NCBI GenBank assembly: GCA_035650595.1
Contig: DASRHE010000009.1
Location: 86,831-150,830 of the forward strand
Source of the DNA: Terracidiphilus sp.
GTDB lineage: Bacteria > Acidobacteriota > Terriglobia > Terriglobales > Acidobacteriaceae
Length of the DNA stretch: 64,000 bases
Direction of reading: 5' to 3'
Positions 1-64,000 of this stretch are shown here, piece after piece. A model generated the notes under the pieces. It was given only the letters and a program-made list of their open reading frames with translations, did no database searches and had not been told where the DNA came from. The first letter of the stretch is position 1. The number at the start of each line of letters is the position of its first letter. The position numbers and the translations under genes were made by a program.

Positions 1-289
1 CTCCACGATTCTCCGACCGGGTTTCCCGGCACGCTATAATCGATGCAGTGCCAAGTTCCCGCCATTCCGTTCCCCCCACTGCGCACATCGCTCGCGCAGC
101 AGCGCGTGCCGCTGCGGCGGCGGCTTCGGCCGCCTAGACACGTTTCTCCTCATCGCGACATTCGGGTATCAGCATAGGAACCGATCAGGGGTTTCTGTTC
201 CCTACCGGGGTCCCCTGCGAACGATCTTGGTTCGTAGGGGTGGTTGAACCCTGTTGCCTGTTCTCTGTTTTCTTTACACTGGAGTCATC

Positions 290-1477
290 ATGAACGAGTT
301 TTCGCGCATTCAACGCCTGCCCCCTTATGTCTTCAACATCACCGGTGAGATGAAGGTGAGCGCCCGGCGGCGCGGCGAAGACATTATCGACTTCGGCATG
401 GGCAATCCTGACGGCGCCACGCCCAAGCACATTGTGGACAAGATGATTGAAGCGGCGCTCAAGCCGGTCACGCACCGGTACTCTGTATCGAAGGGCCTGC
501 CGCGGCTGCGCAAGGCCATCTGCAACTGGTACAAGACGCGCTACAACGTCGATCTCGACTCCGAGTCCGAGGCCATCGTCACCATCGGCTCCAAAGAAGG
601 AATTGCGCACCTCTGCCTCGCCATCCTCGACTCGCATGATACCGTCATCGTTCCCAACCCCAGCTACCCGATCCACATCTACGGCCCGGTGATCGCCGGC
701 GCGCATGTGGTGAGTGTGCCGGTGCACGATCAGGGCCAGTTCCTAGCCGAGCTCGAACAGATCATCCCGCGCATGACTCCGCGTCCCAAAGCGCTCATCG
801 TCAACTTCCCTTCGAACCCGACGACGGAGTGTGTCGAGCTGCCCTTTCTTGCCCGGCTCGTCGAGATGGCCCGTGAGTACGGCTTCCATCTCATCCACGA
901 TCTCGCCTATGCCGACATCGCCTTCGACGGTTACAAGCCGCCGAGTGTGCTGGAAGTGCCGGGAGCGAAAGACGTCGCCGTCGAGTTTTTCACTCTGTCG
1001 AAGAGTTACAACATGCCCGGCTGGCGCATCGGCTTCATGGTCGGCAATCCCAAGCTGGTGGGCGCGCTGGCGCGGCTCAAGAGCTACTTCGACTACGGCA
1101 CCTTCACGCCCATCCAGGTAGCGGCTATCCACGCGCTCGAAGGACCGCAGGAGTGCGTGGGCCAAATCTGCGAGACCTACCGCAAGCGCCGCGATGTGCT
1201 CATCGAGGGCCTGAACAAGGCCGGCTGGCAGGTGGCCAGCCCCAAGGCCACGATGTTCGTGTGGGCGCGCATTCCCGAGGCCTACCGCGATCTCAAGTCG
1301 CTCGAGTTCTCCAAGCTGCTGCTGACCGATGCCAAGGTTGCTGTCTCTCCGGGTATCGGCTTCGGCGACTACGGCGATGGCCACGTCCGCTTTGCGCTGA
1401 TCGAGAACGAAGAGCGGACCCGGCAGGCCCTGCGCGGCATCCGGCAGATGCTGGCAAAAGGCGTGGTGCACGCGTAG
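290..1477 (+). CDS. alaC: PLP-dependent class I/II aminotransferase, AlaC-type (glutamate-pyruvate aminotransferase)
   Basis: The N-terminus MNEFSRIQRLPPYVFNITGEMKVSARRRGEDIIDFGMGNPDGATP is nearly collinear with E. coli AlaC as I recall it. SKxxxMxGWR Lys-PLP region present (LSKSYNMPGWRIG). ATG at 290 is preceded by GGAG at 282-285. The track ORF starts upstream at 254 on an alternative codon. Confidence 0.85.
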   Translation: MNEFSRIQRLPPYVFNITGEMKVSARRRGEDIIDFGMGNPDGATPKHIVDKMIEAALKPVTHRYSVSKGLPRLRKAICNWYKTRYNVDLDSESEAIVTIGSKEGIAHLCLAILDSHDTVIVPNPSYPIHIYGPVIAGAHVVSVPVHDQGQFLAELEQIIPRMTPRPKALIVNFPSNPTTECVELPFLARLVEMAREYGFHLIHDLAYADIAFDGYKPPSVLEVPGAKDVAVEFFTLSKSYNMPGWRIGFMVGNPKLVGALARLKSYFDYGTFTPIQVAAIHALEGPQECVGQICETYRKRRDVLIEGLNKAGWQVASPKATMFVWARIPEAYRDLKSLEFSKLLLTDAKVAVSPGIGFGDYGDGHVRFALIENEERTRQALRGIRQMLAKGVVHA

Positions 1478-1604
1478 ATACTGCGCGACCTCGAATTTCA
1501 CTGCGTGAGTTCGTGCTTTCCCGGGTCTCTGACCACCCCAGCGACGAGGACCTATCGCAGGACGGTGCGAGACCTTGGGCACACAGCTGTCACTTTCTGC
1601 ACGG

Positions 1605-3260
1605 TCAGTTATCGCCGTTAATCTCAGGAAAATTGGGCGGCTTAGGCGGAGTCACGCCCGTTTGCTGGCTGCACTTCTGATATTCATGACCCTGGAGGCA
1701 AAAACGGTTTTCAGTCCAAGTGTCTTTTTTGCCGCCTTTGCCATTATCTACATACTCGATCTGCTCTTCGTAAAGCGAAACATGCGACCAATCGGGTGCA
1801 ATCGCAAGGTCTCCACCGCTGGGTGAGTTATCGAAACCGCGGAACTCTTCATCGATCTGGAGCACGTTAGTAATTTCACCTGAGGGTGAGAGCGCATAGA
1901 TGTTAAAACCGAGCACTGGGCCGGCCCCGCATTGACCAGAGCCGAAGGGGTTTTGCGCACTCATGTCCGGGCCCGTGCGGATCAGGGTCCAGCCGTCCGC
2001 GAGCTGTTTCGTCTGAAAATATTTGCTGTCAACTATAAATTTTGTGGCCTTGAGGGCGGGGCCTTTGCGGTAAGCGAGGTACGGACCACAGATGTAGGCG
2101 CCATCCGGGAGTTGCTTCCAGAAAGATCTGTCAGTGGCGACGATGGGCGAAACGCCACTAGGAGTGTACATATATCCACCGGCTGGATTCTCGATGTCAT
2201 ACACGGTGTCAAGATAGAGCGGTCCCGCACCGGCCAGCGGAAAGTACCAGGCGGGAATGTCTTCACCCTCCAGATCGTGCTGCACCAGCGAAGCCTTGCA
2301 GGGAGTGATGGTGTGGACGCGCGGAGAATCTAGGCGCAAATGATTGAAGCTCGAAGAGCGGCCCCAAACACGATGCGGCGCAGTGGTGGAAAGAGCCCCC
2401 ATCTTCCTGCCTTCAGGCGCAGCAGCAAAAACATCGACCATCAGCCACAGGTCGCGGAGATCGAGCTGCTGCGTAGGCGGAAAGGCTGAATAAGGAATGA
2501 AAAAGTGGAACGTGTAACCAGTCTCAATAGACTGAGTCCTCGGATTGTCCGCTGCGTCACGGCCGACGGTCTCCTGCCTGTATTGGTCCTGGAAGAAGGA
2601 CCGCGTGCCGTCATTTTCTTTGGGCGCGAGTACTTCCGGTAGTTCGTTCGCAAAGTAGCCGGCCTTCAGGCTGGTGTAGGCGGTGGTAGCGAAATCTTCA
2701 AAGGAGTGGCCCTGGTTACCCACAGCCACTCCGGCCATTAGCCATTGCCGAACAAAGAGATGTTCCAGTTGCTTGCGGTAAGCGAGTTGTTGGTTATACC
2801 AGTTCACGCAATTCTTTCCGCTAAAGTTAGCCGAGCCGAAGTCATCGCTTAGCTGGGAACAGTCAGCAGCGGAGGCCAGCGTCTGCGTGCCGAACTGACT
2901 GCCCCAACCGACAGGCGGCAGAGATACGGTATTTGCAGCGGCAAGCCAGATCTCGACATGATCACCAGCCAGCATGTCCGACTTTTCGCGCGGCCAGTGT
3001 AGATCGTTGTCTGACGTATGTACGAGGACCGTGACACTGAGTCCCTTATCGCCGTAGCCGATCCAGACGCTGCCGGGATGCGCACCATCCCCTTGCGGAA
3101 TGAGTTGCATCGTGGCCTGAGTCGCGGGCACGACCGCATCGTAGAACCTGTCGGCAGCGTCGTCCTTGTGAACAGGAACAATGCCGCCGCTCTGCGCGCG
3201 TAGAAGAGACACAGCAACCAGAATGAGACATGGCAAGATTGAACGAGAAGGTATTCGCAT
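1605..3260 (-). CDS. hypothetical secreted protein (~550 aa), no family recognised
   Basis: Long ORF. The internal ATG at 3260 is preceded by AAGGAG and gives the signal-peptide-like N-terminus MRIPSRSILPCLILVAVSLLRAQS. No diagnostic catalytic motif seen. Confidence 0.6.
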   Translation of the reverse strand: MRIPSRSILPCLILVAVSLLRAQSGGIVPVHKDDAADRFYDAVVPATQATMQLIPQGDGAHPGSVWIGYGDKGLSVTVLVHTSDNDLHWPREKSDMLAGDHVEIWLAAANTVSLPPVGWGSQFGTQTLASAADCSQLSDDFGSANFSGKNCVNWYNQQLAYRKQLEHLFVRQWLMAGVAVGNQGHSFEDFATTAYTSLKAGYFANELPEVLAPKENDGTRSFFQDQYRQETVGRDAADNPRTQSIETGYTFHFFIPYSAFPPTQQLDLRDLWLMVDVFAAAPEGRKMGALSTTAPHRVWGRSSSFNHLRLDSPRVHTITPCKASLVQHDLEGEDIPAWYFPLAGAGPLYLDTVYDIENPAGGYMYTPSGVSPIVATDRSFWKQLPDGAYICGPYLAYRKGPALKATKFIVDSKYFQTKQLADGWTLIRTGPDMSAQNPFGSGQCGAGPVLGFNIYALSPSGEITNVLQIDEEFRGFDNSPSGGDLAIAPDWSHVSLYEEQIEYVDNGKGGKKDTWTENRFCLQGHEYQKCSQQTGVTPPKPPNFPEINGDN

Positions 3261-3623
3261 AACGCTCCTTGCGGATGCTTCGATAAAGATGCGGCGGTGA
3301 TGCAATCATCTCGTATCGCCGCCAGCCTTGTCAGGAGCAAGCGAATCTCCAGAAGCCATCCATAGAAAATAAATGGATTATGCCGCGGTTTGCTGCATCC
3401 TCGCGTGTCAACGATGGCACAGTGTGGAAACAGAGACACGCTACTTGAACCGGATGATGACGCAACCACAAAATCGCAGCTTTCCCATTTCCGAGCACGC
3501 ACAAGCATTGACTGAGTTCAATCTAGGCCCGATCGCGGTATGATCGATGCAAACTTCGGTCAACCAAAAACTGTGGGAAGGCGGCGACCGCCGCTTTCCA
3601 AAACTTTTTAAAGGATGGGCTCC

Positions 3624-4094
3624 ATGAAAGGAAATCCGAAGGTCATCGAACATTTGAACCAGGCATTGCGGGACGAGTTGACGGCCATCAACCAGTACTT
3701 TCTGCATGCAGAAATGTCGGAAAACTGGGGCTACAAAAAGTATTCGAAGTACATCAAGAAGCAGTCCATCGATGAGATGAAGCATGCCGAACTGCTGATG
3801 GAACGGATTCTCTTTCTGGATGGAACTCCGACAATGCAGCCTTTGGATCTGGCCATCGGCAAGTCGGTCAAGGACATGATCGAGTCGGACCTGAAGCTGG
3901 AGCACGAAGCGGTGGCCTCGTACAACGAGTCGATCAAGGTATGCGTGGAGAATGCGGACAACGGCTCGCGCGACCTTTTCGTGAAGCTGCTGCGAGACGA
4001 AGAGGGTCACGTCGACTGGCTCGAGGCGCAGGTCCACCAGATTCACGAGATCGGCTACGAGCGCTACCTGATTACCCAGACAGAAGAAGATTGA
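3624..4094 (+). CDS. bfr: bacterioferritin
   Basis: MKGNPKVIEHLNQALRDELTAINQYFLHAEM...DEMKHAELLMERILFLDG...LRDEEGHVDWLE is collinear with E. coli Bfr, including the heme-ligand Met in DEMKHA and the di-iron ExxH motifs. AAGGA lies 9 nt upstream of the ATG at 3624. Confidence 0.9.
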   Translation: MKGNPKVIEHLNQALRDELTAINQYFLHAEMSENWGYKKYSKYIKKQSIDEMKHAELLMERILFLDGTPTMQPLDLAIGKSVKDMIESDLKLEHEAVASYNESIKVCVENADNGSRDLFVKLLRDEEGHVDWLEAQVHQIHEIGYERYLITQTEED

Positions 4095-4103
4095 GCGCGC
4101 GGC

Positions 4104-4409
4104 CTACCTTCTCTGGATTTCGAGGTCGATGGGGGCGGGCGGCGGCTCGGCCGGCGAATTGATGCTGCCGCAGCTGGGATGGAGAACGAACCGCACGACA
4201 CCCTTGTCGTCCTCGAAGGCGAGGCCGTAGTCCGATCCGCCCTTGAACTCGCCCCAGGTCTTCGGAACGGCCATCACGCAGTTCGTAATGCCGGTGAAGC
4301 GCTCCTGCGCCTGTACTTTCATTTCTGGAGCGCTCATGCGGCCGACCACACCGCCGACCGCTCCTGCTAAAAGAAATATTCCGACCGCACCGAATTTAGC
4401 CCGTAACAT
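4104..4409 (-). CDS. small hypothetical membrane-anchored/secreted protein
   Basis: ORF with a hydrophobic N-terminal segment (MLRAKFGAVGIFLLAGAVGGVVG). No clear SD, so the start is uncertain (the track ORF extends to 4496 on TTG). Confidence 0.4.
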   Translation of the reverse strand: MLRAKFGAVGIFLLAGAVGGVVGRMSAPEMKVQAQERFTGITNCVMAVPKTWGEFKGGSDYGLAFEDDKGVVRFVLHPSCGSINSPAEPPPAPIDLEIQRR

Positions 4410-4848
4410 GGCCCGCAACGATTGCACGCTGACTCTCCTCAAGAAAAATGCTGACAAACCTATAGAGAGACGCAGGCCGGGCGAAGATTGCTCCAAAATT
4501 TGCTGATCGGAGTGAACGATCCGGCGTAGCGCGTGAAAAGGCTGTCGCAGATGTTGTGCATCTCGTGCAGGCCGAGATCGCCAAAAAGCGCCCCCTCACC
4601 TTCGCCACACTGAATCCGCAAGCTGCGAAATATGCGCCTACAAAGCGCTTTCTATCTTGATTTTGGTGATCTTACTCACTAACTCTTTACTTATTCGAGT
4701 AAGTTGCACCAATCCTGGTGATATCCACAAATTAATTCGTTTTTTACACTTGCATCCACAGATTGAACGGACGTACTGTCTCATTCAACTGATGACCCAG
4801 TAGGGAATCGGAATTGATGACCGGATCGGTTGGAAGATCAGGCATTTC

Positions 4849-5708
4849 AGCGCAAGCTAAGTGCATGAAAGGCCAACCGGACCAGGAAGTGCAATCGAAG
4901 GCGAGAGCCTAAGAGGAGCTTCTTGGTTAAGCCAGAGACAACAGAGCCGGTGAAAGCCGGTGATGAATTGACTGGCACGCAGCGTCGGTGAGCAGGCGGT
5001 GAAAACCGAAGGTTCATGGCGAGCGCATCCGGGGGTGGTACGGACGGTGGAAGCTGGAAACCTCATCGACGGTTCAACCGGCGATGGCAGGTCTAGGTGA
5101 AACCGAAGGTCCATCGCAGGCCGGGCCAGGGGCGAGAGAGTCGGTGAAAGCCGGAAGGATCAAAGCTGGATGTACCGGAGAAAACTAAGAGCCGGCGTAA
5201 GTCGGAAGTTAGTTTTCCCGGACGTGTTGAACGATCAAGATTCCGTGAGAGTCGAAGTTAGTCAGGCAGTGGAGAAGGAAGATACGGCATTTAGCGTAAG
5301 CTGAAGGTTAGTGATCCAAAGAAACTGACTGATTAGGCCCGAGGCGAAAGTTGAGGGCCAGCCGCCAGCGAAGGTTGAAGACTGAGCAACCGGTGAAAGC
5401 CGGAAGCTCTTTGTCAGCCGGACCGAAGGACGCAGGCGCCGATGAAAGTCGGAAGGCCGAGCCGACGGAGTAGCTGGAAGATAGCGCATCTGGCGCGAGC
5501 TGGAGGTTCTATCGGAGGCAGTGTCGAGCGGTGCGGCTTAGAGCGCAAGCTGTAAGTTCCGCCAATGGGCATTGCTGGAGGGCCTAACTTCTGACGAGAA
5601 TCGGGGGTAGCTTCAGCGGCGTGCGCTGGAAGGCGCGGCAGACGGTGCAAGCCGCAGGCCGACGCGCCAGCCGGGCATAAGGTGATGCAGACGGCGTAAG
5701 CCCGAAGC
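4849..5708 (+). repeat. degenerate tandem array, period ~49-50 nt (locally ~25 nt), of hairpin + (G)AAG(G) units
   Basis: Hairpins at 4849-4858, 4899-4910, 4948-4959, 4997-5008, 5045-5056, 5096-5104, 5142-5153, 5193-5204, 5244-5254, 5292-5303, 5343-5352, 5366-5377, 5391-5402, 5440-5451, 5466-5476, 5491-5502, 5542-5551, 5591-5604, 5617-5628, 5643-5654 and 5693-5702. Typical unit: CGGU-GAAA-GCCG-GAAGG. Confidence 0.75.
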
Positions 5709-5767
5709 TCATCGCGAGCCTAGACGCAGAAGCAAGTCCGATTGACCTGCATGGTCACCACATCTTA

Positions 5768-5804
5768 GACGCCAGGAGCTTCGGTTCCTGGCGTCTTCGT
5801 TTTT
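5768..5804 (+). terminator. rho-independent terminator
   Basis: GACGCCAGGAGC-UUCG-GUUCCUGGCGUC (12 bp including one G.U pair, UUCG tetraloop) followed by UUCGUUUUU. There is no U-tract on the opposite strand. Confidence 0.85.
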
Positions 5805-6118
5805 ACGGCACTTTTTCTTTCTGACATGGTTCTTGATGGGATGTGCGGAATTGCCCTGTAAGCACATGGGCTTCGAGATGGACCGGAAGGAAAAGTGTTT
5901 GCGGGTGAATTGCGCGTCGCCCCTATGGGGCTGGATGGATTTTGAGGGAACTGCAAACCCAGGGTTCCGTCCGCCATGGCGTATTCACCCTGGGGCTGTT
6001 GTCGATGGCTCCCTATGGTGGAGCAGGCTTACTCTCTTCCACAACTCTCTACGTTCAGCCTCCCTCCAGGAGCAGCTGTTTGCGACGATGCCGACTCGAT
6101 CTGGTCCGTGAACTCGCA

Positions 6119-6556
6119 CTACTTCGACGCAGTGGAAGCAGCGGTGGTTCCAGCCTTCGAAAAGCTGCGGATATAGATCACGAGGTTCCACACGTCGTCG
6201 TCTTTGGCGCGGGCCGGATCCTCAGGTGGCATCTTGTCTTTGCCGGTGCGGATCATGTTGAAGAGCTCGCCATCCTGCTTGTCGGCAAGCGCCTTCGGAT
6301 CGGTCCAGTCATCGAGAGTGAGACTCATGCTGGTGGCGAGGTCTGTCTTGCCGTTGCCGTTGTCACCGTGGCAGACGGCGCAATCGATCTTGTAGAGATT
6401 TTTGGCCTTGGTCTGCGACTCCGCTGTGGGCTTGACGGGGTTCTTGGCGGACGCAGCTACGGCGGCGGGCGCCTGGCCCGGTGGCAGCGCGGCGAGAACG
6501 GCAGGCGCAAGTGTAAGGGGAATCCCTGCGAAAAGAAGCAGAATCGGCTTCAGCAT
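6119..6556 (-). CDS. c-type cytochrome (class I, monoheme), secreted
   Basis: Signal peptide MLKPILLLFAGIPLTLAPAVLAA. Heme-binding CAVCH, with a downstream Met (KDKMPPE) as the likely sixth ligand. Confidence 0.8.
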   Translation of the reverse strand: MLKPILLLFAGIPLTLAPAVLAALPPGQAPAAVAASAKNPVKPTAESQTKAKNLYKIDCAVCHGDNGNGKTDLATSMSLTLDDWTDPKALADKQDGELFNMIRTGKDKMPPEDPARAKDDDVWNLVIYIRSFSKAGTTAASTASK

Positions 6557-6834
6557 GTGAGCCTCCTTCTACGGATCCTTTGGAGCAGCGGATGTCAAAT
6601 TACAGGCATCGCGTTGTGCCAGATTTTTTCTGCCACGAATTATAGGCCGATTTTCCCGGAAATGGACGTGCGCCGCAACACAAGGGTGCCCGGAGCCGCA
6701 CTGGCTGGTTCATTGAAAGGGATGGAGGGAGCTATGGAGTCGATCCCGTGCTTCTGCAAAAAGCGCAGAAGGACGGGGCACGGAGCTCAACTCGCGGGAG
6801 GTTTTCTAATTATCGAGGCCTTCTCAACCGGTCT

Positions 6835-8502
6835 TTAGTGCATGGCTTCAGCGCCCGGTCCTTGGCCGGGGCGATTCTTGCTCAGCAGGAAGGCCAGAAG
6901 AATCAGGACGATCGACATCCAGGATAGTTCCATGTAGACATCCTGGTAACCCTGCATCTGCGCCTGCTGATTGAGCTGGTTGTAGAGTGAGGCCAACGCC
7001 ATGCCGCCGCCGTTAGGTCCGCCGAACTGGCCACCTAAAAAGCCGGAGAGCGCTTGCAGATGCTGCTGGTAGCCGATTGCGCCCGGAACCATGTCCTGCT
7101 GCAGGTGCTGCTGGTGCCACATGGCCCGGCTGGTCACCTGCGCGTTGGTAATGGCAATCAGGATACTGCCGCCGATATTGCGGACGAAGTTGATGAGACC
7201 CGCAACCTGGTTGCTCTCCTCTTTGGGCATGCCTACGTACGCTGCGTTCGTGATGGAGATGAAGCAGAAGGGCAGCGGCAACATCTGGACGACGCGCAGC
7301 CACGAGGCTTCGGCAAAGCTCATCTGCAGGTTGGTGACAGCCGCAGCGTAACGAAAACTGAGCGTGAAGAGGATGAATCCGCAGACGGTGAGCGTGCGGG
7401 CCGAGATCTTGCTGGTGGCAAAACCGGCAAGGGGCATCATAATGAGCAGGGCGACGCCGCCTGCCGTAAGCGCGAGGCCCGCCGTGGTGGCGTTGTAGCC
7501 GAGCAACTGCTGCGTGAACTGCGGCTGCAGCACGGTGTTGGCGTTGAGCACGCCGCCCACGAGCATCATCAGAAAACAACAGATGGCGAAGTTCTTGAAC
7601 CGGAAGAGCCGTAGATTGATGAGCGGGTTTTTGATGTTCCACTCGCGCACAACCAGGCCCACCATGCCGAAGATGAACATGAAAGCGAAAAAGCGAATGA
7701 AGTTGGAGGCGAACCAGTCGTTTTCCTCGCCCTTGTCGAGCATGATCTGCAGGCCGCCCATGGCCAGAGTCAGGAAGGCGAGGCCAAGATAATCCATGTT
7801 GCGCAGGCGCGAGCGGTCGGGCTTGATCCACGGTGGATCTTCGACCAGACGAGTCACGAGGAAGAAGGCAAGAATGCCGACCGGAATATTGATGAAGAAG
7901 ATCCAGCGCCAGGAGAAGTTGTCGGTGATCCAGCCGCCGAGCGTGGGACCAATCGAGGGAGCGAGCACGGCGACCAGTCCATAGAGCGCGAAGGCCTGGC
8001 CGCGCTGATGCGGCTCAAAAGAGTCGGCCATAATGGCCTGGGCCATCGGCTGCATGCCGCCGCCGCCCGCTCCCTGGATGACGCGAAAGAGCAGCAGCAT
8101 GGGCAGCGTGGGCGCGGCGCCGCAAAGGAAGCTGGCAATGGTGAAGACGGTAATGCAAAAGACGAAGAAGTTGCGGCGGCCCATCAGGCTCGAAGCCCAG
8201 CCGCCCAGCGGCAGAACGATGGCGTTCGAGACCAGATAGCTGGTGAGCACCCACGTGCTCTGGTCGGTGCTGGCGCCCAGTGTGCCCGCGATGTGGGGCA
8301 GAGCCACGTTGGCGATGGAGGTGTCAAGCACCTCCATGAAAGCCGCCAGAGCCACCGTCATGGCAATCAGCCAGGGATTGACGCGCGGCTTCCAGCGCAC
8401 GCTCTCCGACGCATTGGGATTTTCCATATGCGCAGGCCTCTGCGGCGCTGGCTTGCCGGAGATGCCAACCGGGGCGGGCAATGCAGATGCGTTGTCGGAC
8501 AA
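6835..8502 (-). CDS. MFS transporter, DHA2 (EmrB/QacA) drug:H+ antiporter family, 14-TMS type
   Basis: LIAMTVALAAFMEVLDTSIANVALPHIAG...QGAGGGGMQP... are hallmarks of EmrB/QacA-type MFS. The TTG start at 8502 has GGGAGAAG upstream. No adjacent HlyD or TolC partner. Confidence 0.85.
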   Translation of the reverse strand: MSDNASALPAPVGISGKPAPQRPAHMENPNASESVRWKPRVNPWLIAMTVALAAFMEVLDTSIANVALPHIAGTLGASTDQSTWVLTSYLVSNAIVLPLGGWASSLMGRRNFFVFCITVFTIASFLCGAAPTLPMLLLFRVIQGAGGGGMQPMAQAIMADSFEPHQRGQAFALYGLVAVLAPSIGPTLGGWITDNFSWRWIFFINIPVGILAFFLVTRLVEDPPWIKPDRSRLRNMDYLGLAFLTLAMGGLQIMLDKGEENDWFASNFIRFFAFMFIFGMVGLVVREWNIKNPLINLRLFRFKNFAICCFLMMLVGGVLNANTVLQPQFTQQLLGYNATTAGLALTAGGVALLIMMPLAGFATSKISARTLTVCGFILFTLSFRYAAAVTNLQMSFAEASWLRVVQMLPLPFCFISITNAAYVGMPKEESNQVAGLINFVRNIGGSILIAITNAQVTSRAMWHQQHLQQDMVPGAIGYQQHLQALSGFLGGQFGGPNGGGMALASLYNQLNQQAQMQGYQDVYMELSWMSIVLILLAFLLSKNRPGQGPGAEAMH

Positions 8503-8584
8503 ACGTCTTCTCCCTTGGCTTTAAAAAATCTTTTCTTGGAATAACCGGGGAATACGGCACTGCGGCGCCGCATCGGCATCGGGC

Positions 8585-8607
8585 AAAAACTACGCTGTTC
8601 GGCGTAG
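8585..8607 (-). terminator. possible intrinsic terminator (minus strand)
   Basis: On the minus strand: CUACGC-CGAACA-GCGUAG followed by UUUUUGCCC. Confidence 0.4.
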
Positions 8608-8684
8608 CTGACCCGCTTCTCAATAGATTCACTTACCTGGAGCTGCGGTGCAAGGATTGGCGGTCTGGAAATGCGAAGGTGAAG

Positions 8685-8723
8685 AGAAAGAAAAATCCGG
8701 CAGCCTGTAACGGCCGCCGGATC
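8685..8723 (-). terminator. intrinsic terminator downstream of the VWA gene
   Basis: On the minus strand: AUCCGGCGGCC-GUUACA-GGCUGCCGGAU followed by UUUUUCUUUCUCUUC. It begins 15 nt after the stop at 8738. Confidence 0.6.
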
Positions 8724-8737
8724 TGTGAGGACGCGGT

Positions 8738-9712
8738 TTATTGTACTTCGGCCATCTCTGAGCCCATTACCAGCACCTGCTGCGGAGCATCGATCTTGGC
8801 TCCGTGCACGTCGGCTTTGAGCTTGAAACTGGCCACCTGCGATTTGCCCTTCGAAGGAGCCATAAAGCTCAGTTCGTACTGGTTATTAAGCCTGCGGTCG
8901 ATATCTTCAAAGTACGGCTGGAAACTGACCGGGTTGCCATAGCCCTGCCAGTAGTTGTTGCCACCTGTGGCCTGGGTGAGCTGAGTTAACAAATTCTGCC
9001 CGCTGTTGGTCGCGGCCATGCTGCGATCGACCCGGCCGATGTTCTGCCAGTAGATCGAGTAAACCACCAGCTGGGCCCGCACAGAGTCCTGGATGGCAGC
9101 CTGCAGATACGGATCATTCGGATCGTAGTGCCGCACGCCATCGTAGTAGTCGACGCCGTCGGTGATCATCACTACTTCACGCCGCGCCTGGCGATTGTTC
9201 GAGGGCCAATGATGCGCCAGGTCAGAGAGGCAGAAGTAGGGGCTGGCGCTCACGCCCGGAACACCGCCGGTGATGCGCAGGCCGCGCAGGGTCGCACTGC
9301 GGTCAGTCGTGAGCGGACCGGTAAGCGCTGCCTGGCCGTTCTGCATGTAGGCAAGCGTGGCACTGGTGTTGGCGGGCAGGCTTTGCACAAACCGGGTAAT
9401 CTCCTGCATCTGAGTGCCGAGACTTGTGCGCGCTGCGCCATCGATCAGGATCACCAGCTCAACCGGTGAATTCGGACCAAGCTGCTGCACACGCGTGATC
9501 TGTGTGTCCTTGCCGTCAACCTTTGCATTCAGATTCTGCGGCGAGAGATTCGGCGCAGACGCATTCTTGTCGGGGAGCACGGTAATGATGGCCTGTCCCT
9601 GGCCCTGCTGATTCTCTGAAGCTGCGAATGCGGGCGCTGCCGCAAGCAGTGATCCAGTCAGCAATCCAGACATTGCCAGAACTGCGAGTTTGTTTGATTG
9701 TTTCGAGATCAT
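8738..9712 (-). CDS. VWA domain-containing secreted protein (VWFA-related acidobacterial-type)
   Basis: The ATG at 9712 is preceded by AGGAGG. Signal peptide MISKQSNKLAVLAMSGLLTGSLLAAAPAFA. VELVILIDGAARTS... is a MIDAS-like start of a VWA fold. The overall architecture resembles the TIGR03436-type family. The family name is from memory and was not searched. Confidence 0.7.
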   Translation of the reverse strand: MISKQSNKLAVLAMSGLLTGSLLAAAPAFAASENQQGQGQAIITVLPDKNASAPNLSPQNLNAKVDGKDTQITRVQQLGPNSPVELVILIDGAARTSLGTQMQEITRFVQSLPANTSATLAYMQNGQAALTGPLTTDRSATLRGLRITGGVPGVSASPYFCLSDLAHHWPSNNRQARREVVMITDGVDYYDGVRHYDPNDPYLQAAIQDSVRAQLVVYSIYWQNIGRVDRSMAATNSGQNLLTQLTQATGGNNYWQGYGNPVSFQPYFEDIDRRLNNQYELSFMAPSKGKSQVASFKLKADVHGAKIDAPQQVLVMGSEMAEVQ

Positions 9713-9905
9713 GGGGTTTTCCTCCTTGAGGCGCCCGCGCGTAAACAGCAGCCGCGAGCCCAAATCGCCTCGACTGCATTTCTTTAGATGAAAGAACAGG
9801 GGGATCGGCAACAAGTTGCGCGAGCAGATCAAGAAAGTCTATGAGCTGACGAAAAAAGAACAGAATTTGCAATTTAGCGGGTATTTGATGAGGAACCGGT
9901 GACAA

Positions 9906-12900
9906 TCAGGCGTTGTTGGCCGTCAAATACTGAATTGCATTCGAGAGCAATCTGCGGTGTAAGGTTGCATGCATGCCTGTGATGCGATGAAAGAGCAGAC
10001 GGCGACCCTGGCCAGAGAAGGCAAAGGTGCCTGCGCCGATCTTGCGATCGTGGTCGCGGCTGTAGGCGGCGATGATCTCCAGGCCGTCTCCAGAGACGAT
10101 GAGGCCGTTTGAGTCGGAGCCTTTCACCTGGTACTCGATGCTCATGGCGCGATCGACCGGCAGGCCATCATAGACAGGATGCTTGCGCACAAAGAACCAA
10201 GTGCCCATCCATGAGGCGCGTGAAGAACCAACCATGCCCGCAAACTGAAAGCCCGCAGCCGAGGCGAGCTGCGCACCCGCGCCCGTAGCCTGGCCATCGT
10301 TGGTGCAAACGGTGAAGAGCGGAGTACCAGAGGTGAACGCCGCGACAATCTCATCAGGAAGCAGCGTGGGCGGAATCGACAGGCTGCGCTTGTCGGCGCC
10401 TACATCGTCCGTGCTCACTGTATCGGTTGGCTGCCTGGTTGCGGGCGAGGCGATGATGAGGTCGTACTTGCGGCCGGGCGTGAACGGTAAAAAGACGAGA
10501 CCTGGAATGGCAGAGAGTTGCGCAGTGATCTCGTCGGCGAGACCATGCGTGGCGATGCGCAGATTCTCGAAGCGATGCGGCGTTGGATCGACCACCCAGA
10601 TCTGCCGCGTGTGAGCTGAAGCCGGGTTGCCGGCGAGTGAGAAGTGCGTCGTCCACACGCCTTCGCGGTCGAGCTTGGGGCTGAACGCGCTCCGCTGCAC
10701 CAGATACGAAAGCTGATCGGGCACGAACTCGGGTGCGTCATACGTATCGACCGTATGGCTCACGCCCGCAGGATCGGTCATGGCAAACGCGAGTTTGCCA
10801 TGCACGGGACGATTCGAGTCGTTGAGCAGATACAGATCAAAATCAATCTGGCCGCCCAGTGCGGCTACGAGCGCCTTCTGCTTCGCTACCGGCCGCACAG
10901 AGAGAAGCGACAAGCGGATGGGATCGGGATTCGACTTGTAATCGCGGAAGTTGTCGACCAGACCGGAGTGATTTTCCATCGCAGTCGATTCCCATCCGCT
11001 AATGGTCGAGTAATCATTCGCGTCGCAGATGCGGATGTTCTCGAGAAACTGTCCCCACGACTCGTACGCGCGGCGACCGATGGACTGAAAGAGGTCGCTC
11101 GCCCTCGGAAACGCTTTGCGAAATCCCCACGTGTCGAGAAATTCTTCGTAGACGGCAAGCAGTTCCTGGTGATCGGCGAGATCGTAGCTCTTTCCTCCAT
11201 GCGTCATGATCTGACGAACAAGCTGTTCATGATCATCAATCGACGCAGCGCCCTTCATCTCGCCCCACTCCACGATTTCGGTCTTGTTCGTCGAGTGATA
11301 GAGGAAATCATTCACGTTGACGTAGTGAGCGTCCTGCCATACGTCGGAAGGCGGACCCTGATGTTCGTCCCACCAACCGCCGGCGCCGCCTTCAGCCGAC
11401 GTACGCAGATGATCGCTGTACGGTTCGATCCATGCCTGCGCGGCGCGCGAGGCGAAGCCATCATTGGCGACAATGGTCCGGCTCGGGTCTTCCGCGTGCA
11501 TGCCGCGCAGGATGCGCGCAAGATTCGGATTGTTCAGATCGGGCCGCGCTTCGTTCTGCAAGATGTACTCGATCACCGACGGATGGCTGCGATAGGCGCG
11601 GATCATGCCGATGATCTTGGCTTCCATGTAGCGATTGGCAAAGTCAGGCGGCGCATCGGCGCGGCCCACGGCCTGGTAGCCGCCGCCGGGTTCGAGCGCG
11701 CGCAGCAGCCCACGGCGATCCTGGACAGCGAGCACTTCTTCTTTGGCAAGATTGCGATGAAAGTTGAGGCAGTTGAGATTGAAGTGCTTCGCGACGGCGA
11801 CTTCTTTCTCTGCGAGCTCGGGCGTTGGCCAGAGACCGTTCAGCGCCCAGTAACCCCAGGAGATCGCGGTGTAAATACGCACGCGGCGGCCGTTGAGGCG
11901 AAAGAATGCATTCGTGCCGATGCCATCCGGCGCGAACCAGCGAAAGCCGAAGTCGACACTGCGCGTTGCGTGAGTGGCGGCGCTCGTCCATCGCGCGGTC
12001 ATGCGGTAGAGATGCGGCGTGTCGAGATCCCAGAGGTGTGCGGTAGGACACGTCAGCTCAGATTGAAATGCCGCGGTCTGATTGGCATCAAGCGGAGCGG
12101 CAATCTCACTATGCGCCAGTTCGCGATTCGTTGCCGGATCAACAATCGCAAACCGCAATCGGCCGTTGCTCACCGCAGCGCCGGTGTTTTCGATCTCGGC
12201 GTGCACGGTGACTCGTCGCGCCTGTGGCGTATTCAACACCCAGCTATCGCGGATGCGCGCAGGCCCATGAGCGCTTAGCGTGAGCGCACGATCGAGTCCG
12301 CCGAAGCCATGGCTCTTCTGAAAGGTCGCATTGCCCCAGGTGAGCCGGTTGCCATCGACCCAATCGAGACGTCCGCCGGGATTGGTAATGCGGATCGCCA
12401 GCTGATTCGTCTCGCCGGGATGGGCCGCCTCCGTAACATCACACTCGAAGGGAAGCTCTTCGAGAATCGAATAGCCGACGAGCTTTTGATTCAGATAAAC
12501 CTCAGCACGATGACGCGCTCCGCGAATACGCAGCACGATGCGTTTGCCTTTGAACGCCGCAGGAATATCAAGAGGACGCCACCACCACGAGACACCGTAG
12601 TACGCGCCGTTCTTCACTTCATCATCAGTGGTTTCGAAACGATACTCGTCGTGATAAGGACGCAATCCCTGGAGGGCCCAGAAGTACTGTTCGACCGTTG
12701 TCGGCAGCGTAACAGGAATTCCAAGCGTGGCATCGAGCACCTGCCAGCCTCCCGTCGGCGTATTCACCGGCAGCGTATCGAGATGAACGTCTTCGGGCAG
12801 AAAGATGGAGTCGTTCTTCCATTCGGCCTGCTGATCGGGCCAGAGCCGCCAGCCACTGTCGGGAATGGCGAGTGCGTCTCCATCGTGAGAAATAGAGGAT

Positions 12901-13010
12901 GCAGCGGGCTGCTCAGCAGGAGCGAGAGGAAGATGGCTCGCGACCAGCGCCGCGGCTGAGCCTTGAAGAAATTTTCTGCGATTGAAGATAGAGCCGGCGT
13001 CGCTTTCCAT
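9906..13010 (-). CDS. glycoside hydrolase family 2-like protein, TAT-exported
   Basis: Twin-arginine signal NRRKFLQGSAAALVA. GH2 sugar-binding domain pattern (WWWRPLDIPAAFKGKRIVLRIRGARHRAEVYLNQKLVGY...PFECDVT). TIM-barrel segment with YILQNEA (candidate acid/base NE). A long C-terminal extension of unknown function. Confidence 0.7.
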   Translation of the reverse strand: MESDAGSIFNRRKFLQGSAAALVASHLPLAPAEQPAASSISHDGDALAIPDSGWRLWPDQQAEWKNDSIFLPEDVHLDTLPVNTPTGGWQVLDATLGIPVTLPTTVEQYFWALQGLRPYHDEYRFETTDDEVKNGAYYGVSWWWRPLDIPAAFKGKRIVLRIRGARHRAEVYLNQKLVGYSILEELPFECDVTEAAHPGETNQLAIRITNPGGRLDWVDGNRLTWGNATFQKSHGFGGLDRALTLSAHGPARIRDSWVLNTPQARRVTVHAEIENTGAAVSNGRLRFAIVDPATNRELAHSEIAAPLDANQTAAFQSELTCPTAHLWDLDTPHLYRMTARWTSAATHATRSVDFGFRWFAPDGIGTNAFFRLNGRRVRIYTAISWGYWALNGLWPTPELAEKEVAVAKHFNLNCLNFHRNLAKEEVLAVQDRRGLLRALEPGGGYQAVGRADAPPDFANRYMEAKIIGMIRAYRSHPSVIEYILQNEARPDLNNPNLARILRGMHAEDPSRTIVANDGFASRAAQAWIEPYSDHLRTSAEGGAGGWWDEHQGPPSDVWQDAHYVNVNDFLYHSTNKTEIVEWGEMKGAASIDDHEQLVRQIMTHGGKSYDLADHQELLAVYEEFLDTWGFRKAFPRASDLFQSIGRRAYESWGQFLENIRICDANDYSTISGWESTAMENHSGLVDNFRDYKSNPDPIRLSLLSVRPVAKQKALVAALGGQIDFDLYLLNDSNRPVHGKLAFAMTDPAGVSHTVDTYDAPEFVPDQLSYLVQRSAFSPKLDREGVWTTHFSLAGNPASAHTRQIWVVDPTPHRFENLRIATHGLADEITAQLSAIPGLVFLPFTPGRKYDLIIASPATRQPTDTVSTDDVGADKRSLSIPPTLLPDEIVAAFTSGTPLFTVCTNDGQATGAGAQLASAAGFQFAGMVGSSRASWMGTWFFVRKHPVYDGLPVDRAMSIEYQVKGSDSNGLIVSGDGLEIIAAYSRDHDRKIGAGTFAFSGQGRRLLFHRITGMHATLHRRLLSNAIQYLTANNA

Positions 13011-13160
13011 TTTCTTTCCGTTTGGATGAAGACGAGTGACCAGATTAAGGTCTGACCAGTCACGAGCGAGTATAGCAGCGGCGATGCTGGAAGCCGCTGC
13101 ACAAGCTAAGACGCCCTTTCGTCCGATTGCTGGACGGCAGTATACCCTTAAGGCAAGACC

Positions 13161-14483
13161 ATGGCGTCTGCTTCCTCAAGAGCACAACTTCAGCGCGGCA
13201 TTGAGGCCTTTGCCTCGCGCGATTTCAGGCGCTATCAACTGGCGCGCATGATGGCGATTCTAGGAGCTGAGGCGCAGTCCGTGGCTGTGGCGTGGCAGGT
13301 CTATTCCATCACGCACAGGGCCATCGATCTTGGCTACACCGGGCTGGCGCTGTTCCTGCCGGGACTGCTCTTTCTATTGCCTGCAGGCCATGTAGCCGAC
13401 CGCTTTGACCGGCGCCGCGTCATCCTGATCTGCTACTCGCTGCAAATGCTCTGCACGCTGTCGCTCGCGGTGCTGGCGTACCACGCGACGCAGAATATTT
13501 TCGAAATCTATGCAGTTTTGTTTTTGATTGGCTCGGGCAGAGCCTTCTCCGGGCCGGCAAGTTCCGCTTTGATTCCACACCTGGTACCGGAAGAACACTT
13601 CGTGAATGCCGTCACGTGGGGCGGCGCTGTCTTTCAGCTTGCCAATATCACCGGCCCGGCAATCGGCGGACTGCTCTACACCTTTCCGCTCGCGCGTTTC
13701 GCACCTGGAGCTGGGCTGGAGGGCGCAGGCATCGTCTATCTCTTCACGCTGGGGACGCTCGTGTGGTTCGTGGTGCTGGTGAGCACGCTGCATGTACGGC
13801 CCGGCCGGATGGAGCATCGCGAGCTCTCGCTCGATGTCCTGCTGGCAGGATTTCGGTATGTGAGTCGTGCCTCGATGTTGCTGGGCTCGTTTTCGCTGGA
13901 TCTTTTTGTGGTGCTGCTGGGCGGGGCCACGGCGCTGATGCCGATCTTTGCGCATGAGATTTTGCACCAGGGCCCGCGCGGCTTGGGCATGTTGCGCGCA
14001 GCGCCTGCTTTCGGAGCGGTTGCGATGTCGCTGGTGATGGCGCGGTATCCGCTGCGCCGCCAGACGGGACGATGGCTCTTTATCTGCGTCTCGATCTTCG
14101 GCGCGGCCACGGTCATCTTCGGACTCTCACGCACGCTGTGGCTTTCTCTCGCTTCGCTCGCGATTGCCGGCGCAGCCGACACCATCAGCGTGATTGTCCG
14201 CGGATCGATTTTGCAGCTCGCCACGCCGCCCGAGATGCGCGGCCGCGTGAGCGCTGTGAATTCGCTCTTTATCGGCGCATCCAACGAGCTCGGTGAGTTT
14301 GAGAGCGGATTGACGGCGCAGTGGTGGGGCGCGGTACGCGCCACGGTGATCGGCGGAATCGGTGCGCTGGCCGTGGCCGGGCTGTGGGCGACGATCTTTC
14401 CTGGCCTGCGCAAAGTGGATCAACTGACCGCCGAGTCTCTGCTGGCGCAGGTGCCGACGGAGGATGCTGCTCCACAGTCGTGA
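13161..14483 (+). CDS. MFS transporter (EntS/MFS_3-like)
   Basis: The N-terminus ...FASRDFRRYQLARMMAILGAEAQSVAVAWQVY and 12 hydrophobic segments are typical of the ENTS-like MFS family. Confidence 0.8.
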   Translation: MASASSRAQLQRGIEAFASRDFRRYQLARMMAILGAEAQSVAVAWQVYSITHRAIDLGYTGLALFLPGLLFLLPAGHVADRFDRRRVILICYSLQMLCTLSLAVLAYHATQNIFEIYAVLFLIGSGRAFSGPASSALIPHLVPEEHFVNAVTWGGAVFQLANITGPAIGGLLYTFPLARFAPGAGLEGAGIVYLFTLGTLVWFVVLVSTLHVRPGRMEHRELSLDVLLAGFRYVSRASMLLGSFSLDLFVVLLGGATALMPIFAHEILHQGPRGLGMLRAAPAFGAVAMSLVMARYPLRRQTGRWLFICVSIFGAATVIFGLSRTLWLSLASLAIAGAADTISVIVRGSILQLATPPEMRGRVSAVNSLFIGASNELGEFESGLTAQWWGAVRATVIGGIGALAVAGLWATIFPGLRKVDQLTAESLLAQVPTEDAAPQS

Positions 14484-14533
14484 GAGATCTACTCCTTCGC
14501 GCAAAGGACGGACGGCGAGCCATTGGATTCACA

Positions 14534-15298
14534 TCATCGGCAGAGCCATCCGCCATCGACAACGAGCAGATGCCCATGCACGTAATTGCTGGCCTCTGAG
14601 GCAAGGAAGACCGCTGCGCCGCCCAGATCAGAAGGCTCGCCCCAGCGGCCTGCCGGAATTCTTCCAAGAATCGAGACCGACCTCACCGGATCAGAGCGCA
14701 GCGGTGCGGTGTTATCTGTAGCCATGTAACCCGGTGCTATGGCGTTCACATTGATTCCCTTGCTGGCCCACTCATTGGCAAGCGCCTTTGTGAGCTGCCC
14801 TACCGCTCCCTTTGAAGCAACGTAGCTGGGAATGAGAAGACCGCCCTGGAACGACATGAGCGAAGCCGTATTGACGATTTTTCCACGACCCTGCGCGAGC
14901 ATCTTGCGCCCGGCATACTGGCTGAGAAACCAGACAGCGTTGAGATTCGTGGCAATGACCTCATCCCAAAATTCCTCGGAATGTTCCGCTGCGGGAGCGC
15001 GGCGGATGGTGCCGGCGTTGTTGAAGAGGATGTCGATAGAGCCGAATGCCTCGACTGTGTCATCCACCAGCATGCGGCAGACAGCTTTATCGCGCACGTC
15101 GCCGGGGCGTACGAGCATGCGGACGCCGGTCTTCTCCACCTCCGCGATGACTTCGTCGTGCACTTTGTCGTAATTGTGCAGAGTCACATTTGCGCCGGCC
15201 TGCGCGAGCGCAATAGCGATACCCGAACCGAGGCCCTGCCCCGATCCGGTAACCAGCGCATTTTTGCCCTTGAGGCTGAAGAGATCGAGGATCGGCAT
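14534..15298 (-). CDS. kduD: SDR oxidoreductase, 2-dehydro-3-deoxy-D-gluconate 5-dehydrogenase-like
   Basis: Collinear with E. coli KduD as recalled: LKGKNALVTGSGQGLG (TGxxxGxG), NNAG, SxxxxxxxxxxxYxxSK (SYVASK), IAPGYMATDNT, RIPAGRWGEPSDL, VDGGWL. Confidence 0.8.
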   Translation of the reverse strand: MPILDLFSLKGKNALVTGSGQGLGSGIAIALAQAGANVTLHNYDKVHDEVIAEVEKTGVRMLVRPGDVRDKAVCRMLVDDTVEAFGSIDILFNNAGTIRRAPAAEHSEEFWDEVIATNLNAVWFLSQYAGRKMLAQGRGKIVNTASLMSFQGGLLIPSYVASKGAVGQLTKALANEWASKGINVNAIAPGYMATDNTAPLRSDPVRSVSILGRIPAGRWGEPSDLGGAAVFLASEASNYVHGHLLVVDGGWLCR

Positions 15299-15445
15299 TG
15301 CGAGCTACTCCTGGATTTCGAATTGTTTTGGGCTTGGTTGAAGAATCGAACGAAATTGTACAGGGCGCAAACCCCAACCGAATGTGCGCGGAAGCACACT
15401 TTGCGCGGGCGCGGTGGGAGGGTGCGCGCATCGCCCCCCGCCGCG

Positions 15446-15474
15446 TTGACCCTGCCTGGAACAGTTGATAGACT
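15446..15474 (+). promoter_or_regulatory. sigma70-like promoter for tRNA-fMet
   Basis: TTGACC (15446-15451), a 17-nt spacer, then TAGACT (15469-15474). The mature tRNA 5' end lies 6 nt downstream. Confidence 0.5.
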
Positions 15475-15479
15475 TAATT

Positions 15480-15556
<77 letters not shown>

Positions 15557-15774
15557 ACCAAATTCTTTTTAAAGAGCCTTGATCGAGTCTATGGCGAAAG
15601 CTGCGGATTCTCAGGCAAAACAGTTACCGCAACTCTTTTCGGTGATAGCAATCCACCTCAGATACGAGTCGCGAATGAGCTCTCTGCGCCGGCTGCTGAA
15701 TTCGCTAAGGGTACAGCAAAAATCGAGATCACATTGCAGGTTGCTCTGGGTCTGCGTGTTTCAAAGGTGACGGC

Positions 15775-16035
15775 CTATAACCCGACGTATGCCAGCATCG
15801 ATGCGCATTGTTTCCCTTCAGCCGGTCCATGCGGGCGCACGGTATAGACTCCGATGACGGCGGCGAAGATGAGGGTCTCCGCGCAATGAACGATGAATGG
15901 ATCGAAGGAACCGTCGGGGCTCTCGACAATCACCTCGCTGCCTTCAACGAGATTCAGCACATGCACCGTGCCGCGCGTGTGGTGATGAACGGTTGCGCTA
16001 TCAGGGCAATGAGCAGATGGTTTCGCAAAGCGGCG
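15775..16035 (-). pseudogene. remnant of the C-terminal cupin domain of a class I mannose-6-phosphate isomerase-like gene
   Basis: Open frame ...SATVHHHTRGTVHVLNLVEGSEVIVESPDGSFDPFIVHCAETLIFAAVIGVYTVRP... resembles the C-terminal beta-barrel of Bacillus-type PMI. An in-frame stop at 16036-16038 cuts it off, the frame contains no ATG (only GTG at 15966), and only ~165 nt separate it from the upstream ROK gene. An N-terminal catalytic domain therefore cannot be present. Confidence 0.3.
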
Positions 16036-16202
16036 TCAGACGAACAAGTCAGGATATCGATTAACGCTACGGGATTCGCATCCGACACCGCGGCTATTCC
16101 ATATGTGGGAGATCCCCAATGCCACGGGTCGAGTGCGGATAATTGACGGAAATTGGGCGTCTTATTTTATCCAGATCGCATACTTTCCTGATGCACCCGC
16201 CG

Positions 16203-17198
16203 TCACCGGCGCTGTCGCCTGAATGGCAGACCACCAAGCTCACTAACGCGAGATACGCCTTCCGCAACGCAGAGTGCGGAGATATCCCCGATGCGTTCAC
16301 CTAATCCCGCTGGAGTTACGATGCATCCTTCTGCACTTTGCGGAAGAGCTTCGCGCCGCAACACGGCGAGCGCCGGATCAAGCAACAGGCTTCCGAGGCG
16401 AAGCGCAAGGCCGCCAAGAATGATGCGCTCGGGATTCAGGATGTCGACGAGGATCGCGAGCGCGTGCCCGAGCTTTTCACCCGTGTGCTTCACGATTTTC
16501 TGCGCAACCGCATCGCCGTTTACGGCCGCCACGCCGATATCTTTTGCAGTCAATCGGCCCGCGGCATTCAAAGGCGCCAATTGAGTCTCTTCACCGGATC
16601 GGAACGCGGCGGCGATTCTCTCCTGTGCGTATTGGGTCATGCCCCAGCCGCTCGCCCATCCCTCGACAGAACCGGCCTTGCCATATCCAACCGGTCCTTC
16701 GTTTGTGAGCCTTACGTGTCCGATCTCGCCAGCCATTTCCGTGGCTCCACGGTAAAGCTCTCCGTTGAGAATCAGGCCTGCTCCAAGGCCGGTACCCAAG
16801 GTGAGGAAGATCAGATTGTTGCAGCCCTTTCCTGCACCGTAGCGATGTTCGGCGACAGCACAGGCGTTTGCGTCATTCTCCACAAGACAGGGTGCGTTGA
16901 ACCAATCTTCGAGAGTCTGTTTGATCGGAATATCGATCCAGGACTGCAGATTGGGTGGAGACTTGATGATTCCCCGAACTCGATCAAGCGGACCTCCACA
17001 ACTCACGCCAAGTTGAATCGAGGAGGAGCCGCCATGCCGCTCCAGTGCGAGTTCTATGTGTTGCTTGATTTTCTCGATCGACTGTTCCGGCCCGAGATGC
17101 TGTAACGTCGAGAACTCTTCCCGATAGAGAATGCGAGAGGGGTCTTCAGCGACGATAACGGCTGTCTTCGTTCCTCCGATATCTACACCAACGAGCAT
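16203..17198 (-). CDS. ROK family sugar kinase (glucokinase/N-acetylhexosamine kinase-like)
   Basis: MLVGVDIGGTKTAV (ATP-binding DxGxT), ENDANACAVAEHRYGAGKG, GTGLGAGLILNGELYRG and GEIGH are classic ROK signatures. Confidence 0.8.
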   Translation of the reverse strand: MLVGVDIGGTKTAVIVAEDPSRILYREEFSTLQHLGPEQSIEKIKQHIELALERHGGSSSIQLGVSCGGPLDRVRGIIKSPPNLQSWIDIPIKQTLEDWFNAPCLVENDANACAVAEHRYGAGKGCNNLIFLTLGTGLGAGLILNGELYRGATEMAGEIGHVRLTNEGPVGYGKAGSVEGWASGWGMTQYAQERIAAAFRSGEETQLAPLNAAGRLTAKDIGVAAVNGDAVAQKIVKHTGEKLGHALAILVDILNPERIILGGLALRLGSLLLDPALAVLRREALPQSAEGCIVTPAGLGERIGDISALCVAEGVSRVSELGGLPFRRQRR

Positions 17199-17248
17199 TC
17201 AGACTCCTCGGGCTGCGGGCGTTTGCGCACAACGCAGCATAGCCGGTT

Positions 17249-19867
17249 CTACTCTTCGAGCGCGTTTACTTCAGATACTTTTCCCGTCCTGGGGTTCACT
17301 CTGAGCGTTTTGATTTCGAATGGCCTGAACTCGCCCGTCCACGACGTATGCGCAAATCGCAAATCGATATGTGCCTTCGAAGAGAGGCCATCTGTTTCAT
17401 AGGCTCGAACAATCAAGTCGTCTCCGTCTTCGGCCAATTTCACTGCCGACACGATGATGTCCGCAGCATCAACGGACATGAAACTGTCAGATTCGGGCCG
17501 CGTTCCGGGATGAATTCCCTGGTAGATGATCGGTATCTCTGTTACCAGCTTTTCGGAGATACGAGGCAGCTGGGCGCCTTGCCAGTTGCCGGCATGAGGC
17601 ACGAGCATCATACGGAAGTTCTGCACTCCCTGATCCATCCACAGGTAGTCTTTGTCTGCATCCAGGGTACGCGGCTCATGATGGGCGAACACTGCCGAGC
17701 GTGCCACAGAGATCCGCATCTCGCTGCCGTCAACGCTGTAGCCATATTTTGCGTCGTTCACTAGGCCAAGGCCGTAGGTCTTGCCGTCGGCTGTGCCCGT
17801 CACATCGATCCAGCGCTGCCCTGGATCTTCGTCGCCATGCGTTTCACGCTCCATAGCGCCGTATGCAATTTCGTAAGTTGCCTTTGGCTGATCCACATTC
17901 ACCGGGAGGGCGAACTTGAGCATTTTCTGGTGCTCATGCCAATCCAGGCTGACCCGAATCTCAACATCGCGGCTATGCGCATAGAGCAGATAGTCAAGAT
18001 TCAGGTGCGAAGCGCCATAGGCGTACTGCGCTCTCATCCGCACACGAAGCGGACCTGATTCGATCATCTTGATATTCTGCAGTGCGAAGCTGCCGATTTC
18101 ATGATCGTAGGCGCGAACATGGTGGCTCCAGGTATCGCTCGGGTCGTCGATAACGATGGCGCGCATTCCACCGTTGTTGCGAACGTCTGCCCCGCGTAAC
18201 ACCTCGCGCTGGGCATCTTTGTCGAAGATCCCGATACTTCCATCCGCAAAAAAGCGAACCCTGAGATGCTCGTTCTCCATCTCGCTGTCGTTGATGTGGA
18301 GCGCCGAGTCTGACTGCGGCGTTGCGGTCTGTGCGGGGTGAAGCCTGATCTGCCGGTAGCCCATGGCAGGCACTTCTACATCCGCCGCGAGGCCAATTCG
18401 ATCACTCACGGTGGTTGTCGCATCGATCCACTGGAATGGAATCGCGCGCCCTTCTTCGTCTTCCAAGACGGTCGGCGTCTTCGGATTCCAGCCGAGGTCG
18501 TATTCAATACGCATATCCGTCGTCCACGCATGCGGATTGAAAACCACCAGATATTTCGAAGCGGGATCGGTTGCAGGCACCTGCCATGCGAGCTTTTCGG
18601 CAGCAAGATACATTGCGTCGTGCGCGATATCCCGCGCACGGCCGAATCCTTCTTTGGCGGCCTCGAAATACGAGGGCAGCGTCGTGGCCGCGAGGCTGTC
18701 GTGAAATTGCAGCAGCAGCACCTTCTTCCAGGCCTTGGTGAGATCGTCTTTCGGATAACTCGCGCCCCACGCCACATGCCCTATGGCCGCCATCTTTTCG
18801 GCTGTCATCAGGACGGACTCGGTAGAGCGATTCAGCTTCTTCAGGTCTGACCCGGCGGTGTAGCAACCCACCGAATGATGCTGCATGTCATCTGCAACGG
18901 TGGGAATGTCGCGAAGGAACGCGGCCGTGCGAACTTCAGAGAAGTAGCGATCGGGCGTACTGAACAGGAGCTCGGGTGCGCCCTTCTCGCCTTGAATGCG
19001 ATGAATGGAGCTGATATTCAGCTTGGTCGGGCCGCCGCCATGGTCTCCAATTCCATAGAACTCCATGTCATCGCGCACCGCCTGCCCGTGAAGCAGGTCG
19101 ATTTCGCGCAGCATATGATTGCGAACATCGCCAGCGTCATCATAGGCGAGCGGAATACGGAACGTGAGCACCTTTGTGCCGTCGATGCCGTGCCACCAGA
19201 ACAGGCTCGAAGGCAGCTGCTTTTCCGTGGCGTTCGGACGCATGAAGACATAATTCGGCATGCCCTGAAGCTTGAGGATCTGCGGCAGACTGCCGGTATG
19301 ACCGAAGGAATCAGGATTGTAGCCGACCGTGGCCGTGCGGCCGAAGAGCCGCTTGAGCGTCTGCTGGCCATAAAGACCCTGGCGGATCAGAGACTCCCCG
19401 TTCGGTATATTGACGTCTGGCTCGATCCACCAACCGCCAACCAGATCCCATCGTCCCTCATCCACACGCTTCCGGATCTCCGCGAGCATGGCAGGATCGC
19501 TATCCGCTATCCACTCGTAAAATTGCGACGAACTGGTAGTCATGGTCACCTGAGGATCTTCTTTGAGGCGATCCAACGCGGAGCGGAAGGTACTATGGAC
19601 TACGGAGTTCGACTCGGCAAGGGGCCAGAGCCATGGCACGTCGATATGCGCATTCCCGATCATGTGCAATCGGAGGCCGGCCGCGTCGGAGGGCCAAGCC
19701 TGACTCCCGGGCGAAGTCGCCTCCATGGCAGAGCTGGACTGAGCAGGTCTCGTGTTCTGTGAGAGACCCGCTTCCGAACCGAGAGCGACAAGGACAGCAG
19801 AAACGAATGAGATCAAACAGGAGCGAGTCGATTTGCCGAGCAGCCTGATCATTCGCATGTACCTCAC
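17249..19867 (-). CDS. glycoside hydrolase family 38 alpha-mannosidase, secreted
   Basis: HMIGNAHIDVPWLWP (GH38 metal site HxD), GWWIEPD, NPDSFGH, the length (~870 aa) and a signal peptide. The start is ambiguous (GTG 19867, ATG 19858 or 19852). Confidence 0.85.
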   Translation of the reverse strand: MRYMRMIRLLGKSTRSCLISFVSAVLVALGSEAGLSQNTRPAQSSSAMEATSPGSQAWPSDAAGLRLHMIGNAHIDVPWLWPLAESNSVVHSTFRSALDRLKEDPQVTMTTSSSQFYEWIADSDPAMLAEIRKRVDEGRWDLVGGWWIEPDVNIPNGESLIRQGLYGQQTLKRLFGRTATVGYNPDSFGHTGSLPQILKLQGMPNYVFMRPNATEKQLPSSLFWWHGIDGTKVLTFRIPLAYDDAGDVRNHMLREIDLLHGQAVRDDMEFYGIGDHGGGPTKLNISSIHRIQGEKGAPELLFSTPDRYFSEVRTAAFLRDIPTVADDMQHHSVGCYTAGSDLKKLNRSTESVLMTAEKMAAIGHVAWGASYPKDDLTKAWKKVLLLQFHDSLAATTLPSYFEAAKEGFGRARDIAHDAMYLAAEKLAWQVPATDPASKYLVVFNPHAWTTDMRIEYDLGWNPKTPTVLEDEEGRAIPFQWIDATTTVSDRIGLAADVEVPAMGYRQIRLHPAQTATPQSDSALHINDSEMENEHLRVRFFADGSIGIFDKDAQREVLRGADVRNNGGMRAIVIDDPSDTWSHHVRAYDHEIGSFALQNIKMIESGPLRVRMRAQYAYGASHLNLDYLLYAHSRDVEIRVSLDWHEHQKMLKFALPVNVDQPKATYEIAYGAMERETHGDEDPGQRWIDVTGTADGKTYGLGLVNDAKYGYSVDGSEMRISVARSAVFAHHEPRTLDADKDYLWMDQGVQNFRMMLVPHAGNWQGAQLPRISEKLVTEIPIIYQGIHPGTRPESDSFMSVDAADIIVSAVKLAEDGDDLIVRAYETDGLSSKAHIDLRFAHTSWTGEFRPFEIKTLRVNPRTGKVSEVNALEE

Positions 19868-19924
19868 GGGTCACTGCCGAGCAGGATCGCTCGTAAGCGT
19901 CAGGTATTTATTCTAAATTCGCTG

Positions 19925-19938
19925 TGGAATCGATTCCA
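19925..19938. promoter_or_regulatory. perfect 14-bp palindrome TGGAATCGATTCCA, candidate LacI-family operator
   Basis: It matches the general LacI/CcpA operator architecture TGnAAnCGnTTnCA. It lies in the divergent region between the GH38 operon and the LacI-family gene. Confidence 0.55.
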
Positions 19939-20081
19939 TTGCGCGATTTATCTGGACTATACGGAATCGAGATCAGACGTGTCAAGGAAGGAACTATAAT
20001 CCTCTTCAAGCTTTCAGAGCACTCCCATAGGCCGTATCATTCTGAGATTCTGGCTGGGATTTCCCCGGAGTTTTGGCTTCG

Positions 20082-21089
20082 ATGAACCGCACGCGCAAAA
20101 AGACGAAAAGTTCTGTGCCGGCTCTCGCGGATGTGGCGCGAATCGCCGGCGTGGGTTCCGGAACCGTGTCACGGGTGATTAACGGCGGTAAGAATGTAAG
20201 TCCCAAAACGTTGGCTCGAGTGCGCGCTGTGATGAAGCAGCTAGGCTATGAACCTAGCTACGCGGCGCGGGCTTTGAAGGGTGCGCCCTCCAATACGGTG
20301 GGCCTGATCGTGCCCACGGTCGCGGACCCCTTCTTCTCCGCGGCAGCCGCAGCGATTCAGGATGTTGCGGGACAGCACGGCAGGCTGGTGCTGTTGGCTT
20401 CCTCCGAAAACGATCCCCAAAAGGAGCAACAGGAAGTCAGCGCCCTGATCCGTCGCCGCGTCGATGGCTTGATTATTGCGCCCTCGCCGGGAAGCACGAC
20501 AGGCCCGCTGGAGAATGCGTCATTTCCAGTGGTATGCTTCGATCGCCCTATCCAAAACTCACCTTTTACGACCGTGATGGCCGATAACTACGCGGGAGCG
20601 CGTGCCGCGACGGAGCACTTGATCGAAAGGGGCTACAAACGAATCCTATGCGTGGGGGGATACGGCGGCTTGCTTACAAGCCAAAGGCGTTTCCAGGCTC
20701 ACAAGGATGTGATCAAGAGAGCGGGTCTGCCCTATCTGGCGGAGCTGAATGCCGAGGACTTTGTCTCCACTCAGTCGGCCATTCTGCGGCACGTTCGTGG
20801 TCCTGAGAGAGTGGATGCCATCTTTTCGACCAAGAACACCACGACCGTTTATATCTACAAAATTCTGCGAGAATTGGGCATCCGGATCCCGGGGCAGATC
20901 GGCCTTATCGGCTACGATGATTTCGAGTTGGCAGATGCGCTTGAGTCGCCCATCACTGTCGTACGACAGCCAATCACCCGCATCGCTACACGAGCTGCAG
21001 AGCTTCTGTTCGAAGAGATGATCGATCACAAAGAGCCCGCTGGAACAATCTCCTTCGACGTGGAACTTGTTTTGCGCAGTTCCTGTTGA
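20082..21089 (+). CDS. LacI family transcriptional regulator
   Basis: N-terminal HTH LADVARIAGVGSGTVSRVINGGKNVSPKTLARVRAVMKQLGYEPSYAARALKG followed by a periplasmic-binding-protein-like sugar-binding core. Confidence 0.85.
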   Translation: MNRTRKKTKSSVPALADVARIAGVGSGTVSRVINGGKNVSPKTLARVRAVMKQLGYEPSYAARALKGAPSNTVGLIVPTVADPFFSAAAAAIQDVAGQHGRLVLLASSENDPQKEQQEVSALIRRRVDGLIIAPSPGSTTGPLENASFPVVCFDRPIQNSPFTTVMADNYAGARAATEHLIERGYKRILCVGGYGGLLTSQRRFQAHKDVIKRAGLPYLAELNAEDFVSTQSAILRHVRGPERVDAIFSTKNTTTVYIYKILRELGIRIPGQIGLIGYDDFELADALESPITVVRQPITRIATRAAELLFEEMIDHKEPAGTISFDVELVLRSSC

Positions 21090-21162
21090 GAGGTGCGCGT
21101 AAACTGAATCCGCACGTGTTTTCCTTGACCGTCTACACCTTTTAGAGCGACTATTTGAGTTC

Positions 21163-21176
21163 TGGGATCGATTCCA
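21163..21176. promoter_or_regulatory. operator-like site TGGGATCGATTCCA (1 mismatch to the 19925 palindrome)
   Basis: Located ~50 nt upstream of the predicted ATG (21227) of the MBL-fold gene. Confidence 0.45.
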
Positions 21177-21226
21177 CGCTTAAGTTGGTTGAGTCTCCAA
21201 GCGTCGGGCATCGATTGCGGTCAGCT

Positions 21227-23209
21227 ATGGACGAGCGAGTGTCATCGTTTTCGCGGCGAGGATTTCTGCAGGGAGCTGCAGCCAGTCTCATTGCACCGCC
21301 GGACATTCAGGCTGCTCGCACCTCCTCGCCGGCCGCGAGTTCCGTCTTCGTCACGGCAGAACGGCCGGTCAAACTCTCGGAAAACCTGTTCATGCTGGCA
21401 GACACATGCAATGTGTTTGTGGTTCGCGACGGTGATCGGGGTGTTCTTATCGATTTTGGCTCAGGCAGGATTCTCGAATTTCTGCGGGAGCTCGGTGTCT
21501 CGGGCATTGACTACATCTTCCATACACATCACCATCGCGATCAGGCGCAGGGTGATCTCATCGCCAACGAACGCGGCATCCCCATCGCCGCGCCTGCGCA
21601 TGAGAGACATCTTTTCGAAGATGTGGAGCGGCTCTGGGCCAGCCGCCGCATTTTTGACCTCTACCAGGTTCGGAACGACTTCTTCTCGCTGACCCAGAAT
21701 GTGAAGGTGGCTAAACTGCTGCACGATTACGAATCCATAGATTGGAGAGGGCATTCGTTCTTTGTGCAGCCCACTCCAGGACATACGATCGGCTCGATCA
21801 GTTTGCTCGCGAAGATTGATGGCCGGCTGATCGCATTTTCAGGCGATCTGATGTACTCCGATGGAAAGGTACAGAATCTTTACGACCTGCAGTACTTTTA
21901 CCAGGAACACGAGGGAGTAGATTTTTCGCTCTATTCACTCACAGAACTCATGAAGCTGCACCCTGCCCTGGTGTGCCCTTCGCATGGCCAACCCATCGGC
22001 GATCCGATGGTCGCAATGGAAAATCTGCGATCGCGGCTGCTGGATTGGTATCACTTCTGGAAACCGACCGGAACACCGACATACCAGTTCAAGGCGACGG
22101 AGGTAAGCCCGCACCTCATTGCCCATCCCCTGCCCACGTCGACCTTTTACGCGATCCTGAGCAAAAGTGGGAAAGCCATGCTGATCGACTACGGATCAGC
22201 GAGCTGGAACTTCTTCCAGAGCTTTCGCGACGCGATTGACACCTACGGGCGTATGCGCTTTGTCGAGCATAGCCTGGATGCGCTGCAGTCCCGTTATGGC
22301 GTAACCAAGTTCGACGTAGCAATCCCTACGCATATTCACGATGACCACATCAATGGATTCTCTCATCTCGCGCGCAAATACGGAACGCAGGTGTGGTGTC
22401 TCGATAACATGGTCGAGATATTCAATAATCCAAGGGGCCGCAATCTCGGATGCATCCTTGCTGAGCCCATCCATATTGAACGGACCTTTAAGGATGGCGA
22501 CCAATTTCAGTGGGAAGAGTACACATTCACGATGATGCATTCGCCGGGGCACACGGATTATCAGATGGCGCTTTTTGCCACGATCGATGACACTCTTGTG
22601 GCCTTCACGGGTGACGCATTCTTCAATTACGACAAGGTGAGTCTGAGTCACAACCTGATTTACCGCAATGACATAAAGACCGGCGACTATCTTCGATCGA
22701 TCAAAAATATCCAACAGATGCGGCCGCGCATGATTGCACCTGGACATGGAGAACCTTTCCTGATGACGGACCGGATGGTTCAGGATTTTGTCGAGCGCGT
22801 GCAGCGCCAGGATGAGATCTTTAAAACTCTCATCGCCGATCCCGCCACCGACATGGGCCTCGATCCATCATGGGTGCAGATCTATCCGTACCAGGCAATC
22901 ATCCGACCAGAGGAGCCGCACAAGCTCGAGATTCGAGTGCGCAATCACTACGCGAAACCCATGCAGTTGGAAATTACGCTCGCTTTGCCAACTGGATGGG
23001 TAAGTACGCCGTCCAAAATTGCCCTCAGTGTGCCGGCAGGGTCAACGGGCACACATGCTCTCGATATAGTTATTCCGCGCAATGCATATCGAAGCGGTGA
23101 GCGCCGCGCCATTGCGGCCGACGTGGTGGCCAACGGAGTCTATCTGGGCCAGATCGCGGAGGCTACTGTGGACATGTGCGATGACAACAGCCTGCGCGTC
23201 ACTCTTTGA
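21227..23209 (+). CDS. TAT-exported protein with two tandem metallo-beta-lactamase-fold domains
   Basis: Twin-arginine signal SRRGFLQGAAASLIAPPDIQA. Two HxHxDH motifs (HTHHHRDQAQG and PTHIHDDHINGF), each followed by downstream His motifs (PGHT..., SPGHTDY). Confidence 0.7.
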   Translation: MDERVSSFSRRGFLQGAAASLIAPPDIQAARTSSPAASSVFVTAERPVKLSENLFMLADTCNVFVVRDGDRGVLIDFGSGRILEFLRELGVSGIDYIFHTHHHRDQAQGDLIANERGIPIAAPAHERHLFEDVERLWASRRIFDLYQVRNDFFSLTQNVKVAKLLHDYESIDWRGHSFFVQPTPGHTIGSISLLAKIDGRLIAFSGDLMYSDGKVQNLYDLQYFYQEHEGVDFSLYSLTELMKLHPALVCPSHGQPIGDPMVAMENLRSRLLDWYHFWKPTGTPTYQFKATEVSPHLIAHPLPTSTFYAILSKSGKAMLIDYGSASWNFFQSFRDAIDTYGRMRFVEHSLDALQSRYGVTKFDVAIPTHIHDDHINGFSHLARKYGTQVWCLDNMVEIFNNPRGRNLGCILAEPIHIERTFKDGDQFQWEEYTFTMMHSPGHTDYQMALFATIDDTLVAFTGDAFFNYDKVSLSHNLIYRNDIKTGDYLRSIKNIQQMRPRMIAPGHGEPFLMTDRMVQDFVERVQRQDEIFKTLIADPATDMGLDPSWVQIYPYQAIIRPEEPHKLEIRVRNHYAKPMQLEITLALPTGWVSTPSKIALSVPAGSTGTHALDIVIPRNAYRSGERRAIAADVVANGVYLGQIAEATVDMCDDNSLRVTL

Positions 23210-23247
23210 GAAGATCTCGCCGTGAATCAAGAACGAAAGTTCATGCT

Positions 23248-24441
23248 ATGCACACATCGCTAACCGCGCGCCGTTTGATTACCGATGGCGGACAGGTCGA
23301 CTTTCCCGTACTTGAGATGGACGAGGAAGGTCGCCTGGTCAGTATCGGCACCGACCCCCAGGTGCTGGCGAACGAATCAACGACTCTCTCCAGCGCGCTG
23401 CTTGACATACATCTGCATGGTGCTGGCGGCGTTGACGTGACGAACGCCAGCCCGGCACAGATGCGTGAACTGACATCATTTCTCGCCCGGCACGGCGTCG
23501 GATACTTTTTGCCAACCACCGTTACTGCGCCTGTCGACTTTACGCTTCGGGCTCTGGAGCGAATCGCGAAAACGATCGATTCATCCGGAAGCATTGAAGG
23601 AGCAACTCCGCTGGGAATTCACATTGAAGGCCCGTTCCTTTCACACACAAAGAGAGGCATGCATCCCAGCGAACATCTTCAGGCGCCAAGCATCGAGTTG
23701 TTCGATCGATTGCAGTCCGCTGCCGGCGGACACATACGCCTGATAACCATTGCGCCCGAAGCCGAGGCAGGCCCATTCGTGACATCAGGATTCGAGCGAG
23801 TCTCCGCGCTTGATCTGATTCGTTACGCAAGCCGCCAAGGAGTCGCATGCTCTATCGGGCACAGCAACGCGCTGGCGAGTGAAGCGGTAGCCGCGATTGA
23901 GGCCGGCGCAGTCAGTGCGACTCATACGTTCAATGCCATGCGCCCACTGGATCATCGCGAGCCTGGCATTCTGGGGGTTGTGCTGCAGGATGACCGCATC
24001 TTTGCCGATCTCATCTGCGATGGTGTGCATGTCTCTCCGGAGGCGGTCCGCTTGTGGTGGAAGGCAAAAGGCGCGCAGCGCGCGATTCTGATTACCGATG
24101 CGCTGCCAGCGGCAGGCATAGGAGACGGGAATTTCAGGGTTGGAGATGCTTGGATCACCGCGCATCAGGGACGCGCACTCGTGTCGCGGGATTTGGCTCA
24201 AGGCACGGAGACTCTGGCAGGCTCGGTTTTGATGCTCCCCCAGGCAGTAAAAAACTTTGTGGACTTCACTGCGGCCGAGATAAAGGATGGGCTGCGCCTT
24301 GCATCGCACAATCCCGCTGCTATGTTAAAACGCTCTGACGTGATGCGCCTTGAGCCCGGCTCGCCAGTCAATCTGACGCGATGGGATGAAGCCGGCAATC
24401 TCGTCACGACTTATCTTCGGGGACTCGAAGTTAAGCGATAG
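23248..24441 (+). CDS. nagA: N-acetylglucosamine-6-phosphate deacetylase
   Basis: LLDIHLHGAGGVDV (HxH metal site), HIEGPFLS, ATHTFNAM and ILITDA are NagA amidohydrolase signatures. Confidence 0.85.
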   Translation: MHTSLTARRLITDGGQVDFPVLEMDEEGRLVSIGTDPQVLANESTTLSSALLDIHLHGAGGVDVTNASPAQMRELTSFLARHGVGYFLPTTVTAPVDFTLRALERIAKTIDSSGSIEGATPLGIHIEGPFLSHTKRGMHPSEHLQAPSIELFDRLQSAAGGHIRLITIAPEAEAGPFVTSGFERVSALDLIRYASRQGVACSIGHSNALASEAVAAIEAGAVSATHTFNAMRPLDHREPGILGVVLQDDRIFADLICDGVHVSPEAVRLWWKAKGAQRAILITDALPAAGIGDGNFRVGDAWITAHQGRALVSRDLAQGTETLAGSVLMLPQAVKNFVDFTAAEIKDGLRLASHNPAAMLKRSDVMRLEPGSPVNLTRWDEAGNLVTTYLRGLEVKR

Positions 24442-24665
24442 GTCTCGGCGAGGACGCGCGAGTGTGCGCAGACAGGCGCACAAGGGAAGACGGATGGCAA
24501 CTTCAAGAAGACGCTGGTCAGAGCGGCATGTCTACTACACGCTGGCCGGAACAGCCGGGGATATTGAATCGATCCGCAAGCTGGCTAGGTGCTGGCTCGA
24601 CAAGGGTGCTGCATGCGCCAATCCCGCCGGCGTTGAGGATCTGCTTGAGGCGATACTGCCGGTTT

Positions 24666-24708
24666 CCAAAAAGAACGAAGCCGGACAGTCAACTGTCCGG
24701 CTTTGCAG
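24666..24708. terminator. bidirectional intrinsic terminator between nagA (+) and the TonB-dependent receptor (-)
   Basis: GCCGGACAG-UCAA-CUGUCCGGC (9 bp). On the minus strand it is followed by UUCGUUCUUUUUGG, on the plus strand by UUUGCAGUU. Confidence 0.6.
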
Positions 24709-24723
24709 TTAAAGTTGCCTGGG

Positions 24724-27700
24724 CTAGAAATTGAACTTGAAACCAAGCTGCACCTGGCGGCTGATGTTGGACTGCGAGTTCGCAATCGTGCCGAAGGCCG
24801 AGCCGGTCACCGTCGTGTTAGGTCCGCCGGGGATCCAGGTATTCGTTACATTGAATGCTTCCAGGCGGAACTGTCCGCTGTAGCGCTCAGTAAAGTTGAG
24901 AGCTTTGATCAACGAGAGGTCCGCGATAGGCGCGCTCGGATTGCGGATCGCGCCTGTATAGAAGCCGCTCACGCGATAGTCCAGATTGGCGCTATTGATC
25001 ACCTGCCATACGGGAGCACAGCTGGATGTTTTTCCCTGCGAGGTGATGGCGCCTGCCGTGTAGGTTCCGTTCGCGCTGTTGAAGGTTGGCGCCAGTTGGA
25101 CGCATGGATTGAACCACGTAGTGCGGTTCTTGGTGGCCGCATCCGGGCTGCTAATCAGGTTGGCATTCGATGGTAAATTCACTGGCGTTCCCGACTGGAT
25201 GGTCTCGATCAGGTTGAGCTGCCACCCGCCGGCAAGCAGTTCGAGCGAACGGTTCGCATTCGACAGTAGTTGATGGCCATGGCCGAATGGAAGCTCATAA
25301 AGCGCCGAAATTACGAGGCGCTGCGGCCGATCACTCGAGCCGATGGTTTTGGTGGGAGCCGGGTCTTGAGGATTCAGGAAGGACAGCGCTTCTTCCGCCT
25401 TGGACCACGTGTAAGCACCCATGATCGAGAAGCCGTTGGTGTAGCGCTTCTCGATGAGAAGTTGAGCCGCGTTGTACCAGAGCTTGCCGACGGACTCCTG
25501 ACCATAACTAATGCCGAGAAACTGCGGATACGGCAAAAGCAACTGCTGACGCGAGACTGTGGCGCCATTCAGGTTCGTGTTCGGGATCTGATTCGCAAAC
25601 GGATTGCTCACCGCGGCACCAACGTACTGCGAAGCTGTCTGGTACGTCCCGTTGCTTCCAGTCGCGGAGTTCGTCACCGTCTGACGAACTGAAGCGATCT
25701 GGCCGCTGCTCAGCACGTTGAGGTTGCGAGCACCGCCCGCCTGATTGTCGTTGGTGTTGATGTACTGGGTGTGCATTCCCACGTAGGACATGTCCACCTT
25801 CACATTCCAGGGAAATTGCTGCTGCACGCCGACTGACCACTGATCTGCGCGCGGAATCTTTCGGTTTGTATTGTTGTAAATGATGCTCTGACCAAGGAAG
25901 GTCGAGAGGCCGAGCGAGCTTCCCTTCGGCTGCAGAACCGATGGGAAGGGATCGGTCAGCGGTGGGGCAGCAGGGTTGTTGCCGCGAGGCTGGTAGAGAT
26001 TCGCCGTCGATCCACCCGCAATGTTGTTGGGCACGTAGGCGGTGTCCTGAGCAAAGCCTTGCGCTGCGCCGAAAGCTGCTTCAGGCAGATAGAAGATGCC
26101 ATAGCCACCACGGACCAGCGTATTCGGGAAAACCTGGTACACCGCTCCAATGCGCGGCTGCACGTGACCATACTGCGTGTTGAACGCAGACACAGGCTGG
26201 CCTCCAGTTCCTGCAAAATACAAGCCGCCGGTAAGTTTCTGGCAGGCTGGGCACACGCCCGTACTTGCTGAAGCCGCAGCCGAAGCCAGCGGCGAAGCGT
26301 CTGTCGTGTCGAAGCCGCGGTTCATGCGATTTTGCGACTCCGCCGGAGATCCTTCAAGGTCATAGCGGAGCCCAAGATTCAACGTAAGCCTCTTTGAGAG
26401 CTTCAGATCGTCCTGGACGTAGTATCCCTGATACCACCACCGATAGAGCAGGCGCGGCGTGTAAGAGATGATGCTGGTGATGCTGCTATTCGATGCGGCC
26501 GGCGCTCCCAACAACAAGCTCGCCAACGGAGAACCGGACGTGCCGTTGTACGCAGCCGTCGGGTTCGCCTGCGTGAAGTTAGCAGTGAATGCGAAAGCGC
26601 CGCCACCATAGACGAACGAACCGCCGCCAGTGCCGAAGGCGATGTTGCGAATGTCGCCGCCAACGTGGATCGAGTGTCTGCCGTAGAGCATCTCGAGGCT
26701 GGGCTGGAATCCAATCACTGTGCTGATACCATAGCGGGGATTGCGTGTGCCCGCATCGGGAATGTTGCTCTGATTGCCCATGCTGATACGCGGAGGCACG
26801 GGAACAAAACGCTCCGAGCCGAAGTTCTGGCTGAACCCGAGCTTTGTAACATCGAAGCCATATACGGTGGAGCGAGCCACATTCTCGGTGTAACGAGCCA
26901 GCGAACCGCGCAGGTCTAGGATTACGCGCGGCGACAATGCGGTGATGCTGTCGAGCACTGCGCTGTCATTGCTCCGGGCAAGTGGGTCCTGCGCGTCGTA
27001 CAGCGGACCTGTGAAGTTATACGAACCATGGTCTACCTGGTTTCTACGGCCATGTGCGTAGCGAACGTACAGCCGTTCCTTCTCACTAAAGTTGTGGTCC
27101 ACGCGGGCAAGAAAATTCTTGAAATGATCTTCGCTGGTGTTCGAGCCGGTGCTGTAGTTATTGACCAGCAATCCGCTGCCCACGTTTGGCTTCGGATATG
27201 CATTCGCGATTTGGCCGCCTGGACTGACCGACAGACGCGATTGTGGAATGATGTTGTTTGGAAATGCGTTCCGAATGCAGCAGTTTCCATTCGCGTCCAA
27301 ACGGGTGCTCCAGGGATCGTAGATCGTCGGTTCACCTGCCGCTGAAAAATCACCCTGGCGCTCTGCAAGAGTCGGAACTGTCGTGAGTGTCGGGGTCGGC
27401 TGCACCTCATGATAGTTCTCAAAGGAGGCGAAGAAGAACGTCTTGTCTTTGCCGTTGTAGTGAGGGAATCTTACCGGCCCGCCCGCAGTTCCGCCCCAAT
27501 CGTCAAGCGTATGGCCACCCAGATTCGCATGCGTGACAGGGTCAAGCGAATACCGTGGCAACCCGGCAATCTTATTGGAGACGCTGTTGGCGTCCAGCTG
27601 ATAGCGGCGCAGGAAGTCGTAAACATCGCCGTGGTAATCGTTCGTACCCGCCTTCGTAGAGACGTTGAAGACGCCGCCACCGGTCCGGCCATACTGCGCG

Positions 27701-28431
27701 TCGTAAAAATTGTTGACGATCTTGAATTCCTGGGTCGCATCCACGGAAGGGATGTAGGCGACATTCAAATTCGCGTGCGAACGATCGCCCGCCACATCGG
27801 ACACCGCATCATCGGGAGCGCCATCAATCAGGAAGGAGTTGGACTGGCGAAGGCCACCGTTGATTGAAAAGTTCGCATTATCGCCGTTGTCAAACGGGCG
27901 CTGGAAGGAAGGATTGCCTTGGAATTGAACACCGGGAACGAGCTGAGCCAGCATGAACGGGTTCCTGCCAACCAGAGGCAATTTTTCAACGTGGACAGAG
28001 TCGATGAGTTCGCCGCGGGTCGCGGAGCCGGTCTCGAGCAGCGGAGCAGTATCCGTCACAGTGACGACTTCGCTCGTTCCGCCAATCGGCAGGCTAAGAT
28101 CGATCGCCAGTTTGTCTCCAACGTGCAGAATCACATTCGTCTGCTGTGCGGTCTTGAACCCATTTGCATTCGCGGTCAACGTGTAGTTGCCGGGGATCAG
28201 AAATGGAATTGTGTAATTTCCGTCGTCGGCTGAATTCACTTCCGTGACCACCCCGGTAGCGGTGTTGGTCACACTCACCTTGGCCCCGGGAACCGCCGCC
28301 CCACTGGGATCCTGGATGCGTCCGCTCAAGGTCGCTCGCGTCTCCTGGGCACTGAGAAAAGTCATCCCGCAAAAGGTTACGAGTATTGCGATGACGACAA
28401 AAAGCAGGTTGCGCTTAGAAGCTTTTGACAT
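24724..28431 (-). CDS. TonB-dependent receptor with N-terminal carboxypeptidase-regulatory-like domain (~1235 aa)
   Basis: Signal peptide, then SGRIQDPSGAAVPGAKVSVTNTATGVVTEVNSADDGNYTIPFLIPGNYTL (CarboxypepD_reg), a plug region, a long beta-barrel and a C-terminal ...QLGFKFNF with terminal aromatic. The ATG at 28431 has GAGAGG upstream. Confidence 0.85.
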   Translation of the reverse strand: MSKASKRNLLFVVIAILVTFCGMTFLSAQETRATLSGRIQDPSGAAVPGAKVSVTNTATGVVTEVNSADDGNYTIPFLIPGNYTLTANANGFKTAQQTNVILHVGDKLAIDLSLPIGGTSEVVTVTDTAPLLETGSATRGELIDSVHVEKLPLVGRNPFMLAQLVPGVQFQGNPSFQRPFDNGDNANFSINGGLRQSNSFLIDGAPDDAVSDVAGDRSHANLNVAYIPSVDATQEFKIVNNFYDAQYGRTGGGVFNVSTKAGTNDYHGDVYDFLRRYQLDANSVSNKIAGLPRYSLDPVTHANLGGHTLDDWGGTAGGPVRFPHYNGKDKTFFFASFENYHEVQPTPTLTTVPTLAERQGDFSAAGEPTIYDPWSTRLDANGNCCIRNAFPNNIIPQSRLSVSPGGQIANAYPKPNVGSGLLVNNYSTGSNTSEDHFKNFLARVDHNFSEKERLYVRYAHGRRNQVDHGSYNFTGPLYDAQDPLARSNDSAVLDSITALSPRVILDLRGSLARYTENVARSTVYGFDVTKLGFSQNFGSERFVPVPPRISMGNQSNIPDAGTRNPRYGISTVIGFQPSLEMLYGRHSIHVGGDIRNIAFGTGGGSFVYGGGAFAFTANFTQANPTAAYNGTSGSPLASLLLGAPAASNSSITSIISYTPRLLYRWWYQGYYVQDDLKLSKRLTLNLGLRYDLEGSPAESQNRMNRGFDTTDASPLASAAASASTGVCPACQKLTGGLYFAGTGGQPVSAFNTQYGHVQPRIGAVYQVFPNTLVRGGYGIFYLPEAAFGAAQGFAQDTAYVPNNIAGGSTANLYQPRGNNPAAPPLTDPFPSVLQPKGSSLGLSTFLGQSIIYNNTNRKIPRADQWSVGVQQQFPWNVKVDMSYVGMHTQYINTNDNQAGGARNLNVLSSGQIASVRQTVTNSATGSNGTYQTASQYVGAAVSNPFANQIPNTNLNGATVSRQQLLLPYPQFLGISYGQESVGKLWYNAAQLLIEKRYTNGFSIMGAYTWSKAEEALSFLNPQDPAPTKTIGSSDRPQRLVISALYELPFGHGHQLLSNANRSLELLAGGWQLNLIETIQSGTPVNLPSNANLISSPDAATKNRTTWFNPCVQLAPTFNSANGTYTAGAITSQGKTSSCAPVWQVINSANLDYRVSGFYTGAIRNPSAPIADLSLIKALNFTERYSGQFRLEAFNVTNTWIPGGPNTTVTGSAFGTIANSQSNISRQVQLGFKFNF

Positions 28432-28474
28432 GTGTTTGCCTCTCGAATGCATCTGGTCTCTTAGAACAGGCGAT

Positions 28475-28488
28475 TAGAATCGGTTCCA
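28475..28488. promoter_or_regulatory. operator-like site TAGAATCGGTTCCA (2 mismatches to TGGAATCGATTCCA)
   Basis: Located 44-57 nt upstream of the TonB-dependent receptor start codon. Confidence 0.35.
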
Positions 28489-28632
28489 ATTCTTAAGACA
28501 TAAACAATGCGGCAAGCCGCACATACCTGTCAATGGGTTTTTCCGCGTTTCCCGTATTCTATTGATATTGAAAGAGAAAAACGCGTTAAATCTGGATCGA
28601 AAATCGGCCGTTGATCTGCTCTTGAAGAGAAT

Positions 28633-28646
28633 GGGAATCGATTCCA
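28633..28646. promoter_or_regulatory. operator-like site GGGAATCGATTCCA (12-bp perfect core GGAATCGATTCC)
   Basis: Same core as the 19925 palindrome. Located ~200 nt upstream of the TonB-dependent receptor start. Confidence 0.45.
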
Positions 28647-28782
28647 ATTCAATGCCTAGGAACAATCACTAAGACAGCAGGGCGCGTCGAGCAATTGCTC
28701 GCCCACGCGGCAGCCAAAACTGCGATTCCTCGCATTACGAAGAGTATGGCGGACTCGCGATCAAGTGGCGAGGATTCCGAGC

Positions 28783-29130
28783 TTAGCGCAACGTTTCGAG
28801 ATATTGAGCAATCTCGCCTGCGTCGGCTGGAGTGACTCCCATCTCCGGCATGGCAGTTCCAGGATGTGCCTGGTGAGGATGTTGAATCCAAGAGGCGAGA
28901 TTTTGTGGAGTGTTCGGTAGTGTTCCTGCGATGTAGGTTCGTACACCCATTCGATCGAGTGGCGGTCCGACGGTAGCATGTGCCCCCGGAATACCCGGAA
29001 TCGTATGACAAGAACCGCATCCGTAATATTGAATGTGCTCGCCGCCTCGCTGAGCAGCGCTGCTTTCAGTCTGGTGGGAACACCCCGCGATCACCACTGA
29101 GAATACGAGGAGTGCAAGGAGTTTCGTCAT
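28783..29130 (-). CDS. c-type cytochrome, predicted lipoprotein
   Basis: Lipobox VIAGC. Heme site CGSCH with a distal Met (GTAMPEM). Last gene of the oxidase operon, overlapping ctaG by 4 nt. Confidence 0.75.
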   Translation of the reverse strand: MTKLLALLVFSVVIAGCSHQTESSAAQRGGEHIQYYGCGSCHTIPGIPGAHATVGPPLDRMGVRTYIAGTLPNTPQNLASWIQHPHQAHPGTAMPEMGVTPADAGEIAQYLETLR

Positions 29131-30053
29131 GCACGCTCCTTCGCATCAAGGGCGAGGTCGCCCAATACACCGTGTTTCAGGCGGTCCTCCGATGCAGCGA
29201 GCCAGCGCGCGAAGAGCCAAATGCCGATCACAATGAATACCACCCCTGAAGGCACCCACATCAGAAGGCCGCCGAGCTGCTGATCCTGCAATGGAGTCAG
29301 ATGCCACAATTCGGTGCGACTTGTATAGATCGGATACCAGATCACGGACGAGAAAGTGAGGAGCGCTCCCAGCGCACTGCAGTGGGCTTCGGTGCCAAAG
29401 ACATAGAGAACGCCTGCGCCACACGTCATCGTGGAGCGCCCGGCTCCAAAGAGTGCTGACCAGAACAAAATTCCAGAAAGAACGAAGCTGAGGTGTTGAA
29501 AGGCGTGGATGAAATCGGAGTCGAGTGTTGCCTGATACAGATAGGGAATATGCCACAGCCAGAGAGCAGCCGCGTGCACAAGAAATGCTCCGAGCGGTGA
29601 AAAAATAATGGAAATCGAAGCATGATTCTCGATTCTCGCGATCAGCCCTCCTAAAGGCCGGCGTGAAGTACGGGGCAATGCGTACAGCCATGTCACGCCC
29701 GGATGTGAGGCGGCAAAGAGCGGCGCCGCAATCAGGAGCAGAATTTCGTGCTGAAGCATGTGGGCGCTGAAGAGCACATCCCCAAGACGATGGAGGGGAG
29801 ATATCAAAGCGAAGGCTAACGAAATCCATCCCGCCGCAAATGCTAGATGATGCTTGCGGAGTCGAGGCTGGCGACCGCGCCGATATGCTCCGATGCCGTA
29901 CCAGAACAGAAAAAAGAAGAGCGGAAGAACGATGGACAACTCCCAGGACCAGTTCTCCCAATGCCAGAGCCCTGTCGGCGCAGGAAGAAGTCCTTCATCA
30001 TCCCGCAGAGTCGGCGTGGCAAGCAAGAATGCGATATGCAGCGGAGCATTCAT
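29127..30053 (-). CDS. ctaG: cytochrome c oxidase assembly factor CtaG (Caa3_CtaG family membrane protein)
   Basis: Polytopic membrane protein with ...LFSAHMLQHEILLLIAAPL... and conserved His-rich helices typical of Bacillus-type CtaG. Operon context supports the call. Confidence 0.7.
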   Translation of the reverse strand: MNAPLHIAFLLATPTLRDDEGLLPAPTGLWHWENWSWELSIVLPLFFFLFWYGIGAYRRGRQPRLRKHHLAFAAGWISLAFALISPLHRLGDVLFSAHMLQHEILLLIAAPLFAASHPGVTWLYALPRTSRRPLGGLIARIENHASISIIFSPLGAFLVHAAALWLWHIPYLYQATLDSDFIHAFQHLSFVLSGILFWSALFGAGRSTMTCGAGVLYVFGTEAHCSALGALLTFSSVIWYPIYTSRTELWHLTPLQDQQLGGLLMWVPSGVVFIVIGIWLFARWLAASEDRLKHGVLGDLALDAKERA

Positions 30054-30055
30054 GG

Positions 30056-30439
30056 TTATAAATCACATGGACCTAAGAGAAGTGTTGAAATGGTTCCAGC
30101 AACGGTGAACAGCAGAAACCCCGCGGCAAACCAGAGGCCGAGATACAGCATGAAACGCCTCGTATGCAATAGAGATTCCGATCCGCCATCCGCCTTCTCC
30201 TCGAACCTTCGCCGGGCCGAATAGGAAGCAACTCCGCCAGCGATGCAGAACAAAGCGCTCAGCACATTCACAAGAAGAACCAGATGGCGATTGTGGACGT
30301 TGCAGTCATAGTTGCTGACCATGTAACCCACCAGCGTGTTGATTCCGCCCGCAATAGGAGGCAGCAGAATGCCAACCCACAGGCGGAAGTTGATGCCCTG
30401 GTCCTCGTCGCTGGGAAAAATGCTGATGGGAGTCGGCAT
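30056..30439 (-). CDS. hypothetical 4-TMS membrane protein in the oxidase operon (possible subunit IV-like)
   Basis: Compact ORF with 2-nt and 6-nt gaps to its neighbours and four hydrophobic segments. No motif recognised. Confidence 0.5.
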   Translation of the reverse strand: MPTPISIFPSDEDQGINFRLWVGILLPPIAGGINTLVGYMVSNYDCNVHNRHLVLLVNVLSALFCIAGGVASYSARRRFEEKADGGSESLLHTRRFMLYLGLWFAAGFLLFTVAGTISTLLLGPCDL

Positions 30440-30445
30440 CGCTTC

Positions 30446-31069
30446 TCAACTCCTTAGCCAGCGCGGAGCCCAATAAATGACGAGGTAGATGGGGATCCAC
30501 GTGATTACAACGAAATACCAATAGCTTGCATTCTCTTCGGCGTCTACAAATCGCTTTCCCTCCACGTGAGGTGAGAAAAAGAGGGCCGTTAAAACTACGC
30601 TGTCCACCCAATCGGTGATGAGGTGCGTGATATGAAGACCCATGATCAGCCAAACAATGGAGCCGTACGCGGTCTGCGTCCAGTCCGTATTCAAATGGAG
30701 CATCTCTTTATAGCGAACAAAGATGATTGTCAATCCGAACAAGATCGAGAGAATCATTCCGATCTGAACTGACGTTGTGTCTCCGCGGCGTGCGCGCCGC
30801 CGGTACCACTCTGTCGGAATCACGCTGAGAAGGAAGATCGCGGTGTTGAGTGTGCCCCAGAACAGCTCGGGGGGCAGCACGCCCGGTGGCCAAGTATCCG
30901 CGCGCGAGTGAAGATAAAAGTAGGCTGCCAGCGCGAGCGCAAAGACGCTGCCTTCGATCACCATCATCCCGAGCGTTCCCCACCAGGTGATGCTTCGCGT
31001 GGCAAAGGTCACACTGGGGAGCGGTGAGACGTCGAGCAGACGACGCTGAGCTAGGTCTCTTTCTGCCAT
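30446..31069 (-). CDS. ctaE: heme-copper oxidase subunit III
   Basis: ITWWGTLGMMVIEGSVFALALAAYFYL..., an HxxH-containing helix (LHITHLITDW) and WYFVVITWIPIY are the subunit III pattern. Operon position after subunit I. Confidence 0.8.
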   Translation of the reverse strand: MAERDLAQRRLLDVSPLPSVTFATRSITWWGTLGMMVIEGSVFALALAAYFYLHSRADTWPPGVLPPELFWGTLNTAIFLLSVIPTEWYRRRARRGDTTSVQIGMILSILFGLTIIFVRYKEMLHLNTDWTQTAYGSIVWLIMGLHITHLITDWVDSVVLTALFFSPHVEGKRFVDAEENASYWYFVVITWIPIYLVIYWAPRWLRS

Positions 31070-33000
31070 ACATCCCTCTCTCTTCTCCTGGCGCTCTCGC
31101 GGCGCGTCGGCCAGAACCAGCCGATCAAGGCAATGGCGAGCGGAATGGCACCGATCGAGACCGCAACCGGACGAAAGATGCTGCCAATGAACAGAATCGT
31201 TGTCACGACCGCAGCAACAAACGGCCAGATGCTTGGCGCGGGAAATTCATCACGCCCTTCGGGCTCGGCATCCAGCAGACGTGTCGTGAGTATCTCCCGC
31301 GTGTCTTCATGGAGACCAACCACGACAGGCTGATCCGGCGCGGCATCCCAAAGAGCCTCGCGCCCATTCACGGTTGGCAGATCGAGAAAGTTGTAGGGAA
31401 CCGGCGGTGAACTCGTTGCCCATTCCAGTCCTCCCGCACCCCAGGGGTTCGCGGGCGCCACCGCACCCCTCTGCAGGCTATGCCAGACATTCAGCAGAAA
31501 AAGCAGGACGCCGAGAAACAGCAGAATGTACCCACAAGACTCGATCTGGTTCAACACCGTCCAACCCGCTCCAGCCGGATAGGTGTAAACGCGGCGCGGC
31601 ATGCCGCGGAGCCCCAGAATGTGCATGGGGAAGAAGGTGATGTTGAAGCCGATGGCGAAGAGCCAGAAGCTCCACACGCCGAGAGTCTCACTCAGCATGC
31701 GGCCGGTGATCTTAGGAAACCAGTAAGCCAGCGCTCCAAAGAGCGGGAAAACCGCGCCGCCGATCAAGACGTAATGAAAGTGGGCTACCACGAAATACGT
31801 ATCGTGCACCTGGAGGTCGACCGGAACAGAAGCAACGAAGATACCCGTCATCCCACCAATGATGAAGACGAAGAAAAATCCCAGTACCCAGAGCATTGGA
31901 CTCTTAAGCACGATCTTCCCTGTGGCGACCGTAGCGATCCAGCAGAAAATCTGTGTTCCAGCCGGAATTGCAATCATCATGCTCGCGGCGGTAAAGAAGC
32001 TTTCGCTCATCTGCGGAATGCCCGTAGCAAACATGTGGTGTACCCATAACCCGAAGGCAATGAAGCCGGTCGCGATCAGCGATAGCACCAAGGCCAGATA
32101 ACCGAAGACATGACGCCGCGAGAAGGTTGCGACAATGGTCGACACGATGGCCGTACCTGGCAAGAAGATGATGTAGACCTCGGGATGACCGAACCACCAG
32201 AAGAGGTGCTGATAGAGCAGCACGTCGCCGCCGACCGCAGGATTGTAAAACTGTGTTGAGGCCGTCCGATCAAGGAGCAGCATAGTGCTGGCGATCACTA
32301 CCCCAGGCATCGCGAAGATCACCATGAACGCGGTGACCACCTGCCCCCACACAAAAATCGGAATGCGGTTGAGAGACATTCCGGGTGCACGCAGTTTGAA
32401 AGCGGTCACAACAATTTCGACCGCCACGGCCAGCGCCGAGACTTCGGTGAAGGTGATGAGTTGCGCCCATATATCGGCGCGTTTTCCTGGCGCATAGTCC
32501 GGTCCTGATAGAGGAACGTAAGCAAACCAACCGCGATCCGGTCCGGAATTCACGAAAAAAAACGCGAAGAGTGTGACTCCGCCGAAAACGTAAAGATAGT
32601 AGCTATAGGCGTTCAACCGCGGAAAGGCAATATTCCGTGTACCAACCATCAGCGGCACGAGGTAAACGCTCAGCCCCTCAAACATCATGGGTACAGCAAA
32701 CAGGAACATCATCACGGAGCCGTGCATGGTGAAGATCTGGTTGTAGAGATCGGGCCCCATGATGTGGGCTTCAGGAAAGGCCAGTTGCAGGCGCATCGCT
32801 CCCGCCAGCAGCCCCGCCGCAAGAAAAAAGATGAAAGCAGTAACGATATAACGCTTGCCGATCGTGGTGTGATGGACGGCTCTGAACCAACCCAGAAACC
32901 CGCTGGGTTCTGTCCAAACCCGTGCCAGACGCTCTGCACGAATCTCTGCGGACTCCGCCGGCTCCGTTTCAAGGACCAATTGTGCTCTCTGGTCACTCAT
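31051..33000 (-). CDS. ctaD: cytochrome c oxidase subunit I
   Basis: HHTTIGKRYI, FFLAAGLLAGAMRLQL, WFGHPEVYIIFLP (CuB His and the cross-linked Tyr region) and HHMFATG...HFHYVL (heme ligands). Confidence 0.9.
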   Translation of the reverse strand: MSDQRAQLVLETEPAESAEIRAERLARVWTEPSGFLGWFRAVHHTTIGKRYIVTAFIFFLAAGLLAGAMRLQLAFPEAHIMGPDLYNQIFTMHGSVMMFLFAVPMMFEGLSVYLVPLMVGTRNIAFPRLNAYSYYLYVFGGVTLFAFFFVNSGPDRGWFAYVPLSGPDYAPGKRADIWAQLITFTEVSALAVAVEIVVTAFKLRAPGMSLNRIPIFVWGQVVTAFMVIFAMPGVVIASTMLLLDRTASTQFYNPAVGGDVLLYQHLFWWFGHPEVYIIFLPGTAIVSTIVATFSRRHVFGYLALVLSLIATGFIAFGLWVHHMFATGIPQMSESFFTAASMMIAIPAGTQIFCWIATVATGKIVLKSPMLWVLGFFFVFIIGGMTGIFVASVPVDLQVHDTYFVVAHFHYVLIGGAVFPLFGALAYWFPKITGRMLSETLGVWSFWLFAIGFNITFFPMHILGLRGMPRRVYTYPAGAGWTVLNQIESCGYILLFLGVLLFLLNVWHSLQRGAVAPANPWGAGGLEWATSSPPVPYNFLDLPTVNGREALWDAAPDQPVVVGLHEDTREILTTRLLDAEPEGRDEFPAPSIWPFVAAVVTTILFIGSIFRPVAVSIGAIPLAIALIGWFWPTRRESARRRERDVWQKET

Positions 33001-33995
33001 CGCAAAGTCTCCAGATAGGCGACCAGGTCATTAAGATCGCTTGCGGGCATAGGGTTGGGCGGCATGCGGCAGCCTGGCTTGATGCTTTGCGCGTTGGCTA
33101 TCCAGCCGGTGAGGTTGCCGGTATTGTTGACCAGGGTTCCCGCGGCTATCGTAGTCCGGCTCGCAATGTGCGTAAGATCAGGGCCAACGGTGGAACTTGC
33201 CGTAGTTCCGCGAATCGTGTGGCACATCACACATGGATGAGTTAGAAAGACCTCGCGCCCGTGAATGGTTTGTGGAGTCTGGGGATCAGGGGCCGGGTTG
33301 AGTTGTGATGAAAACCATTTATCGAAATCATCGCGGGATTGCGCAACGATCTGAAATGCCATGTGCGCATGTTGCAGACCGCAGAACTCCGCACACTGGC
33401 CCCGCCAGGTTCCCGGCTTGTCGACCTCGAGAGTCAGGTCATTCCAGTAGCCGGGAAGCAGATCCTTTTTCCCATGAATGTTCGGCGCCCAGAAACTATG
33501 GATTACATCGCGCGAAGTACCGTGAATATCGATCACGGTACCCGCCGGTACATGAATTTCGTTCGCGGTACGCACAATGCGATAGGGCTCGGCCTCGTTT
33601 GGATATTCAATCTCCCACCACCATTCGTGGCCGTATACATTGATCGTCATCGTCGATGACGCAGCGAGAGCCGCAGTCCGATGGCTGGCAATGAAGCTTG
33701 AAATCATCATTACGAACAGCAGCACGACCGTGACACCAATGGCTCCGCCTACGATCCAGGTGGTGCGCCGCTCAGTTTTGGGATCGACAGGAAGAGGTGG
33801 CGGCAAACCGGCGCCTCCAACTCGCCGTCGCAGCACACCGATGGTTAGGACGGCAAAGACAATCACCGTTACCACAGCCGTAATCCAGAAGATCAGCAGG
33901 AGCGTATGCTCAATCTGGAGTGCTTGCGGCCCGGCCGGTTCAAGCGGCGTTTGTGGGCCGCTGAAACCTGGAACGTCACTCAGAAACGCAATCAC
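32997..33995 (-). CDS. ctaC: cytochrome c oxidase subunit II with fused C-terminal cytochrome c domain (caa3 type)
   Basis: CuA site HSFWAP...CAEFCGLQHAHM. C-terminal CVMCH heme c motif. Confidence 0.85.
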   Translation of the reverse strand: MIAFLSDVPGFSGPQTPLEPAGPQALQIEHTLLLIFWITAVVTVIVFAVLTIGVLRRRVGGAGLPPPLPVDPKTERRTTWIVGGAIGVTVVLLFVMMISSFIASHRTAALAASSTMTINVYGHEWWWEIEYPNEAEPYRIVRTANEIHVPAGTVIDIHGTSRDVIHSFWAPNIHGKKDLLPGYWNDLTLEVDKPGTWRGQCAEFCGLQHAHMAFQIVAQSRDDFDKWFSSQLNPAPDPQTPQTIHGREVFLTHPCVMCHTIRGTTASSTVGPDLTHIASRTTIAAGTLVNNTGNLTGWIANAQSIKPGCRMPPNPMPASDLNDLVAYLETLR

Positions 33996-34543
33996 TGCTT
34001 TGGGCCCTCGACCGGCTGCTGATTTTCTTGTTCAGGGTGCTCCTTCTGTCTTGCAGATTCAGGCAGCGATGCCTGCATATGATCGGACCGCGAAGGAGCT
34101 ACATCGGAAGGAAGCAGGCCGCTCATCGAGCGGACATAGGCGGCGATCTCCCATACCTGATAATCAGGAATCTTTCCGGCGAAGCTCGGCATGCCGTTAG
34201 GACGGCCCTGCACGATGGTCGAATGAATCTGTTCGAGCGAACTGCCGTAAATCCAAACCGAATCCATCAATGCCGGACCGATAGCGCCGCCACCCTGCGC
34301 GTGACAGCCGACGCAGTTATATGCCTCGTAGAGTCTCTTGCCTTCGGCAACTGTGTAAGCGCTCTGCTGATACGCGAGCGGCGCTTTTTGCGTCGGCGGT
34401 TGCCCGGCCGAAACCTCGTTCAATACGGTTGCACCGGCGGGCGTGGCGCCAGTCGATCCCGGATCAAAGACCCGCTGCTCGCGCTTACATCCGATGATGA
34501 TCAGAGGTAAGAGGATGTGGAAGAGCTTGGCTGAAAGTCTCAT
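33992..34543 (-). CDS. c-type cytochrome, predicted lipoprotein (candidate XoxG-like electron acceptor)
   Basis: Lipobox LIIIGC. Heme site CVGCH with ...NGMPSF (Met ligand). 4-nt overlaps with both neighbours. Confidence 0.7.
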   Translation of the reverse strand: MRLSAKLFHILLPLIIIGCKREQRVFDPGSTGATPAGATVLNEVSAGQPPTQKAPLAYQQSAYTVAEGKRLYEAYNCVGCHAQGGGAIGPALMDSVWIYGSSLEQIHSTIVQGRPNGMPSFAGKIPDYQVWEIAAYVRSMSGLLPSDVAPSRSDHMQASLPESARQKEHPEQENQQPVEGPKQ

Positions 34544-35334
34544 AAGCTGCCTCCATCGGCCGGCGCGAACGGGACGTGATAGGAGTGGAGAATTGCCTCG
34601 ATCCGACCTTGGTTTTTGCGGATTGCGGCGCTCAGATTGCCCGCCAATTTTTGATCGTCGTTATGAACTGCGATGGCCATCGCGAATGTAAATGGAATGC
34701 CCGTTGAATCGATCGCCGGCCGCACCGGAGAGAGAGCTAACGGCACCCGCTGCCGGGACGCATAGTATCCAGCGATGGGCCCCCACACGACCGAGAAGCC
34801 TACCTTATTGTTGGCCACGGCCCGCACAATCGCGTCGCCGCCGTTGCCGAATGAGTCGAAGCCAACAAACTGCGCGGCGTGGCCTGAGCGAATCAGTGGA
34901 AGAGAAGGTGGTGAAAAATCCTCTTCAAGAATTTGAAGGCCGATGCGCTGTTTTCCAATCGCCGGATCATCGAAACCGGTCAACTGGAGATGATCGCTTC
35001 GCCGAGTCACGAAGACATAGCTCGATCGGTAGTATGGAATCGTCGTACGCACATGCTTCATGCCTTCCGGCACTCCCATCAGCAAATCGCAGGCGTCCTT
35101 GTTGAACTGCTCACGCAAGAAGCCGCGACGTGCTCTCGCCCAGACGAAGATCACAGGGCGGTTCAAATTACGTCCCAACATTTCTGCAATGCGGTTATCA
35201 AAGCCGGCGCGGGATGCGCTTGAGAAAGGCAAGTCGTCAGGATCAGCGCAGACGCGCAATGGTGACTGGCCGAAAGCTGACAGGCTCGACAGCATGCAGA
35301 GAAGACCGATGAGATTACGGCAGAGAGAAGACAT
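34540..35334 (-). CDS. quinoprotein-dehydrogenase-associated periplasmic substrate-binding protein (MoxJ/XoxJ-like)
   Basis: LRVCADPDDLPFSS...GFDNRIAEML...PYYRSSYVFVTRR... matches the MoxJ-type SBP family pattern as I recall it. The ATG at 35334 is preceded by AGGAGGG and overlaps the dehydrogenase stop by 20 nt. The longer track ORF (to 35592) runs inside the upstream gene. Confidence 0.75.
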   Translation of the reverse strand: MSSLCRNLIGLLCMLSSLSAFGQSPLRVCADPDDLPFSSASRAGFDNRIAEMLGRNLNRPVIFVWARARRGFLREQFNKDACDLLMGVPEGMKHVRTTIPYYRSSYVFVTRRSDHLQLTGFDDPAIGKQRIGLQILEEDFSPPSLPLIRSGHAAQFVGFDSFGNGGDAIVRAVANNKVGFSVVWGPIAGYYASRQRVPLALSPVRPAIDSTGIPFTFAMAIAVHNDDQKLAGNLSAAIRKNQGRIEAILHSYHVPFAPADGGSL

Positions 35335-37156
35335 AGAGCGTCCCTCCTGCGGTAACCTCGTTGCGCAAGTTCGGCAACGCCTTACCCCAGCCATTCCCGG
35401 CTGTTCCGTCACGAGTGTCGAGTTGAGCTGCAACAATGGAACCGGGCCATCCTCCGATTCCCGAAAGTATGGCAATGTATTGCTTGCCGTCAGGGCCACG
35501 ATAGCTGACCGGCTGCCCGATAATCCCGGAGTCGAGCTTGGTCTGCCAAAGAATCTGCCCGGTCTTCGCATCGGCGGCCTTGAACCAGCCATCCATGGTT
35601 CCGAAGAAGACGAGACCGCCAGCGGTGGTCACTGTACCGCTCCAGATCGGATACTTATCCTTGATGCTCCATACGGGCTTCGCATGGATGGGATCCCAGG
35701 CGAGCAACTCGCCCATATTGCCGCCCGGGCCGGCATAGTACTGAACCGACGCGCCCACGTACGGAGTGCCGGCGATATAGTTCGCCTCCGTCCCCTCCTC
35801 GTCCATGCACATGTTTTCGTGCGGAATGTAGACGAGGCCTGTCTGCGGTGAGAAGGAGGCTGGCTGCCAGTCTTTTGCGCCCGGCGCCATGGGACAAATA
35901 TCCTGAATCACCTGGCCCGTGCGTGGCGTCTTGGCGGAGACGTGCTGCAACCTGCCTGTCTTTAAATCGACACCTGTTGTTGTTGTGCTCTGGACATATG
36001 GGGTTGCCGATAGAACCTGCCCTGTCGCGCGGTCAATCACATAGATATACCCATTGCGATCCGGGCGCACCAGCACCTTGCGTGTTTGCCCATTAATCGG
36101 CAGATCCAGCAGGATGTCTTCATTGATGCCGTCCCAATCGAACAGATCATGCGGCGACATCTGATAAAACCAGACTGCGTCGCCCGTATCTGGATCACGG
36201 GCGAACATTCCCGAGGTCCACTTGTTATCTCCTGGCCGTACCTCAGCGTTCCACGGTCCGGGATTGGCGGTGCCGTAATACACGAGATTGAGCGCCGGAT
36301 CGTAAGCGAGAAATCCCCAGACGGTTCCTCCGCCTATCTGCCATGCACCGGGCGGCCAACTCTTCACTCCCAGGTCTGTACCTTGGTCGCTTGCATAGAA
36401 CGGCTTGAAACGCGGTCCGATCAATACGTCTTTATCCGGACCGGTATTAAATGCCTTCCACTGTACCTTTCCGGAGCCGGTATCGAGCGAAGCCAGCCAG
36501 CCGCGTACGCCGAACTCCCCGCCAGAGTTGCCGACCAGAACGTGGTTCTTCACGACCATCGGCGCCATCGTGATGGTCTCGCCCTTGGTAATGTCCGCCA
36601 GGTGAGTTCGCCAGAGCAGTTTGCCCGAGTTTGCATCGAGAGCGATCGTGTACCCGTCGAGGGTATTGAAGAAGACTTTGCCGCTGTCGTAAGCCGCTCC
36701 ACGCGAGACCCAATCGCAGCAGGCCTCTCCTTTGGCGGCAGGCGAGGGATTCGGTTCATACTTCCATTTGAGCGGAGCGCCAGGCTTGGTCAGATCAAGA
36801 GCGTAGAGGACGTTTGGCCAAGGCGTCGCGATATACATCGTTCCATTCGCGACGATGGGAGCAGCCTCCTGACCGTGATCGACACCCGTCGAGAAGGTGA
36901 AGGCCGTCTTCAGCTGGGCCACATTTGTTTGGTTGATCTGATCGAGAGAGCTAAAACGCGTGTTCGCGAAATCTTTAGTCGCGCGAATCCACTGGCCATC
37001 ATCCTTTTCCAGTTGACCGTCATACTGCCGGATTGATCCGCCCAGCTCTGGTGCAGGTGCACCCTGATGCGTCTGATGGCATCCCGCCAATAGAAGAGAG
37101 AGGATCGTCGAGCACGCGGAGAAGCATCCAACCCAAGACGGTCTGCGCTGATACAT
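35315..37156 (-). CDS. xoxF: PQQ-dependent methanol/ethanol-family dehydrogenase, XoxF-like (predicted lanthanide-dependent), lipoprotein
   Basis: Vicinal Cys pair (GEACCDWVSRG), GGEFGVRG (Glu ligand), GTANPGPWN (Asn ligand) and PHDLFDWDG. The last aligns to MxaF PHDEWDYAG, so the catalytic Asp is followed at +2 by Asp (DWD, codons 36131-36139) rather than Ala. Lipobox LLLAGC at residues 22-26. Confidence 0.8.
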   Translation of the reverse strand: MYQRRPSWVGCFSACSTILSLLLAGCHQTHQGAPAPELGGSIRQYDGQLEKDDGQWIRATKDFANTRFSSLDQINQTNVAQLKTAFTFSTGVDHGQEAAPIVANGTMYIATPWPNVLYALDLTKPGAPLKWKYEPNPSPAAKGEACCDWVSRGAAYDSGKVFFNTLDGYTIALDANSGKLLWRTHLADITKGETITMAPMVVKNHVLVGNSGGEFGVRGWLASLDTGSGKVQWKAFNTGPDKDVLIGPRFKPFYASDQGTDLGVKSWPPGAWQIGGGTVWGFLAYDPALNLVYYGTANPGPWNAEVRPGDNKWTSGMFARDPDTGDAVWFYQMSPHDLFDWDGINEDILLDLPINGQTRKVLVRPDRNGYIYVIDRATGQVLSATPYVQSTTTTGVDLKTGRLQHVSAKTPRTGQVIQDICPMAPGAKDWQPASFSPQTGLVYIPHENMCMDEEGTEANYIAGTPYVGASVQYYAGPGGNMGELLAWDPIHAKPVWSIKDKYPIWSGTVTTAGGLVFFGTMDGWFKAADAKTGQILWQTKLDSGIIGQPVSYRGPDGKQYIAILSGIGGWPGSIVAAQLDTRDGTAGNGWGKALPNLRNEVTAGGTLYVFSLP

Positions 37157-37334
37157 ATGAGCACTGAGCTGACTTGCACATTTCGGAGGCCCGGTTGCGC
37201 GATATCAACTGAATTGTGCAGTAAAGAAACCTGCATCACTTCGACACATAAAACGTAGATGGTAACTCGCTGCATCGAAGTTGCTTGCAGCCGATGGGCC
37301 GCAACAAGGACTAGGGAAAACCCTGGGAGGACAA

Positions 37335-38333
37335 ATGGCCGAGACTATTCACGACCGCATGAATCGCTATATCCAAGACACTATCTCTGCAGAGAGAAAC
37401 TTCGAACACGCCCTCAGTACATTTGGTGATTCAGGAGTACAGGAGCCAGTTCAACAACTGCTGTCGTCTTTCTCTGCGAAGGCCAAGACACAGCATCAAC
37501 GTCTCACAGCTCTTTTGGAACGCCGCGGAGGATCGCCTTCGGAAGCCAAGACGATCCTTGCGCAATTTCTCGCGTTCACGCCATTGACGGCACAAGTCGG
37601 CCAGGGCGCAGCGGAGAAGAACACGCAACACCTCATGATCACCTTCGCAGCGGCGGCGGCTGAGATGGCGATGTACGAGTCACTCGCTTCCGCTGCGGAA
37701 GCAGCCGGCGAAGCGGAAGTCGCTGAGCTTGCCCGCACGCTGCAAAAAGAAGAGCGTGACGATTACGAACAGGTTTGGGATTTGTTGTGTGGCAGCGCCG
37801 CAGATGCCTTCGCAGCAGAACTCGCGAAAGGCAATGATGGGCGACAACGGATCAACACTTATCTCACGGATGCGATCGCCGCTGAAAAGAGCTTCGAAAG
37901 CCAATTAAACGGCTTTGCTAAAGAAACGGAAGCTTCCCAGGCGGCCGCACTCTTTGAGCGGCATGCAATCGAAACGCGCAATCAATATGAGAAGTTGACG
38001 GCCCGGCTGACCGAGCTCAACGCATCCCCTTCTTCGACCAAAACCTTTCTTGCGCATCTATTCAACATGGCGCCGAAAATTGCGCAGATCGGCCACGATG
38101 AAAGTGAGCGCCTTACACAAGATCTCATGATGGCGTACGCGGTTGAAAACGCAGAAGTCGCAATGTACGAGTCACTAGCTGTGACCGCAAGATCGATCGG
38201 CGATTCCGTCACCGAAGAGCTAGTGAGGGCGATTCAACAGCAGGAAAGAGACACTGCGCAAAAGGTCTGGGCAGAGATTGCTCCCGCCGCGCGGAAGGCC
38301 ATCAAGCAAATCCAGTTGTTGAAAGCTTCTTAG
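37335..38333 (+). CDS. ferritin-like DUF892 (YciE/YciF-type) protein, tandem duplication
   Basis: Two internally similar halves (...ISAERNFEHAL...AEMAMYESLASAA...QKEERDDYEQVW and ...IAAEKSFESQL...AEVAMYESLAVTA...QQQERDTAQKVW). GGAGG lies upstream of the ATG at 37335. Confidence 0.7.
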   Translation: MAETIHDRMNRYIQDTISAERNFEHALSTFGDSGVQEPVQQLLSSFSAKAKTQHQRLTALLERRGGSPSEAKTILAQFLAFTPLTAQVGQGAAEKNTQHLMITFAAAAAEMAMYESLASAAEAAGEAEVAELARTLQKEERDDYEQVWDLLCGSAADAFAAELAKGNDGRQRINTYLTDAIAAEKSFESQLNGFAKETEASQAAALFERHAIETRNQYEKLTARLTELNASPSSTKTFLAHLFNMAPKIAQIGHDESERLTQDLMMAYAVENAEVAMYESLAVTARSIGDSVTEELVRAIQQQERDTAQKVWAEIAPAARKAIKQIQLLKAS

Positions 38334-38368
38334 CAGAGCGCGCGTCACTAAGTATGCTGTTGATTGAA

Positions 38369-38444
38369 TGGTGGACGCGGTAGGAATCGAACCTACAACC
38401 TGTCGGTTAAGAGCCGAATGCTCTGCCAGTTGAGCTACGCGTCC
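38369..38444 (-). tRNA. tRNA-Lys (CUU), CCA encoded
   Basis: The reverse complement is GGACGCGTAGCTCAACTGGCAGAGCATTCGGCTCTTAACCGACAGGTTGTAGGTTCGATTCCTACCGCGTCCACCA. It folds as a cloverleaf with anticodon loop CU-CUU-AA and T-arm GUAGG-UUCGAUU-CCUAC. Confidence 0.9.
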
Positions 38445-38709
38445 AGAGGGTTGGAGAAACCGCATCGAAGGGGATTGCGGCGGTTTCTGCGGGCAGAAAC
38501 TCCTGCCGCACTTAAAAATATAGCATATCCGGCGGAGGGAATCGAATCCCGTTCTGGCAGCGAGATTGGCGGTCTTCTTTGCTTCCAACTGCACAAAGAA
38601 CCGCAGATCCTTCGGCTCCTTCCGTCCGGTACGGCGGACTCTGGCCGCTCTGGACGATAACGCAAAAGCCTGGAACCTTACCCTTGTCGCCTCGCCTGTT
38701 TTCCGCAGT

Positions 38710-41046
<2,337 letters not shown>

Positions 41047-41069
41047 GATTCGTGACTCGTCATCCACTG

Positions 41070-41906
41070 CTAGTGCCGACGATACGTCCCTTTACCCCAG
41101 GGGATAATCACGGAGACTGTGCAGTCCTTGGTTGAGATCGTGTCGTTGAGCGTGCCGGTCTCTTTGCCGACAACGTACGGCAGCTCGACAAACTGCAAAT
41201 GGCCGCTTGCATCCACGGTTTGCTTGCTCTTTCTGGGCTCGCCCGCGGAGATGCCTTGCACCAGAACACTCGAATCCGGCGGAAAACCATCGCCCTCGAT
41301 CAGAATGGCCTCGCCGTCGGGCTCGGCGAGCAGGGCTGACAGCTTGCATCCTCTATCCGTGGATTCAATCGGGAATGGAACCAGCGTGCCAGGCACGAGG
41401 ACTTTATTGTCCTGACTCCTGAGGACAAAGCGTAGCGGCTCGCCATCAGCGGCCTGCACGCCCAAATCATATTCGGCGTCTTCGCCAACGGTCTCGCGAT
41501 CCTCTTCGTCAGGATTCGGCTTGCGCGTGAGGAGCAGGCCTTTACGGTTCACATACACGTTGCTCGAGAGCACGTTGAGATCTTTGAGATCCGCGCCTAT
41601 ACTCCAGGCGGCGAGGATGTAGGGTTGTCCTTCGGGCACGCCTGCCGTGTAAATGCGATAGCGCGTGAAATGGCCCTCCGTGCGCGTAACTTCATCCAGT
41701 TTTGAAAACCGCAGGCGCGGGCCGCGAGGATGGTTGAAACCGTTGTCCCACACGACCTGCGTATTGAGCATCTGCACGATCTTCTGCGGCAATGGATCGC
41801 TGGAGTTTGTTGAAGCCGTCGCTGCCGGCGGCGCCTGGCCGTATGAAACCGCGCAAAGCGCGATGAAGAGCGCATTGAAGATGCTAAACCGCACCAGGCC
41901 GGGCAT
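41070..41906 (-). CDS. hypothetical secreted protein
   Basis: The ATG at 41906 gives the signal peptide MPGLVRFSIFNALFIALCAVSYGQ. It lies immediately downstream of the TonB-dependent receptor gene on the same strand. No family recognised. Confidence 0.5.
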   Translation of the reverse strand: MPGLVRFSIFNALFIALCAVSYGQAPPAATASTNSSDPLPQKIVQMLNTQVVWDNGFNHPRGPRLRFSKLDEVTRTEGHFTRYRIYTAGVPEGQPYILAAWSIGADLKDLNVLSSNVYVNRKGLLLTRKPNPDEEDRETVGEDAEYDLGVQAADGEPLRFVLRSQDNKVLVPGTLVPFPIESTDRGCKLSALLAEPDGEAILIEGDGFPPDSSVLVQGISAGEPRKSKQTVDASGHLQFVELPYVVGKETGTLNDTISTKDCTVSVIIPWGKGTYRRH

Positions 41907-41961
41907 GCGCACATTATGGGCTATCGCCCGGCCTGGTCGCAATGAACGCCATAAACTGCGG

Positions 41962-44712
41962 TCAGAAATTGAGTGTAAGTTTCGCCGTCATCGTGCGCGG
42001 CGTTACGTAGTGCGTACCGCTGAACGTCGAAAGAAAGTTATAGAGCGCGTATTTGTTGGTTACATTGATCGCCGTCAGGTCCAGATCGAGTTTGTAGTGA
42101 TCGGCGTGGAAGAGATTGTTCTTGCCAACCGAAGCATCGAACAGGTTGCGCGGTGCGATCCTGCCAGGATTGCGATCGTTGTTGCCGGTCCCCGCGGCCG
42201 GAATCTTCACCAGTTTCGAGGTGTACTGCGAGGCGAGGCAGGCGGAGGGTAACGCTGTCGTCGGCGTTGCCGCTTGGCCATTGCACTCCAGTCCCGCCTG
42301 GAACTCTTCATCCGCCGTCAGTCCACTCAGGTCAACAGCCGGCTGGCCACCGATTGTGGTCGAGGTCGGATCGCATGCGCTGTTGGGATCATTCGAGAGC
42401 GGGTTGTAGCATGGCACTGAACCCGCTACCTGCCCCGAGTCGTAGCGCCAGTTGAAGCCTCCCCACACCCCGTTCATCCATTTGCCGCGCATGTAGGTGT
42501 ATTGCACGTGCGCGTTCTGGTTGAACCGCTCGTCGTGATCGATACGAAACGGATAGTTGATTCCCTGCGCAACCGTAGCGCCCGCACCGGCGACCTGCGG
42601 CGGAAAGAACCGCGCCGCCACGGAGGACATCACCGTGTACGCGCTGAAGTTGTGGAAGTTCGGCACCTCTACATGCAGCGCGAAGCCAGGGATCTTGGAG
42701 TTATGCCAGTCAATGGGGAAGGTAATGGGCGTGTTGCCGAGCACGCTGAAGTCGAAGGCATTATGGGTGTACTTCCAGATGTACTCGCCGCTCAGGACCA
42801 GATTCTTGCCGAAGCCCTGCTGCAGGCTGGCGTGAAATTCGTTGCGATAGCCGGGCGCCATCGTGGTGGAAACACCGGACGTGCAATTGAGCAGCGGCGC
42901 AAGCACGCCGTTGCCGCAACCCTGGCTCGAGAGCACCAGGTTCTCGTTGAAGGGAGTCTCCAGCGTGCGCGCATATGAGATGCCGAGCACCGTTCCGGTC
43001 GGCTTGATGTTATAGGCCACGCCGAGGCGCGGCTCGGTCTGGTTGGCATCAGTGAGTCCGTTGTAGACGTCCTCGCGTAGGCCGAGGTTGAAATCCCAGT
43101 TGCCGGTCTTGATCTCATCTTCTGCGAACAGAGCCAGTTCCTTGACGTCTGTGCGTCCGAGATACGCGTAGTACACGCCGCCGCGGGTCAGATCATAAGG
43201 CGCAAGCACGGGCAGATAATTCGGATTCGCGCTCAAACCACGCGGGGCGCAATTGGCTGGATTGCTGTAGCCTGCCACCGGGCCATTCGCATTCGCGCAA
43301 GGCGCATTCAGATAGGCGTCGACGAGCCCGAGAGCATCGCTTTCACGCAGAAAGGTCTGGCTGTACTGCGCGCCGATCTTGATGTTGTTGATCCCCTTGT
43401 CATACGAAAAATCCGAATGAATTCCGGTGTTCAGCAATGACCGGATCTGTTTGATCGATGAGGTCTGCAGGTTTGCCGGTCCAAGATCAGCCAGAGGATT
43501 GTTGCTGGGAAAGTAGTTATAGATGTCCTTGCGTGCGAAGGCGCCCACATTCAAGACCGCATTAGTGCTGATGACACGCGTATACGTCGGCGCGATGTTA
43601 AACGTGCCGATCTTCGAGCGTTGATCCGTGTCGCCCGCAACGCCGAAGACCGGGTTCGCGCTCGTTCCGCCGCTCACAATATTCTGCACATTCAGATTGT
43701 CGAAGGCATTTGGGTTCTGGAACCAGGAGCGGCTGTAGTTCAGGTCGAGATGCATCGAATCAGCCTGCGTGAAGCTGTAATCGATGCGGTCAAAGAAGTT
43801 CTCCTCGTTGCCCCTGTCGTGCATGACGGCAAACTCAGGCGCATCGAGAAAGCGTCCGGTATTCAGTCCGTCGGCTTCGATGAAGTTGCCCCAGCTTTTG
43901 CCGCCGTAGGACAAATCAAAGCTTCCGGTGGCAGACCCAAAGCTTCCATAAGAGGCGCTGACGCTGCCCGTCGGCTTGGTCACGCCCTGCCCGCTGCGCG
44001 TGGTGGCGACGATCACCAGGCTTGTCTTGTCACCGTACTCGGCCGGGGGCGCGCCGCTGATCACCTCGATCGACTGGATCGAGTTGGATGGAATCTGATT
44101 CGAGAAAACCTTGCTCTGCTGATCGGTAATCGACTGGCCGTCGACCGAAAACGAATTGGAAGCGTGATCGCCGAGGCCATGGAAGAGCCCATTCGAGTCG
44201 GCCGAGACACCTGGCACGGTCTGCGTCACGAGCGCGCTCAGGCCGGAGGACTGGCTTTCAAGCGGGACCTTCGAGAACATGTCGCGATCGACATCCGTGT
44301 GATAGGTCGAGGTGTCCTCGACCTGCGGACCCGCAGATTCAACAGTTACCGTCTGGCTCGCGCCTGCAACCTGAAGCACCAGGTTCAGATTCGTCTCTAC
44401 CGTTGAACGAATTTCCAGGTTCTCGCTAGCCGATGCGAAGCCGCTGGCGGAGACGCTAATGCGGTATGGGTTGAACGGGATATTGGTAAGGGAGAACTGG
44501 CCTGTTGCGTCGGTTGTGGCAGCGCGGCTGAACCCGCTCAACTGGTTGATGAGCGTCACGTTGGCATTGGGAATCACCGCGCCGGACGGATCGGTCACGG
44601 TGCCATGAATAGAGCCGGCGTTCCCGCCCTGCGCTGCCTGTATCGGCAGCGCGGCGAACGCACCAAGTAGAAGGGGAAGCGTGAATAACTTTGCGCCGCG
44701 AAGGAACGGCAT
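41962..44712 (-). CDS. TonB-dependent receptor with carboxypeptidase-regulatory-like N-terminal domain
   Basis: Signal peptide, then IHGTVTDPSGAVIPNANVTLINQLSGFSRAATTDATGQFSLTNIPFNPYRISV, a plug, a barrel and a C-terminal ...AKLTLNF. AGGAG lies upstream of the ATG. Confidence 0.8.
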   Translation of the reverse strand: MPFLRGAKLFTLPLLLGAFAALPIQAAQGGNAGSIHGTVTDPSGAVIPNANVTLINQLSGFSRAATTDATGQFSLTNIPFNPYRISVSASGFASASENLEIRSTVETNLNLVLQVAGASQTVTVESAGPQVEDTSTYHTDVDRDMFSKVPLESQSSGLSALVTQTVPGVSADSNGLFHGLGDHASNSFSVDGQSITDQQSKVFSNQIPSNSIQSIEVISGAPPAEYGDKTSLVIVATTRSGQGVTKPTGSVSASYGSFGSATGSFDLSYGGKSWGNFIEADGLNTGRFLDAPEFAVMHDRGNEENFFDRIDYSFTQADSMHLDLNYSRSWFQNPNAFDNLNVQNIVSGGTSANPVFGVAGDTDQRSKIGTFNIAPTYTRVISTNAVLNVGAFARKDIYNYFPSNNPLADLGPANLQTSSIKQIRSLLNTGIHSDFSYDKGINNIKIGAQYSQTFLRESDALGLVDAYLNAPCANANGPVAGYSNPANCAPRGLSANPNYLPVLAPYDLTRGGVYYAYLGRTDVKELALFAEDEIKTGNWDFNLGLREDVYNGLTDANQTEPRLGVAYNIKPTGTVLGISYARTLETPFNENLVLSSQGCGNGVLAPLLNCTSGVSTTMAPGYRNEFHASLQQGFGKNLVLSGEYIWKYTHNAFDFSVLGNTPITFPIDWHNSKIPGFALHVEVPNFHNFSAYTVMSSVAARFFPPQVAGAGATVAQGINYPFRIDHDERFNQNAHVQYTYMRGKWMNGVWGGFNWRYDSGQVAGSVPCYNPLSNDPNSACDPTSTTIGGQPAVDLSGLTADEEFQAGLECNGQAATPTTALPSACLASQYTSKLVKIPAAGTGNNDRNPGRIAPRNLFDASVGKNNLFHADHYKLDLDLTAINVTNKYALYNFLSTFSGTHYVTPRTMTAKLTLNF

Positions 44713-44895
44713 AGAACGTCTCCTAAAAAGGGCTGGATGCGGTGGGTTGCCGCGGTACGCATCCGGCGGCAGTTTCTATGCATGGAAGACTTCCTCCCTT
44801 CCCGAGAGCCTGTGGAACTGCACTGAAATCGCGCAGATTCGATCAACAGAAGAGGGAAACCGGAATCAGGCTGACGGAAGGAATTGAAGGAAGGC

Positions 44896-45210
44896 CTAGC
44901 AGCCAAATGGAGGTGGACGAATAAAGAGCCGTGCGTACCGCCTCTGCAGCATCGACACGGGCTCGGCCGGAGAGATCGAGGTCCCCACCTGCACCAGAAT
45001 CACGGCTACAACGGCAAGCGAGACGGGAGCCGTTGAATGCATGACGACGCATAGCGGGCAGTGGTCTGCATCTGTTTGCGTTGCATGCAGATGCGGCACC
45101 TGTACCACGGCCAGAAGCGCAAGTACAACCACGCACACGATAGCCAAAAGCGCCCAGGAAAGTACGCCTGCGCGGCCTCGCGTGCCGAAGTGTGGTCTGC
45201 TACCGGTCAA
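44896..45210 (-). CDS. small hypothetical membrane protein with H-x-H...D-H-C-P-L-C motif
   Basis: ORF directly upstream of and co-directional with the TonB receptor. It has two hydrophobic segments flanking VPHLHATQTDADHCPLCVVMH. The TTG start makes the gene call tentative. Confidence 0.4.
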   Translation of the reverse strand: MTGSRPHFGTRGRAGVLSWALLAIVCVVVLALLAVVQVPHLHATQTDADHCPLCVVMHSTAPVSLAVVAVILVQVGTSISPAEPVSMLQRRYARLFIRPPPFGC

Positions 45211-45369
45211 AAAATCGGCCCCTAACTAACCAGCATACACACCTCTTGGACGTTCGGGTCCCGGTGGAGGTTTCACTCCATTCAGACCGAAACCCGGATT
45301 AGCCGCCGCTCAGACGGCGTTCCAGATGGCCAACGCCGGCAAATCCTGTTCGTCTAAACTTAGGTTGCC

Positions 45370-46452
45370 ATGGTGCATATCTTCCATCTGCGGTTCCTGC
45401 TGCCGGCATCCCTGGGCCTTGCCATGCTTGTGGCCACAGAAACTCCGGCGCTGCAGGCCCAGACCAGCCAGAGCAGTCCAAAACAAAGCTCCACGCCACT
45501 GCCTCTCAAGCCGGATCAGCCGGGGACGAACAAGAATCATCGCCTGATTCTGAAGGATGGCTCTTATCAACTCGTGCGCCAGTACCAGATCGTTGGTGAC
45601 CGGGTGCGCTACCTCTCCCAGGAACGCGATGAATGGGAAGAGCTGCCAGCTGACTTTGTGGACTGGGATGCCACGCGCAGGTGGGAACGCGATCACGCGG
45701 AGCTGGCGGCCGACCAGCCGTCGCCCGCGATGAAAGAAGCCGCGGACATCGACAAGGAAGAGGCGGCCGAGCGCAATGAAGAAAAGGCGCGCATGCCAGA
45801 AGTAGCCAAAGGGCTCGAACTGCCGGATGAGGAAGGCGTCTTTGTACTCGACACATTTCAGGGAACGCCGGAACTGGTTGAGCTTCCCCCAAAAGATGTC
45901 GATGTCGATGCAAAAACGCATCGCGGCTTGGCTATTCTGAATCCGCTGGCCGTTCAGAAAGCGCACCTGGAACTTTCAGGGAGACACGCGAAGGTGCACC
46001 TGCATGTGAACGATCCAGCGTTTTATGTTTCGCTCGGAGTTACGGATCAGACCGAGCCTGTGCTCTCCCATCCCATGACGGTGGACACGAGCACCGCGAA
46101 AGACGTGACGAACGGCAAACATGGAGCTCACTCGCTTCAATCAGGATTCGTGGTGGTCCGCCTCGATCAGCGCCAGGCGGTACGTGTTTTGGGAGCCATT
46201 CAAGTGACGCCGAATGGAGCGGTTGCGCAGGATGCAGACGTCATCCCGGTCGATACGGAACCGATGCCCGGCAAGCACTGGCTGAAGCTGCAGACAAAGC
46301 AGAAGCTCGTGATTGGCGGCGAGTATGCGTTGGTTGAAATTATCTCGCCGACAGAAATCAGCACGATGGTGTGGGATTTCCGCGTCGATCCCACCGAGGG
46401 GGACAACCCGGGGTCGCTCGCGCCCATCCTGAAGCAAACGAGCGAGCGGTAG
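45370..46452 (+). CDS. hypothetical secreted protein
   Basis: ATG start and signal peptide MVHIFHLRFLLPASLGLAMLVATETPALQA. No family recognised. The antisense track ORF 45310..45966 is judged a shadow ORF. Confidence 0.55.
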   Translation: MVHIFHLRFLLPASLGLAMLVATETPALQAQTSQSSPKQSSTPLPLKPDQPGTNKNHRLILKDGSYQLVRQYQIVGDRVRYLSQERDEWEELPADFVDWDATRRWERDHAELAADQPSPAMKEAADIDKEEAAERNEEKARMPEVAKGLELPDEEGVFVLDTFQGTPELVELPPKDVDVDAKTHRGLAILNPLAVQKAHLELSGRHAKVHLHVNDPAFYVSLGVTDQTEPVLSHPMTVDTSTAKDVTNGKHGAHSLQSGFVVVRLDQRQAVRVLGAIQVTPNGAVAQDADVIPVDTEPMPGKHWLKLQTKQKLVIGGEYALVEIISPTEISTMVWDFRVDPTEGDNPGSLAPILKQTSER

Positions 46453-46491
46453 CCACTCGCCCAGTTCTCACCGAAAAAATCCGAAAGATTC

Positions 46492-47826
46492 TTACGCTGA
46501 CTTCAAGAGCCGTCTCTGCAGATCTTCGAGCGTCTGGCCCTTTGTCTCCGGGTAGACGAACAGCACCACCAGGAATTGCACCACCGTCATGATCGCGAAA
46601 AAGATGAATGGTGCCGCCGCGCTCATGGAGTGCACCACCACCGGAAACAACTGCGCGATGATCGTGGCCATGAACCAGTGGCTTCCCGCCCCCACGCCCT
46701 GGCCTTTGGCACGCACTGATGTGGGAAAGACCTCGCCGATGTACACCCAGATGACTGCGCCTTGCGAGACGGAGAAGAACGCGATAAATGTGACCAGCAG
46801 CCAGATCAACGCGCCGGGATGGGAGTTCGTCGCGAAGAGCCAAGCGACACCGGCGAGACAGGTGGCACATCCGGCAGCGCCTATCAGCAGCAGGGTTTTG
46901 CGGCCGGCCTTATCGATAAAGGCCATTCCAACCAAAGTGAACAGAAAGTTCGTAGCGCCGACGGCCATGGCCTGCTGATAACCAGAGATCTGGCTGTAAC
47001 CCGCGGCAGTGAAGATGAAGTTCAGGTAGTAAAGAATTGCATTGATGCCGGCGAGCTGATTGAATGCGCCGATGGAAATGGCGAGGAAAAGTGGAAAGCG
47101 ATACTTCCAGCGAAAGACGGGTTCGTGTGCAACTGCGTGCTCTTGCTTGAGAGCCTCGCGGATATCGTCGAGTTCAGCCTGCGGGTCAGGATCACCCATC
47201 AACTTGAGCACGGCCAGCGCCTCCTCCAATCGATTCTTTGAGGCCGACCAGCGCGGGCTGCGGGGAATGCTGAACAGCAGGATCAGGAAAACCAGAGCCG
47301 GCGCAGCCGACACGCCGATCTGCCACCGCCACTCCGCCGCGCCGAGGTTGAGCGTGCGGATCACGTAGTTCGAAATGTAGGCAACCATCACGCCGAATAC
47401 GACGTTGAGCTGGAAGGCAGCCACAAGCCTTCCGCGCCACTTGGCCGGAGCCAGCTCCGCGATGTACACCGGACCGAGCACAGACGACGCACCGATGCCG
47501 AGCCCTCCGACGAAGCGGAAGAACATGAAGGCGTACCAATTCCATGCGAGGCCGCATCCAAAGGCCGAGCCCAGAAAAAGCGCTGCCGTAATGCGCAACG
47601 TCTCGCGGCTGCCTAGCCGCTGCCCCACCTGGCCCGCGCCTAACGCGCCAATTACCGTGCCTACCAGTCCGATCGCAACCGTGAAACCCTCTTCGTGTGG
47701 GTTCAAGCTGTAGAGTTTCACCAACGCATCGATTGCGCCGGAGATGACGACTGTATCGAAGCCGAAGAGCAGACCGCCCAACGCACCGGTGAGGGTCGCT
47801 CGCATCAAAGGAAAGTTCGGTCGCAT
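46492..47826 (-). CDS. MFS sugar porter family transporter
   Basis: GGLLFGFDTVVISGA, GRRKTLL-like GRKTLLLIGA, PESPRW-like IPRSPRW and PETKG (YPETKGQTLEDL) are sugar-porter signatures. Confidence 0.85.
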   Translation of the reverse strand: MRPNFPLMRATLTGALGGLLFGFDTVVISGAIDALVKLYSLNPHEEGFTVAIGLVGTVIGALGAGQVGQRLGSRETLRITAALFLGSAFGCGLAWNWYAFMFFRFVGGLGIGASSVLGPVYIAELAPAKWRGRLVAAFQLNVVFGVMVAYISNYVIRTLNLGAAEWRWQIGVSAAPALVFLILLFSIPRSPRWSASKNRLEEALAVLKLMGDPDPQAELDDIREALKQEHAVAHEPVFRWKYRFPLFLAISIGAFNQLAGINAILYYLNFIFTAAGYSQISGYQQAMAVGATNFLFTLVGMAFIDKAGRKTLLLIGAAGCATCLAGVAWLFATNSHPGALIWLLVTFIAFFSVSQGAVIWVYIGEVFPTSVRAKGQGVGAGSHWFMATIIAQLFPVVVHSMSAAAPFIFFAIMTVVQFLVVLFVYPETKGQTLEDLQRRLLKSA

Positions 47827-48037
47827 GATCTGATTTCTCTTGAGCTCTCAAGGAATCTTGGGATCTCCGGCAGATCACGGCGCACAACCAGATTGGCAGA
47901 ACGACGTTTGCTGTTCTGGAAAAGCGGCAGGATATCCGAAAACGCCGTTAACCATCCTACAGACTGGGTCCTGAAGCGGCAAACCGCCGAATTTTCCGAA
48001 GATTTGCCGGGCTGAGACCGGTTTCAGGAAGGCGATG

Positions 48038-48613
48038 TCACGCAGGCAGCACGGCGAGGATCCGGCAGCGGCGCTTGTCCGCGGCTCCCCACGCCAGAGG
48101 CATCTCGCTTTCAATGCAGACGCAATCGCCGGCCTCCAACACCTCGTGCAGACCGCCCGCATCGAGACGCAGCTTGCCCTCCAGCACATAGAGCAGCCCA
48201 TTGGTATCGCGCGGGACATTCATCGCCACCGACGAGCCGCCCGGTGGCAGCTCAATCATCTCCGCCCGGATGTGCGAACCCTCGGCATAGTTGAGTGGCG
48301 TCACCTTCACCGACTCGGTGCCGCGCGAGCTCGCTTGCAGATGAGCCTTACGCGTGATCGAGAGCGTGTGGCGCGCCGGCTCGGCAAAAAAGTGGCTCAG
48401 CCCCACGCCGTATACGCGGCAGATGGTGGCCAAAGTTGGCAGGGTGGGAATCATGCGGTCGGTCTCGAGCTTGGAGAGCAACGCAGTGGAGAGGCCCGTT
48501 TCGGCGGCCAGCCGGGAAAGTGTTAACCGCTTCTGGGTGCGCAACGAGCGCAGTTTTAACCCGATGCAGTAAGGCTCCAAAGACCATTGTGCGTACGAGA
48601 CCGCCTTGGGCAT
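48038..48613 (-). CDS. XRE-family HTH regulator with C-terminal cupin domain
   Basis: The HTH is LKLRSLRTQKRLTLSRLAAETGLSTALLSKLETDRMIPTLPTLATICRVYGV. The C-terminal beta-barrel segment is LYVLEGKLRLDAGG...LEAGDCVCIES. Confidence 0.8.
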   Translation of the reverse strand: MPKAVSYAQWSLEPYCIGLKLRSLRTQKRLTLSRLAAETGLSTALLSKLETDRMIPTLPTLATICRVYGVGLSHFFAEPARHTLSITRKAHLQASSRGTESVKVTPLNYAEGSHIRAEMIELPPGGSSVAMNVPRDTNGLLYVLEGKLRLDAGGLHEVLEAGDCVCIESEMPLAWGAADKRRCRILAVLPA

Positions 48614-48979
48614 CCTGAACTCCCTTAGGTTGTGAATTAGTTCTTAAAACAAGTCTAAGTCAAGTCTCCAGGAGGAAACTTCCGTCACGCCGGTACACGT
48701 CAAACTTTAGAAAGTAACTTTGGCCTGCTGCACCCGGCAAGAGCCGGCCATCCGGAAAGAAACGCGCGCGCGCCTCGGCTCACCCAACGCTCGGACGCCT
48801 CACGCGCATCGAAGAGTTTAAGTTCAGCCGTTTCACGACGGACGGGCATGGGCCTTCGCCTACTGAAGGGCTACGGGGCGGAAACGCTCCTGCAGCTTCC
48901 GGCACGAACAGCGGTGTCGCATTCGCTCGACGGCGCGCATCTTCAACTCGTCACAACCGATGGAGAGAAGCATTTCGTT

Positions 48980-50167
48980 ATGATCCAATACTTCCGCCCT
49001 CGCATTCATTCTTTTTTTCGCACGATTTGCTGCGCGCTTGTCCTTTTCAGCGGCTCCTTTCTCGCTGCGCAGACCAATGCAGCGCCGGCGAATCCGTCTC
49101 CGGATATTCTGGTCCTCAGTAACGGCGATACGCTGCACGGCAAGTTTGTCAGTGAGGTCGCTGGCAAGGTCACGTTCCACAGTGATGCGCTCGGCGACAT
49201 CACGCTCTCCTGGGACAAAATCAAAGAGCTGCATACGGCAGAAAAGTTCGCGGTACTCGATAAAAACGTGAAAGTGCGCGGCAAGGAGGGGGCTTCTCAT
49301 ATTCCAGTGGGCACCATCGACGTAACCGGTCAGGCAGTCACGGTACACACGGGAAAACCTGAAGAGGCGCACGTTCCGGCTGCCAACGCACAGTATGTCG
49401 TCGATGAAGCGACGCTCGATACGCAGGCCTATCATGAGCCCAACTTCTTTACTGGATGGAACGGCGCGGCGACGACGGGCGCCACCATCGTCACAGCGAC
49501 GCAAAATCAGTACACCGTTTCGGGAGGTGTGGGCTTGGTACGCACAGTACCCGCGGTGAGCTGGCTGGATGCACGCAATCGCACTTCAGCCGATTTCAAC
49601 GGCTCGTTTGGCAAAAACACTGAGCCTGGAACGCCACCGATCAAAACGGCCATCTTTCATGCCGATGCGGAGCGGGACCAGTATTTTTCTCCACGTTTTT
49701 TCGCTCTCGCGGAGACTGCCTTCGATCACAACTTCGGCCAGAGCCTGGCGCTGCAGTCGGTGTATGGCGGCGGCATCGGCTGGACCGCCCTGAAGACTCC
49801 GAAACGGGAGCTGGACCTGAAAGCGACGATTCAATACGAGAGCCAGCAGTTCCTGGTTACGCCTGGCTCCGTCCCCACACCGAATCTGAACCTGATCGGT
49901 TCCACCTTTTCGGCCAGCTACGTGGATCGCTTCAAGCTGTTGACGCTAACCCAGAATGTCGCATTCATCCCTGCCTACAACACACCGAGCGCCTACTCGG
50001 CCAGCGAAGCGGATACGCTTGCCTTTCCCGCCTACAAGAACCTCAGCTTCTCAATCGGCACGTTAGACAGCTATCTGAACGACCCGCCGACATCAATCCC
50101 GCCCACCAAACCAAACTCATTCCAGTTCACGATGGGCCTGACGTACGCGATCAAGTCAAAATACTAG
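48980..50167 (+). CDS. DUF481-like outer-membrane beta-barrel protein
   Basis: Signal peptide (ATG at 48980), then LSNGDTLHGKFVSEVAGKVTFHSDALGDITLSWDKIKEL (typical N-terminal repeat of the YdiY/DUF481 family, from memory), followed by an alternating beta-strand pattern ending in an aromatic-rich C-terminus. Confidence 0.6.
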   Translation: MIQYFRPRIHSFFRTICCALVLFSGSFLAAQTNAAPANPSPDILVLSNGDTLHGKFVSEVAGKVTFHSDALGDITLSWDKIKELHTAEKFAVLDKNVKVRGKEGASHIPVGTIDVTGQAVTVHTGKPEEAHVPAANAQYVVDEATLDTQAYHEPNFFTGWNGAATTGATIVTATQNQYTVSGGVGLVRTVPAVSWLDARNRTSADFNGSFGKNTEPGTPPIKTAIFHADAERDQYFSPRFFALAETAFDHNFGQSLALQSVYGGGIGWTALKTPKRELDLKATIQYESQQFLVTPGSVPTPNLNLIGSTFSASYVDRFKLLTLTQNVAFIPAYNTPSAYSASEADTLAFPAYKNLSFSIGTLDSYLNDPPTSIPPTKPNSFQFTMGLTYAIKSKY

Positions 50168-50173
50168 GCTGTG

Positions 50174-50199
50174 CGGGGTGCGCTCCATTGCGCGCCCCG
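50174..50199 (+). terminator. GC-rich hairpin downstream of the DUF481 gene (terminator-like, weak U-tract)
   Basis: CGGGGUGCGC-UCCAUU-GCGCGCCCCG begins 7 nt after the stop. A second small hairpin, AAGGC-UUU-GCCUU plus AAAUUUU, lies at 50251-50270. Confidence 0.4.
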
Positions 50200-50622
50200 T
50201 ACGTCATTTGTCGTAATTACCCGCATACATCTTGTAAATGATTAAATAAAAAGGCTTTGCCTTAAATTTTAAGTTTACTCATTTATAACTAGGTAACCTA
50301 TTCAGGATTACTTTGCGCTGGGAAAAATCATGGCGAAGAGCCTTCCAATCTTCAACTTGCGTTGATAATCGCAGGAATAAACAAAAAGACTGGGCTCCAC
50401 TTCGTGTTCACGGAGCGCTGCCAGCACCGCTCTTTCAGAGAGGCTGCAGCCTGTGGAATCCGAAGCGAGAAGCTCAGCCAAGTGTAGGCAGTAGGTCAAT
50501 TTTCCCCGGATGTTGTGAAGCGCGCTCGCGTTTGGCGTGTGCAGGAGAAGCTCCGTCTGCCTTGGGGACGGTGGGCCTTCCGTACGTTCCACGCACAGAG
50601 CACGCGGAAATGCGTTGGATCG

Positions 50623-52404
50623 ATGGAGAAGTTCGACCCGGCGAAAGCCGCTATTGCAGAGAAGGGTTATCAATTTGGCGAGTTCCGTCTGGAGACGAAC
50701 GGAACGCTTTGGCGGGGCGACACCCAGGTTTCCCTGCCGGCCGAGGAGCTTCAGGCGCTACGTCTGCTGCTCGCGCGCCAAGGACAGGTTGTCACCGCTC
50801 TTGAGCTGAAGCAGACGCTATGGGGCGACGAGCCCGTGCCCGCCGACAGCGTAGCGATGTGTCTTGCCTCCCTGCGCAAGAGACTTGAGCCGGAAGAGTA
50901 CATCCAGACTGTCCATAAGCGCGGTTTCCGCTTTTCCGCGGAGACGATGCCGCTTGAGAGCCAGGTGCTCGAGGCGCTTCCGCGGCTGGCTATTTTGCCC
51001 TTTACGACGGGATTCGGTGTTCCCGAGCATCTGGGTCCGGCGATTGCCGACGAGGCCGCAGACCGACTCCGTGCGGCAACTTCCGCATTCGCTCTGGTTC
51101 TTGCCCGCGATTCCGTGTCAGTACTCGCCGGGCGTGGCCTTGCGCCGCGGCAGATTGGCGAGATGCTGAAAGCCGATTTCGTCCTCGCCGGTGATTTGCA
51201 TCTGGTGTCATCCCAATACCGTCTGCGTGTGCGGATGATCAGGGTGACCGACGGCTCCGAGGTCTGGGTGGAAGATCGGCTGGTGGATCGCGCGCGGCTG
51301 GTCCAGTTGGAGACAGAACTGGCCAGGATGATTGCGCTCCGCATCAGTGGAGCAGCGTTGGCGATCTCGGCCTCTGCCGAGCAACACGAAGAGCGGGAAT
51401 CCCGAACCGGGGAGCACGAAGCCTACGAAATTTTTCTGCGCGCCCGTTACGAATGGCAGAGCCTGGAGCGGCATCGTATGCAGGATGCCTTGCAGCAATT
51501 GCTGCGCGTCATCGAGCTCGATCCGGCATTCGTTCCTGCTCGCATCAACCTCGCCTATTTGTCCGTCACTCAGGAACACTTCGGGTTTATGCCGCCCGCA
51601 ATCGCCGCCGATCTGGTGCGACAAGCAGCCGAGCCCGCTCAAAATCTGGATACTCGTTCAGAGACATTGCTGCCTGCGCTCGGATGGATCCAATTGCATT
51701 TCGACAGAGATTTGCCGGCGGCGCTCCGCTCACTGGAACGCTCGGCGCATCTGCCGCACGATCCGTGGATCACGCGCGCCCGCACGATGGTGGCATTGAG
51801 CCGGCACCGCTTTAGCGAAGCGATCGAGCAACTGCTCGCAGCGATTCACGTCGATCCATGGTCGCCGTGGCTGCATGCACGCCTTGCCTGGGCACATCAT
51901 CTCTCCGGCGAAGCCGCGGCCAGTGTGCAACTGGCGCGCACCGCGCTTGACCGTTTTCCGCAACACGAAGGCGGGCAGCTCTACGCAGCTATCATTCTTG
52001 CATTCAACGGTGAGACGAGCCAGGCTCTCGATCTCGCGCAGGGTTTGGTGCAGCGCCAACCGCATCTCGATCCTGCGGCGGCTGTTCACGCCTACGCGTT
52101 GGCGATGGCCGGACGGAAAGAGGAAGCGCGAACGATTCTTGAACGGTTGCAATGGCTAGGACGTGAACGCTACGCCATGAACACGTTTTCTTCCGCGGCG
52201 TATGTAGCGCTGGGCGATCCGGGCATGGCCATGGCCGAACTCAATGCCGCCAACGAAAGACGCTGCCCCTGGTTCTTCCAGATGCTCGCTGACCCGCGGC
52301 TCCGCTCTTTGCGAGCCCGCCCGGATTTCGTTTCCATGCTGAATGTACTTACTGCAATGGAAGCCGAGGGCCAACGGAGTCTTCCGGAGGACTCACCGCA
52401 ATAG
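50623..52404 (+). CDS. winged-helix (OmpR/CadC-type trans_reg_C) DNA-binding protein with C-terminal TPR-like repeats
   Basis: YQFGEFRLETNGTLWRGDTQVSLPAEELQALRLLLARQGQVVTALELKQTLWGDEPV...ASLRKRL...IQTVHKRGFRF is a CadC/OmpR-type effector domain with no receiver domain. The helical-repeat C-terminus is alanine and leucine rich. Confidence 0.7.
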   Translation: MEKFDPAKAAIAEKGYQFGEFRLETNGTLWRGDTQVSLPAEELQALRLLLARQGQVVTALELKQTLWGDEPVPADSVAMCLASLRKRLEPEEYIQTVHKRGFRFSAETMPLESQVLEALPRLAILPFTTGFGVPEHLGPAIADEAADRLRAATSAFALVLARDSVSVLAGRGLAPRQIGEMLKADFVLAGDLHLVSSQYRLRVRMIRVTDGSEVWVEDRLVDRARLVQLETELARMIALRISGAALAISASAEQHEERESRTGEHEAYEIFLRARYEWQSLERHRMQDALQQLLRVIELDPAFVPARINLAYLSVTQEHFGFMPPAIAADLVRQAAEPAQNLDTRSETLLPALGWIQLHFDRDLPAALRSLERSAHLPHDPWITRARTMVALSRHRFSEAIEQLLAAIHVDPWSPWLHARLAWAHHLSGEAAASVQLARTALDRFPQHEGGQLYAAIILAFNGETSQALDLAQGLVQRQPHLDPAAAVHAYALAMAGRKEEARTILERLQWLGRERYAMNTFSSAAYVALGDPGMAMAELNAANERRCPWFFQMLADPRLRSLRARPDFVSMLNVLTAMEAEGQRSLPEDSPQ

Positions 52405-52419
52405 GATTGCGCACGGCTA

Positions 52420-53253
52420 TTATCTTTTGTTGGGCTCACGCTGCAGAACTTCGAGCAGCCTGCGGTCCTCAGGAGTGAGGACTGCGCGTTCCAGCAGGTC
52501 TGGTCGATTCCGTAGTGTCTTGCGCAACTGCTGCTCGCGCCGCCAGCGGCGAATCTGAAGATGATCGCCGTTGAGCAGAACCTCCGGCACACGCAGGCCA
52601 TCAAACTCTGCCGGTCGCGTGTAGTGCGGATAGTCAAGCAGACCACCCGCGCCGTGTTGCGATCGGGGTACTCCCTGCTGATCGGCTGAGATCTCGGAAT
52701 CGGCGACACCAAAGCTCTCGAAGTCGCCAGAAGCCTCATTGCCGAGCACGCCCGGAATCAGACGCATCGTAGTATCGACGACGACGGCTGCGGCCAACTC
52801 TCCGCCGCTCAGCACATAATCACCGATCGAGAGCTCCATATCGCAATAGAGCTCGTTGATGCGTTCATCTACTCCTTCGTACCGGCCGCAGAGCAGAACA
52901 ACGCTATCGAGAGTAGCTAACTCGCGAGCAACGGATTGCGTGAAGGGACGGCCCTGTGCGGAAAGCAGGATGACGCGCGTCTTCTCTTTTTGCTCTTGCG
53001 GGATAGACTGCGCAGTTTTCGCCGGGATGCCCAGCGAAGCCAGTGCCTCGGCGAGGGGCTCGGGCTTGAGCACCATGCCCTCGCCACCGCCGAATGGGCG
53101 ATCGTCGACGGTGCGATGACGATCGTGCGTAAACGTACGCAGATCGTGAGTCTCGATGGTCACCAGCCCCTCGGCCTGCGCACGGCGCACGATGCCGTGC
53201 TCAAAGATGCCTGTGAAGAAACCAGGAAAGATGGTGACGATCTCAAACCGCAT
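52420..53253 (-). CDS. trmD: tRNA (guanine37-N1)-methyltransferase
   Basis: MRFEIVTIFPGFF...HDLRTFTHDRHRTVDDRPFGGGEGMVLKPEP...LLCGRYEGVDERI...SIGDYVLSGGE are canonical TrmD motifs. Confidence 0.9.
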   Translation of the reverse strand: MRFEIVTIFPGFFTGIFEHGIVRRAQAEGLVTIETHDLRTFTHDRHRTVDDRPFGGGEGMVLKPEPLAEALASLGIPAKTAQSIPQEQKEKTRVILLSAQGRPFTQSVARELATLDSVVLLCGRYEGVDERINELYCDMELSIGDYVLSGGELAAAVVVDTTMRLIPGVLGNEASGDFESFGVADSEISADQQGVPRSQHGAGGLLDYPHYTRPAEFDGLRVPEVLLNGDHLQIRRWRREQQLRKTLRNRPDLLERAVLTPEDRRLLEVLQREPNKR

Positions 53254-53273
53254 ACTTCCCGATGATAACGGTG

Positions 53274-53915
53274 TTATTCCGATGCGTTCAGATCTGCGAG
53301 TCCTTCCGGTAGAGCCATCTCGATGCGCTTTGCCTCAAGATCGATGCGGCGCAGATAGCTCTTGGCGAACGGGACAAGGACCTCGCCGCGCGGGCCACAG
53401 ACGATGAGCATCGCCACCGGACCCGAGCCGAGGTCAACGTCTTCAATCAGACCGACGGCGCTGGGCTCGGCCGGGGTGGTGTCGACGAGGGTGCAGCCGA
53501 TCAGATCGCTAATGTAGGTTTCGTCCCCGGCGAGCGGAACGCGCTCAGTTTGCGGGATTGCCACAGCGAGGCCGCTGAGCGCTTCGGCCGCCGAGATGGA
53601 GTCCACGCCGGCAAAGTGCAGCACAATGCCGCCCTTGTGCTGCCAATGCGCGAGCAGGCGAACCGGAGCCGGCAGAGCGGGGCGAAGAGCAGTCTGCACC
53701 TTCGGCGCGGAATTCGCCGCAGCTCCGGCAACGAGCCAGAGCTTGCGCCGCTCGGAGAATTTTTCAGGAAAGTCGGTCAGGAGATCGGCGAAGACTTCAC
53801 CACGGCGTCCCTGCGGGCGGCGGATCAGGGCCAGCCAGGCCCAGGCGGCTTCAGGCATTTCAGACGCAGTCATTACGGCAAAACCAGAGAAAACGTGTCC
53901 TTTAAGATTATCCAA
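53274..53915 (-). CDS. rimM: 16S rRNA processing protein RimM
   Basis: RPQGRRGEVFADLLTDFPEKF (the RimM N-terminal GxxGEv motif) plus a PRC barrel region. Operon position between the KH gene and trmD. The true start may be the ATG at 53873. Confidence 0.8.
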   Translation of the reverse strand: MDNLKGHVFSGFAVMTASEMPEAAWAWLALIRRPQGRRGEVFADLLTDFPEKFSERRKLWLVAGAAANSAPKVQTALRPALPAPVRLLAHWQHKGGIVLHFAGVDSISAAEALSGLAVAIPQTERVPLAGDETYISDLIGCTLVDTTPAEPSAVGLIEDVDLGSGPVAMLIVCGPRGEVLVPFAKSYLRRIDLEAKRIEMALPEGLADLNASE

Positions 53916-54030
53916 GGTCGCCGCTCCTTGGGGTCGCGTCGACTTGAATGCCCCGGCTTCGGGATACAGCGTCTCTGTTTTTGCTATAGCAGCTCCGGAA
54001 TGCGCCGGCAGCTCGGAGCATGAACATGCT

Positions 54031-54300
54031 CTATTCTTCGTCGCCCTCTTCCAGGATGTCGAGGGTATAACGATGGTGCAGCTTCATGCTGACAGCACCG
54101 AGAATGGTGCGCACAGAGCGCGCCGTGCGCCCCTGCTTGCCGATCACCTTGCCTACGTCCTGCGGCGCGACACGAAGCTTAAGGACAGTGTTATCGTCTC
54201 GGTCCACCGATTGGACCTCGACGGCTGACGGCTCATCCACCAGGGCTCGCGCGATTTCGCGAACCAGTTCCTCGACTTGGACCATATCAACCTGGGTCAT
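54031..54300 (-). CDS. KH domain RNA-binding protein (YlqC/UPF0109 type)
   Basis: VAPQDVGKVIGKQGRTARSVRTIL (GxxG KH motif). Conserved position between rpsP and rimM. Confidence 0.75.
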   Translation of the reverse strand: MTQVDMVQVEELVREIARALVDEPSAVEVQSVDRDDNTVLKLRVAPQDVGKVIGKQGRTARSVRTILGAVSMKLHHRYTLDILEEGDEE

Positions 54301-54451
54301 GTTCTTGCCCCTGACCTGCTGCGTTGCCAAATTGTGGAATTGGCACTGTGCGCGAATAGTATCAGCACACGTACCTCGCCGTCAGCAATTCTCTACATCT
54401 TTCCCGCCCGGCATGCCGGAGACGGGAACGAGAGGGGGATGAGTGGGGAGA

Positions 54452-54724
54452 TCAGGCAGCAGCCGTAGCTGCGGTCTCGCCGTTCGCCAGGGCCGGATTC
54501 TTGGCGAGCAGTTTTTCGACGGTCGGAGTGAGCTGAGCGCCCACGCCACGCCAATAAGCCACGCGCTCGTGCTTCAGGTTCACCGTTGCTGGACTGGTGC
54601 GGGGATTGTAGGTGCCGACGACTTCAATCGAACGGCCATTGCGGGCGCGGTCCTTCTCAATAACCACGATGCGGTAGTAAGGCTGCTTACGGGCGCCAAC
54701 ACGCGCCAGGCGAATCATAACCAC
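54452..54724 (-). CDS. rpsP: 30S ribosomal protein S16
   Basis: MVMIRLARVGARKQPYYRIVV...GTYNP aligns to the E. coli S16 N-terminus MVTIRLARHGAKKRPFY. Confidence 0.9.
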   Translation of the reverse strand: MVMIRLARVGARKQPYYRIVVIEKDRARNGRSIEVVGTYNPRTSPATVNLKHERVAYWRGVGAQLTPTVEKLLAKNPALANGETAATAAA

Positions 54725-55044
54725 GGGAACACATTCCTTTCCAAAAAAGCTTCAGGTCGTTTGGGGTCTTTTGGGCCGGCGCGAAGGCGCCCGGCACTGC
54801 AACCGGCCAGACAGAGATACCCAGCCGCGCAAGACGCAACATCTAAGTATCGCCGAAAATGGGGTTTTGAAGCAAATCTCCGCGGCAGAGTGCGGTCTGA
54901 GCCCCATGGTCGGGCGATCCACTCACCGGAAGCCGGACCACTTGCCCGACTGCTACAGTATCAAGGCGTCGGGAACATTCCTTCGGAGCCTGCGGGGGCA
55001 GAGCTGCATCCAAAGACTGATTCCACAGTAGAACGCGCAAACGA

Positions 55045-55755
55045 GTGAACCGCGAATATCACAAGTGGCATTCGAGCCGTCTGCGCCGGGAGATGGAACT
55101 GCTCGTCTTCGGTCACACAGGGCTGCCGATCGTGGTGTTTCCCACCTCGGGAGGGCGGTTCTTCGAATTCGAGGATTGCGGTATGGTGGGCGCGCTCGCC
55201 GGTCGCGTCGAGAGCGGTGATCTGCAGCTCTATTGTGTCGACTCGGTTAACTTCGAGAGCTGGTATAACCGGCGGATTGCTCCGCGTGCGCGCATCGCTC
55301 TGCAAACGCACTATGAAGAATATCTGCTCCATGAAGTGCTGCCGCTTCTCCGGCAAAAGAACGGCGATCCTCGCCTGGCAGCGCTGGGATGCAGCTTCGG
55401 AGGATACCATGCCGCCAATATCGCCTTCCGGCATCCTGATCTGTTCACCGGTATGGTTTCACTATCAGGTGCATTCGATTTATCCGGCTTCCTGGACGGC
55501 TACTCCGATCAGGACTGCTACTTCAATCTGCCCACGTACTATCTGCCCAATCTGCATGATCCGTGGTATCTCGAACGGTTCCGGCAAAACCGGTATGTGC
55601 TGGCAACCGGCTGGGACGACCAGTGCCTGGAGCAGAACCGGAATCTGCATCGCATTCTCGAGTCCAAGGAGATTCCGCACCGGTTTGAAATCTGGGACAC
55701 ACGCAACTCGCACGACTGGCCCACATGGCAACGCATGGTGCAGGAATATTTTTGA
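55045..55755 (+). CDS. esterase family alpha/beta hydrolase (putative esterase, PF00756-like)
   Basis: LLVFGHTGLPIVVFPTSGG... plus the nucleophile elbow GCSFGG (GxSxG). Size ~236 aa. Confidence 0.65.
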   Translation: MNREYHKWHSSRLRREMELLVFGHTGLPIVVFPTSGGRFFEFEDCGMVGALAGRVESGDLQLYCVDSVNFESWYNRRIAPRARIALQTHYEEYLLHEVLPLLRQKNGDPRLAALGCSFGGYHAANIAFRHPDLFTGMVSLSGAFDLSGFLDGYSDQDCYFNLPTYYLPNLHDPWYLERFRQNRYVLATGWDDQCLEQNRNLHRILESKEIPHRFEIWDTRNSHDWPTWQRMVQEYF

Positions 55756-55805
55756 GACTGACACGTTGACGATAAGTAGCGACAGGATTTTAAGGAGGAG
55801 ACGCA

Positions 55806-56288
55806 ATGAGTACAGCCAATCCGTATGAAAGTTTTCTGGATGGCAGGCCGGTGGAAACGATTCTTGCCTCAACACCCGGCGCGTTGGCCGAGGCGCTTGC
55901 GGCGATCGGCGATGACAATCTTTCCACTCCGCCTGCCCCGGCAAAATGGAGCGCTGCGGAGATCATCTGCCATCTTGCTGACTGCGAGCTGGTCTTCGGC
56001 TTCCGGCTGCGGCAGACGCTCGCAGAAGACAAACCCACTCTTCAGCCCTTCGATCAGGAAAAATGGGCCGCAACCTATCGCGGCGTGAGCGCCGGTCATG
56101 CGCTGGAGGTGTTTTCAGCTCTGCGTGGTTGGAATCTGCGGCTGCTCGAAGATGTATTGCCGGCCGCGGCTAACCGGCCGACCTTTCATCCTGAGCGCGG
56201 CGTCATGACCTTCCAGACGATTGTGGAGACGATGGCCGGCCATGATCTGAACCACCTGGGGCAACTGCGGCGCATGGCATCTGCCTAA
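55806..56288 (+). CDS. DinB-family (DinB_2) four-helix-bundle protein
   Basis: WSAAEIICHLADCE...MAGHDLNHLGQL is the His triad pattern typical of the DinB superfamily. Confidence 0.7.
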   Translation: MSTANPYESFLDGRPVETILASTPGALAEALAAIGDDNLSTPPAPAKWSAAEIICHLADCELVFGFRLRQTLAEDKPTLQPFDQEKWAATYRGVSAGHALEVFSALRGWNLRLLEDVLPAAANRPTFHPERGVMTFQTIVETMAGHDLNHLGQLRRMASA

Positions 56289-56442
56289 GCGAATTGCGCG
56301 CGGGCCGCGTCGAAAGATTGCGGCACTTCGGGAACCTTTTTGCGCCTTGCGTGGTCCAAGTTAGTAGCGCTTTTCCTGCACGAATCGCCAGTGCCGTTTG
56401 ATTGTCAAGGGAACGCCCTCTTGCGGCCCTCCAGGAGAATGT

Positions 56443-58596
56443 ATGCGCCTTGTGTTGCCTGTCTCGCTTCTTGCTTTCAGCTTTCCTGTCCTTTCCCTCT
56501 CACTCGCAGCGCAATCCGGAGCCCGTTCGGCTGCCGCATCGCGCCCTCCCGCACAGCCAGCTGCTCCGCAGCCCGTCAAAGACCTGCCTGTACGCAAGGT
56601 CGTTCTTTATAAAAATGGCGTCGGTTACTTTGAGCACGCGGGTACCGTCAACGGAAATCAGCGCGTCGCCATCGACTTCACCTCATCGCAGCTGAATGAC
56701 GTGCTGCAGTCGCTCACCGTGCTTGACCAGGGCGGCGGACATATTGCGAACGTCAACTACAACTCCACAATGCCGATCGAGCAGCAACTGCAGAGTCTCG
56801 CGCTGGGATTGAATGATTATCCGCCCACCACGGCTATCTATCAGGCTCTGCGTGGGCAGCGCGTCGAGGTCACCGGCGCGGGCACGGGGTTTACCGGCCG
56901 GCTCGTCAACATCGAACTCCGCAAGGAAACGGACAAGAACGGAACCACGTCGGAAGACCACTACTTTCTGATCGTCGAAACCGATTCAGGAGCACTGCGC
57001 ACGGCGGAGTTATCGGATGCACTCTCGGTGCGTATGCTCGATCCCGCGCTCGAAAAGCAGTTCTCTGAGTATCTCGGCATCATCGCCTCGGCGCAGAATC
57101 AGCAGGAGCGCCATCTCACGCTGGAGGCGTCGGGAGACGGTGAGCGGCAGATTGACGTGAGCTATATCAGCGCCGTGCCGGTCTGGAAGTCGACCTATCG
57201 CGTGGTCTTTCCGCGCGAGGCAAGTGGCAACGCAATCGTGCAGGGCTGGGCCGTCGTGGACAACACCGTAGGCGCGGATTGGGATAACGTGCAACTCTCA
57301 CTGGTCGCCGGCGCGCCGCAGAGCTTTATCCAGCCGCTATCGCAGCCGATCTACACCCATCGACCGGAAGTGCCGATCGCGGTCGCGCAGCAGACCATGC
57401 CGGAGACGCATGAGGCGGCGGAGAGTGTGACCGTTAATTCAGAAATGATGAACGGAGCGCTGGCGCCGCCTCCACAAGTCACAAGGCCAATGGCCAAAGC
57501 CCTAGACAGAGCGGCAGGAATAGTCGGCGGCATCGGCTCAGGTTACGCTGGCGGTGTTTATCGCGCCACAGACGCACTCCAGGCAGGCGACGTCTCCACC
57601 AACGCCTTCGACGATTACTTCGAGTACGCCCTCACGCAACCGGTCACGATTCATAAGAATGAGTCGGCAATGGTGCCGATCCTACAGGAAAGCCTGCCCG
57701 CAGAGCACGTCACGCTGTGGAGCAGCAAGCAGAGGCAGCCGTTGCGCGCCGTCTGGCTCGAAAACAAATCGAAGCTCACGCTCGACGCGGGCAGTTTTTC
57801 GATCTTCGAGAACGGCGAGTTTGCCGGCGAGGGCCTGCTCGATCCGATTCATCCCAACGAAAAGCGGCTGCTCTCCTATGCCGTGGATCAAGCTGTGAAA
57901 GTGCATTCCGGCAACGTTGGGAATACGCGCAGGCTGCATCATGTGGCTATTCACAAGGGCATCCTGGTGCAGACAACCGATCAACTTACCGATACCACGT
58001 ACACGATCAACAACACCGCAGACGAGGCGCGCACTGTGGTGATTGAACACCCACGACAACCAAATGCGCAACTCGAGTCCGATGTGAAGCCCGACGAAAC
58101 CACGGCGACGGCTTATCGCTTTCGCGTCAATGTTGCGCCGCATCAATCGACCGATCTGCATGTGGCCGAGCGCGCCAAGCTCTTCGAGACGGTACGAATC
58201 AATCCCGATGAGGACCAGACCGATTTCCTGGTGACGGTAAGCAAGTACACGCCGGAGCTCGAAGAAAAATTGCGCCCCCTCATCGAGGCAGAAACCACGC
58301 TCGCCGACATCAATAGCAAGCTCAGCGAGAACGATGAGACGCAGAAGGCTCTGGCCGGCGACGAAGCGCGCGATCGCGACAACATCACAGCGCTCAAGGG
58401 CAACGAGGCCGCCAAGCGCTTTATTGAAGCGCTCAGCCACACCGAGGACCAGATTGACGCGGCGCGCAAGCAGCAGGCGGATCTCGAAAAGCAGCGCGAC
58501 ACAGCGCGGGCCAATCTCGATGCCCTGATTGCGAAGATGTCCTTCGATACCGATCTCGATGTGGCCTTGCCCACGAATCAGAATGAGCAGCCTTGA
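56443..58596 (+). CDS. secreted DUF4139/MuiA-like protein with C-terminal coiled coil
   Basis: Signal peptide after the ATG at 56443 (AGGAGA upstream). The N-terminus VRKVVLYKNGVGYFEHAGTVNGNQRVAIDFTSSQLNDVLQSLTV resembles the DUF4140/DUF4139 architecture (from memory). The last ~130 aa are heptad-rich (EEKLRPLIEAE...QADLEKQRDTARANLDALI). Confidence 0.5.
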   Translation: MRLVLPVSLLAFSFPVLSLSLAAQSGARSAAASRPPAQPAAPQPVKDLPVRKVVLYKNGVGYFEHAGTVNGNQRVAIDFTSSQLNDVLQSLTVLDQGGGHIANVNYNSTMPIEQQLQSLALGLNDYPPTTAIYQALRGQRVEVTGAGTGFTGRLVNIELRKETDKNGTTSEDHYFLIVETDSGALRTAELSDALSVRMLDPALEKQFSEYLGIIASAQNQQERHLTLEASGDGERQIDVSYISAVPVWKSTYRVVFPREASGNAIVQGWAVVDNTVGADWDNVQLSLVAGAPQSFIQPLSQPIYTHRPEVPIAVAQQTMPETHEAAESVTVNSEMMNGALAPPPQVTRPMAKALDRAAGIVGGIGSGYAGGVYRATDALQAGDVSTNAFDDYFEYALTQPVTIHKNESAMVPILQESLPAEHVTLWSSKQRQPLRAVWLENKSKLTLDAGSFSIFENGEFAGEGLLDPIHPNEKRLLSYAVDQAVKVHSGNVGNTRRLHHVAIHKGILVQTTDQLTDTTYTINNTADEARTVVIEHPRQPNAQLESDVKPDETTATAYRFRVNVAPHQSTDLHVAERAKLFETVRINPDEDQTDFLVTVSKYTPELEEKLRPLIEAETTLADINSKLSENDETQKALAGDEARDRDNITALKGNEAAKRFIEALSHTEDQIDAARKQQADLEKQRDTARANLDALIAKMSFDTDLDVALPTNQNEQP

Positions 58597-58672
58597 AAAA
58601 CTGCGCTCTTGGTGTCGCGAGTATGAGGAGTAAACTGGTCGCGTATCCACAGCAACTTTGAAGGCGGCGCGC

Positions 58673-59767
58673 ATGAAGCGAATTGGCGTTCTGTTTGGCG
58701 TGGAGAATAGCTTTCCCAGCGCTCTGGTGGAACGCATCAACATCCGAAAGAACGATGGGGCTCGGAACGCCGACGGCATCATCGCGGAGTTTGTCCAGAC
58801 CGGCGCAGTGCCGCTTGATCAGCAGCCGCGCTACTCGCTGATCTTGGATCGCATCTCGCACAGCGTACCGTTCTATCGTGCGTTTCTAAAGCACGCGGTT
58901 CTCAACGGCACAATCGTTATCAACAATCCGTTCTGGTGGTCGGCTGATGACAAGTTCTTTAACTATGCTCTGGCTGCCCGATTGGGTGTGGCTGTGCCTC
59001 CAACCGTGATGCTGCCGCACAAACAGCCTCCCGAGGGAACCACCGATCGCTCTTTGCGCAATCTCGAATATCCCCTCGATTGGGAGAGCGTCTTTGCCCG
59101 CGCAGGCGAGCATGGCTTTCTCAAGCCGATTGATGGCGGCGGCTGGTGCGATGTGCACGAAGTGCATAGCCGTGAAGAGTTCTTCCGCGCTTATGATGAA
59201 TCCCGCGACCTGTGCATGGTGTATCAGAAAGCTGTCGCGTTTACGGATTATTTTCGCTGCTATGTGGTCGGGCAGAAGCAGGTGCGGATCATGCCCTACG
59301 ATCCGCGTCGCACGCACACCGAGCGCTACGTGCAGGACGCCGGCAGGGGACCTGCCGGCAAAAGGCTGCTCAAACGCATCGAGCAGGATGCGCTGAAGCT
59401 CTGCCGCGCACTCGGCTATGACTTGAACAGCGTCGAGTTCGCCATAGAAAACGGCGTTCCCTACGCGATCGACTTCATGAACCCCGCTCCGGATGCCGAT
59501 CTCAACTCCGTCGGACCGGAAAACTTCGAGTGGATCGTGGACCAGGTCGCCGAAATGATGATCGCTAAGGCCAGCGCGACGCCGAGCACGCCGGAGTTGC
59601 GCTGGTCGGCCTTTCTGGGCGAATCCCCGCCGATAAAAATCGCCAAAAAGGCAGCTAAGCAAACCAGCTCAAGGTCCAAAAAGAAGAAATCGGCGAAAGC
59701 GGCGGAACCACTGGGGGCGATCGATACGATGCCGGTTCGCCTTGATGAAAAAGCGCTCCACTCTTGA
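58673..59767 (+). CDS. ATP-grasp fold protein (RimK/glutathione-synthetase-like) with lysine-rich C-terminal tail
   Basis: Pre-ATP-grasp and ATP-grasp pattern (...FLKPIDGGGWCDVHEV..., MVYQKAV..., NSVEFAIENGVPYAIDFMNPAPD). The tail is KIAKKAAKQTSSRSKKKKSAKAAE. Confidence 0.55.
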   Translation: MKRIGVLFGVENSFPSALVERINIRKNDGARNADGIIAEFVQTGAVPLDQQPRYSLILDRISHSVPFYRAFLKHAVLNGTIVINNPFWWSADDKFFNYALAARLGVAVPPTVMLPHKQPPEGTTDRSLRNLEYPLDWESVFARAGEHGFLKPIDGGGWCDVHEVHSREEFFRAYDESRDLCMVYQKAVAFTDYFRCYVVGQKQVRIMPYDPRRTHTERYVQDAGRGPAGKRLLKRIEQDALKLCRALGYDLNSVEFAIENGVPYAIDFMNPAPDADLNSVGPENFEWIVDQVAEMMIAKASATPSTPELRWSAFLGESPPIKIAKKAAKQTSSRSKKKKSAKAAEPLGAIDTMPVRLDEKALHS

Positions 59768-59860
59768 TTCCCGCCCTGTTTTCCTAGCTGACCGCGCTGT
59801 GCCGTTGACGATATTCTGAAAGCGCATGAGGATGCATCGGCAGACCGGGAGCGTGGTGCT

Positions 59861-61042
59861 TTGAATCCCACGCCCAAGGCGGGCACAGCGGGCCCGAGTT
59901 TTGCCGCTGTCGGTCGCTTTGTCGCAGAGGTTGAGTCCGCAGCAGCAGGCAAAGGTCGGCTTCGTCCCGGTTATGTGCTGACTGGAGATGAGATTTTTTT
60001 GCTCGACCGCTGCCGCGCTGCCGTTCTCAAGGCCTTTGTCCCGCCGGACCTCAAGGATTTCTGCCTTTCTGATCTGGATTTAGCCGGCACCTCAATCTTC
60101 GAAGTGCTGGACCGCGCGCAGACGCCCTCCCTGATGGCGCCGTTTCAGGTTATCTTCATCCGCAACATCCGCCAGCTCTACACGCGGGGCGCCAAGAAAG
60201 ACGAGTTCGCAGCGCTCGATCGCTACTTCCGCTCGCCGAATCCGCAGGCAGTTCTTCTGTTCATCGCGGACTTCCTGCGCATCCCCAGCGACGCCCGGCG
60301 TATGGATATGGATGACAAGAACCGCTATGAGCGGCTCACCGAAACACTGGGCGAGCACTGCGGCATGGTGGAGTTGGCGCGCGTCAACGAAGAAGATGCG
60401 ATGCGGTGGGCCGTTGCGACTGCGCAGGAGTCCAACATTCGTTTGGAGTCCGACGCGGCCCGCGAGCTGGTCGACGCGCTGGGCGCGGACATGATGCTGA
60501 TCTCATCAGAACTGGAGAAGCTGCTGTTGTATGCGACGGGGCGTGGTCGGATTACGCTCGGCGACGTGGAGACAATGGTGCTGGGCGCCAAGCAGCGCTC
60601 GCTCTTTGAGCTGACTGACGCCATCAGCGCCCGCGACCGGGTGCGCGCGCTGGCGCTGCTGCAGGGCCTTCTCAATAGCTCGGATGCCGGCGAAGACGCG
60701 GCCATCGGACATCTCTACATGCTGGCGCGCACCTTCCGGCAGATGCTGGTGATTCTCGAAAAAAACGTGCGCGACTCGCGCGCCATCTGGCAGGCGCTGT
60801 GGCAGGGCTTCCGGATTCCGCCTTTTGCCGCTGACGACCTGATTCGCCAGGCGCGCCGCTACAAGAGCCGCCGCGAGCTGACGCGCGCTCTGCGCCTGAT
60901 TGCGCGTGCCGATCTCGAACTGCGCTCCTCGCCGCCAGATAAGCGGCTGGTTCTCGAGCGGCTCGTTTACAACCTCGCGCTCGAACCGCAAGTTCAGGCT
61001 TCGGTATGGGCGCAGTTGTCGTTTGAAGCGCAGCTTGGCTGA
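59861..61042 (+). CDS. holA: DNA polymerase III subunit delta
   Basis: YVLTGDEIFLLDRCRAAVLKAF...FEVLDRAQTPSLMAPFQVIFIRN...LESDAARELVDALGADMMLISSELEKLLLY is the HolA domain I-III pattern. The TTG start has GGGAG upstream. Confidence 0.75.
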   Translation: MNPTPKAGTAGPSFAAVGRFVAEVESAAAGKGRLRPGYVLTGDEIFLLDRCRAAVLKAFVPPDLKDFCLSDLDLAGTSIFEVLDRAQTPSLMAPFQVIFIRNIRQLYTRGAKKDEFAALDRYFRSPNPQAVLLFIADFLRIPSDARRMDMDDKNRYERLTETLGEHCGMVELARVNEEDAMRWAVATAQESNIRLESDAARELVDALGADMMLISSELEKLLLYATGRGRITLGDVETMVLGAKQRSLFELTDAISARDRVRALALLQGLLNSSDAGEDAAIGHLYMLARTFRQMLVILEKNVRDSRAIWQALWQGFRIPPFAADDLIRQARRYKSRRELTRALRLIARADLELRSSPPDKRLVLERLVYNLALEPQVQASVWAQLSFEAQLG

Positions 61043-61066
61043 GAATCCTCTCCGCGCTCGCATCCA

Positions 61067-61984
61067 GTGGCGAAGCGCACAATGGAAGAGATGTCGACTG
61101 CCGCGACCTTCTTTACCCTGCCCAACGTAATCGCCGCTCTGCTGGTACTCGTCCCTTATCTTCTGGTGGCTTTTTCTCCGGAGGGTGCAGTGCGCAGCAT
61201 CCACCGGCTGCCGCAATGGGCACAGCTTTGCATGCCGGCATTCCTTAGCATTCCGTACGCAATCGTGGCCTGCGCGGGCGGCATCTTTCAGTGGGCATGG
61301 TTCGCTCTCTATGCAGGATTACCGATTCTGATCGCGGCGCTACTGCATCAGGCGGCGCAGGTCGACACAGCACAGCTCGGGAACTGGCGAGACTTTCTGA
61401 TTTTGGCCGTGCTCGGCGTCGCCGTGGACCTGCGCTGGTTTGAAGGCGCCTGGCCGGCGCACCTGGCGGTCTTCAACAAGATCATCCTGCTCAACGCAGG
61501 CATCTACGGTTTTGTTCTCATCCGGCAACTCGACGGAGCGGGGTTTGATTTACGCCTGCGCGTCGCCGATCTGGGAATCGGTCTGCGGGAAGCGGCGTTC
61601 TACACGCCCATCGCGCTCGCCGCCGGCTTATGGCTCGGCTTTCTGCACATCCATCGCGAGTGGCCCGGTGTGGCAATGATCGCCGGCGCGTGGACCTTCA
61701 CCTTCTTCTTCATCGCGGTTCCCGAAGAGCTGTTTTTTCGCGGATGGCTGCAGAATCTGCTGGAGCTGCGGATCGGCCGCACGTGGGCGCTCTTTGTCAC
61801 GGCGTCGCTCTTCGGGCTTGCGCACTTTAACAAACGTGCAGTTCACTTCAACTGGCGCTATGTGCTGCTGGCGGCGGCGGCCGGCATCTTCTACGGCCGG
61901 GCATGGCGGCACAACCGGCGCGTCGGAGCGTCCGCCGTAACGCACGCGACGGTCGACTCCATCTGGTCGCTATGGTTTCGGTAG
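61067..61984 (+). CDS. CPBP family intramembrane glutamic endopeptidase (CAAX protease/Abi family)
   Basis: Motif 1 is EELFFRG (61724-61741), motif 2 is FGLAHF and motif 3 is HATVD. Polytopic membrane protein. The start is uncertain (GTG 61067, ATG 61082 or 61091). Confidence 0.75.
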   Translation: MAKRTMEEMSTAATFFTLPNVIAALLVLVPYLLVAFSPEGAVRSIHRLPQWAQLCMPAFLSIPYAIVACAGGIFQWAWFALYAGLPILIAALLHQAAQVDTAQLGNWRDFLILAVLGVAVDLRWFEGAWPAHLAVFNKIILLNAGIYGFVLIRQLDGAGFDLRLRVADLGIGLREAAFYTPIALAAGLWLGFLHIHREWPGVAMIAGAWTFTFFFIAVPEELFFRGWLQNLLELRIGRTWALFVTASLFGLAHFNKRAVHFNWRYVLLAAAAGIFYGRAWRHNRRVGASAVTHATVDSIWSLWFR

Positions 61985-62713
61985 AGGATGAGCCAATGGA
62001 TAGGGCGAGGAAGTATGCCGGTGCTGCTGATAGCGCACGTAACCCAGACCGACGCGCATATTATGATCCACCGGCCCCGGAATCGTAACAGCCACCGCAA
62101 TGCCAAGAATGGCATGCGCCAGGGCCAGCGAGTAGAGATTGCGGTAGCGAAGGAAGACCAGGCAGGCAACGAATCCCCAGATCAGCGTCATGGGAGTCAG
62201 AATGACGCTGGGCAGATGGGCCGTCGCAAACAGCAGCGATGCTGCAAAGGCAGCGTGGATCGAGTTAGGAATCAGCCGCAAAAGCCGCTGCAGAAAAACC
62301 CCTTGCAGCAGCAACTGTTGTACCCCGCTCCATACCGCGTAGGCACAGTAGGTCGCCACAAAAGCCAGCGGCCCACGTGGCAAATGCAATGTATGCAGCC
62401 TGGCTGCAACAAAGACGGCCGCTCCTGCCAAAAGCGAAGCCAGGCCCACGATCCATGCTGAACGCCAGAAATTGCCCATCCGCAGGCCCATCGCCTTCCA
62501 GCCATCGAACGAACTGTAGGTAACAAGGACGACCGACGCAGCCGCGACCCACCAGAGATAGCGCTGCCAGGGCCTTGGTGTCCAGATGACGAGCAGGATC
62601 AGCCCGTACGGAATGCAGATTTCGATCAGATCGCGGAGCTTGCTTCGCTCATTCGCTGTGTTCTGCTCTCCGTACGGAATCACACTTGCGTAAGCCATGT
62701 TTGTCGGCCGCAC
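61970..62713 (-). CDS. CPBP-like membrane protein with degenerate catalytic motif (EExxxR replaced by QQLLLQ)
   Basis: Same topology and motif spacing as CPBP: QQLLLQG (codons 62303-62320), then FATAH, then LAHAILG. Its 3' end overlaps the convergent canonical CPBP gene by 15 nt. Confidence 0.55.
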   Translation of the reverse strand: MRPTNMAYASVIPYGEQNTANERSKLRDLIEICIPYGLILLVIWTPRPWQRYLWWVAAASVVLVTYSSFDGWKAMGLRMGNFWRSAWIVGLASLLAGAAVFVAARLHTLHLPRGPLAFVATYCAYAVWSGVQQLLLQGVFLQRLLRLIPNSIHAAFAASLLFATAHLPSVILTPMTLIWGFVACLVFLRYRNLYSLALAHAILGIAVAVTIPGPVDHNMRVGLGYVRYQQHRHTSSPYPLAHPLPKP

Positions 62714-62854
62714 CGCGATCTTTCACTTATATAGAAACCGATTTCGAATAAAAGTTAGCCTGCCGAATAGTCGATCGCCCATTACCGTTGGTGCAGTTTT
62801 CCAAGCAACCGTTTCGAGCGATGTCATTACTCCAGCTCTGCTATTCGAGTCCCA

Positions 62855-63817
62855 TTATTCGAGGATGATCGGCGGCTCGGCTTCGTTGCCCCGCGTCGTC
62901 AGCGCGATCGCTGCTGCCAGAATCAGTGCGCCGCCGAGCCACGCATAGGGGCCCAGCCGTTCGCCAAGCAGTTCGACGCCGAGCACCGAACCGAGAGCCG
63001 GCTCGATATTCAGGAAGACTCCGGCTCGCGAAGCCGGCACATGATGAATTCCCCAGTTCCATAGCAGGGTTGTAGTCGCCGTACAGAGCAAGCCGCTTAC
63101 CGCCAGCGCGATCCAGGCCGTGAGGCTGATGTGCCCGAACGGCGGCGGCTCGACCTTCTGGTGCGTGAGTGGCGATAAAAGTTGGGGTCCAAGAACCAGG
63201 ACCAGCAGCATCGCCGTTCCCGACACGATGGTGTACGCCGTCACGACGGGCGGACTGTGTGTCTTCATCAGCTTTTTGCTGAGCAGAATCCAAGCAAGAG
63301 CCGTGATGAGCGAAGCGATCACCAGCAGATCGCCTGTGAGCGAGGGTGTTTCGCGGCCGGTGCTCACACGATTGCCGCCGAGCACGACCAGCGCCGCACC
63401 CACTGTCGACCCGCACAAAGCCAGCCAGCCGAACCAGTCGAGCGATTCCCCGGCAAACAATGCGGCGGCGGCGGCCAGCAGCACGGGCATGGCGCCCACC
63501 ATCAACGCCGCGTGGCTAACAGTTGTGCGCGCGAGGCCGTGAAACTGGAGCAGGAACTGGATGGGAATTCCGAAAAACGCGGCCAGCAGCAGAGTGCGCA
63601 GCTCCTCGCCGGTCAGCCGGGCTCGGCTATGGATCGCCACCGGCAGCATGCCGAGCGTGGCGAAGAGAAACCGGCAGAGCACCATGTGCTCCACGTTCAT
63701 CTCGTCGAGAGCCAAGCGTCCAAAGTAGAAGCCCGTTCCCCACAGAGTTCCGGCGAGTGCGCAGGCGCCGTAACCTAGAAACCTGAAGCTCCGGTTGTTG
63801 AGCGCCGGCTCTGCCAT
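62855..63817 (-). CDS. DMT superfamily (EamA-like) transporter
   Basis: Ten hydrophobic segments in two EamA-like halves. N-terminus ...ALAGTLWGTGFYFGRLAL... Confidence 0.75.
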   Translation of the reverse strand: MAEPALNNRSFRFLGYGACALAGTLWGTGFYFGRLALDEMNVEHMVLCRFLFATLGMLPVAIHSRARLTGEELRTLLLAAFFGIPIQFLLQFHGLARTTVSHAALMVGAMPVLLAAAAALFAGESLDWFGWLALCGSTVGAALVVLGGNRVSTGRETPSLTGDLLVIASLITALAWILLSKKLMKTHSPPVVTAYTIVSGTAMLLVLVLGPQLLSPLTHQKVEPPPFGHISLTAWIALAVSGLLCTATTTLLWNWGIHHVPASRAGVFLNIEPALGSVLGVELLGERLGPYAWLGGALILAAAIALTTRGNEAEPPIILE

Positions 63818-63895
63818 CCTCCCTTACTGTCGCATACGCCTTGGCACTAACGGTCAGAATCGAATTCGATATATCCTAAGAACAAGCGCAGAACA

Positions 63896-64000
63896 ATGGT
63901 TTCAAGTAGCAGCAACCGCGGCGAAAAGCTCCCTACCCTCAAGCTGACGGTGGTGCAGTACGGCATCTTGCTGATGATGCTGGCGTTGGCGGGCGGCTTG
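63896..64000 (+). CDS. partial CDS (5' end only); N-terminal membrane anchor, possibly a PBP2/MrdA-like protein
   Basis: The ATG at 63896 opens a frame that runs to the window edge: MVSSSSNRGEKLPTLKLTVVQYGILLMMLALAGGL. The pattern (short cytoplasmic tail, then one TM helix) resembles class B PBPs, but 35 aa is insufficient to decide. Confidence 0.3.
   Translation, partial: MVSSSSNRGEKLPTLKLTVVQYGILLMMLALAGGL

What the first reader, a model, noticed from the sequence alone, without database searches (positions are those of the whole stretch)
4785..5804. Terminator-bounded ~1-kb ORF-free locus: candidate novel large ncRNA built from ~20 tandem GNRA-hairpin units
There is no credible coding capacity between the small minus-strand gene (start at 4409 or 4496) and the cytochrome c gene (6556). 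The track shows no + strand ORF of 60 aa or more from 4506 to 5833. The only minus-strand ORFs there (4857-5114, 5262-5489, 5414-5650) are short, mutually overlapping and lack SD or start support. The + strand is instead purine-rich and packed with short hairpins capped by strict GNRA tetraloops (GAAA x6, GUAA x3, GCAA x3, GAGA x2-3, GGAA, GCGA). Nearly all are followed by (G)AAG(G). On the opposite strand these loops would be non-canonical UYNC loops, so the signal is strand-specific. The array stops ~60 nt before the strongest intrinsic terminator I found in the window (5768-5804: 12-bp stem, UUCG loop, U-tract). It is preceded by the most AT-rich stretch of the window, which holds a plausible TTGCAT-18-TACTGT promoter (4750-4779). 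It therefore looks like an autonomous ~1.0-kb transcription unit. I do not recognise it as RNase P, tmRNA, SRP, 6S, OLE, GOLLD, ROOL, or CsrB/RsmZ. Two hypotheses, both inference: (a) a multivalent decoy or sponge for an RNA-binding protein that reads a GNRA hairpin plus a 3' GAAG; (b) a scaffold RNA using GNRA loops for tertiary or intermolecular contacts.
Basis: partly seen in the sequence, partly recalled or inferred. Interest (0 to 1): 0.9.

Follow-up and report, generated by a model that had tools for sequence, protein, structure and literature searches.

The report
Tandem GNRA-hairpin RNA gene in Acidobacteria
A soil acidobacterium and several relatives carry a conserved gene for an RNA of about 1,000 bases that codes for no protein, is built from 13 to 20 tandem 50-base hairpins each capped by the same four-base loop, and matches no described RNA family.

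Summary
Window 4827-5723 (+) is a degenerate tandem array of 18 units with a period of 49.6 nt. Each unit is an extended three-tier hairpin, and 16 of the 18 carry a GNRA loop. The array sits between a conserved sigma-70-like promoter (4750-4779) and a 13-bp intrinsic terminator (5767-5804). A leader and tail (4790-4811 with 5738-5760) pair to close it. The + strand folds far better than shuffles (z = -9.9); the - strand gives z = -3.7. Rfam has no match.

I found arrays in 13 fetched loci of Terracidiphilus/Occallatibacter-like contigs, which I judge to be about ten different arrays. All lie near the same MFS-transporter/cytochrome c gene pair. All share the period, GNRA loops, promoter, closing helix and terminator, but the stem sequences differ. 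Three collinear 18-unit orthologues (73-92% identical) show 24 fully compensated pairs, indels of only 1-2 nt, and strongest conservation on the G, R and A of the loops. Some relatives with the same gene context lack the array.

Function is unknown. My best guess is a multivalent platform that displays GNRA hairpins to a trans-acting partner, probably a protein. It is not a CsrB-type sponge, a ToxI antitoxin, a REP or BOX repeat, MAEB or a CRISPR array. Expression was not tested.

The parts
4707..4729 (+). Conserved upstream element: the palindrome CACCA-N4-TGGTG (4707-4720) followed by the first copy of ATCCACA (4723-4729). Candidate regulator-binding site.
   Evidence: Conserved in the window, L021 and L018, and in L076 as the variant CACA-N6-TGTG. 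Also seen in L091, L095, L099 and L105. Its function is inferred.
4750..4779 (+). Sigma-70-like promoter: -35 TTGCAT (4750-4755), 18-nt spacer that holds the second ATCCACA copy, -10 TACTGT (4774-4779). Predicted transcription start near 4786.
   Evidence: The pattern -35 TTGywT, 18 nt, -10 with A at position 2 and T at position 6 is kept in nine arrays. The generic scan did not call it. The transcription start is inferred.
4790..4811 (+). 5' leader, 5' strand of the closing helix P0 (CUGAUGACCCAGUAGGGAAUCG).
   Evidence: Sequence conserved in all arrays that have a 5' end. It pairs with 5738-5760 in single-sequence folds and in the 8-sequence consensus: 15 pairs, 2 of them compensated.
4827..5723 (+). 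Array of 18 tandem hairpin units with a period of about 49.6 nt. Each unit runs P1 / 5' purine bulge / P2 / small purine internal loop / P3 (CGGN..N'CCG) / GNRA loop. Loop starts: 4854, 4903, 4952, 5001, 5049, 5099, 5146, 5197, 5247, 5296, 5346, 5395, 5444, 5495, 5545, 5596, 5647, 5696.
   Evidence: Searches give the periodicity and per-unit folds. Searches give the consensus and covariation among units. Searches give the orthologue comparison.
5225..5275 (+). Unit 9: an atypical, nearly invariant unit (GAUUC-CGUGA-GAGUC pentaloop hairpin).
   Evidence: Identity between the window and L095 is 0.90 for this unit and 0.97 for the best 30-column stretch, against an array mean of 0.73. Its role is unknown.
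5738..5760 (+). 3' tail, 3' strand of the closing helix P0.
5767..5804 (+). Intrinsic terminator: 13-bp stem, UUCG loop, then UCGUUUUU.
   Evidence: The sequence GACGCCrGnG..CnCyGGCGUCUUCGUUUU is conserved, with UUCG or GCAA loops, in relatives.

Best explanation
This is the gene of a stand-alone, highly structured non-coding RNA of about 1.0 kb (about 0.7-1.1 kb in relatives).

Architecture: transcription starts near 4786 from a conserved sigma-70-like promoter and ends at the intrinsic terminator at 5804. The 5' leader pairs with the 3' tail (P0) and encloses 18 tandem hairpins of about 50 nt (13-20 in most relatives; the shortest array, L099, holds about a dozen). Each hairpin folds locally. 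The lower stems differ from unit to unit, which keeps units from mispairing with each other. Each unit presents the same apical module: a G+C-rich P3 helix (5'-CGGN / N'CCG-3') capped by a GNRA tetraloop.

Mechanism (inferred): the RNA works as a multivalent platform. It displays many copies of the GNRA hairpin to a trans-acting partner, most likely a protein that recognises GNRA-capped helices, and so titrates or organises many copies of it on one RNA.

The repeat architecture, structure conservation, strand, conserved promoter and terminator, and selection on the GNRA positions are shown. Transcription, the existence of a partner and the sponge or scaffold action are inferred.
For: - Anatomy: 18 units with a 48-52 nt period. 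Every unit folds as one extended hairpin.
- Strand: the + strand MFE is -423 kcal/mol against -350 +/- 7.4 for shuffles (z = -9.85). The - strand gives z = -3.70.
- Recurrence: arrays were found in 13 fetched loci: L018, L020, L021, L037, L045, L076, L091, L092, L093, L095, L096, L099 and L105. I judge these to be about ten different arrays. They share the period and the GNRA loops but have different P3 sequences.
- Covariation among units: the loop-closing pair is GC 27, CG 18, UG 7, AU 3, UA 1. Covariation score is 0.605 against 0.283 in shuffles, reached by 0 of 500.
- Orthologue comparison: four collinear 18-unit arrays (the window plus L091, L095 and L105) are 73-92% identical. Of 213 local pairs predicted from the window alone, 90 are invariant, 28 change on one side and stay paired, and 24 change on both sides and stay paired. 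About 80% of cells are paired in L095 and L105, against about 40% when the partner is slid by one column.
- Non-coding: indels are only 1-2 nt, and orthologous units are 0.73 identical against 0.39 for paralogous units.
- Selection on the loops: across orthologues the loop G, R and A are invariant in 0.94, 0.89 and 0.89 of units. The N position scores 0.56 and stems and purine runs 0.44-0.62. Between L045 and L037 (94% identical), all four loop substitutions keep GNRA.
- Transcription unit: promoter, leader, P0 and terminator are conserved.
- Independence from neighbours: the downstream gene differs between loci. It is convergent cytochrome c, or co-oriented Usp, or a rhodanese-like gene plus a TlpA-like redoxin gene. 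This argues for an independent RNA gene.
- Base rate (established knowledge): repeat-built regulatory RNAs whose function is known (CsrB/RsmZ, CrcZ, ToxI, the Xist A-repeat) all act by binding many copies of a protein.
Against: - No expression data were available.
- No RNA-binding protein gene is linked to the locus in any context examined.
- GNRA loops are more often RNA-RNA contact modules than protein recognition sites.
- The unit number and the individual unit identities are stable over about 27% divergence, and the ends are closed by a helix. This looks more like a defined particle than a loose sponge.
- The array is missing from some relatives with the same MFS-cytochrome c-Usp context (L100, L103, L104), so it is dispensable.
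- The units used for the among-unit statistics were selected for having a GNRA hairpin, which inflates the figures for the innermost pairs.
Confidence: 0.42

Rival explanations
1. Self-organising architectural RNA. The GNRA loops dock by A-minor contacts into the minor groove of the conserved tandem C:G pairs (CC:GG) of P3 helices. These helices belong to neighbouring units or to other copies of the RNA. Docking zips the comb of hairpins into a compact particle, multimer or condensate, and no dedicated protein is needed.
For: - The loops are the most constrained positions.
- P3 is conserved in sequence, not only in pairing: C-4 in 85, G-3 in 99 and G-2 in 95 of 111 units, with C+5 in 84, C+6 in 83 and G+7 in 95.
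- 55% of the loops in those GNRA-selected units are GYAA. From memory, the Costa and Michel rules (cited in PMC1950547) give CC:GG as their textbook helical receptor.
- Linkers are 0-3 nt, a closing helix P0 exists and the unit number is fixed, all of which suggest a defined global fold.
- No linked protein gene was found.
Against: - To my knowledge no natural repeat RNA is known to work this way; only designed tectoRNAs do.
- G+C-rich P3 helices may simply stabilise the hairpins.
- No 11-nt GAAA receptor is present: CCUAAG occurs once and UAUGG once in ten arrays.
- No loop-type to receptor covariation could be tested.
Confidence: 0.22
2. Polycistronic precursor. The array is cut by RNase III, RNase E or a dedicated endonuclease into about 18 hairpin RNAs of about 50 nt. 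These act individually, either as small RNAs through their unit-specific stems or as inhibitors that stay bound to the nuclease, as ToxI units do.
For: - Each unit is an irregular hairpin of about 48 nt, roughly 16-20 bp with internal loops.
- Units keep individual, orthologue-specific sequences: 0.73 identity against 0.39 for paralogous units.
Against: - The unit-specific sequence is buried in stems and evolves by compensatory change. It is therefore constrained for pairing, not for base-pairing to targets.
- No nuclease or toxin gene is adjacent.
- The closing helix P0 suggests that the full-length RNA is the stable species.
Confidence: 0.1
3. Cis-acting element: a long structured leader, attenuator or insulator that controls the co-oriented downstream genes, or that blocks convergent transcription into cytochrome c.
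For: - In L021 and L076 a rhodanese-like gene and a TlpA-like redoxin gene start 60-70 nt after the terminator.
- In L093 and L105 a Usp gene follows in the same orientation.
Against: - In the window, L091, L095 and L018 nothing co-oriented follows. The next gene is the convergent cytochrome c.
- The downstream gene family is not conserved.
- A strong conserved terminator ends the unit.
- Eighteen units is far more than any attenuator needs.
Confidence: 0.06
4. Non-functional or selfish tandem repeat: a minisatellite derived from a duplicated hairpin, or a REP-, BIME- or BOX-like element, with no selected RNA function.
For: - Presence and absence vary among relatives.
- Unit number varies between lineages.
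- Expression is not shown.
Against: - Compensatory substitutions are present, and selection is focused on the G, R and A of the loops.
- A conserved promoter, closing helix and terminator frame the array.
- The locus is single and not dispersed. Model R1 finds no other copy in the 64-kb window or in about 0.6 Mb of relatives' DNA.
- Paralogous units are only 39% identical, yet all of them fold.
Confidence: 0.05

Closest known systems
CsrB / RsmX-Y-Z family (CsrA/RsmA protein sponges)
   Same: A stand-alone non-coding RNA with its own promoter and terminator, built from many repeated short hairpins (about 18-22 in CsrB). The number of hairpins varies between species. It works by multivalency.
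   Different: CsrB-type RNAs are 100-400 nt and display GGA in their hairpin loops. Here the loops are GNRA: GGAA is 1 of 18 in the window and 2 of 111 overall. GGA is not enriched over base composition (28 observed against 31.9 +/- 4.5) and sits at no invariant position. Units are 50-nt three-tier hairpins. No Rfam Csr or Rsm model matches.
ToxI-type antitoxin RNA of type III toxin-antitoxin systems
   Same: A tandem array of short structured RNA units, ended by a terminator.
   Different: ToxI repeats are near-identical units of 34-40 nt, 2-6 copies, followed directly by the toxin endoribonuclease gene. Here the units are 39% identical, 49.6 nt long and 18 in number. No toxin-like gene follows.
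MAEB motif of Burkholderia (Weinberg et al. 2007, PMC1950547)
   Same: One hairpin motif with conserved purine positions, repeated head to tail (2-12 copies) with conserved linkers. The authors suggested it might bind a protein, as CsrB does.
   Different: MAEB occurs at many loci per genome in the 5' UTRs of metabolic genes. The array here is a single locus with its own promoter, closing helix and terminator, up to 20 units and GNRA loops. No Rfam family matched at E <= 1. I did not check that an MAEB model is in the library.
Large ornate bacterial non-coding RNAs (OLE, GOLLD, ROOL, raiA, HEARO)
   Same: Size class (0.5-1 kb), an independent gene, extensive conserved structure, unknown or recently emerging function, and patchy distribution.
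   Different: Those RNAs have unique multi-domain folds with no internal repetition. This RNA is almost wholly a tandem repeat of one module. No Rfam match.
GNRA tetraloop / helix-receptor modules (group I and II introns, RNase P, designed tectoRNA)
   Same: GNRA loops under strong selection, next to tandem C:G pairs that can serve as their receptor.
   Different: In known natural RNAs these are single long-range contacts inside a unique fold, not 18 repeated loop-plus-helix modules. No docking is shown here.
REP/BIME and BOX-type extragenic repeats
   Same: Imperfect palindromes of 35-50 nt that can occur in tandem in intergenic DNA and are transcribed as hairpins.
   Different: Those repeats are dispersed in tens to hundreds of copies, often in alternating orientation, with similar sequences. 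Here there is one locus, a single orientation, diverged units, and a promoter and terminator of its own.

Membership tests
CsrB/RsmZ-type CsrA sponge | Many GGA (A/NGGA) motifs exposed in hairpin loops or single-stranded linkers | tested here: not met
   The apical loops are GNRA. There are 28 GGA in 982 nt against 31.9 +/- 4.5 in shuffles. The most frequent GGA positions are -19, -16 and +7, each in only 18-33% of units. Purine runs are no more conserved than stems.
CsrB/RsmZ-type CsrA sponge | Match to the Rfam CsrB, CsrC, RsmX, RsmY or RsmZ models | tested here: not met
   No Rfam match at E <= 1 over 4000-6600 or at E <= 10 on three units.
CsrB/RsmZ-type CsrA sponge | A CsrA/RsmA protein encoded by the genome | tested here: inconclusive
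The whole genome could not be searched.
Type III toxin-antitoxin (ToxIN, CptIN, TenpIN) | Near-identical tandem repeats of 34-40 nt | tested here: not met
   Tandem Repeats Finder reports no array. The period is 49.6 nt and units are 39% identical.
Type III toxin-antitoxin (ToxIN, CptIN, TenpIN) | Toxin endoribonuclease gene directly downstream in the same orientation | tested here: not met
   In the window the only + strand ORF after the terminator (5833-6111) has no Pfam hit, and a ToxN tblastn gave no hit. The downstream genes in relatives are cytochrome c (convergent), Usp, or a rhodanese-like gene plus a TlpA-like redoxin gene.
REP/BIME, BOX or MITE dispersed repeats | Many dispersed copies per genome, often in alternating orientation | tested here: not met
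   Model R1 finds units only inside the one locus in the 64-kb window (one chance-level hit at E = 0.63) and in one locus per relative over about 0.6 Mb. All units share one orientation. Whole genomes were not searched.
MAEB-like tandem hairpin cis-regulatory motif | 5' regulatory position upstream of metabolic genes, and a match to the MAEB model | tested here: not met
   The array has its own terminator and its downstream gene is not conserved. No Rfam family matched; I did not check that an MAEB model is in the library.
CRISPR array | Identical direct repeats that alternate with unique spacers | tested here: not met
   No exact repeats were found. Only a chance-level CRISPR-DR hit appeared, at E = 9.2 on the wrong strand.
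Known large or housekeeping RNAs (RNase P, tmRNA, SRP, 6S, OLE, GOLLD, ROOL, raiA, HEARO, Acido-1, Acido-Lenti-1) | Match to the family covariance model | tested here: not met
   No Rfam 15 match in the locus or in six homologous loci.
Structured non-coding RNA gene (generic) | Strand-specific conserved secondary structure with compensatory changes, and no coding signal | tested here: met
   Searches give the z-scores. Searches give the covariation. Searches show indels of 1-2 nt and no Pfam hit.
Structured non-coding RNA gene (generic) | Demonstrated transcript with defined ends | not testable with these tools
   Only a conserved promoter-like site and an intrinsic terminator support it. No RNA-seq data were accessible.

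The most novel reading that the evidence does not exclude
This may be a new class of bacterial architectural RNA, a 'hairpin comb'. Its 13-20 GNRA loops and matching CC:GG helices would zip together within or between molecules to build a defined particle, fibre or condensate. The assembly could act alone or as the template for a protein assembly. No natural repeat RNA is known to work this way.
Probability: 0.2. Interest if true: 0.9.

Novelty: new variant of a known kind. Interest (0 to 1): 0.78.

Why it matters
Large structured bacterial RNAs without a known function are rare. The few that have been solved (OLE, ROOL, GOLLD, raiA) turned out to have unexpected biology.

This RNA has an architecture I could not find described: about 90% of it is a tandem array of one hairpin module, and purifying selection is concentrated on the GNRA tetraloop. 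If it is a sponge or scaffold, it points to an unknown factor in Acidobacteria that binds GNRA hairpins. Acidobacteria are among the most abundant and least understood soil phyla. If it self-assembles, it would be a natural counterpart of designed tectoRNA.

There is also a practical point. Gene callers place spurious ORFs on it (L099, L105), so a covariance model would clean up annotation and let peat metatranscriptomes be mined for its expression.

Tried and rejected
- Pattern scan of the 185,579-species genome collection for two adjacent window-type units: 8 hits, all chance matches with no array.
- Viral contigs, three patterns: 0, 21 and 0 hits. The 21 are Ala-Gln-Ala coding repeats or unrelated small repeats.
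- blastn against plasmids: no match.
- A rigid covariance model that includes P1 and P2: not feasible, because their register differs between units. Only 5 of 56 units fit one template. Model R1 therefore uses P3 and P2b only.
- K-turn reading of the 5' GAAGA bulge: rejected, because the opposite strand lacks the required GA.
- Sarcin-ricin or loop-E reading of the internal loops, and a group II intron domain 5 resemblance: the sequences do not fit, and these were not pursued.
- The 11-nt GAAA receptor: absent.
- GGA or CsrA-type enrichment: absent.
- L084 looked enriched in the crude GNRA count but is not an array.
- Generic sigma-70 scan: found nothing at the locus. The promoter call rests on conservation instead.
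- My own shuffle script timed out. The z-scores come from the fold tool.
- Literature searches found no description of this RNA. The nearest concept found was MAEB.
Full report

Yes. On the + strand of 4785-5804 there are 13 GNRA-capped hairpins with stems of at least 4 bp, and none on the - strand. The whole 64-kb window has 64 on the + strand and 46 on the - strand, about 1 per kb. A 16-nt unit consensus finds 8 of its 9 window matches inside the locus, against 1.8 expected by chance.

Direct-repeat families are spaced in multiples of about 50 nt. The loop starts run from 4854 to 5696 at intervals of 48-52 nt, which gives 18 units with a mean period of 49.6 nt. The loops are GAAA x7, GUAA x3, GCAA x3, GAGA x3, GGAA and GCGA. 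Two units (5099, 5596) lack canonical closure and unit 9 (5247) is a pentaloop hairpin. Tandem Repeats Finder sees no array because units are only about 39% identical.

The other stated features mostly hold:
- The terminator at 5767-5796 has a 13-bp stem, a UUCG loop and a following U-tract. It is one of the two strongest in the window.
- The upstream AT-rich stretch is the second lowest in GC, not the lowest.
- The ORFs in the region have no Pfam hit.
- Two independent assemblies of the same sequence carry no gene call there.

**2. Anatomy**

Each unit of about 50 nt folds on its own into one extended hairpin. The order is P1 (4-6 bp, made from the unit's two ends, so linkers are only 0-3 nt), a 5' purine bulge, P2 (4-7 bp, often with a 1-nt bulge), a small purine-purine internal loop, P3 (4-6 bp) and the GNRA loop.

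I aligned 111 units from nine arrays on the loop. The consensus is G C Y G R A R G A U .. R G S A .. C G G N [G N R A] N' C C G R A R R Y Y. P3 is conserved in sequence as well as in pairing (5'-CGG / CCG-3'). The loop-closing pair varies freely: GC 27, CG 18, UG 7, AU 3, UA 1 in the first 56 units. On those 56 units the P3 and P2b pairs score 84% paired against 67% in shuffles. The covariation score is 0.605 against 0.283, reached by 0 of 500 shuffles. These units were picked for having a GNRA hairpin, which inflates the innermost pairs. P1 and P2 sit in different registers in different units, so no single rigid template fits.

The whole + strand RNA (4785-5766) folds to -423 kcal/mol, against -350 +/- 7.4 for dinucleotide shuffles (z = -9.85). 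The reverse complement reaches only z = -3.70. Both the MFE and the centroid structure pair the 5' leader with the 3' tail.

**3. Relatives**

The window is a metagenome contig (ENA ERZ27279688). NCBI names its cytochrome c 'Terracidiphilus sp.'. That genus is now filed under Occallatibacter, family Acidobacteriaceae.

I used the neighbouring cytochrome c as an anchor in JGI metagenomes and in the gene-position index. I then searched the fetched DNA with a unit model, R1. Arrays turned up in L018, L020, L021, L037, L045, L076, L091, L092, L093 (GCA_030038195.1), L095 (GCA_036489815.1), L096, L099 and L105. That is 13 fetched loci, which I judge to be about ten different arrays. All lie on the strand opposite to cytochrome c, within about 1.5 kb of the MFS-transporter/cytochrome c pair.

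The period (48-52 nt) and the GNRA loops are the same everywhere. The P3 sequence differs by lineage: CCGGY..RYCGG in the window group, CCGGA-GCAA-UCCGG or CGGC-GCAA-GCCG in L018 and L093, and (UU)CGGG..CCCG(GA) in L021, L045, L076 and L099.

The distance from promoter motif to terminator ranges from 677 to 1113 nt. That corresponds to about a dozen units in the shortest array (L099) and 13-20 in the others.

Some loci with the same MFS-cytochrome c-Usp context have no array (L100, L103, L104). The RNA is therefore accessory. No match was found in plasmids, in viral contigs or in Rfam.

**4. A conserved transcription unit**

The upstream region aligns across distant arrays. It contains:
- a palindrome, CACCA-N4-TGGTG (L076 carries the variant CACA-N6-TGTG);
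- two copies of ATCCACA;
- a -35 TTGywT, an 18-nt spacer, and a -10 with A at position 2 and T at position 6;
- the leader CAAyUGAUGrCC..G.A.GG.AuUcGG.

The leader pairs with the tail just before the terminator in every array that has both ends. The consensus has 15 pairs, mostly invariant, with two compensated. The terminator sequence is conserved too.

The gene that follows the terminator differs between loci: convergent cytochrome c, or co-oriented Usp, or a rhodanese-like gene plus a TlpA-like redoxin gene. The unit therefore behaves as an independent RNA gene and not as a leader.

**5. Evolutionary test of structure**

The window, L091, L095 and L105 are collinear and have 18 units each (73-92% identity). 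I took the 213 local pairs predicted from the window sequence alone and followed them in the other three:
- 90 are invariant.
- 28 change on one side and stay paired.
- 24 change on both sides and stay paired in all four.
- 8 covary with some breakage.
- 54 have some breakage.

About 80% of cells are paired in L095 and L105, against about 40% when partners are slid by one column. In L095 alone, 15 of 22 doubly substituted local pairs remain canonical. All indels are 1-2 nt, which excludes a conserved reading frame. Orthologous units are 0.73 identical and paralogous units 0.39. Units therefore keep individual identities and are not being homogenised.

The most telling result is positional. Across the 18 units, the loop G, R and A are invariant in 0.94, 0.89 and 0.89 of units. 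The N position scores 0.56, and stems and purine runs score 0.44-0.62. Between L045 and L037 (94% identical), all four loop substitutions keep GNRA. Selection acts on the tetraloop identity itself.

**6. What it is not**

- CsrB/RsmZ sponge: GGA is not enriched (28 against 31.9 +/- 4.5), is not in the loops and is not positionally invariant.
- ToxI antitoxin: the units are diverged, the period is 50 nt, and no toxin gene follows.
- REP, BIME or BOX repeat: there is a single locus with one orientation.
- MAEB: that motif lies in 5' UTRs at many loci (PMC1950547), and no Rfam hit was found here.
- CRISPR array, OLE, GOLLD, ROOL, raiA, 6S, SRP, RNase P, tmRNA: no match.
- The 11-nt GAAA receptor is absent. 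A K-turn reading of the 5' bulge fails on the opposite strand.

**7. How it most likely works**

Shown: a strand-specific, conserved, repeat-built structure framed by a conserved promoter-like site, a closing helix and a terminator, with selection centred on the GNRA loops and on a sequence-conserved P3.

Inferred: the RNA is a multivalent display of GNRA hairpins. Every repeat-built regulatory RNA whose function is known (CsrB, CrcZ, ToxI, the Xist A-repeat) binds many copies of a protein. On that base rate I commit to a protein-binding platform, acting as a sponge or scaffold, at about 0.4.

The main rival, at about 0.2, is self-organisation. In that model the loops, which are mostly GYAA or GAAA, dock into the tandem C:G pairs of neighbouring P3 helices. 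That is the classical loop-helix contact, which I state from memory of the Costa and Michel rules. The fixed unit number, the very short linkers and the closing helix fit this model, but nothing here tests it.

Lesser rivals are processing into unit-length RNAs, a cis-acting role, and a neutral repeat.

**8. Novelty and verdict**

I found no description of this RNA in Rfam 15 or in five full-text literature searches. As a family it is new. As a kind it is closest to repeat-built multivalent RNAs, but with a different module, scale and constraint pattern. I therefore rate it a new variant of a known kind, with a real chance (about 0.2) that the mechanism is categorically new.

I put the probability that this is a genuine functional non-coding RNA gene at about 0.85. 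Confidence in any specific mechanism is modest. The key missing datum is expression.

Noticed in passing
L099 5381-5911 (-); L105 6497-7192 (+): Gene callers placed ORFs of 176 aa and 231 aa, both without Pfam hits, on top of the hairpin arrays of relatives. They are very likely spurious 'hypothetical proteins'.
   Followed up: partly
window 5225-5275: Unit 9 (a GAUUC-CGUGA-GAGUC pentaloop hairpin) is nearly invariant across four orthologues while neighbouring units drift. It may be a specialised site within the array.
   Followed up: partly
window 4707-4760: A conserved palindrome CACCA-N4-TGGTG and two direct copies of ATCCACA (4723-4729, 4754-4760) lie upstream of and overlapping the -35. 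They look like a regulator-binding site. No regulator was identified.
   Followed up: partly
window 5805-6118: The spacer between the RNA terminator and the cytochrome c stop has no supported ORF and is about 170 nt longer than in the close relative L091.
   Followed up: partly
L021 (rc about 2720-2800), L076 (rc about 1630-1700), L099 (rc about 4440-4520): The arrays of this sub-group begin with a shared 5' domain that is not a GNRA unit (GAAGAUUCAUCC...GGAUGCAAAGUUCG...GAGUCAUCGUCGG). The window-type arrays lack it.
   Followed up: no
L100, L103, L104 (MFS-cytochrome c-Usp-adh_short): Relatives with the same gene context lack the array, so its presence is polymorphic among related genomes.
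   Followed up: partly
window about 50170-50400: The lowest-GC stretch of the window (0.365) sits next to a 13-14 bp terminator-like hairpin at 50170-50203 (+).
   Followed up: no
window 15480-15553 (+), 38372-38444 (-); L099 874-968 (-): Two tRNA genes lie in the window, and a TPP riboswitch lies in a relative's locus. These are ordinary Rfam hits.
   Followed up: no
L117 571-630, 4035-4094, 8849-8906: A viral contig carries a different small repeat (ATAGCGGCACGGCGCAAGCCGTCCGGTGACACAC) in tandem pairs at three sites. It is unrelated to the array.
   Followed up: no
window 3615-4094, 4104-4427, 6119-6556, 6835-8502; L021 6464-7418; L093 5465-6358: The genes around the arrays have a redox or stress flavour: bacterioferritin, cytochrome c, a TlpA-like redoxin, a rhodanese-like protein, Usp and an EmrB-type MFS pump. 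This may hint at the conditions under which the RNA matters.
   Followed up: no

Follow-up and report, generated by a model that had tools for sequence, protein, structure and literature searches.

The array locus and its flanking genes

In the window (the whole 64-kb stretch of Terracidiphilus DNA that was analyzed), positions 4783–5805 on the + strand are predicted to be a stand-alone noncoding RNA gene of ~1 kb (~1020 nt), with orthologs that can be aligned end to end from the leader to the terminator. Downstream of a conserved promoter region come ~18 hairpin modules in tandem, enclosed by a closing helix between the leader and the tail, and then a strong intrinsic terminator. Downstream of the array, the terminator is followed by a convergent cytochrome c gene and then by an MFS transporter gene. 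The flanking ORFs of 128 loci reveal only conserved chromosomal synteny (aminotransferase, cytochrome c, and MFS transporter), with no gene for an RNA-binding protein or a nuclease linked to the locus. No gene for a toxin endoribonuclease directly follows the array on its own strand, cas genes were found neither in the Pfam-scanned flanks (254–9832) nor among the called genes at orthologous loci, and the locus DNA examined contained no hfq gene.

No ORF of ≥60 amino acids was found on the + strand of the RNA region, which is purine-rich (purine skew +0.28/+0.25), and the antisense ORFs have no Pfam match. The reading frames of these antisense ORFs are broken in orthologs, and the length of the module indels, 49 nt, is not divisible by three; both results indicate a noncoding locus. 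Searches with the Rfam 15 covariance models, at both the gathering score and looser cutoffs, returned two tRNAs as the sole matches in the 64-kb window, nothing relevant at E ≤ 10 in 4400–6000, and no matches on ten further related loci; the families without a match include CsrB, RsmX/Y/Z, OLE, GOLLD, ROOL, HEARO, raiA, Acido-1, and Acido-Lenti-1. A hammerhead ribozyme was considered for the leader, which has CUGAUGA, and was rejected, because its core is not constant (other clades have UUGGUGA) and the Rfam hammerhead models were unmatched. A full-text literature search found no earlier description of such an RNA. The hairpin-array RNA is a previously undescribed family of soil Acidobacteriaceae, with the window copy as its founding example, and is classed among the tandem-module noncoding RNAs as a new RNA family.

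Upstream elements, promoter, and terminator

A probable sigma-70-type promoter lies at 4750–4779 (+), with a −35 hexamer TTGCAT (4750–4755), an 18-nt spacer, and a −10 hexamer TACTGT (4774–4779). Both hexamers are conserved in nine orthologs, with a variable spacer between them, and the promoter was not called by a simple consensus promoter scan. Transcription of the RNA is inferred to proceed from this conserved sigma-70-like promoter, with a probable start at ~4783–4787.

Further upstream, an invariant block TTGCACCAATCCTGGTGATATCCACAAAT (4704–4732, +) is the same in 9/9 genome orthologs apart from two Y positions. Its core, TGCACCA-ATCC-TGGTGAT (4705–4722), is like an NtrC-type enhancer site and is positioned ~50–80 bp upstream of the probable start. 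The likeness is only a lead, because the spacer is one base longer than in the enterobacterial NtrC consensus (TGCACCAnnnTGGTGCA; PMC8743547). A sigma-54 promoter was rejected, with no GG/GC −24/−12 arrangement present beside the NtrC-like site. The invariance of this NtrC-site-like palindrome suggests that expression is probably under a dedicated regulator, and the element provides a direct experimental handle on the timing of RNA production. A second palindrome, ACTTA-N6-TAAGT (4689–4704; strand not assigned), is a candidate operator found only in the clade of the window; its half-sites are kept among close orthologs while the 6-nt spacer varies (TTCGAG, TTTGGC, TCGCGC), and it may serve as a binding site. 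The GacA/UvrY box TGTAAG-N6-CTTACA is absent upstream of the promoter in the ortholog promoter alignment, which has in its place the conserved TGCACCA-N4-TGGTGAT and ACTTA-N6-TAAGT.

At the other end of the gene, the terminator scan identified an intrinsic terminator (5767–5805, +) with a 13-bp stem (8 G-C pairs), a UUCG loop, and a U-tract. This terminator is conserved in all orthologs, with compensatory changes, and a strong terminator occurs at this locus on the + strand only.

Organization of the hairpin modules

All of the array features are on the + strand. The 5′ strand of the long-range closing helix, in the leader (UGAUGACC..GUAGG.AAUCGGA, 4790–4816), pairs in the minimum free energy (MFE) fold with the 3′ strand UCCGAUU.GACCUGC.AUGGUCACCA (5733–5760). 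Each module of ~49 nt has a linker, an outer stem, a purine internal loop, an inner stem, and a GNRA tetraloop. The linker carries the element YCGGARG, often as a CCGGC-NNN-GCCGG mini-hairpin; the outer stem is free in sequence; the internal loop is small and of the tandem G·A type; and the inner stem has 4–6 bp of the form CGGN/NCCG. YCGGARG and GGARGAU elements recur at every half-module.

Following a first small hairpin GGUU-GGAA-GAUC (4828–4839), the hairpin scan identified module tips AGC-GCAA-GCU (4849–4858), AGGC-GAGA-GCCU (4899–4910; this module is absent from ortholog L060), GCCGGU-GAAA-GCCGGU (4946–4961), CGGU-GAAA-ACCG followed by AAGG (4997–5008), CGGU-GGAA-GCUG (5045–5056), UCGGU-GAAA-GCCGG followed by AAGG (5141–5154), UUUAGC-GUAA-GCUGAA (5290–5305), CCGGU-GAAA-GCCGG followed by AAG (5390–5403), CCGAU-GAAA-GUCGG followed by AAGG (5439–5452), CGGU-GCAA-GCCG (5643–5654), and GGC-GUAA-GCC (5693–5702), as well as a half-step hairpin UGCGCU-GGAA-GGCGCG (5622–5637). 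Other tips are enclosed by outer pairing, including CCGGC-GUAA-GUCGG (5192–5205) within the outer stem GAAAACUAA/UUAGUUUUC with a GAG/AAG internal loop, GGC-GAAA-GUU (5343–5352) within GGCCC/GGGCC with a GA/GA internal loop, UCUGGC-GCGA-GCUGGA (5489–5504) within the outer stem GAUAG/CUAUC, and AGC-GCAA-GCU (5542–5551) within the outer stem GCGG/CCGC. Further half-step hairpins are CAGC-GAAG-GUUG (5366–5377) and CGG-AGUAG-CUG followed by GAAGAU (5466–5476), and the loops of the half-step copies are GAAG, AGUAG, and GUGC/GGAA.

An initial sequence-only reading of this DNA had located the hairpins and proposed that the GNRA loop was kept throughout the array. The locations are as claimed, with 19 G-N-R-A loops closed by ≥3 pairs on the + strand of 4780–5770, including loops at 4852, 4903, 4952, 5001, 5049, 5146, 5197, 5296, 5346, 5395, 5444, 5495, 5545, 5647, and 5696 at steps of 46–51 nt; the paired stems that it listed (CGGU/GCCG, CGGC/GUCG, UAGC/GCUG, and the rest) are all present, as is a spacer hairpin, CAUCGACGGU-UCA-ACCGGCGAUG (5064–5086), that is near-invariant in close orthologs. 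The GNRA loop itself occurs at 15 of the 18 main positions and not at the remaining three, 5100 (a tip GGU-GAA-ACC followed by GAAGG, 5096–5104), 5248 (an irregular module CCGUGAGAGUCG followed by AAG, 5244–5255, invariant in close orthologs), and 5595 (CUGA-CGAGAA-UCGG with a CGAGAA hexaloop, 5592–5605). Nor are the spacers devoid of conserved sequence, as had been thought, since the YCGGARG element recurs in them and is 6-fold over shuffles family-wide.

Shuffled sequence did not reproduce the density of hairpins. Compared to the 19 GNRA hairpins observed, 2000 dinucleotide-preserving shuffles had 2.95 ± 1.70 (maximum, 10), and for stems of ≥4 bp there were 13 hairpins compared to 1.05 ± 1.0 in dinucleotide-preserving shuffles. 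The enrichment (~6-fold over shuffles) is strand-specific; the same scan returned 0 hairpins on the − strand of 4780–5770 and 133 on the + strand of the whole 64 kb. The predicted fold energy was −437 kcal/mol (z = −11.2) for the + strand and −342 kcal/mol (z = −5.2) for the − strand. The proposed ~49–50-nt period holds for the placement of hairpins and does not extend to base composition, where the top Fourier peak was at 24.5 nt with a power no greater than that of control stretches; the Fourier test was replaced by statistics on loop spacing and length quantization. Tandem Repeats Finder detected no repeat over the array, indicating that the modules have diverged at the DNA level and did not arise by recent duplication of DNA.

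Conservation of pairing and compensatory change

The module tests were based on regular-expression, pairing-matrix, and ortholog comparisons. When the MFE structure of the window copy was imposed on six close orthologs, 88.5% of the pairs were maintained, compared to 25–40% with the partners slid. In the same orthologs, 44 pairs had changed on both sides, compared to 11–21 with slid partners and 24.3 ± 3.3 in shuffles, with 0 of 500 shuffles reaching the observed value. RNAalifold identified compensatory changes in 67 of 166 pairs (nine orthologs) and in 76 of 259 pairs (11 orthologs). The outer-stem positions ±8–11, which took no part in picking modules, pair in 62.3% of cases across 562 modules, compared to 43.4 ± 0.8% when the partners were shuffled among modules (z = 24.7). 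Inner stems contain 265 G-U pairs out of 2248.

The closing helix, of 22 pairs, is 98.5% paired in six orthologs; 46 diverse members of the family retain it, and one of its pairs shows compensatory change (CG 19, UA 13, UG 10). The 11-sequence consensus includes a second long-range helix and cross-module pairing between linkers. The modules inside one RNA resemble each other in large part because the array evolves in concert, and copy-to-copy differences within one array therefore do not represent independent compensatory events. The pairing, strand, and coding tests support the original suggestion that selection acts on RNA structure and on neither the identity of the DNA repeats nor a reading frame.

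Distribution, module number, and concerted evolution

Orthologs were recovered from genomes with the invariant upstream block as a search pattern, and promoter and leader sequences were used for the genome and metagenome scans, a strategy that misses family members with a different promoter. The genome scan located the RNA, at one locus per genome, in the genomes of seven Acidobacteriaceae (Terracidiphilus and its relatives); the metagenome scan added at least 119 contigs, and the viral contigs had none. As far as searched, the family is confined to the Acidobacteriaceae. Three of the ten genome-scan matches (Ignavibacterium, Granulicella, and Paenibacillus) were attributed to chance, with the array absent. 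A three-part module pattern had 22 matches in IMG/VR; the two loci richest in module-like matches, L020 and L022, proved to be a coding repeat and a tandem DNA repeat, neither related to the array, and the remainder represent only background hairpin density. Module-only patterns are therefore too unspecific for large collections, hence the use of promoter and leader sequences.

A set of 55 representative RNAs ranges from 576 to 1168 nt, with roughly 10–22 modules. The loop-to-loop spacing across these RNAs peaks at 49–50 nt (203 of the counted steps) and their lengths are quantized at ~49 nt (Rayleigh R = 0.49, compared to a 99th percentile of 0.377 for random lengths). The close ortholog L060 is short by exactly one module, and the RNAs of another clade are three modules longer; gain and loss involve entire modules. 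In the loci examined, the module is exclusive to this RNA, with 603 matches within arrays and one outside (1.77 Mb, both strands counted).

The pair closing the loop is uniform across individual arrays, being Y-R in 100% of the modules of 22 RNAs and G-C in ≥80% of the modules of 27 RNAs, with two RNAs intermediate. This array-wide uniformity points to concerted evolution of the modules within one RNA. The loop preference also shifts from array to array (GAAA-rich or GCAA-rich), and some members carry UGAA loops or hexaloops instead of GNRA. Two members (L107 and L063) have few or no GNRA loops and retain the YCGGARG elements, suggesting that the feature being read may not be the tetraloop.

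Potential function and alternative explanations

The function towards which we tentatively lean is that of a regulated multivalent decoy or scaffold for a hairpin-binding factor. The array RNA would work through valency, its many near-identical hairpin modules together binding, and thereby titrating or organizing, a single type of trans-acting factor in many copies. The likeliest such factor would be a protein that recognizes the GNRA tip, the closing pair, and the 3′ purines. The same valency-based mode of action is used by CsrB/RsmZ, CrcZ, and the Xist A-repeats. The spacing, the quantized lengths, and the gain and loss of whole modules suggest valency rather than one fixed fold, while the uniformity of the closing pair and the loop preference of each array suggest one common reader of all modules. 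Against a decoy or scaffold, the survey of loci yielded neither a partner protein nor a linked gene for an RNA-binding protein. In the DNA sampled, which is only a small fraction of any genome, the lack of isolated module copies in neighboring mRNAs means that no natural target being mimicked is visible. Unequal recombination or gene conversion alone can also give rise to concerted evolution, without a trans-acting reader, a point that likewise counts against this function. A decoy would point to an unknown post-transcriptional regulator in Acidobacteria, a phylum in which, for the family Acidobacteriaceae, we know of little work on regulatory RNA.

A more speculative proposal, which we regard as doubtful, is a new kind of ‘beads-on-a-ring’ RNA, in which 10–22 GNRA-capped modules in a loop held by the terminal helix would either self-assemble into a regular nanostructure or polymerize a novel protein along the RNA with a constant pitch of 49 nt. 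In Acidobacteriaceae of acidic soil and peat, an NtrC-like regulator would switch this RNA on, and the mechanism of the RNA would be unrelated to Csr/Rsm titration.

Several other explanations can be weighed against the same evidence. Tetraloop-helix contacts are classically made between GNRA loops and tandem C-G pairs, and the presence of both in the module would, on established principles of RNA structure, suit a self-organizing architectural RNA. Each of the ~18 GNRA tetraloops would dock in the minor groove of another module’s C-G-rich inner stem (CCGG/CCGG), within or between molecules, to pack the array into a compact particle or lattice, with the 49–50-nt spacing as a geometric requirement. 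ROOL, GOLLD, and OLE are large bacterial RNAs that form defined assemblies, and the sharpness of the spacing, the tandem G·A internal loops of the consensus module, the conserved closing helix, the second long-range helix, and the cross-module linker pairing are all in keeping with this explanation. However, a two-fold variation in the number of modules is hard to square with one defined tertiary fold, members exist with UGAA loops or hexaloops replacing GNRA, and both the 11-nt receptor motif and a conserved unique junction are absent, making an architectural role unlikely. The constant length of the tandem modules and the conserved purine element YCGGARG at every module boundary, a possible cleavage site, would also allow for a precursor transcript that an endoribonuclease cuts into ~18 single hairpin RNAs of ~50 nt acting singly. 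Such units, loaded for instance into a protein in the manner of CRISPR pre-crRNA or ToxI antitoxin arrays, are improbable; the operon lacks a nuclease or toxin gene, the array is followed by the terminator and a cytochrome c gene of convergent orientation, and apart from the self-pairing stems no part of the module varies in the way of a ‘guide’. Further, the conserved helix joins both ends of the full-length RNA, which suggests that the intact molecule matters.

A strict CsrA/RsmA sponge, in which GGA elements (CCGGAAG, CGAAGGAU) bind CsrA dimers and relieve the repression of mRNAs, has in its favor the YCGGARG and GGARGAU elements at every half-module, the regulated stand-alone gene, like csrB and rsmZ, and the report of CsrA with FliW in Acidobacteria (PMC4682653). 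Yet GGA is only 1.16-fold and the CsrA-preferred ARGGA 0.81-fold over dinucleotide shuffles, and because GGA is not enriched a sponge of the CsrA type is not supported. The loops of the 562 modules are GNRA and not ANGGA, both G’s of most GGA triplets are in stems, the CsrB/Rsm models of Rfam are unmatched, and the GacA/UvrY box is absent. A tblastn search with CsrA and FliW found neither csrA nor fliW in ~0.95 Mb of locus DNA, which is a tiny sample. Collectively, these results leave such a sponge very improbable. Least credible of all is an element acting at the level of DNA, whether as a satellite-like tandem repeat of constant size to which a DNA-binding protein attaches, as clustered REP/MITE palindromes, or as the remains of a CRISPR array. 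In its favor, the units keep a constant size of ~49 nt and evolve in concert, and there is a precedent in the still unexplained constant-size 52-nt tandem repeats of Bacillus, for which binding of a protein to DNA has been proposed (PMC8161180). Opposed to this are the strand asymmetry (19 GNRA hairpins compared to 0, and the purine skew), the frequent G-U pairs in stems, compensatory changes that preserve pairing, the presence in each genome of just one locus, which has a promoter and a terminator of its own, and copies too diverged for Tandem Repeats Finder. The constant unit length expected of a REP or satellite element was found, the many near-identical loci per genome were not, and identical repeats, spacers, and cas genes, as for a CRISPR array, are all absent.

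Comparison with known RNA systems

Like CsrB/CsrC and RsmX/Y/Z of the Gammaproteobacteria and CrcZ, which act through valency, the array RNA is a predicted stand-alone, regulated noncoding RNA of many repeated short modules, with a module number that varies between homologs and a putative regulator site upstream of the promoter. It differs in being 3–10 times longer, in belonging to a different phylum, and in having 49-nt compound hairpins capped by GNRA, with no enrichment of GGA/ARGGA, in place of hairpins with GGA in the loop. The Xist A-repeat and the NORAD units also have tandem hairpin modules with ~50-nt spacing and recruit multiple copies of one protein, though these are eukaryotic and unrelated in sequence, so that the comparison is an analogy only.

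Large, highly structured noncoding RNAs are rare in bacteria, and each new class (OLE, GOLLD, ROOL, raiA) began new work. The array RNA shares with OLE, GOLLD, ROOL, HEARO, and raiA a size of 0.6–1.2 kb, an extensive covarying secondary structure, a narrow lineage, and the lack of an obvious linked operon function. Whereas those RNAs have unique, non-repetitive architectures, the array RNA is almost wholly one tandem module with copy-number variation and concerted evolution. No described family was found to resemble a closed ring of equal-length GNRA modules with whole-unit gain and loss and concerted evolution, and the array RNA may offer a natural system for exploring the effects of valency, module pitch, and concerted evolution on RNA.

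Type III toxin-antitoxin arrays (ToxI, CptI, and TenpI) similarly consist of constant-length tandem RNA repeats in one precursor transcript (predicted here). Those arrays have few (2–6) near-identical repeats of 34–45 nt and a toxin gene directly downstream, the product of which processes the array, in contrast to the 10–22 diverged 49-nt modules, the terminator, and the convergent cytochrome c gene found here. The 52-nt repeats of Bacillus and Paenibacillus (Subirana & Messeguer, PMC8161180) are likewise noncoding units of a strictly constant ~50-nt length with a species-specific sequence, and a sponge RNA or a protein-binding array has been suggested for them. Each genome has many loci of such repeats, in DNA copies that are almost identical and poorly conserved between strains, whereas the array RNA has one orthologous locus, equipped with a promoter, a closing helix, and a terminator, and its modules are diverged yet structurally conserved.

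A noncoding RNA gene with its own control region

The hairpin array is a complete noncoding RNA gene at 4783-5805 on the + strand, with control elements at 4689-4779, and exceeds the interval of 4849-5708 marked by an earlier sequence-only reading. The gene ends in a terminator hairpin (5767-5805, +; 13-bp G+C-rich stem followed by a U-tract). Upstream, nine genome orthologs share an invariant block, TTGCACCAAYCCTGGTGATATYCACAAWT (4704-4732, +), and conserve two hexamers, TTGCAT (4750-4755, +) and TA(C/A/G)T(G/C)T (4774-4779, +), with an 18-nt spacer between them that is variable. Together these elements form the pattern that would be expected of a sigma-70-type promoter with a regulator site, and we infer that transcription starts near 4783-4787. 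The array region has no + strand open reading frame of at least 60 aa, and its antisense frames match no Pfam family and are disrupted in orthologs.

The core of the upstream block (TGCACCA-ATCC-TGGTGAT, 4705-4722) resembles the enterobacterial NtrC consensus TGCACCAnnnTGGTGCA (PMC8743547; PMC4987338) with one additional spacer base, a likeness that offers a lead; no sigma-54 -24/-12 promoter is present beside it. Directly upstream of the block, a palindrome (ACTTA-N6-TAAGT, 4689-4704) with conserved half-sites and a variable spacer, found only in the clade of the window, is probably a second operator. The sequence ATCCACA(A/G)AT is directly repeated (4723-4732 and 4754-4763, 31 bp apart), the second copy overlapping the final two bases of the -35 hexamer.

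Hairpins and module anatomy

A scan for G-N-R-A loops with at least three closing pairs recovered 19 hairpins on the + strand of 4780-5770 and none on the - strand; the entire 64-kb + strand has 133. The hairpins lie where the sequence-only reading placed them, with loops 46-51 nt apart, and the stems it named are present as listed. The shuffled-sequence control it had called for puts the count above chance: across 2000 shuffles of the RNA that preserve dinucleotides, the mean was 2.95±1.70 and the highest count 10. When the stem had to reach at least 4 bp, 13 hairpins remained, versus 1.05±1.0 after shuffling. The + strand is strongly purine-rich (GC skew +0.28, AT skew ~+0.25) and folds at -437 kcal/mol (z = -11.2), compared to -342 kcal/mol (z = -5.2) for its complement. 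The hairpin observation is confirmed as real. The GNRA pattern, described as kept throughout, holds at most main positions, but three of the 18 (5100, 5248 and 5595) and the extra half-step copies between the main hairpins are non-GNRA. Spacers thought to lack conserved sequence instead contain a recurrent YCGGARG element, and a Fourier analysis of the proposed ~49-50-nt period gave a base-composition signal no greater than in control regions. Tandem Repeats Finder detected no repeat in the array region.

The module was defined from 562 GNRA-loop units with stems of at least 4 bp, drawn from 55 non-redundant RNAs. Loops are mostly GCAA (284), GAAA (101), GCGA (67) and GAGA (37), with GUAA (28), GGAA (25) and GUGA (20) rarer, and the loop-to-loop spacing in the 55 RNAs is most often 49 nt (120 times), followed by 50 (83), 51 (42) and 48 nt (35), with a harmonic near 98 nt. 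In a pairing-excess matrix the module emerges as a symmetric compound hairpin, its inner stem running from position ±1 to ±5 or 6 and its outer one from ±8 to ±11 or 12; a small internal loop, frequently G·A/A·G, separates the two at ±6/7. The outer stem, which played no part in module selection, is paired at 62.3% versus 43.4±0.8% when 3' halves are swapped among modules (z = 24.7). In the consensus 49-mer, GGAUGcaAGAUuCGGG-GCAA-CCCGGAGAuUCAuC-GcCGGCa..GCCGGAG, the linker is capable of forming a CCGGC-NNN-GCCGG mini-hairpin, which accounts for the half-step copies. In 1.77 Mb of Acidobacteriaceae DNA (both strands), module regular expressions gave 603 matches within arrays and a single one elsewhere, and the module is therefore exclusive to the array RNA.

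Conserved fold and changing module number

The earlier proposal of selection on RNA structure is borne out by compensatory changes and by pairing kept in orthologs. In six close orthologs the fold of the window is paired at 88.5%, versus 25-40% with partners slid, and 44 pairs are double-changed, versus 24.3±3.3 in shuffles (0 of 500 reaching 44) and 11-21 with partners slid. The MFE fold of the window joins the leader (4790-4816) to the tail (5733-5760), immediately ahead of the terminator, in a closing helix of 22 pairs of which 98.5% are kept in the six orthologs. Across 46 diverse members its GUAG/CUGC and UCGG/CCGA segments persist, and one pair is clearly compensatory (CG 19, UA 13, UG 10). 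For a second clade, the RNAalifold consensus of 11 sequences has 259 pairs, 76 with compensatory changes, and adds a further long-range helix as well as pairs between the linkers of different modules. The molecule is accordingly a closed ring that bears the hairpin modules.

Module number changes by whole units. A close ortholog (L060:3125-4089, 77% identity) is without exactly one module, corresponding to 4880-4928 of the window, another clade has three additional modules, and the lengths of 55 RNAs fall into steps of ~49 nt (Rayleigh R = 0.49 versus a random 99th percentile of 0.377). The loop-closing pair is G-C in none of the modules in 22 RNAs and in at least 80% of them in 27, with only two RNAs intermediate, and the preferred loop likewise changes from one array to the next. 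The modules within an array undergo concerted evolution, and copy differences inside one array are therefore not independent events; such evolution would also be expected if one trans-acting factor read all modules, or if unequal recombination were frequent.

Distribution of the family

Syntenic loci in related genomes, reached via homologs of the flanking cytochrome c protein, all share the dense, strand-specific array of hairpins and align with the window from the upstream block through the terminator. Using the upstream block as query against one genome per GTDB species returned ten matches, seven of them array-bearing MAGs of the Acidobacteriaceae (Terracidiphilus spp. and relatives), each with one locus; the other three were chance matches without an array. 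A promoter-plus-leader pattern identified at least 119 loci on metagenome contigs, of which 67 among the matches listed hold complete RNAs (576-1168 nt) with hairpin number rising with length, and was absent from IMG/VR viral contigs. Since members with different promoters would be overlooked by these promoter- and leader-based searches, the true range may be wider. Rfam returned no family match to the RNA in the window or in ten further loci, and full-text literature searches turned up no earlier account of it. The array RNA is the founding member of a so far undescribed Acidobacteriaceae family of modular hairpin-array RNAs.

Two metagenome-scan copies of the promoter and leader lie 600 nt apart at L063 (contig Ga0181531_10017585, 1366-2400). 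The first precedes a short ~320-nt RNA with its own terminator, few GNRA hairpins and abundant YCGGARGAU elements; a terminator also appears to end the second, and the pair resembles a tandem of short family paralogs.

Possible function

The array RNA is classed as a new variant among tandem-module ncRNAs. We tentatively favor a regulated multivalent decoy or scaffold, a role that falls somewhat short of an even chance, because module valency varies freely, the modules of an RNA all change in step, the control region is dedicated to the gene and strongly conserved, and known tandem-module RNAs work in this way. A strict CsrA sponge is unlikely, as GGA is just 1.16-fold and ARGGA 0.81-fold over shuffles, the array loops are GNRA, and both a Csr/Rsm model match and a GacA box are absent. 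The sharp module pitch, together with GNRA loops and C-G-rich stems, would suit a self-assembling architectural RNA, a rather doubtful reading given that module number varies two-fold and that some members carry UGAA loops or hexaloops, as does the related locus L107.

Processing of a precursor transcript into smaller products is more improbable still, with no nuclease gene linked and a conserved end-to-end helix at odds with it. An element acting at the DNA level, including kinship with the Bacillus 52-nt repeats of constant size (PMC8161180), themselves unexplained, fails on the strand asymmetry of the array, the G-U pairs in inner stems (265 of 2248) and the single locus per genome. There is a substantial chance, though well below even, that the mechanism of the array RNA is categorically new. 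At L107 (6888-7505, 618 nt), where the module loops are UGAA tetraloops or hexaloops and not GNRA, the 3' strand keeps GUCGGA(A)G.

Genomic context

The array is housed in a gene-free gap of 1.6 kb, flanked by a cytochrome c gene (6119-6556, -), beyond which lies an MFS transporter gene (6835-8502, -), and on the other side by a small hypothetical ORF (4104-4421, -), with a bacterioferritin gene (3615-4094, +) beyond it. Neighborhoods of 128 loci indicate chromosomal synteny only (aminotransferase, cytochrome c, MFS transporter). The small ORF (105-107 aa, no Pfam family) is divergent from the array RNA in the genome of the window and is not beside the RNA in other orthologs. The sole Rfam matches in the 64-kb window are tRNA genes at 15480-15553 (+) and 38372-38444 (-). 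Short inverted repeats (GGGTGAAT/ATTCACCC and CCCAGGGT/ACCCTGGG) lie at 5903-5994, in the interval that separates the terminator from the cytochrome c gene, and a similar stretch occupies the same position in the ortholog L042.
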